4,596 nucleotides of DNA, from the IMG/VR virus record IMGVR_UViG_2734482571_000008. One strand, written 5' to 3'. The position numbers were made by a program, and so were the translations under genes. Below the pieces are notes generated by a model. That model had not been told where the DNA came from and made no database searches. It saw only the letters and a list, made by a program, of their open reading frames with translations. Positions 1-4,596 of the stretch are shown here, piece after piece. The DNA comes from a virus (Duplodnaviria > Heunggongvirae > Uroviricota > Caudoviricetes). Within the stretch, counting starts at the first letter, position 1; each line of letters starts with the position of its first letter.

Positions 1-753
1 TTTTCTGCTCATTATTAGCTCCTTCTGATGCCATTCTATTTCAGGAAGGAGTGTCCGTTAAACTCAGGCTACCTCAGGTTATTCGCTTCTGGGCATGGGC
101 GGATCAACAAATGATAGACGGTAATGCAGATTGTAACGCTCGCGGCGTTACAAAAAGTGCAATAGATCGCATCACTTTTATGTCTGGTTTTGCTGATGCG
201 TTAATTCAGGTTGGATGGCTGGTCGAAAATGACGGAGGGCTTTCTCTACCTAACTTTGAACGTCATAACGGAAAAAGCTCTAAAAAAAACGGGCGGTTAC
301 AAACGAGCGAGTAACAAAAATACGCGAACTGAAACGAAAAGGTAACGCTGCCAGCGTTACACAAACGGATCAAAAAGCGTTACCAGAGGAAGAGGAAGAG
401 GAAGATCTAAATACTGATCTCCCCCTCGCCAAAAACGAGCGTCTAAAAAATTCGAGCCGGAGGCTATTGAGCTGCCCGATTGGTTGCCGGAAACACTCTG
501 GCATGAGTGGGTCCGGTTCAGACAGGCATTGCGAAAACCGATTCGAACGGAGCAGGGCGCTAACGGGGCGATACGGGAACTGGAAAAATTCCGTCAGCAG
601 GGTTTTACACCTGAGCAGGTGATTCGACACAGCATCGCCAATGAATACCAGGGCCTGTTCGCGCCGAAAGGTGTTCGGCCTGAGACGTTGCTCCGACAGG
701 TTAACACCGTCTCGTTGCCGGACAGTGCGATCCCGCCAGGCTTCAGGGGGTAA
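1..753 (+). pseudogene. Phage replication protein, YdaU-like N-terminal region joined to a DnaT-like C-terminal domain; 5'-partial (starts upstream of window) and split across three reading frames by two apparent 1-nt deletions in poly-A tracts
   Basis: Frame 3 is open from the window edge to a stop at 312-314. Frame 2 is open from 284 through an acidic (GAGGAA)3-encoded linker (VTKIRELKRKGNAASVTQTDQKALPEEEEEEDL...). Frame 1 is open from 418 to a stop at 751-753 and encodes ...ELPDWLPETLWHEW...LLRQVNTVSLPDSAIPPGFRG, which closely matches the C-terminus of E. coli primosomal protein DnaT as I recall it (...PDWQPD...RDVNTVSEPDSQIPPGFRG). The frame switches coincide with A8 (282-289) and A6 (445-450). 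Adding one A at each gives a continuous ORF. The position immediately upstream of a dnaC paralog mirrors the host dnaT-dnaC operon. Confidence 0.6.
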
Positions 754-759
754 CGGACC

Positions 760-1196
760 ATGAAAAATATTGCGACAGGCGGCGTTCTGGAACGCATCCG
801 CCGACTGACCCCGCCACATGTAACCGCCCCATTCAGAACGGTAGCGGAGTGGCGCGAGTGGCAACTTGCTGAAGGCCAGAAACGTAGCGAGGAGATCAAC
901 CGCCTGAATCGCCAGTTGCGGGTGGAAAAAATTCTGAATCGCTCAGGCATCCAGCCGTTGCACCGTAAATGCTCGTTTGCGAATTACCAGGTGCAGAACG
1001 ACGGCCAGCGATACGCGTTAAGCCAGGCGAAATCCATCGCCGATGAACTGATGACCGGGTGTACAAATTTTGCGTTCAGCGGAAAACCTGGTACCGGGAA
1101 GAATCACTTAGCGGCAGCTATCGGGAATCGCCTGCTGAAAGACGGTCAGACAGTGATTGTGGTTACCGTGGCTGATGTTATGAGCGCCCTGCACGC
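760..1196 (+). CDS. dnaC: DnaC-family replicative helicase loader (AAA+ ATPase), prophage paralog (Rac YdaV-like); 3' end lost in the N gap
   Basis: ATG at 760, 6 nt after the upstream stop, with a G-rich SD-like run (aggggg, 742-747). The translation MKNIATGGVLERIRRL...RSGIQPLHRKCSFANYQVQNDGQRYALSQAKSIADEL...FAFSGKPGTGKNHLAAAIGNRLLKDGQTVIVVTVADVMSALH aligns along its length with E. coli DnaC as recalled, including Walker A GKPGTGKNH. The ORF-track extension to 1593 is an artifact of translating through the N run. Confidence 0.85.
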
Positions 1197-1537
1197 NNNN
1201 NNNNNNNNNNNNNNNNNNNNNNNNNNNNNNNNNNNNNNNNNNNNNNNNNNNNNNNNNNNNNNNNNNNNNNNNNNNNNNNNNNNNNNNNNNNNNNNNNNNN
1301 NNNNNNNNNNNNNNNNNNNNNNNNNNNNNNNNNNNNNNNNNNNNNNNNNNNNNNNNNNNNNNNNNNNNNNNNNNNNNNNNNNNNNNNNNNNNNNNNNNNN
1401 NNNNNNNNNNNNNNNNNNNNNNNNNNNNNNNNNNNNNNNNNNNNNNNNNNNNNNNNNNNNNNNNNNNNNNNNNNNNNNNNNNNNNNNNNNNNNNNNNNNN
1501 NNNNNNNNNNNNNNNNNNNNNNNNNNNNNNNNNNNNN
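1197..1537. other. Run of 341 N: assembly or scaffold gap, or masked sequence
   Basis: Uninterrupted n characters from 1197 to 1537. A DnaC-like protein of about 245 aa starting at 760 would end near 1500, so the gap plausibly hides the 3' end of that gene plus a short intergenic spacer. Confidence 0.95.
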
Positions 1538-1553
1538 AGTTTCAGGAGGATTT

Positions 1554-1976
1554 ATGGCGAAACCTTTTACTCCCGAACAGCGGGAAGAACTGAAGACGCG
1601 AATTGTGGAACTCGTGCATCAGGACGGTCGGGTCACGATTCGGCAGTTGTCAGATGAAACAGGTATCAGTCGTGCGTCTGTCGGTCGCTTATGCATAGAA
1701 CTGGTCGCAAGTGGTGATGTATATAATTCTGGCTACGGCTTATTCCCGTCTGAACAGGCTCGCAAGGACTGGCAAAGCGCCCGCAAAAAACTCTCGAGAG
1801 TAAAGGTGAGGAAACCGGTTGTTGTTGATCCGGACCTTATCTGGTCATTACCTGACGGAGAAATACGCCGCTACGACAGGCGCCTGAATATAATCTGTCG
1901 CGAGTGCCGGAAGAGCGAAGCTATGCAGCGTGTACTGGCTTTCTATCAGGGTAATTTTCAGGAGGCGATACTGTGA
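1554..1976 (+). CDS. Hypothetical protein, 140 aa, with a probable N-terminal winged-helix/HTH DNA-binding domain; occupies the position of Rac ydaW / lambda ren
   Basis: Strong SD aggagga (1544-1550) ahead of ATG 1554. The N-terminal segment RVTIRQLSDETGISRASVGRLCIELVASGDV has an HTH-like pattern. The C-terminal part is basic with a CRECRK motif. The stop TGA (1974-1976) directly abuts the next ATG. No confident family assignment from sequence alone. Confidence 0.6.
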   Translation: MAKPFTPEQREELKTRIVELVHQDGRVTIRQLSDETGISRASVGRLCIELVASGDVYNSGYGLFPSEQARKDWQSARKKLSRVKVRKPVVVDPDLIWSLPDGEIRRYDRRLNIICRECRKSEAMQRVLAFYQGNFQEAIL

Positions 1977-2034
1977 ATGAAATTAGCTATCAGGCTTCAA
2001 TTACCGCTGGCATTCGCATCAAAGGAGAGGAGCA

Positions 2035-2390
2035 TGGAAATAAAACCAGAAGATGAGTTAAGCAATATCGTTTTATTTCCGGTAAAAGAGGATGACCCTC
2101 GTAATCAGGTTAATTTTCTTTATGAGCCATCGGAAAGACCATATTGCCATCACGCCTCTGTACGGGTTGACGAAAAAGAGCGTCAGGTCCGCTGTAAAAT
2201 CTGCGGTGCGGTTGTGGAGCCGTTTGACTGGATGCTCTCTGTGGCAAAAAGAGAAACCAGACTGGCAGATGATGTAAGGCTATTGCGCCAGGAGGAACAG
2301 GAAAGGCGGAGAAATATAGAAAAGCTGATACAGATTGAGCGTAACGCGAAAGCGCGGATACGCAGGGCGACAAAATCCAGAACTGAATAA
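2035..2390 (+). CDS. Hypothetical protein, about 118 aa, with a putative Zn-ribbon-like motif (CHH-x16-CxxC) followed by a charged, probably coiled-coil, C-terminal helix; an alternative in-frame start at 1977 would give 137 aa
   Basis: ORF 1977..2390 in the track. The internal ATG at 2035 is preceded by a strong SD (aggagagga, 2023-2031), which makes it the more likely start. Motif PYCHHASVRVDEKERQVRCKICG, then RLADDVRLLRQEEQERRRNIEKLIQIERNAKARIRR. Function unknown. Confidence 0.55.
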
Positions 2391-2537
2391 TTAAATTTAG
2401 CACTGTTAAAAATTTAATCCTTAACCGGAGGGATTTCTGCACCCTCAAATCATCAGGAGACCACCCGAAAGGGCGGGGAGCAGTCACACATCTGTTTCCG
2501 ATAGCCCCGTTCTAATGCTACACTCTTTGATATTTTT

Positions 2538-3224
2538 ATGACCCCAATAAACATATTTATGACAGTTGCTGATTTCAAACGGCCCAAATTGGAGCTCCCA
2601 AACGGGGCAAACAAACTACTACTGCACTCTTGCTGTGCTCCATGTTCCGGTGAGGTGATGGAGGCGCTTCAGGCCTCGGGAATCGACTACACCATCTTTT
2701 TCTACAACCCGAACATTCATCCTCAGAAAGAGTATTTAATTCGTAAGGATGAGAATATTCGCTTTGCTGAACAACACGGCGTGCCGTTTATTGATGCTGA
2801 TTACGACACAGACAACTGGTTTGAACGAGCCAAAGGAATGGAATGGGAGCCCGAACGAGGGATCCGTTGCACCATGTGTTTTGACATGCGTTTTGAGCGG
2901 ACAGCGCTGTACGCCGCTGAAAATGGTTTCAGTGTGATCAGCAGTTCACTGGGCATTTCACGCTGGAAAAATATGCAGCAGGTTAACGACTGTGGGCGGC
3001 GAGCCGTCGCGCATTATCCGGGCATGGTGTACTGGGATTATAACTGGCGCAAGCAGGGCGGCTCGTCCCGTATGATTGAAATCAGCAAGCGCGAAAAATT
3101 CTATCAGCAGGAATATTGTGGCTGTGTGTATTCTCTGCGCGATACCAATCTACACCGCAAATCTCAGGGACGCCCTCTTATCAAAATTGGTCAACTCCAC
3201 TACGGTAAAGAAGAGAAGGAGTGA
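2538..3224 (+). CDS. queH: Epoxyqueuosine reductase QueH (DUF208 family, cobalamin-independent oQ to Q reductase)
   Basis: The translation carries motifs I recognise as QueH hallmarks: [40 protein letters not shown], and later Cys pairs RCTMCFDM and EYCGCVYS, consistent with an Fe-S/metal site. Length 228 aa is typical of the family. The start is uncertain (ATG 2538 or ATG 2559) and neither has a clear SD. Confidence 0.8.
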
Positions 3225-3245
3225 TTTTATGGGGCACCTTTCTGA

Positions 3246-3275
3246 TTGATTTCATATTGGCGAGGTAAGTAGAAT
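3246..3275 (+). promoter_or_regulatory. Putative sigma70 promoter of the mok/hok transcript: -35 TTGATT (3246-3251), 18-bp spacer, -10 TAGAAT (3270-3275); predicted TSS near 3283
   Basis: Hexamers read directly from the sequence. The downstream leader gcgggtgcttgaggctatctgc... resembles the 5' end of plasmid R1 hok mRNA (ggcgcuugaggcuuucugcc) as I recall it. Confidence 0.4.
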
Positions 3276-3324
3276 GACTGCGGGTGCTTGAGGCTATCTG
3301 CTTCAGGCATGAACACCAAAAGGC

Positions 3325-3402
3325 AGATAGAGAAAAGCCCCAGTTAACATTACGCGTCCGGCAAGACGCTTAACATTAATCTGAGGCCAATTTCATGCTT
3401 TG
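3325..3402 (-). ncRNA. sok: Putative Sok-like antisense RNA, complementary to the mok/hok leader; boundaries approximate
   Basis: On the minus strand there is a promoter-like arrangement: -35 TTGCCT (complement of 3433-3438, overlapping the hok SD), 17-bp spacer, -10 TAACCT (complement of 3410-3415), predicted TSS near 3402. The transcript would be antisense to the mok start region and to a leader segment (ccccagttaacattacgcgtccggcaagacgcttaacatta) that resembles the sok target region of R1 hok mRNA. It contains a small hairpin gcgtc/gacgc (3354-3369) flanked by direct repeats of ttaacatta (3344-3352, 3370-3378). Confidence 0.35.
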
Positions 3403-3607
3403 CACATGTAGGTTAGCCTCTTACATGCCGAAAGGCAAGGAGAAGCAGGCTATGAAGCAGCAAAAGGCGATGTTAATCGCCCTGATCGTCATCTGTTTAA
3501 CCGTCATAGTGACGGCACTGGTAACGAGGAAAGACCTCTGTGAGGTACGAATCCGAACCGGCCAGACGGAGGTCGCTGTCTTCGTAGACTACGAATCCAG
3601 GAAGTAA
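3395..3607 (+). CDS. mok: mok-like reading frame (modulator of killing), an in-frame N-terminal extension of hok, 70 aa
   Basis: ATG 3395 opens a frame that runs into hok. The extension MLCTCRLASYMPKGKEKQA resembles the N-terminus of E. coli MokC as recalled (MLNTCR...KVKEKRA-MKQHKAM...). Confidence 0.45.
   Translation: MLCTCRLASYMPKGKEKQAMKQQKAMLIALIVICLTVIVTALVTRKDLCEVRIRTGQTEVAVFVDYESRK
3452..3607 (+). CDS. hok: Hok/Gef-family type I toxin (small membrane-depolarising peptide), 51 aa, HokD/RelF-like
   Basis: SD aaggag (3437-3442), ATG 3452. MKQQKAMLIALIVICLTVIVTALVTRKDLCEVRIRTGQTEVAVFVDYESRK is near-identical over the first ~44 residues to HokD as recalled (MKQQKAMLIALIVICLTVIVTALVTRKDLCEVRIRTGQTEVAVFTAYEPEE), diverging only in the last residues. 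Single transmembrane helix plus conserved Cys and periplasmic tail. Confidence 0.88.
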   Translation: MKQQKAMLIALIVICLTVIVTALVTRKDLCEVRIRTGQTEVAVFVDYESRK

Positions 3608-3615
3608 GAGTGACC

Positions 3616-3643
3616 GGGCGGGGAGCTGATCCCATCCCCGCCC
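3616..3643 (+). other. Perfect 9-bp GC-rich inverted repeat (gggcgggga / tccccgccc, 10-nt loop) immediately 3' of the hok stop; probable structural element of the hok mRNA 3' region
   Basis: The arms are exact reverse complements. No U-run follows, so it is not itself an intrinsic terminator. Confidence 0.45.
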
Positions 3644-3682
3644 ACCTCTGATGTGTCAGGCATCCTCAACGCACCCGCACTT

Positions 3683-3730
3683 AACCCGCCCATCGCTGTG
3701 ATCTCTCAGCGTTTCGGCGGGTTTTTTGTT
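3683..3730 (+). terminator. Rho-independent terminator for the mok/hok transcript
   Basis: Outer stem aacccgcc (3683-3690) pairs with ggcgggtt (3716-3723) and encloses an inner stem cgctg/cagcg (3694-3698 / 3707-3711). A T6 run (3722-3727) follows. The opposite strand has no U-tract, so it is orientation-specific. Confidence 0.65.
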
Positions 3731-3747
3731 GTTTATTTCCGGTGAAT

Positions 3748-3775
3748 TTGATTCGCGCACCTTCGCAGATAGAAT
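3748..3775 (+). promoter_or_regulatory. Putative sigma70 promoter for the downstream genes: -35 TTGATT (3748-3753), 16-bp spacer, -10 TAGAAT (3770-3775)
   Basis: Hexamers read directly. It lies just after the hok terminator and about 80 nt upstream of the ATG at 3857. It uses the same -35 and -10 hexamers as the hok promoter at 3246-3275. Confidence 0.35.
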
Positions 3776-3856
3776 CGACTCACTTAAGTAGCGCGCAGGG
3801 AGAAGAGGGATGGACCCCGAACAGGGGAGAGCTATTTATCTGGAAGGATTCTGAAG

Positions 3857-4144
3857 ATGAAAATCGAAGAATTGCGTGAAATTTTTAGTGAAAATGGCCT
3901 CTATGCTGTGCGCGTTGAGAATGGAGCGATTGTCAGCCATTGCCGCATTAGATGTTTGCAATCTCAACAAAGGAAGAGCGGTGCTGTGTTATTTTATTTT
4001 TGTAATGGACTTCTGACGGACGGTTTTATTTTGCGTGAGGACGAATTTGTCACATCATTACGGGTTTTGAAAGAGATTGGTTTTAAGGCTGGTTTTCTGC
4101 TTTTGCTGAAGAATAAACTCATCTACAATCTTGAGCAGGATTGA
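3857..4144 (+). CDS. Hypothetical protein, 95 aa; low-GC moron-like ORF, positionally equivalent to rem downstream of hokD in Qin (positional inference only)
   Basis: SD ggaagga (3842-3848), ATG 3857, stop TGA 4142-4144. GC content is about 38% in the first 60 nt by my count, visibly lower than neighbouring genes. No recognisable motif. Confidence 0.45.
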   Translation: MKIEELREIFSENGLYAVRVENGAIVSHCRIRCLQSQQRKSGAVLFYFCNGLLTDGFILREDEFVTSLRVLKEIGFKAGFLLLLKNKLIYNLEQD

Positions 4145-4182
4145 ACTCCTGCTGTGTAACACCGTGCCACCGGAGAAAGCCG

Positions 4183-4536
4183 ATGGCACATATACAACTG
4201 GTCAAACAAACCTCTTCCGGATTACTTCTCCCGGCGACGCCGGAGAGTTGCGATTTTCTGCATCAAATCAAAATAGGTGAGTGGATACACGCAGACTTTA
4301 AGCGTGTGTGTAACTACGCATTCCACAAGCGTTTTTTCAAACTCCTGCAACTGGGTTTCGATTACTGGACTCCGGTCGGTGGGGCGATCACGCCTCGCGA
4401 ACGAAAACTGGTGTCCGGTTTCGTTGATTACCTGTGTGAATCAGTAGGCCGGGAACATACGCCAGCTCTGAGCGAAGCCGCAGAGCAATTGAGGTGTACT
4501 GGCAATAGCGGACACTACCATTTGTTCTTTTTTTAA
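4183..4536 (+). CDS. Hypothetical lambdoid-phage protein, about 117 aa as written; possibly the N-terminal part of a longer gene truncated at a T7 run
   Basis: SD ggag (4172-4175), ATG 4183 (MAHIQLVKQTSSGLLLPATPESCDFLHQIKIGEWIHADFKRVCNYAFHKRFF...). The track's TTG start at 4141 overlaps the previous gene and lacks an SD. The stop TAA (4534-4536) is formed at the end of T7 (4528-4534), and the -1 frame is open from 4509 to the window end. Confidence 0.5.
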   Translation: MAHIQLVKQTSSGLLLPATPESCDFLHQIKIGEWIHADFKRVCNYAFHKRFFKLLQLGFDYWTPVGGAITPRERKLVSGFVDYLCESVGREHTPALSEAAEQLRCTGNSGHYHLFFF

Positions 4537-4596
4537 GCAGCCATCTGATGATATTTTTCCCTGAAGGCTGCCGGGGAGATATTCCCCAGACGAGAG

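Follow-up and report, generated by a model that had tools for sequence, protein, structure and literature searches.

A ydaU-type replication-initiator gene that is very probably a lineage-fixed pseudogene with three lesions in a Rac-like prophage remnant of Shigella sonnei

Genes and features of the locus

The window, meaning the whole stretch of DNA analysed (4596 bases), contains in order a ydaU-type gene, ydaV, a DUF977 gene, a hypothetical gene, queH, hokD/sok, a Rem-family gene (Pfam PF27490) and a truncated DUF1367 gene. It represents 4.4 kb of a Rac-like prophage remnant riddled with IS elements, and an IS600 copy bounds it at each end. The features of the replication gene and of the window ends are listed below by window position.

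1-76, minus strand: left end of an IS600 copy that interrupts ydaU at codon 35/36, placed by the junction in locus L003 and by the terminal inverted repeat TGAGGTAGCCTGAGTTTAACGGACACTCC
51-314, plus strand: 87-aa IS600-YdaU chimeric ORF, with a GTG in the IS600 end, YdaU residues 36-104 and the out-of-frame tail NGRLQTSE after A8
77-79, plus strand: GGT, one copy of the 3-bp target-site duplication from the IS600 insertion (L003 compared with L001)
78-753, plus strand: ydaU-type replication-initiator remnant, codons 36-262 of 262, in frames 3, 2 and 1 (ortholog alignment)
282-289, plus strand: A8 tract, the wild-type A6 plus two A residues; first frameshift lesion, from frame 3 to frame 2 (ortholog alignment)
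386-403, plus strand: three GAGGAA units encoding EEEEEE in frame 2, the acidic linker; variable in length in frame and not a lesion
420-426, plus strand: the single TCCCCCT left at the junction of a 10-bp deletion; second frameshift lesion, from frame 2 to frame 1 (ortholog alignment)
445-450, plus strand: A6 tract, wild type and not a lesion, the same in all intact orthologs
760-1196, plus strand: 5' part of ydaV, the gene that follows ydaU and encodes a DnaC-like helicase loader; its remainder lies under the N run at 1197-1537
4490-4596, minus strand: right end of another IS600 copy, oriented like the first; it starts TGAGGTGTACTGGCAATAGCGGACACTACC and truncates the DUF1367 gene

The IS600 end at window positions 1-76 starts with TGAGGTAGCCTGAGTTTAACGGACACTCC on the minus strand and runs into the ATG of orfA at positions 12-10. 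Homology of the window to intact ydaU begins only after position 76, and the preliminary description of this DNA overlooked this loss of the 5' part of the gene. The long contig L003, which holds the window, contains the first 35 ydaU codons beyond a 1.26-kb element flanked by the GGT duplication. Thus, the gene is also split by IS600 at codon 35/36. In L003 the junctions are GGGAAGGT followed by TGAGGTGTAC at one side of IS600 and CTACCTCA followed by GGTTATTCGC at the other, where the intact locus L001 has GGGAAGGTTATTCGC. Over 1271 nt, the complete element of L003 has 99.8% identity to RefSeq elements named 'IS3-like element IS600 family transposase', it has the ends TGAGGT...ACCTCA, and its two ORFs match Pfam HTH_Tnp_1 and rve. 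The right inverted repeat TGAGGTGTACTGGCAATAGCGGACACTACC of window 4490-4596 also forms the opposite border of the IS600 inserted in ydaU in L003.

The window begins and ends with IS600 termini that point the same way, which makes it a repeat-bounded contig, a shape typical of short-read contigs. The 87-aa chimeric ORF at its left end is predicted by gene callers in many assemblies, and at its right end a DUF1367::IS600 fusion forms a 117-aa chimeric ORF (4183-4536). Downstream of the second IS600, L003 contains a phage integrase fragment and then modCBA; most of the prophage late region is therefore missing.

The 248-aa product of ydaV in L003 has Pfam IstB_IS21/Bac_DnaA matches. The run of 341 N at 1197-1537 corresponds to just 308 bp, within the 3' part of ydaV, in five assemblies that are otherwise identical, a length mismatch of 33 bases. 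A second ydaV copy in the same genomes, which is 95-97% identical and overlaps 1197-1537, may explain the scaffold gap.

The intact gene and its family

Close intact E. coli orthologs of the window gene are a single continuous ORF of 262 codons, and L001 and L002 each have it as one CDS. RefSeq places a single CDS of 789 bp in the ortholog region, with ydaV after it, and calls its product either 'hypothetical protein' or 'phage replication initiator YdaU family protein'; WP_001737256.1 has the YdaU family name. This agrees with the preliminary description, which had read the three frames as one replication gene that was ancestrally a single ORF. With window 1-1196 as a megablast query, 680 of 5,426 complete E. 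coli genomes gave a query coverage of 80% or more, and almost all of the best matches span 1129 bases per 1121 query bases.

The intact 262-aa ortholog matches phrog_2509 'replication initiation protein' from end to end (residues 1-262, E 1.2e-89). Its residues 170-262 match the DnaT C-terminal domain, the terminal IPPGFRG included (PDB 2RU8, E 9.5e-5), and they also match PDB 9ZBT (E 3.2e-4). The earlier naming of the C-terminal domain as DnaT-like was therefore correct. With NCBIfam models, a DnaT match to the last 19 residues of the ortholog only was obtained, far below the cut-off. A Pfam scan of the intact ortholog and the three window pieces gave no match at E <= 0.01, DUF1376 included. 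The family was therefore assigned from PHROGs, PDB and the product name in RefSeq. The intact gene encodes an N-terminal initiator domain, an acidic linker and a C-terminal DnaT-like domain.

The gene belongs with the YdaU-family initiators of Rac-like lambdoid prophages. The repaired window sequence (see below) translates into residues 36-262 of the 262-aa E. coli protein with 100% identity, and the gene order cro-ydaT-ydaU-ydaV(DnaC-like)-DUF977 is common to this family and the window locus, as is the DnaT-like C-terminal domain. However, the window copy is no longer intact, having been split by IS600 and frameshifted twice, and it is a remnant and not a functional member. The YdaU of the K-12 Rac prophage (285 aa, DUF1376) has an N-terminal domain unlike that of the window allele. 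The 262-aa protein and the 285-aa K-12-type YdaU have only their C-terminal 124 residues in common, at 81% identity, and the N-terminal domain of the 262-aa protein is a different mosaic module. The lambda O/P module also has an initiator gene that adjoins a helicase-loader gene, as in the window, and the intact ortholog matches phrog_678 'replication initiation O-like' over residues 77-236. In contrast, the loader in the window is DnaC/IstB-like and not lambda P, and the C-terminus of the window-type initiator is DnaT-like.

The acidic linker varies in length among orthologs. For example, 18 extra bases are present in the GAGGAA stretch (386-403) in L008, L010 and L016, and some E. coli orthologs (H9, H12 and H13) span 6 bases fewer or more at this position.

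Reading frames and frameshift lesions

The three frames are open as the preliminary description claimed, and its positions for the A8 (282-289) and A6 (445-450) runs are also correct. Frame 3 is open to the TAA at 312-314, frame 2 from after the TAA at 281-283 to the TGA at 620-622, and frame 1 from after the TGA at 415-417 to the TAA at 751-753. The description further claimed that the open frames overlap only at the A-runs. This is true of the first break, where the overlap is 28 nt (284-311) and contains A8, but not of the second, where the overlap is 202 nt (418-619) and contains three A-runs of at least five (431-435, 445-450 and 584-588). There are eight such runs in the 677 nt of the remnant at 77-753, and an A-run within the second overlap is therefore expected by chance (about 2.4 runs).

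A three-way alignment to intact orthologs identified three differences: A8 in place of A6, 10 missing bases, and no homology upstream of position 77. Besides these lesions, the closest ortholog (L001) has a single base difference from the window in this alignment. The 10-bp deletion lies about 20 nt upstream of the A6 at 445-450. The intact sequence at this site is TCCCCCTAAATCCCCCT, that is, ATC-TCCCCCT-AAA-TCCCCCT-CGCC, which contains two 7-bp direct repeats spaced 10 bp apart. A count of A residues at both sites in intact orthologs, as the preliminary description had suggested, gave A6 at each, so the first run has gained two and the second is unchanged. Thus, the breaks are not the two 1-nt undercounts that had been described, and the second is not located at 445-450, where A6 is wild type in all intact orthologs.

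The wild-type state of the first site was found in every set checked outside the Shigella sonnei lineage. A6 is present in L001, L002, L012 and L013, in all 162 complete E. coli genomes with this allele (A8 in none) and in 10 of 10 metagenome contigs; these ten were the only matches in a search of metagenomes for an intermediate A7 allele. GTDB species representatives, which do not include the source genome, were scanned for any allele from A6 to A10 and gave two matches, S. flexneri and E. coli, both with A6 and with the 10 bp intact. A8 is present in 16 loci of the S. sonnei lineage. Among the 5,426 complete E. coli genomes, no full-length match carried the 10-bp deletion. Complete E. coli genomes with A8 or the deletion were sought in order to place the events in sequence, and none was found; nor was any genome found with a subset of the three lesions.

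The preliminary description had attributed both breaks to homopolymer sequencing error, with each A-run undercounted by one in a draft and the real gene intact. The A8 lesion does sit at a homopolymer, the window is a draft-quality, repeat-bounded contig with a 341-N gap, and the addition of one A to each run mechanically opens a single ORF, as was claimed. However, the protein that results is not the native one, since it contains an extra Lys and has LAKNERL where the ortholog has LNPPRQKRAS. Removing two A residues and reinserting TCCCCCTAAA instead gives a protein 100% identical to residues 36-262 of L001, and the repaired window DNA differs from L001 by 1 synonymous base in 684 nt.

Programmed -1 ribosomal frameshifting, or transcriptional slippage, on A-rich heptamers was also considered as a way to obtain a full-length protein from the three frames. 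The heptamers A_AAA_AAC at 284-290 (frame 3) and A_AAA_AAT at 445-451 (frame 2) fit X_XXY_YYZ at the level of pattern, and the shift needed at each is -1. However, the orthologs are in a single frame with A6, and the two-frame arrangement is not conserved. Intact genes, which need no shift, contain the second heptamer as well, and a shift at this heptamer would give a non-native stretch of protein. In addition, IS600 removes the start codon and promoter. A stimulatory structure 5-9 nt downstream of A8 was sought in the predicted fold of 282-380, and none was in position. This fold has two marginal 2-bp pairings near A8, its first stable pairing is about 40 nt from the start of the run, and its only strong hairpin is at 342-360; the lack of stable pairing within about 40 nt 3' of A8 also argues against a programmed event. 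Programmed frameshifting was rejected on these grounds (pattern-level support, a layout that is not conserved, no structure and a lost gene start), and we assign it almost no probability. It had been named earlier as a much less likely alternative.

Recurrence of the lesions in other assemblies

The 16 loci compared are those that were fetched by means of the window proteins and that keep this allele. Both A8 and the 10-bp deletion are present in 15 of them, and the lesions recur in L003, L004, L006, L007, L009 and L014-L021. The sixteenth locus, L011 (CP022459.1), has A8, but the stretch that would hold the deletion is gone and the downstream part is replaced; its homology ends after window position 352 or so, and the next called gene is an IS3-family transposase. 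The parts of the window outside the N run are 100% identical to L003, L004, L006 (CP022457.1), L007 (CP019689.1) and L009. CP022457.1 and CP019689.1 are closed chromosomes that carry the window sequence.

Two proteins that exist only through the lesions of this locus were also looked up in public assemblies. The 117-aa fusion is indexed in 521 blocks of these assemblies, and the 87-aa, frameshift-dependent chimera is indexed in 481 blocks; in 397 of them it is on contigs of 2-5 kb, so the chimera recurs in hundreds of short-read contigs.

Miscounted homopolymers are not typical of the Illumina MiSeq platform. CP019689 is the complete genome of S. sonnei 75/02, which was sequenced with Illumina MiSeq mate pairs (PMC5447701). 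Among the matching accessions, the name S. sonnei is documented for CP019689 alone and is inferred for the others. The lesions are identical across assemblies, and all others checked have the wild type; therefore, they are fixed mutations of the S. sonnei lineage.

Homopolymer sequencing error was rejected for several reasons. First, the size of the lesions is wrong, as the true changes against the orthologs are a gain of two A residues and a loss of 10 bp. Secondly, only one of the two is at a homopolymer. Third, the same lesions recur base for base in independent assemblies, including the MiSeq genome. Lastly, the gene is interrupted by IS600 in any case. Taken together, this leaves sequencing error highly improbable as the source of the breaks. 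An artefact of an assembler or basecaller common to all of the assemblies is implausible, because the 10-bp deletion and the two added bases recur across projects, years and platforms.

A further possibility is an assembly chimera, in which two similar Rac-like prophage copies were collapsed during short-read assembly. The same genomes do contain the second, 95-97% identical ydaV copy, the N gap is in that region, and in L005 and L009 the two prophages are joined in other ways. However, the ydaU of the other copy is the 285-aa K-12 type, with the limited C-terminal likeness described above (124 residues, 81%), and it is therefore unable to generate A8 or this 10-bp deletion. In addition, the closed chromosomes CP019689.1 and CP022457.1 carry the identical sequence. 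Because the indels could not be produced from the second prophage and the closed chromosomes are identical, a chimera was rejected, and its probability is close to nil.

Origin of the pseudogene

The window gene is very probably a genuine, lineage-fixed pseudogene with three independent lesions in a Rac-like prophage remnant of S. sonnei. Pseudogenisation had been listed as an alternative in the preliminary description, and the three lesions against single-ORF orthologs support it. The IS600 insertion in codon 35/36, with its GGT duplication, cuts off the promoter, the start codon and the first 35 codons from the rest of the gene. The change from A6 to A8 probably arose through slipped-strand mispairing (replication slippage) in the homopolymer, and the 10 bp were probably lost through replication slippage between the 7-bp TCCCCCT direct repeats. 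The indels would have been neutral once the gene was already dead, or the order may have been the reverse; in either case, the events after the first inactivation would be neutral. The near absence of substitutions (1 synonymous in 684 nt against the E. coli ortholog) shows the decay of the gene to be recent.

IS600 is one of five insertion sequences that have expanded in all Shigella species (PMC7373316). Pseudogenes in S. sonnei arise through IS insertion, nonsense mutation or frameshifting indels (Hawkey et al. 2020, PMC7373316). The window gene follows this pattern: it is dispensable, has an IS600 insertion as well as frameshifting indels, and is fixed in the lineage. There is no substantive difference from these Shigella pseudogenes, and the window is a further example, in a prophage remnant. 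The locus is thus of an already known kind, an ordinary pseudogene in a known setting, and adds one more case to the decay of Shigella genomes and their prophages through IS elements and indels, which is well documented.

The frame breaks are therefore real biology and not a matter of data quality. An annotation that 'repaired' them would be wrong, and the proper annotation of the locus is a frameshifted pseudogene disrupted by IS600. In addition, a guess of 1-nt homopolymer miscounts made without tools can put a lesion in the wrong place, which was 20 nt off in this case.

Other observations

There is a very small chance that the remnant is not wholly inert. Both the 87-aa chimeric ORF and the DnaC-like ydaV, itself still intact, could be expressed by transcription that runs outward from the IS600 end, and slippage on A8 (A_AAA_AAC) might occasionally extend the 87-aa product. 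Separately, the GCGTTAC cluster at 133-383 could be an origin or initiator-binding site of the Rac-like replicon that still works within a dead gene. The observations require none of these readings.

The replication gene contains five copies of GCGTTAC or its complement, at 133-139 (minus), 145-151 (plus), 342-348 (minus), 354-360 (plus) and 377-383 (plus), and these sites are also present in intact orthologs. Four of the five form two inverted pairs, one of which is a perfect 9-bp hairpin at 342-360. The whole window has 6 matches against 0.35 expected, and none of 200 shuffles reached 6. The five sites may form a cluster of iterons or an origin within the gene for the initiator, an arrangement that recalls lambda, whose origin lies inside gene O.

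The locus keeps decaying and rearranging within the lineage. Several differences among its copies were also observed. In L005 and L009, the sequence upstream of 6611 has alternative joins with the second Rac-like prophage, the one with the 285-aa DUF1376 ydaU. In L011 (CP022459.1), homology is lost at about 6900. The upstream ydaT (L003 4174-4479) is called as 101 aa, compared with 140 aa in E. coli.

Two other loci in the window were identified. The gene queH (epoxyqueuosine reductase, Pfam QueH) at 2538-3224 is cargo in the early-right region of the prophage, between the replication module and hokD. The hokD/sok type I toxin-antitoxin locus is at 3282-3607, where Rfam sok (RF01794) scores 117 bits over 3282-3457. 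The HokD ORF of 51 aa is at 3452-3607, and an in-frame upstream extension to 3395 gives a 70-aa ORF.

Follow-up and report, generated by a model that had tools for sequence, protein, structure and literature searches.

A ren-like DUF977 gene and a neighbouring gene for a predicted zinc-ribbon protein with separate histories in a decayed lambdoid prophage

Ren, DUF977 and the gene that follows ydaV

The genetic definition of ren, a gene of phage lambda, is reportedly the work of Toothman and Herskowitz in 1980. The gene shares its PR transcript with O and P, and two-hybrid assays revealed an interaction between Ren and the Rex proteins (bioRxiv 10.1101/2021.04.19.439022). Lambda Ren (NP_040633) is 96 aa long, and matches the PHROG 142 family, annotated as 'Ren-like exclusion protein', with E 1.6e-41. 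Prophages of E. coli, Shigella and Salmonella encode proteins known as Pfam DUF977 or 'LygF' proteins. The latter term, which names a locus in a region specific to Salmonella Enteritidis, was met in the literature searched only in Salmonella genome announcements, and searches for LygF, DUF977, Ren-like and the accessions of both proteins described below returned no functional study of either. In the Rac prophage of E. coli K-12 the slot after ydaV is filled by YdaW, a protein with an N-terminal winged helix-turn-helix (wHTH). In an over-expression screen YdaW scored as a blocker of RcaT, the toxin of retron-Sen2 (bioRxiv 10.1101/2020.06.22.160242).

The stretch of DNA analyzed, hereafter the window, is 4,596 nt long and contains an IS600-bracketed, decayed lambdoid prophage of the Rac/Qin type. 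Positions 1538-4489 are 99.8% identical to positions 9001-11952 of a relative (L001), positions 76-1196 are 98.3% identical to L001 positions 7570-8692. Since ydaV is annotated in RefSeq at 8256-9002 of L001, the gene at 793-1539 of the window (+ strand; bases 1197-1537 are masked as N) is ydaV, encoding a DnaC-like replication ATPase. Two intact ORFs follow on the same strand, gene A (1554-1976) and gene B (2034-2390), both at the coordinates given in the original prediction, both with many database relatives, and both preceded, as had been pointed out, by a Shine-Dalgarno sequence. Neither inside A or B nor between them does the coding (+) strand contain a promoter-like or terminator-like site. 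The native PR promoter is severed from the locus by IS600, and expression of the two genes at their present location is therefore uncertain.

Gene A encodes 140 aa, and its Shine-Dalgarno sequence, AGGAGG at 1544-1549 (+ strand), was read from the sequence 4 nt before the ATG. The protein had been regarded as not assignable to any family. It matches Pfam DUF977 (PF06163) with E 1.1e-33 and 116.5 bits, well above the gathering threshold (22.1), and covers the model end to end (positions 1-134 of 134); residues 1-139 match PHROG 142 with E 2.7e-44. RefSeq calls it 'DUF977 family protein' (WP_001118169.1), the label DUF977/'LygF' is carried by hundreds of its close relatives, and A is a typical member of this group, no difference being seen. 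Having 848 database relatives, A is not a chance ORF. The HTH-like segment suspected at the N-terminus is real: residues 7-64 (1572-1745, + strand) match the Pfam models HTH_24 (26 bits, cut-off 21.9), HTH_IclR and MarR_2, are modelled by AF2 with a pLDDT of about 90, and are paired by Foldseek with GntR, MarR, IclR and MntR winged helices at a probability of about 1.0. Model confidence is low in the C-terminal half (pLDDT 52-65). Sequence searches of the PDB with A gave weak wHTH matches only, searches of NCBIfam with A and B nothing informative.

A and lambda Ren are members of the same PHROG family, and both feature an N-terminal winged helix. Both genes reside in the rightward early operon directly after replication genes, ren after P and A after ydaV, in line with the original placement of the locus in the lambda ren slot. 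The two proteins have in common a C-terminal motif, N-[IL]-[IV]-x-x-E-C-R-x-S-x-x-M-x-R-V-L-A-x-Y, near-invariant in the alignment of A homologues. In A it spans residues 112-131 (1887-1946, + strand; NIICRECRKSEAMQRVLAFY), 12 of 20 residues (60%) being identical to lambda Ren 73-92 (E 3e-7). In contrast, overall identity is 25%, A is longer, with about 40 additional linker residues (60-100) and an extended C-terminus, and Ren remains below detection by the DUF977 model, to which A is a full match. Judged by its sequence, A is the ren homologue of the present prophage, with DUF977 matched in full. Thousands of E. coli and Shigella prophages have DUF977/'LygF' genes, and these can be annotated as coding for long-form Ren homologues. 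The original prediction had named clear homology to known lambdoid housekeeping proteins as grounds against it; A does show clear homology to a known lambdoid protein, although Ren is an accessory rather than a housekeeping protein.

By analogy with lambda, we infer that A, transcribed after the replication genes, probably acts like Ren in early replication, enabling the phage to evade the abortive exclusion of the Rex type which a resident prophage exerts. Protein contacts, DNA binding through the winged helix, or both, would be the likely route. An exclusion role, proposed at the outset for the two genes together, is plausible for A, though only by homology to Ren. The transfer is weak even so, because Ren misses DUF977 and overall identity is low, and the annotated prophage relative differs from lambda in lacking the rex genes (rexAB) in its RefSeq annotation. 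A defence or anti-defence role of B found no support, and neither protein corresponds to a known defence-system model in PADLOC: matches of A were at the level of any wHTH and of chance (E at least 0.0017), and B had none. Extending the retron-blocker phenotype of YdaW to A was rejected, because YdaW falls in another family, PHROG 630, matches PHROG 142 no better than E 2e-4, and is barely similar to A (BLASTP E 0.054 over 37 residues). The YdaW result may be taken as a lead for anti-abortive-infection activity among the proteins encoded in the slot after ydaV.

Start, anatomy and family of gene B

The stop of A had been described as abutting the start of the next gene. The TGA is indeed followed by an ATG at 1977, which opens a 137-aa ORF, but the 118-aa protein starts at the ATG at 2034, 57 nt further on. 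The 137-aa reading was rejected because the start at 2034 is conserved in all B homologues aligned, the alignment to PHROG 1621 begins at residue 20 of the longer ORF, the RefSeq product is 118 aa long (WP_001343130.1), and the commonest mosaic breakpoint (2004-2006) falls within the extension (1977-2033). A and B are consequently close, but not abutting. The Shine-Dalgarno sequence of B, AAGGAG at 2022-2027 (+ strand), is located 6 nt before the ATG.

B (2034-2390, + strand) is predicted to comprise an acidic N-terminal tail and a zinc ribbon, followed by a coiled-coil helix. The predicted zinc knuckles, C38-x-H40 and C54-x-x-C57 (2145-2204, + strand), are supported by invariant columns and by distant representatives of the family; the four residues are invariant among 35 B homologues with identities down to 45%. 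The motif had been given as CHH...CxxC, which holds true except for H39, a residue that is not conserved, the ligand pattern being CxH. The highly charged helix announced after the motif corresponds to residues 63-117 (2220-2384, + strand), modelled as a single long helix (AF2 pLDDT 84-95). The helix shows heptad periodicity, the strongest hydrophobic period being 3.5, carries a net charge of +8 in its last 28 residues, and includes the invariant stretch LRxEExxRRxNIEKLIQIERNAKARIR.

B matches PHROG 1621, a family with no described function, along its whole length (E 5.1e-56, profile positions 1-120 of 134). A search with the B profile retrieved 1578 clusters at 50% identity, which shows that B is not a chance ORF, and that PHROG 1621 belongs to a much larger phage family. 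Among 123 distant representatives of this family the pattern Cx[HC]...CxxC is kept in 115, and ExNxKxR is found at a fixed spacing of 40-51 aa in 80. The family is thus widespread and strongly conserved, and has no functional or structural precedent: there was no Pfam match above the cut-off, Foldseek comparisons with PDB structures and BFVD viral models gave nothing at E <= 0.001, and a PDB sequence search with the B profile gave a chance match to EzrA only.

The best match of B in both Pfam and Foldseek, though a weak one, is the TFIIB-type/S27e-type zinc ribbon, like B a two-knuckle beta-ribbon of about 25 residues. The score against TFIIB (PF08271) is 21.1 bits, below the cut-off of 29, and the Foldseek match to the N-terminal ribbon of TFIIB (1PFT) is non-significant (E 0.42). 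The B ribbon further differs in the first knuckle, which is CxH and not CxxC, and the 55-residue helix has no counterpart in TFIIB-type ribbons. In lambda, the small zinc protein encoded directly after ea22 is Ea8.5 (PF20735), a homeodomain/zinc-finger hybrid (PDB 2M7A, 2M7B), and this makes it a positional analogue of B. Local similarity is also visible (CHHASVRVDE in B, CRHHEGVYVDE in Ea8.5). Ea8.5 homologues, however, keep CxxH rather than CxH and lack VxVDE, and the distance to the second knuckle is about 55 residues in Ea8.5, 13 in B. Homology was rejected on the basis of these differences in ligand pattern and spacing, of an hhalign probability of 4%, and of the lack of a match of B to PF20735; 2M7A and 2M7B do not figure among the 50 best PDB Foldseek matches listed. 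Two more candidates were discarded. DksA/TraR zinc-finger coiled-coil proteins have the reverse domain order, with the coiled coil before the C4 finger, whereas in B the ribbon precedes the helix, and B has no match to PF01258 at E <= 1. The zinc-binding protein YdaE of the Rac prophage could not be aligned to B.

From this anatomy we infer a dimeric early regulator, binding either nucleic acids or a host protein. The acidic tail would be disordered, and the helix following the CxH...CxxC ribbon would most likely dimerise as a coiled coil, presenting the conserved Arg/Lys-rich end ExNxKxRxRR. The role of B may be analogous to that of other small accessory proteins of the nin and exo-xis regions, rather than that of a defence system. 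A more ambitious view, in which the family constitutes a novel type of phage regulator or of host-takeover factor, would account for both the near-invariance of the helix across genera and the stand-alone spread of the gene by a target of universal occurrence, be it nucleic acid or a conserved piece of host machinery (RNA polymerase or the replisome, for instance); we consider it unlikely.

Distribution and mosaic boundaries of A and B

BLASTN segment boundaries in related loci define B as part of a mosaic module of about 450 bp (2005-2476, + strand), made up by the Shine-Dalgarno sequence, the gene and 45-85 nt of 3' flank. The left edge was found at 2004-2006 in 36 loci, 28-30 nt upstream of the B ATG; the right edge at 2434-2438 in 27 loci, and at 2476 in 49. 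B is hence a module complete in itself, ribosome-binding site included, and both the start of the 118-aa protein and the limits of the module are now defined.

A-like DNA was detected in 3617 of 5426 complete E. coli genomes, B in 1679, and a direct A-B junction in 966. Most of these genomes carry A without B. Counted as places, A-like DNA (5014) outnumbers B (2135), which means that B must be missing from at least 57% of the A-like loci. B was also surveyed in 80 viral contigs carrying 83 copies. A directly adjoins B in 42 copies, is separated from it by another gene in 25, and lies more than 1.5 kb upstream in 5; no A was present in the available 2.2-4 kb of upstream sequence of 9 copies, and upstream sequence was too short in the remaining 2. 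B is found behind ea22-like genes about as often as behind A. In phage ArgO145 and in Stx2a phages B is located in the leftward early region, where the gene before it is Ea22-like, and the Stx2a phages carry B without A. Where A and B are neighbours, A proteins vary from 54 to 100% identity next to B proteins which are at least 97% identical, and a variable A beside a near-constant B speaks against co-variation.

These data bear on the two-gene cassette of the original prediction, according to which the wHTH protein A would regulate or partner the zinc-ribbon protein B in superinfection exclusion or anti-defence. Frequent adjacency, both in complete genomes and in viral copies, location on the same strand only 57 nt apart with no promoter-like or terminator-like site of the coding strand in between, and residence in a region known as a site of accessory genes are all consistent with the cassette. 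Yet each gene is found without the other, so that co-occurrence does not hold in both directions; the two share no mosaic boundaries, the commonest breakpoint lying between them, just upstream of the B start; B is about as frequent after ea22-type ORFs, belongs to the opposite early operon in Stx phages, and resides beside Q elsewhere; the identity values show no co-variation; and PADLOC yielded nothing for B and chance-level matches for A. A functional module is accordingly unlikely, and the tight spacing of genes in the ren/nin region is no evidence of one. As far as context goes, some functional liaison of A and B in E. coli phages would be compatible with the common direct junction. We think it probable that the decayed Rac/Qin-type lambdoid prophage has in A and B two delayed-early accessory genes independent of each other, a ren homologue and a self-contained module, which became neighbours by mosaic recombination and do not form a functional cassette. 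In lambda-like prophages of E. coli and Shigella both are accessory early genes of an ordinary kind, moving independently, and their histories are separate.

Natural 'fusions' of DUF977 and B proteins (P0040, P0042 and P0060, each representing one sequence), considered as a stand-in for an A-B complex, were discarded as true fusions, being B-to-A recombination chimeras formed at short LRQ homology.

Gene B beside Q and the ea22-type relic

In other Enterobacterales, namely Erwinia, Photorhabdus, Yersinia, Phytobacter and Kluyvera, the B gene comes after NinG, RusA, YbcO or DUF968 genes, directly before Q, and no DUF977 gene is adjacent. In a distant lambdoid prophage B is located between MT-A70 and RusA/Q. 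B could be tied to late-gene control, as an accessory factor acting with Q, or on Q or the qut/late promoter region, and binding RNA or DNA through the Arg-rich end of the helix. The position of B as last gene before Q (PF06323 or PF06530) in the five genera and in related loci, with a start often overlapping the upstream stop, its location one gene away from a DUF968-Q fusion in a distant prophage, and its place, in a high-GC phage, within the final group of small early genes ahead of terminase and portal, fit this idea, as does conservation of the ExNxKxRxRR end. In E. coli phages, however, B either lies several kb from Q, with QueH, hok, DUF1367, DUF1364 and other genes in between, or belongs to the leftward operon; at least two unrelated Q families are found beside the same B family, and a pre-Q position may be no more than a sign of where the nin region ends. 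A link to late control is, on balance, quite unlikely, and the reading of B as an independent accessory module is preferred.

At its left edge the B module retains the terminal 24 nt of an ea22-type gene. Bases 2006-2029 are identical to the 24 coding nt with which lambda ea22 ends, and the whole relic of the ea22-type 3' end (2006-2056, + strand), encoding AGIRIKGEEHGNKTRR followed by a stop, is read in a frame other than that of B and overlaps the start of B by 23 nt. The Shine-Dalgarno sequence of B is embedded in this tail (codons K-G-E). In about 34 related loci an ea22-type tail closes the ORF upstream of B. B might on these grounds be viewed as a detached C-terminal domain of Ea22-type proteins, left over here from a degraded ea22-like gene, a view to which the identical 24-nt relic just before B, the ORFs with an ea22-type tail overlapping the B start, and rare in-frame Ea22-B fusion proteins (P0002 and P0242) lend some colour. 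But B has its own Shine-Dalgarno sequence, ATG and conserved N-terminus in genera in which no ea22-type gene is adjacent, the ea22-type ORF ends out of frame with B, and P0002, the fusion with cluster data, is a single sequence, to be set against the 610 and 3282 members of clusters of free-standing B proteins. Derivation of B from Ea22 is highly improbable.

Ea22 proteins feature a conserved '+GE' end, described as of unknown significance. The simplest explanation is that this end provides the gene that follows with a ribosome-binding site, and is a recombination boundary.

Gene starts and prophage setting

Both predicted ORFs are present in the window. Gene A, encoding a winged-helix protein of 140 aa, spans 1554-1976 (+ strand), with an AGGAGG 4 nt 5' of its ATG. 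The original prediction had the TGA of A abutting the start of a 118-aa protein: an abutting ATG is found at 1977, but it opens a 137-aa ORF, and the 118-aa protein (gene B, 2034-2390, + strand) starts instead at ATG 2034, behind an AAGGAG at 2022-2027. The 137-aa reading is ruled out, and the start fixed at 2034, by four results: this start is common to 35 of 35 aligned homologues, the PHROG 1621 alignment begins at residue 20 of the 137-aa ORF, the RefSeq product has 118 aa, and the commonest mosaic breakpoint (2004-2006) falls within the supposed extension (1977-2033).

E. coli FDAARGOS_943 carries a defective lambdoid prophage of the Rac/Qin type that matches window 1538-4489 at 99.8% identity and, with its replication-gene region, window 76-1196 at 98.3%; the window DNA is 99.7% identical to genomes already annotated. 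The annotated order in FDAARGOS_943 is repressor, cro, ydaT, O-like initiator, ydaV (DnaC-like), DUF977 gene, hypothetical, QueH, hokD, hypothetical, DUF1367, DUF1364 and DUF1133. The window ends (1-76 and 4490-4596) are 100% identical to ends of IS600 copies in the closest genome, and the DNA is therefore a prophage fragment (77-4489) bracketed by IS600. IS600 interrupts the O-like replication gene, ends DUF1367 prematurely at 4489, and leaves A and B cut off from their native PR promoter, so that their expression at this locus is uncertain. ORFs 51-314 and 484-753, in different frames, are O-like/primosomal initiator remnants (PHROG 2509, 6451 and 678), the first corresponding to the N-terminal part and the second to the C-terminal part of a single O-like initiator; since this gene is both frameshifted and IS-truncated, the prophage is replication-defective. 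Within the ydaV/DnaC-like gene, 341 bases (1197-1537) are masked as a run of N, which stops 17 nt short of the A start codon.

Directly 3' of B resides a QueH epoxyqueuosine reductase gene (2559-3224; PF02677, E 1.9e-65; PHROG 3217, 'unknown'), a tRNA-modification accessory gene in a lambdoid nin region. A complete hok/sok type I toxin-antitoxin locus (3282-3607) is made up by sok (3282-3457; Rfam, 117 bits) and a HokD-family toxin ORF (3452-3607; PF01848, E 4e-23).

Gene A and lambda ren

The A protein matches Pfam DUF977 from end to end (E 1.1e-33, 116.5 bits; cut-off 22.1) and PHROG 142, 'Ren-like exclusion protein' (E 2.7e-44), a PHROG shared with lambda Ren (from NC_001416; E 1.6e-41). 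In BLASTP, Ren residues 73-92 pair with A residues 112-131 (60% identity, E 3e-7), and a joint alignment sets in register the winged helix and the motif N-I/L-I/V-x-x-E-C-R-x-S-x-x-M-x-R-V-L-A-x-Y. The two proteins differ in that overall identity is 25%, and A features an extra linker of ~40 residues. Lambda Ren does not reach DUF977 in Pfam, and the A-Ren link therefore draws on profile (PHROG), motif and position, A having the place of ren directly 3' of the replication genes. A can now be tied to Ren as a ren homologue, being a typical member of a catalogued family; the ren slot had been correctly recognized in the original prediction, but the homology of A to ren had been missed. The HTH predicted in A is borne out by Pfam and by the AF2 model, in which residues 7-64 form a confident winged helix (pLDDT ~90) and residues 67-83 a further helix, the C-terminal third being poorly defined. 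Foldseek matches of the model are generic GntR/MarR/IclR/MntR winged helices only.

The ren gene was reportedly defined genetically, by Toothman and Herskowitz in 1980, as the gene for lambda escape from Rex exclusion. Going by family membership only, we commit to a Ren-like action for A, which would work as an early winged-helix protein at the replication stage, and would bind the excluder and/or DNA, thereby shielding the phage against abortive exclusion of the Rex type. Lambda ren shares the PR transcript with O and P, its product is thought to have a replication connection, and Ren interacts with Rex proteins in two-hybrid tests (10.1101/2021.04.19.439022). K-12 YdaW was found in a screen as a blocker of the retron-Sen2 toxin (10.1101/2020.06.22.160242). 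YdaW has its slot in common with A, but falls in PHROG 630 and is barely similar to A, and is thus only a lead.

Anatomy and family of gene B

Close relatives of B in Escherichia, Shigella, Salmonella, Klebsiella, Kluyvera, Serratia, Yersinia, Erwinia, Pluralibacter and Morganella, and those in the phage collection, are all annotated 'hypothetical protein'. Pfam gave a sub-threshold TFIIB ribbon match only (21.1 vs 29 bits), NCBIfam, PADLOC and PDB sequence searches gave no match, and Foldseek of the B model against PDB and BFVD gave none at E <= 0.001. A profile search over 1.84 billion representatives retrieved 1578 clusters at E <= 0.001, 242 of which at E <= 1e-10. Among 123 full-length representatives from the best 150 profile matches, Cx[HC]...CxxC is kept in 115 (H in 109), and ExNxKxR, located 40-51 residues from the ribbon, in 80. 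B is therefore part of a large phage family that is uncharacterised, and a typical member of a catalogued family lacking an assigned function.

The zinc motif and charged helix predicted for B are both recovered in the family alignment and in the AF2 model. Residues E6, L9, F15, P16, C38, H40, R50, C54, C57 and F64 are invariant in the alignment (35 sequences, down to 45% identity), as is nearly the whole of L84-R110 (LRxEExxRRxNIEKLIQIERNAKARIR). The model (mean pLDDT 76.6) has a low-confidence N-tail, a small beta ribbon carrying the CxH and CxxC knuckles, and a single helix (63-117, pLDDT 84-95), the hydrophobic positions of which have a strongest period of 3.5 residues. Net charge is -5 over residues 1-36 and +8 over residues 91-118. 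The simplest reading is that B may form a coiled-coil dimer that bears the zinc ribbons on one side and ends in a basic tip on the opposite side. From this anatomy, the ribbon-motif geometry fixed across the family, and the place of B among nin/exo-xis accessory genes, we commit to a mechanism in which a zinc-stabilised coiled-coil dimer would bind nucleic acid or a conserved host protein by its conserved basic end, and would act as a non-essential early regulator.

Neighbours and mosaic edges of gene B

Across 82 loci with a total of 85 B copies, ORFs of at least 40 codons were monitored upstream of B. Gene A is the upstream ORF in 42 copies (39 scored directly, 3 with the best ORF in an alternative frame overlapping the A 3' end); an ORF ending in an ea22-type tail is present in about 34, a different ORF in 6, and none in 3. 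In ArgO145 and Stx2a phages B is a gene of the leftward early region, where it follows an Ea22-like gene (PF13935), and DUF977 genes are absent from the vicinity. B is found 3' of NinG, RusA, YbcO or DUF968 in Kluyvera, Erwinia, Photorhabdus, Symbiopectobacterium, Pantoea, Yersinia, Phytobacter, Entomohabitans, Leclercia and Enterobacter, its start often overlapping the upstream stop; Ren-like wHTH genes, where these loci have them, map to the replication genes, further upstream. In each of these loci for which the downstream gene was scanned, an antiterminator Q (of either Pfam family) is directly 3' of B; this position in non-E. coli genera suggests that B could be linked to Q-dependent late control, which we regard as a weaker alternative to the early regulator proposed for B. 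In another lambdoid prophage, a more distant member is flanked by an MT-A70 methylase gene and RusA/Q; a high-GC member is found with small early genes that precede terminase and portal.

Of 5426 complete E. coli genomes, 3617 contain A-like DNA (5014 places), 1679 contain B (2135 places), and 966 cover at least 80% of a 291-nt A-B junction probe. Most B records (1596 of 1701) have a DNA identity of 95-99%; for A DNA, identity is mostly 80-95%, over the 3' two-thirds only. Beside B copies at least 97% identical, A protein identity ranges from 54% to 100%.

BLASTN segments over B begin at 2004-2006 in 36 related loci (other starts are 1848, 1694 and 1538), and stop at 2434-2438 in 27 loci and at 2476 in 49. 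By these shared edges, B is a ~450-bp module with its own ribosome-binding site. On the left, the module begins with the 3' end of an ea22-type gene: a relic at 2006-2056 reads AGIRIKGEEHGNKTRR* in a frame other than that of B, and the final 24 coding nt of lambda ea22 (product end ...SDAGIRIKGE*) are found unchanged at 2006-2029. Census, mosaic and identity data therefore make A-B adjacency frequent, not obligate in either direction. A and B have neither shared boundaries nor co-variation and, with a module edge between the genes and co-occurrence not obligate, the dedicated cassette originally proposed is not supported. No signs of a new system were found, and the finding is ordinary; the remaining point of interest is the function of B and its unusually conserved helix.

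The 24 nt coding for AGIRIKGE, the same in the window and in lambda ea22 (1048-1071, minus strand, of the lambda region), mark the commonest mosaic breakpoint. The C-terminal tripeptide '+GE' is conserved in Ea22 proteins, and described as 'of unknown significance' (PMC7093339); its coding sequence, AAAGGAGAG, doubles as the Shine-Dalgarno of the following gene. The 3' flank of B (2383-2476, ~94 nt) recurs alone elsewhere in ArgO145 (6658-6746 of that locus, 90% identity), and in an Actinobacillus phage under an 'Ead/Ea22-like' annotation (89.6%), and looks like another short boundary sequence common to mosaic modules.

Rare database chimeras (P0040, P0042, P0060, P0002, P0242) join B(1-86) to A (about 25 to end) at a short LRQ homology, B(1-72) to the A C-terminus, or Ea22-like N-termini in-frame to B, and point to frequent illegitimate or short-homology recombination in the region. 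Some viral contigs (L040, L051 and L084) have B in two copies separated by 1.5-1.7 kb, at 97-99% and 97-98% identity to the query. In L040 and L051 each copy is preceded by a separate ORF with an ea22-type tail; in L084 one copy is directly 3' of A, and the other is preceded by such an ORF.

Follow-up and report, generated by a model that had tools for sequence, protein, structure and literature searches.

The open reading frame at positions 2538..3224 on the plus strand of the 4,596-nt stretch of viral DNA analysed here (hereafter the window) represents, as judged by its sequence, ligand residues and predicted fold, a genuine and intact QueH. Its product would be an iron-sulfur, cobalamin-independent tRNA epoxyqueuosine(34) reductase, which would turn the epoxyqueuosine (oQ) in the wobble position of the tRNAs for Asp, Asn, His and Tyr into queuosine (Q). 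The gene travels in a compact cassette, which most likely comes from the chromosome of a different Enterobacterales bacterium and now circulates among lambdoid (Rac/Qin-like) prophages of E. coli, Shigella and E. albertii, where it occupies the accessory region; related copies lie on IncF plasmids of Klebsiella and Salmonella. Since E. coli invariably encodes the B12-dependent QueG yet has no de novo synthesis of B12, queH would most likely act as a lysogenic-conversion cargo that is expressed under its own promoter in the lysogen and would allow the host that carries it to complete Q-tRNA without cobamide. We consider it rather likely that an active QueH, expressed from this promoter in the lysogen, converts oQ34 to Q34 without cobamide alongside QueG; the parts of this reading that we infer are that the enzyme works in E. 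coli, that the promoter is active in the lysogen and that the host gains in fitness.

The frame is uninterrupted and encodes 228 aa, and the minus-strand frames inside the region are all of 53 aa or less. The initial annotation had assigned it to the QueH/DUF208 family, and the profile search bears this out: the product matches Pfam PF02677 (QueH) with 220.6 bits (E 1.9e-65) over profile positions 1-174 of 175, where the gathering cut-off is 23.5 bits, a match far beyond chance. QueH is the sole Pfam family matched, and the product was not found to belong to the QueG family. A phmmer search of the PDB retrieved the Thermotoga maritima QueH 7lc5 (E 5e-22), aligned with residues 27-203. The NCBIfam scan of the protein returned no matches, which reflects the coverage of the library release and is not evidence against membership. 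Among the PHROGs, the protein falls into phrog_3217, labeled as of unknown function, whose profile begins at residue 34 and does not include the CCAPC motif. The QueH identity of the E. coli gene is already known from the RefSeq annotation among the sampled records: QueH is the PGAP/RefSeq name of the gene, and all E. coli matches listed bear the label 'epoxyqueuosine reductase QueH'.

Concerning the residues that define the family, the HSCCAPCS motif (2625..2648, +; aa 30-37, with Cys32, Cys33 and Cys36 in the numbering of the 228-aa product), the FFYNPNIHP motif (2697-2723, +; aa 54-62) and the C-terminal cysteine pairs, by which the frame had been recognised, all lie where they had been placed. 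The CTMC motif (2868..2879, +; aa 111-114) contributes Cys111 and Cys114, which align with C87/C90 of T. maritima, and the CGC motif (3117..3125, +; aa 194-196) contributes Cys194 and Cys196, which align with C169/C171. An exhaustive search yielded 4,755 relatives at E 0.001 or better, from which 36 representatives at 33-72% identity were drawn and aligned with the window protein and the T. maritima segment (38 sequences). No conserved cysteine is lost in this alignment: C32, C33, C111, C114, C194 and C196 are invariant and all present in the window protein, and C36 is near-invariant, being replaced (by Asp) only in T. maritima and kept as Cys in the window protein. In the numbering of the 221-aa product (see below) the invariant set comprises C25, C26, N52, R62, E99, R103, C104, C107, K137, Q184, C187, G188 and C189, with C29 near-invariant. 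The window protein holds every invariant family residue, and the same residues are invariant among 86 close relatives. We take the conserved cysteine set CCxxC, CxxC and CxC to hold the metal centres of QueH; which cysteine binds which metal was reportedly described by Li et al. in 2021.

The predicted fold points the same way. An AlphaFold2 model derived from 40 homologues, of moderate confidence (pLDDT 72, pTM 0.74), was compared with the PDB by Foldseek, and the five best matches are all T. maritima QueH, including the queuosine complex 9deu (target-normalised TM 0.78-0.81, E down to 5e-10), the next folds, i.e. TtuA, LarE, YcfA and TilS, showing TM values of 0.51 or less. Sequence, ligand residues and the predicted fold are all consistent with the definition of the QueH family.

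Two in-frame ATG codons may serve as the start of the gene, an upstream one at 2538 (2538..3224, +; 228 aa) and a second one at 2559 (2559..3224, +; 221 aa), which is also the RefSeq start (locus position 20160). The conserved start is most likely the second, because the first ATG is lost or followed by a stop in other alleles: in that of strain A10 its position reads ATT and an in-frame TAA follows, and in two Enterobacter orthologues a stop codon lies between the positions of the two ATGs, the sequence being kept from 2559 onward in all of them. A predicted transcript start at about 2531 (see below) would leave a 28-nt leader to the ATG at 2559 and 6-7 nt to that at 2538, which again favours 2559. 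No Shine-Dalgarno sequence precedes either ATG, as the initial annotation had remarked; the other half of that remark, that the gene has no promoter of its own, is probably wrong, as a conserved extended -10 element is found at 2516-2524.

This element belongs to a stretch that prophages, plasmids and chromosomes with unrelated flanks have in common, and which we regard as a mobile queH cassette (2488..3231, +). Homology extends over 2488-3230 with Escherichia phage HannyBb, 2511-3228 with A10 and Scandinavium and 2495-3231 with Enterobacter hormaechei, so the shared unit consists of the gene and some 50-70 nt upstream, with a right edge 2-7 nt past the stop codon (3228-3231). The candidate sigma-70 promoter (2496..2524, +) comprises a -35 TTCCGA at 2496-2501, a 17-nt spacer and the extended -10 TGcTACACT at 2516-2524, with a predicted transcript start at about 2531. 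The upstream block CTnATGCTACAC is invariant in 7 prophage alleles whose coding sequences diverge by as much as 8%. TGCTACA(C/A)T is found at the same distance upstream of chromosomal queH in Enterobacter, Scandinavium, Kluyvera and some Erwinia, and other Erwinia show GTGACA-N17-TACACT. Of the 78 non-phage loci, 30 contain TA[CA]A[CA]T within the corresponding 100 nt, vs 5.8% of background windows (p = 2e-17), and 8 contain the TG-extended form, all 60-65 nt before the codon of the invariant Arg15 (p = 3e-13). A generic promoter/terminator scan gave three hits, at chance level, and made no call at the candidate, which it missed because the -35 matches in only 3/6 positions; the case for the promoter is thus its conservation. 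We infer that queH has moved together with this candidate native promoter. Given the weak -35, the missing call of the generic scan and the absent Shine-Dalgarno sequence, expression could be low.

Expression by read-through from the early transcript, which had earlier been deduced for the gene, is therefore a conclusion that no longer follows: given the candidate promoter, read-through is probably not needed for queH, and in the window the left side of the segment ends at an IS3-family element at position 76. No terminator-like site was found within 1900-3900, nor between the replication genes and queH, so in an intact prophage induction would also bring transcription of the gene by the early rightward operon. 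Searched permissively against Rfam for a cobalamin or preQ1 riboswitch, or any other leader, the whole window matched sok only.

Positions 76-4489 of the window find a 99.6% identical counterpart in E. coli FDAARGOS_944, in a lambdoid prophage that separates ybhA from the remainder of the gal-bio interval. This prophage begins with the integrase, excisionase and recombination genes, the repressor, cro and ydaT, and the replication initiator and ydaV (DnaC-like); then come a DUF977 gene, a 118-aa zinc-ribbon protein, queH and hokD/sok; further on are a hypothetical gene, DUF1367, DUF1364 and DUF1133, then four tRNA genes (Ile, Arg, Thr and Gly), with the lysis and morphogenesis genes beyond. 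In the window, the DUF977 gene, which in prophages usually borders queH on the left, lies at 1554..1976 (+; Pfam DUF977, 116.5 bits), and the RefSeq CDS of the 118-aa zinc-ribbon-like protein at 2034..2390 (+). The latter matches phrog_1621 (189.7 bits, unknown function) and, weakly, Zn_Ribbon_TF, and is specific to this prophage type. On the other side, the hok/sok type I toxin-antitoxin module (3282..3607, +) is identified by the Rfam sok element (RF01794, 117 bits, 3282-3457), Pfam HOK_GEF (79.9 bits) and the RefSeq hokD CDS, which maps to 3452-3607. The placing of queH in a nin-like accessory region beside hok/sok, proposed beforehand, agrees with this lambdoid gene order. Part of the ydaV-like gene is hidden under 341 consecutive N (1197-1537). 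With a GC content of 48.6% vs 49.1%, queH does not differ from its surroundings.

Both ends of the window match the two ends of an element of about 1.26 kb in a Shigella flexneri locus, whose open reading frames correspond to an IS3-family transposase (324 bits). One end (1..77) is a 100% match to positions 9202-9278 of that locus and truncates the phage replication-initiator gene; the other end of the same element (4489..4596) is a 98% match to 8014-8120 and truncates the DUF1367 gene. Homology to the intact prophage ends at 76 on the left and at 4489 on the right. Read in this way, the sequence places queH within a 4.4-kb prophage remnant that appears bracketed by two direct copies of the IS3-family element.

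The gene is widespread within the species. Its coding sequence is found in 995 of 5,426 complete E. coli genomes (18%) at 93-100% identity, nearly always as a single copy, with 1,014 chromosomal and 3 plasmid places, and 985 of the 995 copies are full-length. When the query included the adjoining hok/sok leader, 851 genomes matched over at least 80% of it, i.e. with queH directly followed by hok/sok. The contexts sampled, from O157:H7, ST131, A10, a prophage-bearing 'plasmid' record, E. albertii and S. flexneri, are all lambdoid prophages that differ in their immunity and late regions. Surveying the slot in these related prophages, queH always comes after the DUF977 gene, and its right-hand neighbour varies between hok/sok, a cytosine methyltransferase with an NgoMIV-type endonuclease, and other genes. 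The E. coli 'plasmid' copy CP088590 was considered as plasmid-type cargo and discarded, as it is actually the same lambdoid prophage module.

In IMG/VR, 80 viral contigs encode a 99-100% identical protein through 18 nucleotide alleles, none of the 80 copies having a stop codon within queH; DUF977 lies immediately upstream in 68/75 and hok downstream in 64/78. One isolated phage, Escherichia phage HannyBb, carries the gene (96.5% aa identity), so queH is packaged in a viable phage. A second apparent phage carrier, 'Acinetobacter phage MD-2021a' (78% identical, 'putative prophage protein'), was rejected, since the neighbouring genes soxR, cynX, tadA and LysR reveal a mislabelled bacterial contig. 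Familiar related phages (933W, VT2-Sakai, Stx phages) match the hok/sok part only and do not contain queH. It should also be mentioned that QueH proteins at 31-49% identity are encoded on some short 'Bacteriophage sp.' contigs from human faeces, which are fragments that carry no annotation and may not be viral.

A search with the K-12 queG (b4166) as query found this gene in all 5,426 E. coli genomes. As queG is universal in the species, queH is always a second, non-orthologous isozyme for the same step. The sequences bear out the suggestion that queH would be a moron-like addition, namely a second oQ reductase that does not depend on B12: 5,426/5,426 genomes have queG and 995/5,426 have queH, the latter in the form of a discrete insert that is missing from related phages. 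The companion statement that enterobacteria normally use QueG is right for E. coli and too broad for the order, as many Enterobacterales have a chromosomal queH whose protein is 78-92% identical to that of the window, among them Enterobacter, Scandinavium, Kluyvera, Kosakonia, Erwinia, Pantoea, Serratia, Rahnella, Pectobacterium, Dickeya, Brenneria, Proteus, Providencia, Photorhabdus, Sodalis and others. The sampled chromosomal copies are flanked by genes for a YgiQ-type radical-SAM protein, glycogen phosphorylase, dihydrouridine synthase (Dus), TmcA, TonB, a chemoreceptor (MCP) and a LysR regulator, and the phage neighbours seen in the window were found in none of the 78 non-phage queH loci. 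By its sequence, the prophage gene is a close relative of the normal host gene of neighbouring genera, and the chromosomal queH of other Enterobacterales is the probable source of the cassette.

The cassette (2495-3231) is also present on about 100 Klebsiella plasmids at 83-84% nucleotide identity, on a Salmonella plasmid at 91%, and on other plasmids in Enterobacter and E. coli, most of these plasmids being typed as conjugative or mobilizable. In a K. pneumoniae IncFIB/IncFII plasmid a solitary queH lies between an IS3 transposase and fragments of TonB genes, and in an IncFII plasmid of Salmonella its neighbours are an IS481 transposase on one side and fec genes on the other. These arrangements indicate that plasmids of other genera have recruited the putative promoter-plus-gene unit independently. 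The plasmid-host genera Klebsiella and Salmonella are presumably of the QueG type. The cassette being the solitary cargo in these conjugative IncF plasmids, a benefit to the host is favoured over a phage-specific use.

Selection on the gene was estimated by the Nei-Gojobori method. Among the prophage alleles dS ranges over 0.15-0.44 and dN over 0.006-0.025, with dN/dS of 0.04-0.08, and against Enterobacter hormaechei, the closest chromosomal/plasmid-type allele, dS is about 1.25 and dN/dS 0.03. The silent-site divergence together with the low dN/dS therefore suggests that queH has long been in the phage gene pool under strong constraint.

E. coli kept without B12 reportedly accumulates oQ, an observation ascribed to Frey et al. 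in 1988. We know of no phenotype that separates oQ-tRNA from Q-tRNA in E. coli and of no decoding difference between oQ and Q, and a selective benefit of queH is for this reason only putative. The queuosine pathway of E. coli, which with tgt and queA would supply the substrate of QueH, has been described (PMC9508795), and QueG is one of four cobamide-dependent enzymes of the species (PMC11841063). QueG and QueH catalyse the same last step and belong to unrelated families with unrelated cofactors, QueG being cobalamin-dependent and QueH iron-dependent (PMC9508795, PMC13443448, PMC5372724), and in E. coli QueG (b4166) is co-present in every queH-positive genome. Such cobamide-independent alternatives commonly coexist with the dependent enzyme (PMC6461909). 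That queH is intact inside the IS-bracketed remnant, and that no DNA-modification partner genes are annotated in the prophage, speak for the conversion of the host; against it, no riboswitch or other recognisable element ties expression to cobamide status. We hold more tentatively, as a possibility about which we are rather doubtful, that the cassette is a positively selected host-conversion module which, spread by lambdoid prophages and IncF plasmids, uncouples Q-tRNA maturation from cobamide supply in QueG-type Enterobacteriaceae. If this were true, it could matter for example in cobamide-poor niches, or in cells that gave up the BtuB B12 importer as an escape from phages or colicins, and under B12-free conditions roughly every fifth E. 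coli strain would have a tRNA modification state unlike that of K-12.

Other roles have to be weighed against that of a lysogenic-conversion cargo. The gene might be a lytic-cycle auxiliary, expressed mainly by read-through from pR after induction and completing Q on host tRNAs during phage protein synthesis, a service to the phage that the initial annotation had offered as an alternative, as its orientation along the early rightward operon and the lack of a terminator-like site from the replication genes to queH would allow. However, the cassette carries its own conserved promoter motif, and queH persists on plasmids and in an IS-truncated remnant, beyond the reach of pR from adjacent DNA; many related phages (933W, VT2-Sakai) have hok/sok without queH, the tRNAs of the prophage (Ile, Arg, Thr and Gly) are not Q-tRNAs, and the tRNA pool turns over slowly with respect to the lytic cycle. 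We judge this role unlikely. A low probability is also given to the possibility that queH encodes an active enzyme without any benefit, since QueG suffices, and is a redundant hitch-hiker kept by linkage to prophages and hok/sok. The universal queG, the lack of any known phenotype of oQ vs Q and the 851 genomes in which queH adjoins hok/sok would fit, but mere linkage accords poorly with strong purifying selection on alleles with dS up to 0.44, with the absence of pseudogenes among the 80 IMG/VR loci and the 985/995 full-length copies in E. coli, with the independent uptake of the cassette by plasmids in other, presumably QueG-type genera, and with the retention of queH in a decayed prophage.

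Phages do use 7-deazaguanine pathway genes for DNA modification (PMC6884629), so that QueH might act on a different substrate, e.g. a modified base in phage DNA, or else as a counter-defence factor. This we find highly improbable, as the annotation of the 41-kb prophage lists no tgt/dpdA, DpdA/TGT-like or preQ0-synthesis gene, the protein shares 78-92% identity with the usual chromosomal QueH and is invariant at 104 positions, and the PADLOC defence models gave 0 matches with it. Moreover, the survey of phage 7-deazaguanine genes by Hutinet (2019) found no QueA, QueG or QueH homologues in the viruses analysed, nor in the DNA-modifying phages (PMC6884629).

Compared with known systems, the lysogenic-conversion cargo proposed here combines familiar parts in a different setting. 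T. maritima QueH (PDB 7LC5/7LC7/9DEU) belongs to the same profile family, with the same cysteine ligand set and predicted fold and presumably the same reaction. It is about 31-33% identical and has Asp13 where the prophage protein has the Cys that is the family norm; the prophage protein also shows a basic C-terminal tail of about 25 residues, common to other gammaproteobacterial QueH, and is encoded on a prophage instead of at a fixed chromosomal locus. The chromosomal queH of the Enterobacterales shares 78-92% aa identity and the upstream TGnTACA(C/A)T motif at the same distance with the prophage gene, but is flanked by housekeeping genes instead of phage genes. The coexistence of a B12-dependent and a B12-independent enzyme for one step in one cell recalls MetH/MetE and the QueG plus QueH of S. 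aureus, isozyme pairs thought to buffer against cofactor supply (PMC6461909, PMC13443448), with the difference that in the present case only some strains have the B12-independent partner, which mobile elements deliver.

As for phage cargo, queH resembles the morons and other accessory inserts (hok/sok, restriction-modification modules) that lambdoid prophages carry after their replication genes and ahead of the Q antiterminator: it is compact, phage-dispensable and absent from related phages, with a candidate promoter of its own, and the position beside it is held alternately by hok/sok or by a restriction-modification system. Unlike them, queH has no recognisable terminator downstream, and its product is a tRNA-modification enzyme and not a virulence, exclusion or addiction function. 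The clusters of the phage 9g type (FolE/QueD/QueE/QueC plus DpdA) are likewise phage-borne genes of queuosine-pathway families, but they produce preQ0-type bases, insert them into DNA and do not include QueA, QueG or QueH (PMC6884629), whereas the present prophage has queH only and no DpdA.

The mechanism itself is unsurprising; the interest of queH lies in its mobility, and in a strain-variable tRNA-modification capacity carried by mobile elements. Work on queuosine takes E. coli K-12 as its reference organism and regards it as QueG-only, with a Q/oQ ratio set by B12. If the prophage queH is active, about 18% of sequenced E. coli, including ST131, APEC O1, 042 and some O157:H7, would complete Q without B12, which matters for the interpretation of tRNA-modification and codon-decoding studies across strains, and the gene would show that temperate phages can have a tRNA-modification enzyme among their cargo. 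No account of queH being carried by prophages or plasmids of E. coli was found in the searchable literature, and Zallot 2017 may mention E. coli copies. Phage annotation can be corrected at once in two places, namely phrog_3217, now labeled 'unknown function', and the HannyBb protein, now annotated as 'hypothetical protein'.

The prophage segment that carries queH is enclosed by the two ends of an IS3-family insertion sequence, which form the two ends of the window. The left one (positions 1-77) cuts the replication-initiator gene of the phage, and the right one (4489-4596) cuts the DUF1367 gene. The two ends lie in direct orientation to each other and, since they truncate both flanking genes, the 4.4-kb prophage segment with queH and the hok/sok toxin-antitoxin module is bracketed like a composite element. 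Inside it, a run of 341 N (1197-1537) hides the portion of ydaV (DnaC-like) that encodes the C-terminus; the corresponding stretch of an almost identical E. coli prophage measures 308 nt, hence the lengths are not exactly equal. Between the DUF977 gene and queH lies a gene for a 118-aa protein (2034-2390) of phrog_1621 ("unknown function"). The protein matches a zinc ribbon weakly and has a charged helix at its C-terminus; it is found there only in the window's prophage type and is missing from other queH prophages.

Concerning the 3' side of queH, the E. coli O157:H7 prophage locus (L003, Z1768) presents a cytosine methyltransferase and an NgoMIV-family restriction endonuclease (7872-9882) after queH. 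This pair replaces hok/sok, which marks the site just downstream of queH as a cargo-exchange hotspot. The intact prophage version in E. coli FDAARGOS_944 (L001) harbors four tRNA genes (23414-23724) before the lysis genes, corresponding to Ile, Arg, Thr and Gly, none of the four being a queuosine-family tRNA.

Beyond prophages, plasmid queH cassettes, as in a K. pneumoniae IncFIB/IncFII plasmid (L087, 4720-7395) and a Salmonella IncFII plasmid (L088), have IS elements beside them together with either fragments of TonB genes or fec genes for iron uptake, and in Serratia the chromosomal queH adjoins tonB. These neighbours hint either at the chromosomal neighbourhood from which plasmid queH was derived, or at an association with cargo related to iron. 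Among the queH alleles, the one most similar to those of prophages and plasmids is on the Enterobacter hormaechei chromosome (L008). This "chromosomal" queH may itself reside on a small mobile islet, since a 234-aa phage-integrase-family ORF (5181-5885) is located directly upstream of it.

As for database labels, window positions 2658-3221 match phrog_3217, also described as "unknown function" in PHROGs. The profile begins at residue 34 of the 221-aa QueH, which suggests that the phage gene calls behind it are N-terminally truncated and devoid of the CCAPC metal-binding motif. "Acinetobacter phage MD-2021a" was rejected as a phage: its records CAKLQH020000001.1 and CAKLQF020000001.1 (328-378 kb), filed as Caudoviricetes in the phage collection, are bacterial chromosome contigs with soxR, cynX, tadA and LysR regulators. 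Their queH carries the label "putative prophage protein".

What the first reader, a model, noticed from the sequence alone, without database searches (positions are those of the whole stretch)
3246..3730. Complete hok/mok/sok type I toxin-antitoxin locus with a divergent Hok C-terminus
All canonical parts are visible: promoter, leader resembling R1 hok mRNA, in-frame mok extension, hok ORF with SD, antisense promoter on the minus strand overlapping the SD, GC hairpin and terminator. The toxin is near-identical to HokD over the transmembrane and core region but ends ...AVFVDYESRK instead of ...AVFTAYEPEE. In Qin the equivalent hokD sits next to relBE, whereas here the upstream neighbour is queH. 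That points to modular exchange of cargo around a conserved hok core. A hok locus inside a prophage can act as an addiction or abortive-infection element.
Basis: partly seen in the sequence, partly recalled or inferred. Interest (0 to 1): 0.5.

Follow-up and report, generated by a model that had tools for sequence, protein, structure and literature searches.

The report
Intact prophage hok/sok toxin-antitoxin cassette
This is an ordinary, already annotated hok/mok/sok type I toxin-antitoxin cassette of the hokW kind, sitting in a decayed lambda-like prophage of Shigella or E. coli; every RNA control element is present, and its "divergent" toxin tail is the known HokW form with one extra amino-acid change.

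Summary
Window 3282-3457 matches the Rfam hok/sok leader model at 117 bits (threshold 59). The 51-aa ORF at 3452-3607 matches Pfam Hok/Gef at 81 bits. An in-frame 70-codon mok starts at 3395.

The minus strand carries the sok promoter (TTGCCT-17-TAACCT) and a 71-nt Sok-like RNA (3403 to 3333). The 5' end (3281-3293) pairs with 3664-3677 (tac/fbi). A 9-bp GC hairpin (3616-3643) and a terminator (3683-3727) follow.

The locus is not new. The same DNA is annotated "hokD" beside queH in two complete E. coli genomes, and the exact protein occurs in over 3000 assembly blocks. The C-terminus VDYESRK is the HokW type (933W/Sp5: VDYESEK, 98% identity), and hokW-sokW has been characterised experimentally. 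The queH-hok pairing is common (726 E. coli records). K-12 hokD is the truncated outlier.

Three features are specific to this allele: a 10-bp deletion in the hok promoter spacer, seven substitutions in the Sok 5' tail, and a 23-nt insertion in the terminator loop. Whether hok is still expressed here is untested. Interest is low.

The parts
3246..3275 (+). Putative hok promoter: -35 TTGATT (3246-3251), 18-bp spacer, -10 TAGAAT (3270-3275). Predicted transcription start at G3282/G3283.
   Evidence: Found by the consensus scan. The -10 box and start region are identical in relatives. Relatives use TTGGCG or TTTGCG at 17 bp. This allele has a 10-bp deletion in the spacer, so a different hexamer now takes the -35 position. 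Activity is not tested.
3281..3293 (+). tac element at the 5' end of hok mRNA. It pairs with fbi in the full-length RNA and with ucb in the truncated RNA. It also forms the 5' metastable hairpin, 3284-3294 with 3300-3310.
   Evidence: MFE folds, the duplex shuffle test, and Rfam model positions 1-10.
3336..3341 (+). ucb, the anti-SD of mok (AGCCCC). GCC 3337-3339 pairs with GGC 3385-3387 in the full-length fold. The element pairs with tac (3283-3288) in the open fold.
   Evidence: and the Rfam consensus structure. The pairing pattern is the same as R1 positions 1-6 with 70-75, as described in PMC9841398.
3333..3403 (-). Sok antisense RNA, about 71 nt. It has a 15-nt single-stranded 5' tail (3403 to 3389), a long hairpin (3388 to 3336) and a U-tract.
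   Evidence: Folds to -28.6 kcal/mol with the same architecture as the annotated sokW and the R1-type Sok. Coordinates were transferred from the sokW annotation in AF125520. Expression is not tested.
3410..3438 (-). sok promoter: -35 TTGCCT (3438-3433), 17-bp spacer, -10 TAACCT (3415-3410).
   Evidence: The hexamers are identical to 933W/Sp5. The primers used to make the promoter-less sokW mutant in PMC8621323 (YO-421/422) appear to replace this hexamer (AGGTTA on the + strand); this is my inference from the primer sequences. The R1-type has TTGCGC-17-TATCCT. The site falls below the threshold of the generic consensus scan.
3383..3420 (+). Hairpin formed by mok SD (GAGGC 3383-3387) and dcb (GCCUC 3416-3420). 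Its loop (3398-3404) is the presumed Sok recognition loop and contains UUUG.
   Evidence: The hairpin forms spontaneously once tac/ucb is enforced. It corresponds to the Rfam consensus hairpin.
3395..3607 (+). mok reading frame: 70 codons, in frame with hok and sharing its stop codon.
   Evidence: ORF list. The exact 70-aa product is present on at least 1000 contigs. Phage 933W annotates the equivalent as mokW.
3452..3607 (+). hok toxin gene, 51 aa, preceded by SD AAGGAG at 3437-3442. The conserved residues Cys15, Cys30 and Tyr47 are retained.
   Evidence: PF01848 at 81 bits. Identity is 98% to HokW, 90% to HokD and 45% to R1-type Hok. RefSeq WP_014532198.1.
3616..3643 (+). GC hairpin after the stop codon: GGGCGGGGA and TCCCCGCCC, 9 bp, 10-nt loop. 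It is the presumed 3' end protector of the truncated, active mRNA.
   Evidence: MFE fold. The equivalent R1 hairpin is required for the truncated mRNA (G345A and C358A mutants, PMC9841398). The 3619 C/T polymorphism in other genomes preserves pairing as a G-U wobble.
3664..3677 (+). fbi element (CCTCAACGCACCCG), complementary to tac with a one-nucleotide bulge.
   Evidence: The sequence is identical in O18, K-12 and 933W.
3683..3727 (+). Intrinsic-terminator-like structure: outer stem 3683-3690 with 3716-3723, inner stem 3694-3698 with 3707-3711, T-run 3722-3727. It contains an allele-specific 23-nt insertion (about 3690-3712) in what is a 4-nt loop in relatives.
   Evidence: Fold and alignments. 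The simple terminator scan misses it because the loop is longer than 8 nt.

Best explanation
Window 3246-3727 is a structurally intact hok/mok/sok type I toxin-antitoxin cassette of the hokW subtype. It lies in the early-region 'moron' slot of a lambdoid prophage, between queH and rem. In this genome the prophage is reduced to a 4.4-kb remnant bracketed by IS600.

Proposed mechanism, by homology to R1 hok/sok and Sp5 hokW-sokW (all steps inferred):
1. A weak constitutive promoter makes a full-length hok mRNA. This RNA is inert because its 5' tac element pairs with the 3' fbi element, and ucb masks the mok SD.
2. Slow 3' exonucleolytic trimming back to the GC hairpin removes fbi.
3. The leader then refolds into tac/ucb plus SDmok/dcb, which exposes the mok SD and the Sok target loop.
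4. The abundant but unstable Sok RNA, made from the minus-strand promoter, pairs with this region. The duplex is cut by RNase III, so Mok is not translated and neither is the coupled Hok.
5. If Sok synthesis stops (loss of the element, host transcription shut-off, or prophage induction), the stable truncated mRNA is translated. The 51-aa Hok inserts into the inner membrane and depolarises it.

What is shown here is only the presence and mutual complementarity of every element. Transcription, processing, toxicity and neutralisation are inferred.
For: - Rfam RF01794 matches end to end at 117 bits.
- PF01848 scores 81 bits.
- mok is in frame, with its own SD.
- tac/fbi forms 13 bp in the MFE fold of the full-length RNA. 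When fbi is removed, the 5' end switches to a local hairpin. The duplex is significant against shuffles, 7 of 2000.
- With tac/ucb enforced, the SDmok/dcb hairpin forms by itself, at a cost of 4.8 kcal/mol over the MFE.
- The Sok fold and promoter hexamers are the same as in sokW.
- The sokW -10 box appears to be the hexamer replaced in the promoter-less mutant, judging from the primer sequences, and HokW/sokW were shown to be toxin and antitoxin, partly dependent on RNase III and Hfq (PMC8621323).
- Hok is 98% identical to HokW, with all family-invariant residues kept.
- Within the hok ORF, the differences from 933W are four synonymous changes plus the one E50R codon.
- The exact locus is annotated as a Hok toxin in RefSeq.
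Against: - No expression or toxicity data exist for this allele.
- A 10-bp deletion removes the -35 hexamer used by relatives. TTGATT at a suboptimal 18-bp spacing takes its place.
- The terminator loop carries a 23-nt insertion of unknown effect.
- Thermodynamic folding of the truncated RNA prefers the metastable 5' hairpin over the tac/ucb fold by 4.8 kcal/mol.
- Chromosomal hok loci tested earlier did not mediate post-segregational killing (cited in bioRxiv 10.1101/2025.08.07.668861).
- The element sits in a heavily degraded, IS-bracketed prophage remnant.
Confidence: 0.9

Rival explanations
1. A transcriptionally attenuated or silent relic. All the parts look intact, but the 10-bp promoter-spacer deletion, the altered 3' end, or both leave hok mRNA too scarce or wrongly processed. 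The cassette is then carried passively in a dying prophage.
For: - The promoter deletion is specific to this Shigella-type allele.
- The cassette lies in an IS600-bracketed 4.4-kb remnant with a truncated DUF1367 gene.
- In sister genomes the same allele is broken by an IS21-family insertion in the GC hairpin, or altered by a 28-nt tandem duplication in the leader. Loss is therefore tolerated.
- Identity across thousands of assemblies can reflect recent clonality rather than selection.
- K-12 hokA, hokC, hokD and hokE are regarded as inactivated (PMC12214031).
Against: - A replacement -35 hexamer (TTGATT, 4 of 6) lies at a usable 18-bp spacing and passes the consensus scan.
- The -10 box, start site, tac, ucb, both SDs, dcb, fbi, the ORF and the sok promoter are all unbroken.
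- The GC hairpin is a perfect 9-bp stem.
Confidence: 0.3
2. A phage-release helper, as shown for hokW-sokW in Sp5. On SOS induction Sok disappears, Hok is made before holin and endolysin, and lysis and progeny release are accelerated.
For: It is the closest characterised homologue: 98% protein and 92% DNA identity. PMC8621323 reports that mitomycin C triggered loss of sokW, RecA-dependent HokW production, and a two-fold lower phage yield without the locus.
Against: - In the genome that matches the window over its whole length, the prophage is cut down to early-region genes between two IS600 copies, with no lysis or morphogenesis genes nearby (L009). There is no phage left to release.
- In FDAARGOS_943 the prophage is larger but full of IS elements and pseudogenes.
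- The Sok 5' tail differs from sokW at 7 positions.
Confidence: 0.07
3. An orthologue of K-12 hokD (relF), as the RefSeq product name implies. That would make it the distal gene of a relBE-type operon, with no antisense control of its own.
For: RefSeq names the protein HokD. It is 90% identical to HokD. It occupies the same slot upstream of rem in a Qin-like prophage.
Against: - K-12 hokD shares nothing upstream of the hok SD.
- The window has the full promoter, leader, mok and sok, and no relBE.
- The C-terminus is of the HokW type.
Confidence: 0.03

Closest known systems
hokW-mokW-sokW of Stx2 phages 933W / Sakai prophage 5 (AF125520; Takada et al. 2021, PMC8621323)
   Same: 92% DNA identity over 3259-3686. 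Hok is 50/51 identical, including the VDYES-K tail. mok is in frame. The sok promoter hexamers, Sok hairpin, tac and fbi are identical. Both sit in lambdoid phage early regions.
   Different: E50R in Hok. Seven substitutions in the Sok 5' tail and target loop, 3388-3402. The GC hairpin is longer. The sequences upstream of the -10 box and downstream of fbi are unrelated. The host element here is a non-inducible remnant.
queH-linked 'hokD' loci of E. coli lambdoid prophages (for example strain O18, NZ_CP007275)
   Same: The same queH-hok arrangement, 94% identity over 2488-3689. The leader, mok, sok and fbi are all complete. The compact form of the terminator has the same stem.
   Different: They encode the HokD-type tail TAYEPEE. 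They keep the TTGGCG-17-TAGAAT promoter without the 10-bp deletion. They lack the 23-nt insertion in the terminator loop, and their downstream genes differ.
hokD (relF) of cryptic prophage Qin, E. coli K-12
   Same: Hok residues 1-44 are identical. The 3' UTR with GC hairpin, fbi and terminator stem is homologous. The downstream neighbour is rem.
   Different: K-12 has no hok promoter, leader, mok or sok, because relBE abuts the hok SD. Its tail is TAYEPEE.
hok/sok (parB) of plasmid R1 and IncF relatives (100% copy in NC_004998.1)
   Same: The order of elements is the same: tac, metastable hairpin, ucb, sokT, SDmok, dcb, sok promoter, hok, GC hairpin, fbi, terminator (PMC9841398). The Hok tail ends YESGK.
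   Different: Only 45% protein identity. R1 mok is in a different frame from hok (seen directly in the R1-type sequence used), whereas here mok is an N-terminal extension of Hok. The replicon is a plasmid, not a prophage.

Membership tests
[quoted passage not shown] | Small (about 50 aa) Hok/Gef membrane toxin with an N-terminal hydrophobic helix and the conserved Cys and Tyr positions | tested here: met
   PF01848 at 81.1 bits against a cut-off of 22, covering profile positions 1-42 of 42. C15, C30, Y47 and all 21 invariant columns are kept.
[quoted passage not shown] | Overlapping mok reading frame with its own SD upstream of hok | tested here: met
   ATG at 3395, 70 codons, SD GAGG at 3383-3386. 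The same product is annotated mokW in 933W. Translational coupling itself cannot be tested here.
[quoted passage not shown] | Conserved hok mRNA leader fold: tac-stem with ucb, Sok-target hairpin, SDmok/dcb hairpin | tested here: met
   Rfam RF01794 covariance model at 117 bits against a gathering score of 59, full length, with only a few non-canonical pairs.
[quoted passage not shown] | Long-range 5'-3' tac/fbi pairing that locks the full-length mRNA | tested here: met
   3281-3293 pairs with 3664-3677 in the MFE fold. The duplex is -22.6 kcal/mol and is reached by 7 of 2000 shuffles.
[quoted passage not shown] | cis-encoded antisense Sok RNA with its own promoter, a single-stranded 5' tail and a terminator hairpin, complementary to the mok translation-initiation region | tested here: met
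   At sequence level only. The promoter is TTGCCT-17-TAACCT, and a 71-nt RNA folds like sokW and R1 Sok. Transcription was not observed.
[quoted passage not shown] | GC-rich 3' hairpin that halts exonucleolytic trimming and defines the active truncated mRNA | tested here: met
   A 9-bp stem at 3616-3643 lies between the stop codon and fbi, in the same position as R1 nucleotides 342-361 (PMC9841398). The processing itself cannot be tested.
[quoted passage not shown] | Hok expression is toxic, and Sok neutralises it through RNase III | not testable with these tools
   Shown for the 98%-identical HokW/sokW (PMC8621323), not for this allele.
hokW-sokW subtype (933W/Sp5) | HokW-type toxin sequence (…AVFVDYES-K) | tested here: met
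   50 of 51 residues are identical. The only change is E50R.
hokW-sokW subtype (933W/Sp5) | Same Sok recognition sequence, so that the two could cross-neutralise | tested here: not met
   Seven substitutions at 3388-3402, in the Sok 5' tail and target loop. Cross-talk with sokW is therefore doubtful.
HokD (RelF) of Qin | relBE-hokD arrangement without its own leader, mok or sok, and the tail TAYEPEE | tested here: not met
   Homology to K-12 begins at 3438. The upstream gene is queH. The tail is VDYESRK. Only the position upstream of rem is shared.

The most novel reading that the evidence does not exclude
The variable C-terminal codons may be shaped at the RNA level, as a TadA A-to-I editing site.

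Tyr47 (UAC, 3590-3592) sits in CUACGAA (3589-3595). This heptamer is identical to the tRNA-Arg(ACG) anticodon loop, as I recall that loop sequence. K-12 hokD has the heptamer UUACGAA, a 6-of-7 match differing in the first base, and is reported to be edited at only 6% at this Tyr (PMC5630033, PMC12214031).

In 933W hokW the heptamer is predicted to form a true 7-nt loop closed by the stem UAGA/UCUG. HokW-type alleles could therefore be efficient Y47C editing substrates. Editing would give a second periplasmic Cys to bond with Cys30 and raise toxicity.

The two Shigella-specific codon changes (TCT to TCC and GAG to AGG) weaken that closing stem, and so could lower editing.
Probability: 0.15. Interest if true: 0.4.

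Novelty: already known. Interest (0 to 1): 0.1.

Why it matters
It matters little beyond annotation. The result shows that RefSeq's "HokD" label on this widespread Shigella/E. coli locus hides a complete hokW-type cassette. The mok frame and the Sok RNA are not annotated in the E. coli genome record examined here.

It also shows that K-12 hokD is a poor reference for the clade, because it lacks all of the regulatory RNA.

The allele-specific changes give a natural set of variants for asking how much alteration a hok cassette tolerates. They are the promoter-spacer deletion, the divergent Sok tail and the enlarged terminator loop. Sister genomes add an IS insertion in the GC hairpin and a leader duplication.

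The editing-site idea would link toxin tail variation to TadA recoding, but it is speculative.

Tried and rejected
1. An exact-pattern scan of species-representative genomes for the terminator-loop insertion found nothing. The second scan explained why: the representative Shigella flexneri copies carry a 3697 T>C SNP inside the pattern. The zero therefore says nothing about rarity.

2. The generic promoter scan does not flag the sok promoter, because TAACCT matches only 3 of 6 positions. I accepted the promoter instead on its identity to the sokW hexamers. I also read the primers for the promoter-less sokW mutant as replacing this -10 hexamer, which is my inference from their sequences.

3. 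The generic terminator scan found no terminators. The hok terminator has a 25-nt interior because of the insertion, and the GC hairpin has no T-run. Both were identified by folding.

4. My first attempt to enforce the SDmok/dcb pairs was off by one base and gave a spuriously poor energy of -124.4. The fold with only tac/ucb enforced shows the correct hairpin, 3383-3387 with 3416-3420.

5. In one search the coordinates I used for the O18 control were wrong, and the R1-type duplex search found an alternative site. Only the window and 933W values are used.

6. I considered a covariation test of tac/fbi across the loci. I rejected it because those loci were selected by an exact tac match, so tac cannot vary among them.

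7. NCBIfam gives only sub-threshold hits: Hok subfamily at 55 bits against a cut-off of 73, and HokA at 39 against 89. The HokD name must come from another naming rule.
Full report
**What is in the window.**
- The 4596-bp window is a piece of a lambdoid prophage early region.
- In order, it holds: the C-terminal part of a replication-initiator-like ORF; a DnaC/IstB-like ATPase gene interrupted by a masked N-run (1197-1537); a DUF977 gene (1554-1976); a zinc-ribbon ORF; queH (2538-3224, PF02677 at 220 bits); the hok locus; a Rem-family gene (3857-4144); and a truncated DUF1367 gene.
- Both ends of the window (1-76 and 4490-4596) are IS600 termini.
- The window is 100% identical over its whole length to one NCBI chromosome (L009, GCA_013943745.2). 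There the segment is a 4.4-kb remnant between two IS600 copies, next to an integrase fragment and ordinary chromosomal genes.

**Checking the observation.**
- The leader 3282-3457 matches the Rfam hok/sok model RF01794 from the first to the last model position, at 117 bits (gathering score 59, E=4e-27).
- The 51-codon ORF at 3452-3607 matches Pfam Hok/Gef at 81 bits.
- mok begins at ATG 3395, in frame with hok, behind a GAGG SD at 3383-3386.
- The promoter-like site TTGATT-18-TAGAAT at 3246-3275 places the start at G3282/3283. This corresponds to position 1 of both the Rfam model and the R1 mRNA.
- On the minus strand, TTGCCT (3438-3433), a 17-bp spacer and TAACCT (3415-3410) precede a 71-nt RNA (3403 to 3333). 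That RNA folds as a 15-nt free 5' tail plus a long hairpin and a U-tract. The annotated sokW of phage 933W and the R1-type Sok fold the same way.
- After the stop codon come a perfect 9-bp GC hairpin (3616-3643), the fbi box (3664-3677) and a terminator-like structure (3683-3727).

**RNA switch elements.**
- Folding the predicted full-length mRNA (3281-3729) gives an MFE structure in which 3281-3293 pairs with 3664-3677: 13 bp with one bulge, the tac/fbi lock. In the same structure GCC 3337-3339 (ucb) pairs with GGC 3385-3387 across the mok SD.
- The tac/fbi duplex is -22.6 kcal/mol. Only 7 of 2000 dinucleotide-preserving shuffles of the 3' UTR reach that value.
- Removing fbi makes the 5' end fold locally, 3284-3294 with 3300-3310. 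This is the "metastable" hairpin.
- Enforcing the tac/ucb pairs (3283-3288 with 3336-3341, the same pattern as R1 positions 1-6 with 70-75) costs 4.8 kcal/mol over the MFE. The SDmok/dcb hairpin (3383-3387 with 3416-3420) then forms on its own.
- These elements and their roles are those described for R1 hok/sok (PMC9841398).
- That paper also shows that the R1 GC hairpin is needed for the truncated, active mRNA. The hairpin lies in the same position here.
- The plasmid hok sequence I used as reference is 100% identical to IncF plasmids such as NC_004998.1.

**How known is it?**
- The 581-bp region is 100% identical in two complete E. coli chromosomes (FDAARGOS_943 and FDAARGOS_944). There it is annotated "hokD, type I toxin-antitoxin system toxin HokD" (WP_014532198.1) beside QueH, inside an IS-riddled lambdoid prophage.
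- The exact 51-aa protein and the exact 70-aa Mok are each on at least 1000 contigs. The sources name them under Shigella sonnei, S. flexneri and "MULTISPECIES Enterobacteriaceae". The index lists the toxin in 3093 collection blocks.
- In all ten neighbourhoods shown for the exact toxin, queH lies immediately upstream.
- Phage 933W carries annotated hokW, mokW and sokW at 92% DNA identity.
- The identical Sp5 locus has been shown experimentally to be a type I TA (PMC8621323). HokW is toxic. sokW neutralises it, with partial dependence on RNase III and Hfq. Prophage induction depletes sokW and lets HokW accelerate lysis.
- A recent survey found hok in almost 80% of Enterobacteriaceae genomes and enriched in prophages (bioRxiv 10.1101/2025.08.07.668861).

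**The "divergent C-terminus".**
- Against K-12 HokD the tail differs at five positions: T45V, A46D, P49S, E50R and E51K. Against HokW of 933W it differs only by E50R, which is 98% identity.
- The R1-type Hok ends YESGK, so "YES-K" is a common family ending.
- Other members with the same first 44 residues end TAYESER or TAYEPEE. The tail is a variable spot, not a peculiarity of this locus.

**Context and modularity.**
- The queH-hok pairing is common. 726 E. coli records cover at least 80% of a query that begins inside queH, and the listed ones are annotated QueH + HokD.
- K-12 hokD is the unusual copy. Its homology begins at the hok SD (3438), with relBE in place of the promoter, leader, mok and sok.
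- Downstream, the window is syntenic with Qin. The next gene is a Rem homologue (68% aa identity), and the spacer before it is conserved.
- Homology to 933W is confined to 3259-3686, that is, from the -10 box to fbi.

**What is particular to this allele.** Differences from O18 and 933W cluster in three places:
- 3388-3402: seven substitutions in the Sok 5' tail, the target loop and the first mok codons.
- 3584-3602: the C-terminal codons.
- 3610-3641: the GC hairpin, which is 7 nt longer but still perfectly paired.

tac, ucb, the SDs, dcb, the sok promoter hexamers and fbi are unchanged.

Two further changes are shared by all copies of this allele that I inspected:
- A 10-bp deletion in the hok promoter spacer. 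The TTGGCG-17-TAGAAT of relatives is replaced by TTGATT-18-TAGAAT.
- A 23-nt insertion, itself a small hairpin, in the loop of the terminator.

Neither change clearly destroys function, but both leave expression uncertain.

**Signs of decay in sister genomes (same protein).**
- An IS21-family element is inserted in the 3' arm of the GC hairpin, with a 4-bp overlap at 3638-3641. It separates hok from fbi (L008 and L012).
- One genome has a 28-nt tandem duplication in the tac/metastable-hairpin region (L010).
- A 3619 C>T polymorphism keeps the hairpin paired as a G-U wobble.

**Conclusion.**
- The locus is a structurally complete hokW-type hok/mok/sok cassette, already annotated at the protein level. 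It belongs to a family whose mechanism is textbook knowledge.
- I put the probability of that identification at about 0.9, and the probability that this allele is still expression-competent at about 0.6-0.7.
- The main rival is a silent relic.
- The phage-release function shown for Sp5 cannot apply in the matching genome, because the prophage has lost its late genes.
- Interest is low.

**One speculative lead.** Tyr47 (UAC) lies in CUACGAA, which as I recall it is identical to the tRNA-Arg anticodon loop recognised by TadA. TadA is reported to edit this Tyr in K-12 hokC, hokD and hokE at 6-40% (PMC5630033, PMC12214031). In 933W the heptamer is predicted to be a 7-nt loop on a 4-bp stem. The two Shigella-specific codon changes weaken that stem.

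Noticed in passing
window 3282-3457 (+): The Rfam family named 'sok antitoxin' (RF01794, 157 positions) matches the hok-sense strand from tac to the hok AUG. In effect it models the hok mRNA leader, not the roughly 70-nt antisense Sok RNA. A strand-aware annotation pipeline would place 'sok' on the wrong strand.
   Followed up: partly
window 1-76 and 4490-4596: Both window ends are IS600 termini, 100% identical to the IS3-like IS600 copies in L001. The prophage segment between them is a 4.4-kb remnant. The DUF1367 gene is cut at 4489.
   Followed up: yes
L008 and L012, equivalent to window 3638-3641: In other genomes with the identical Hok protein, an IS21-family element (in L008 together with an IS110-family element) is inserted in the 3' arm of the GC hairpin after the stop codon. 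The insertion has a 4-bp overlap and separates hok from fbi. This resembles the IS insertions next to K-12 hokA, hokC and hokE.
   Followed up: partly
L010 3820-3850, equivalent to window 3294-3308: One genome carries two extra tandem copies of a 14-nt unit (GCTTCAGGCTATCT) inside the tac/metastable-hairpin region of the hok leader.
   Followed up: no
window 3589-3595: The Tyr47 codon lies in CTACGAA, which as I recall it is identical to the tRNA-Arg(ACG) anticodon heptaloop. K-12 hokD has TTACGAA at this position. TadA editing of this Tyr is reported for hokC, hokD and hokE. The local stem predicted in 933W (UAGA/UCUG) is weakened here by TCC AGG. A second TACG, out of frame, is at 3546-3549.
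   Followed up: partly
window 3388-3402: Seven of the roughly 40 differences from O18 and 933W fall in 15 nt, covering the Sok 5' tail, the target loop and mok codons 1-3. This suggests a Sok specificity distinct from sokW, which may limit cross-talk among the 1-9 hok copies found per genome.
   Followed up: partly
window 3748-3775: A second promoter-like site has the same two hexamers as the hok promoter (TTGATT-16-TAGAAT). It lies upstream of the rem-like gene. The leader at 3783-3856 is about 90% conserved with the hokD-rem spacer of K-12 Qin. No Rfam family matches it.
   Followed up: partly
window 2538-3224: An epoxyqueuosine reductase gene (queH) is carried as prophage cargo directly upstream of hok. 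RefSeq starts it 21 nt later, giving 221 aa instead of 228. This queH-hok pair recurs in hundreds of E. coli prophages.
   Followed up: partly
window 1197-1537: A run of 341 N masks the middle of the DnaC/IstB-like (ydaV-type) gene. The ORF listed across it (760-1593) is an artefact of the mask.
   Followed up: no
window 3619 and 3697: Other carriers of the allele show two polymorphisms. 3619 C>T is in the GC hairpin and keeps pairing as a G-U wobble. 3697 T>C is in the inner stem of the terminator-loop insertion and breaks a U-A pair.
   Followed up: partly
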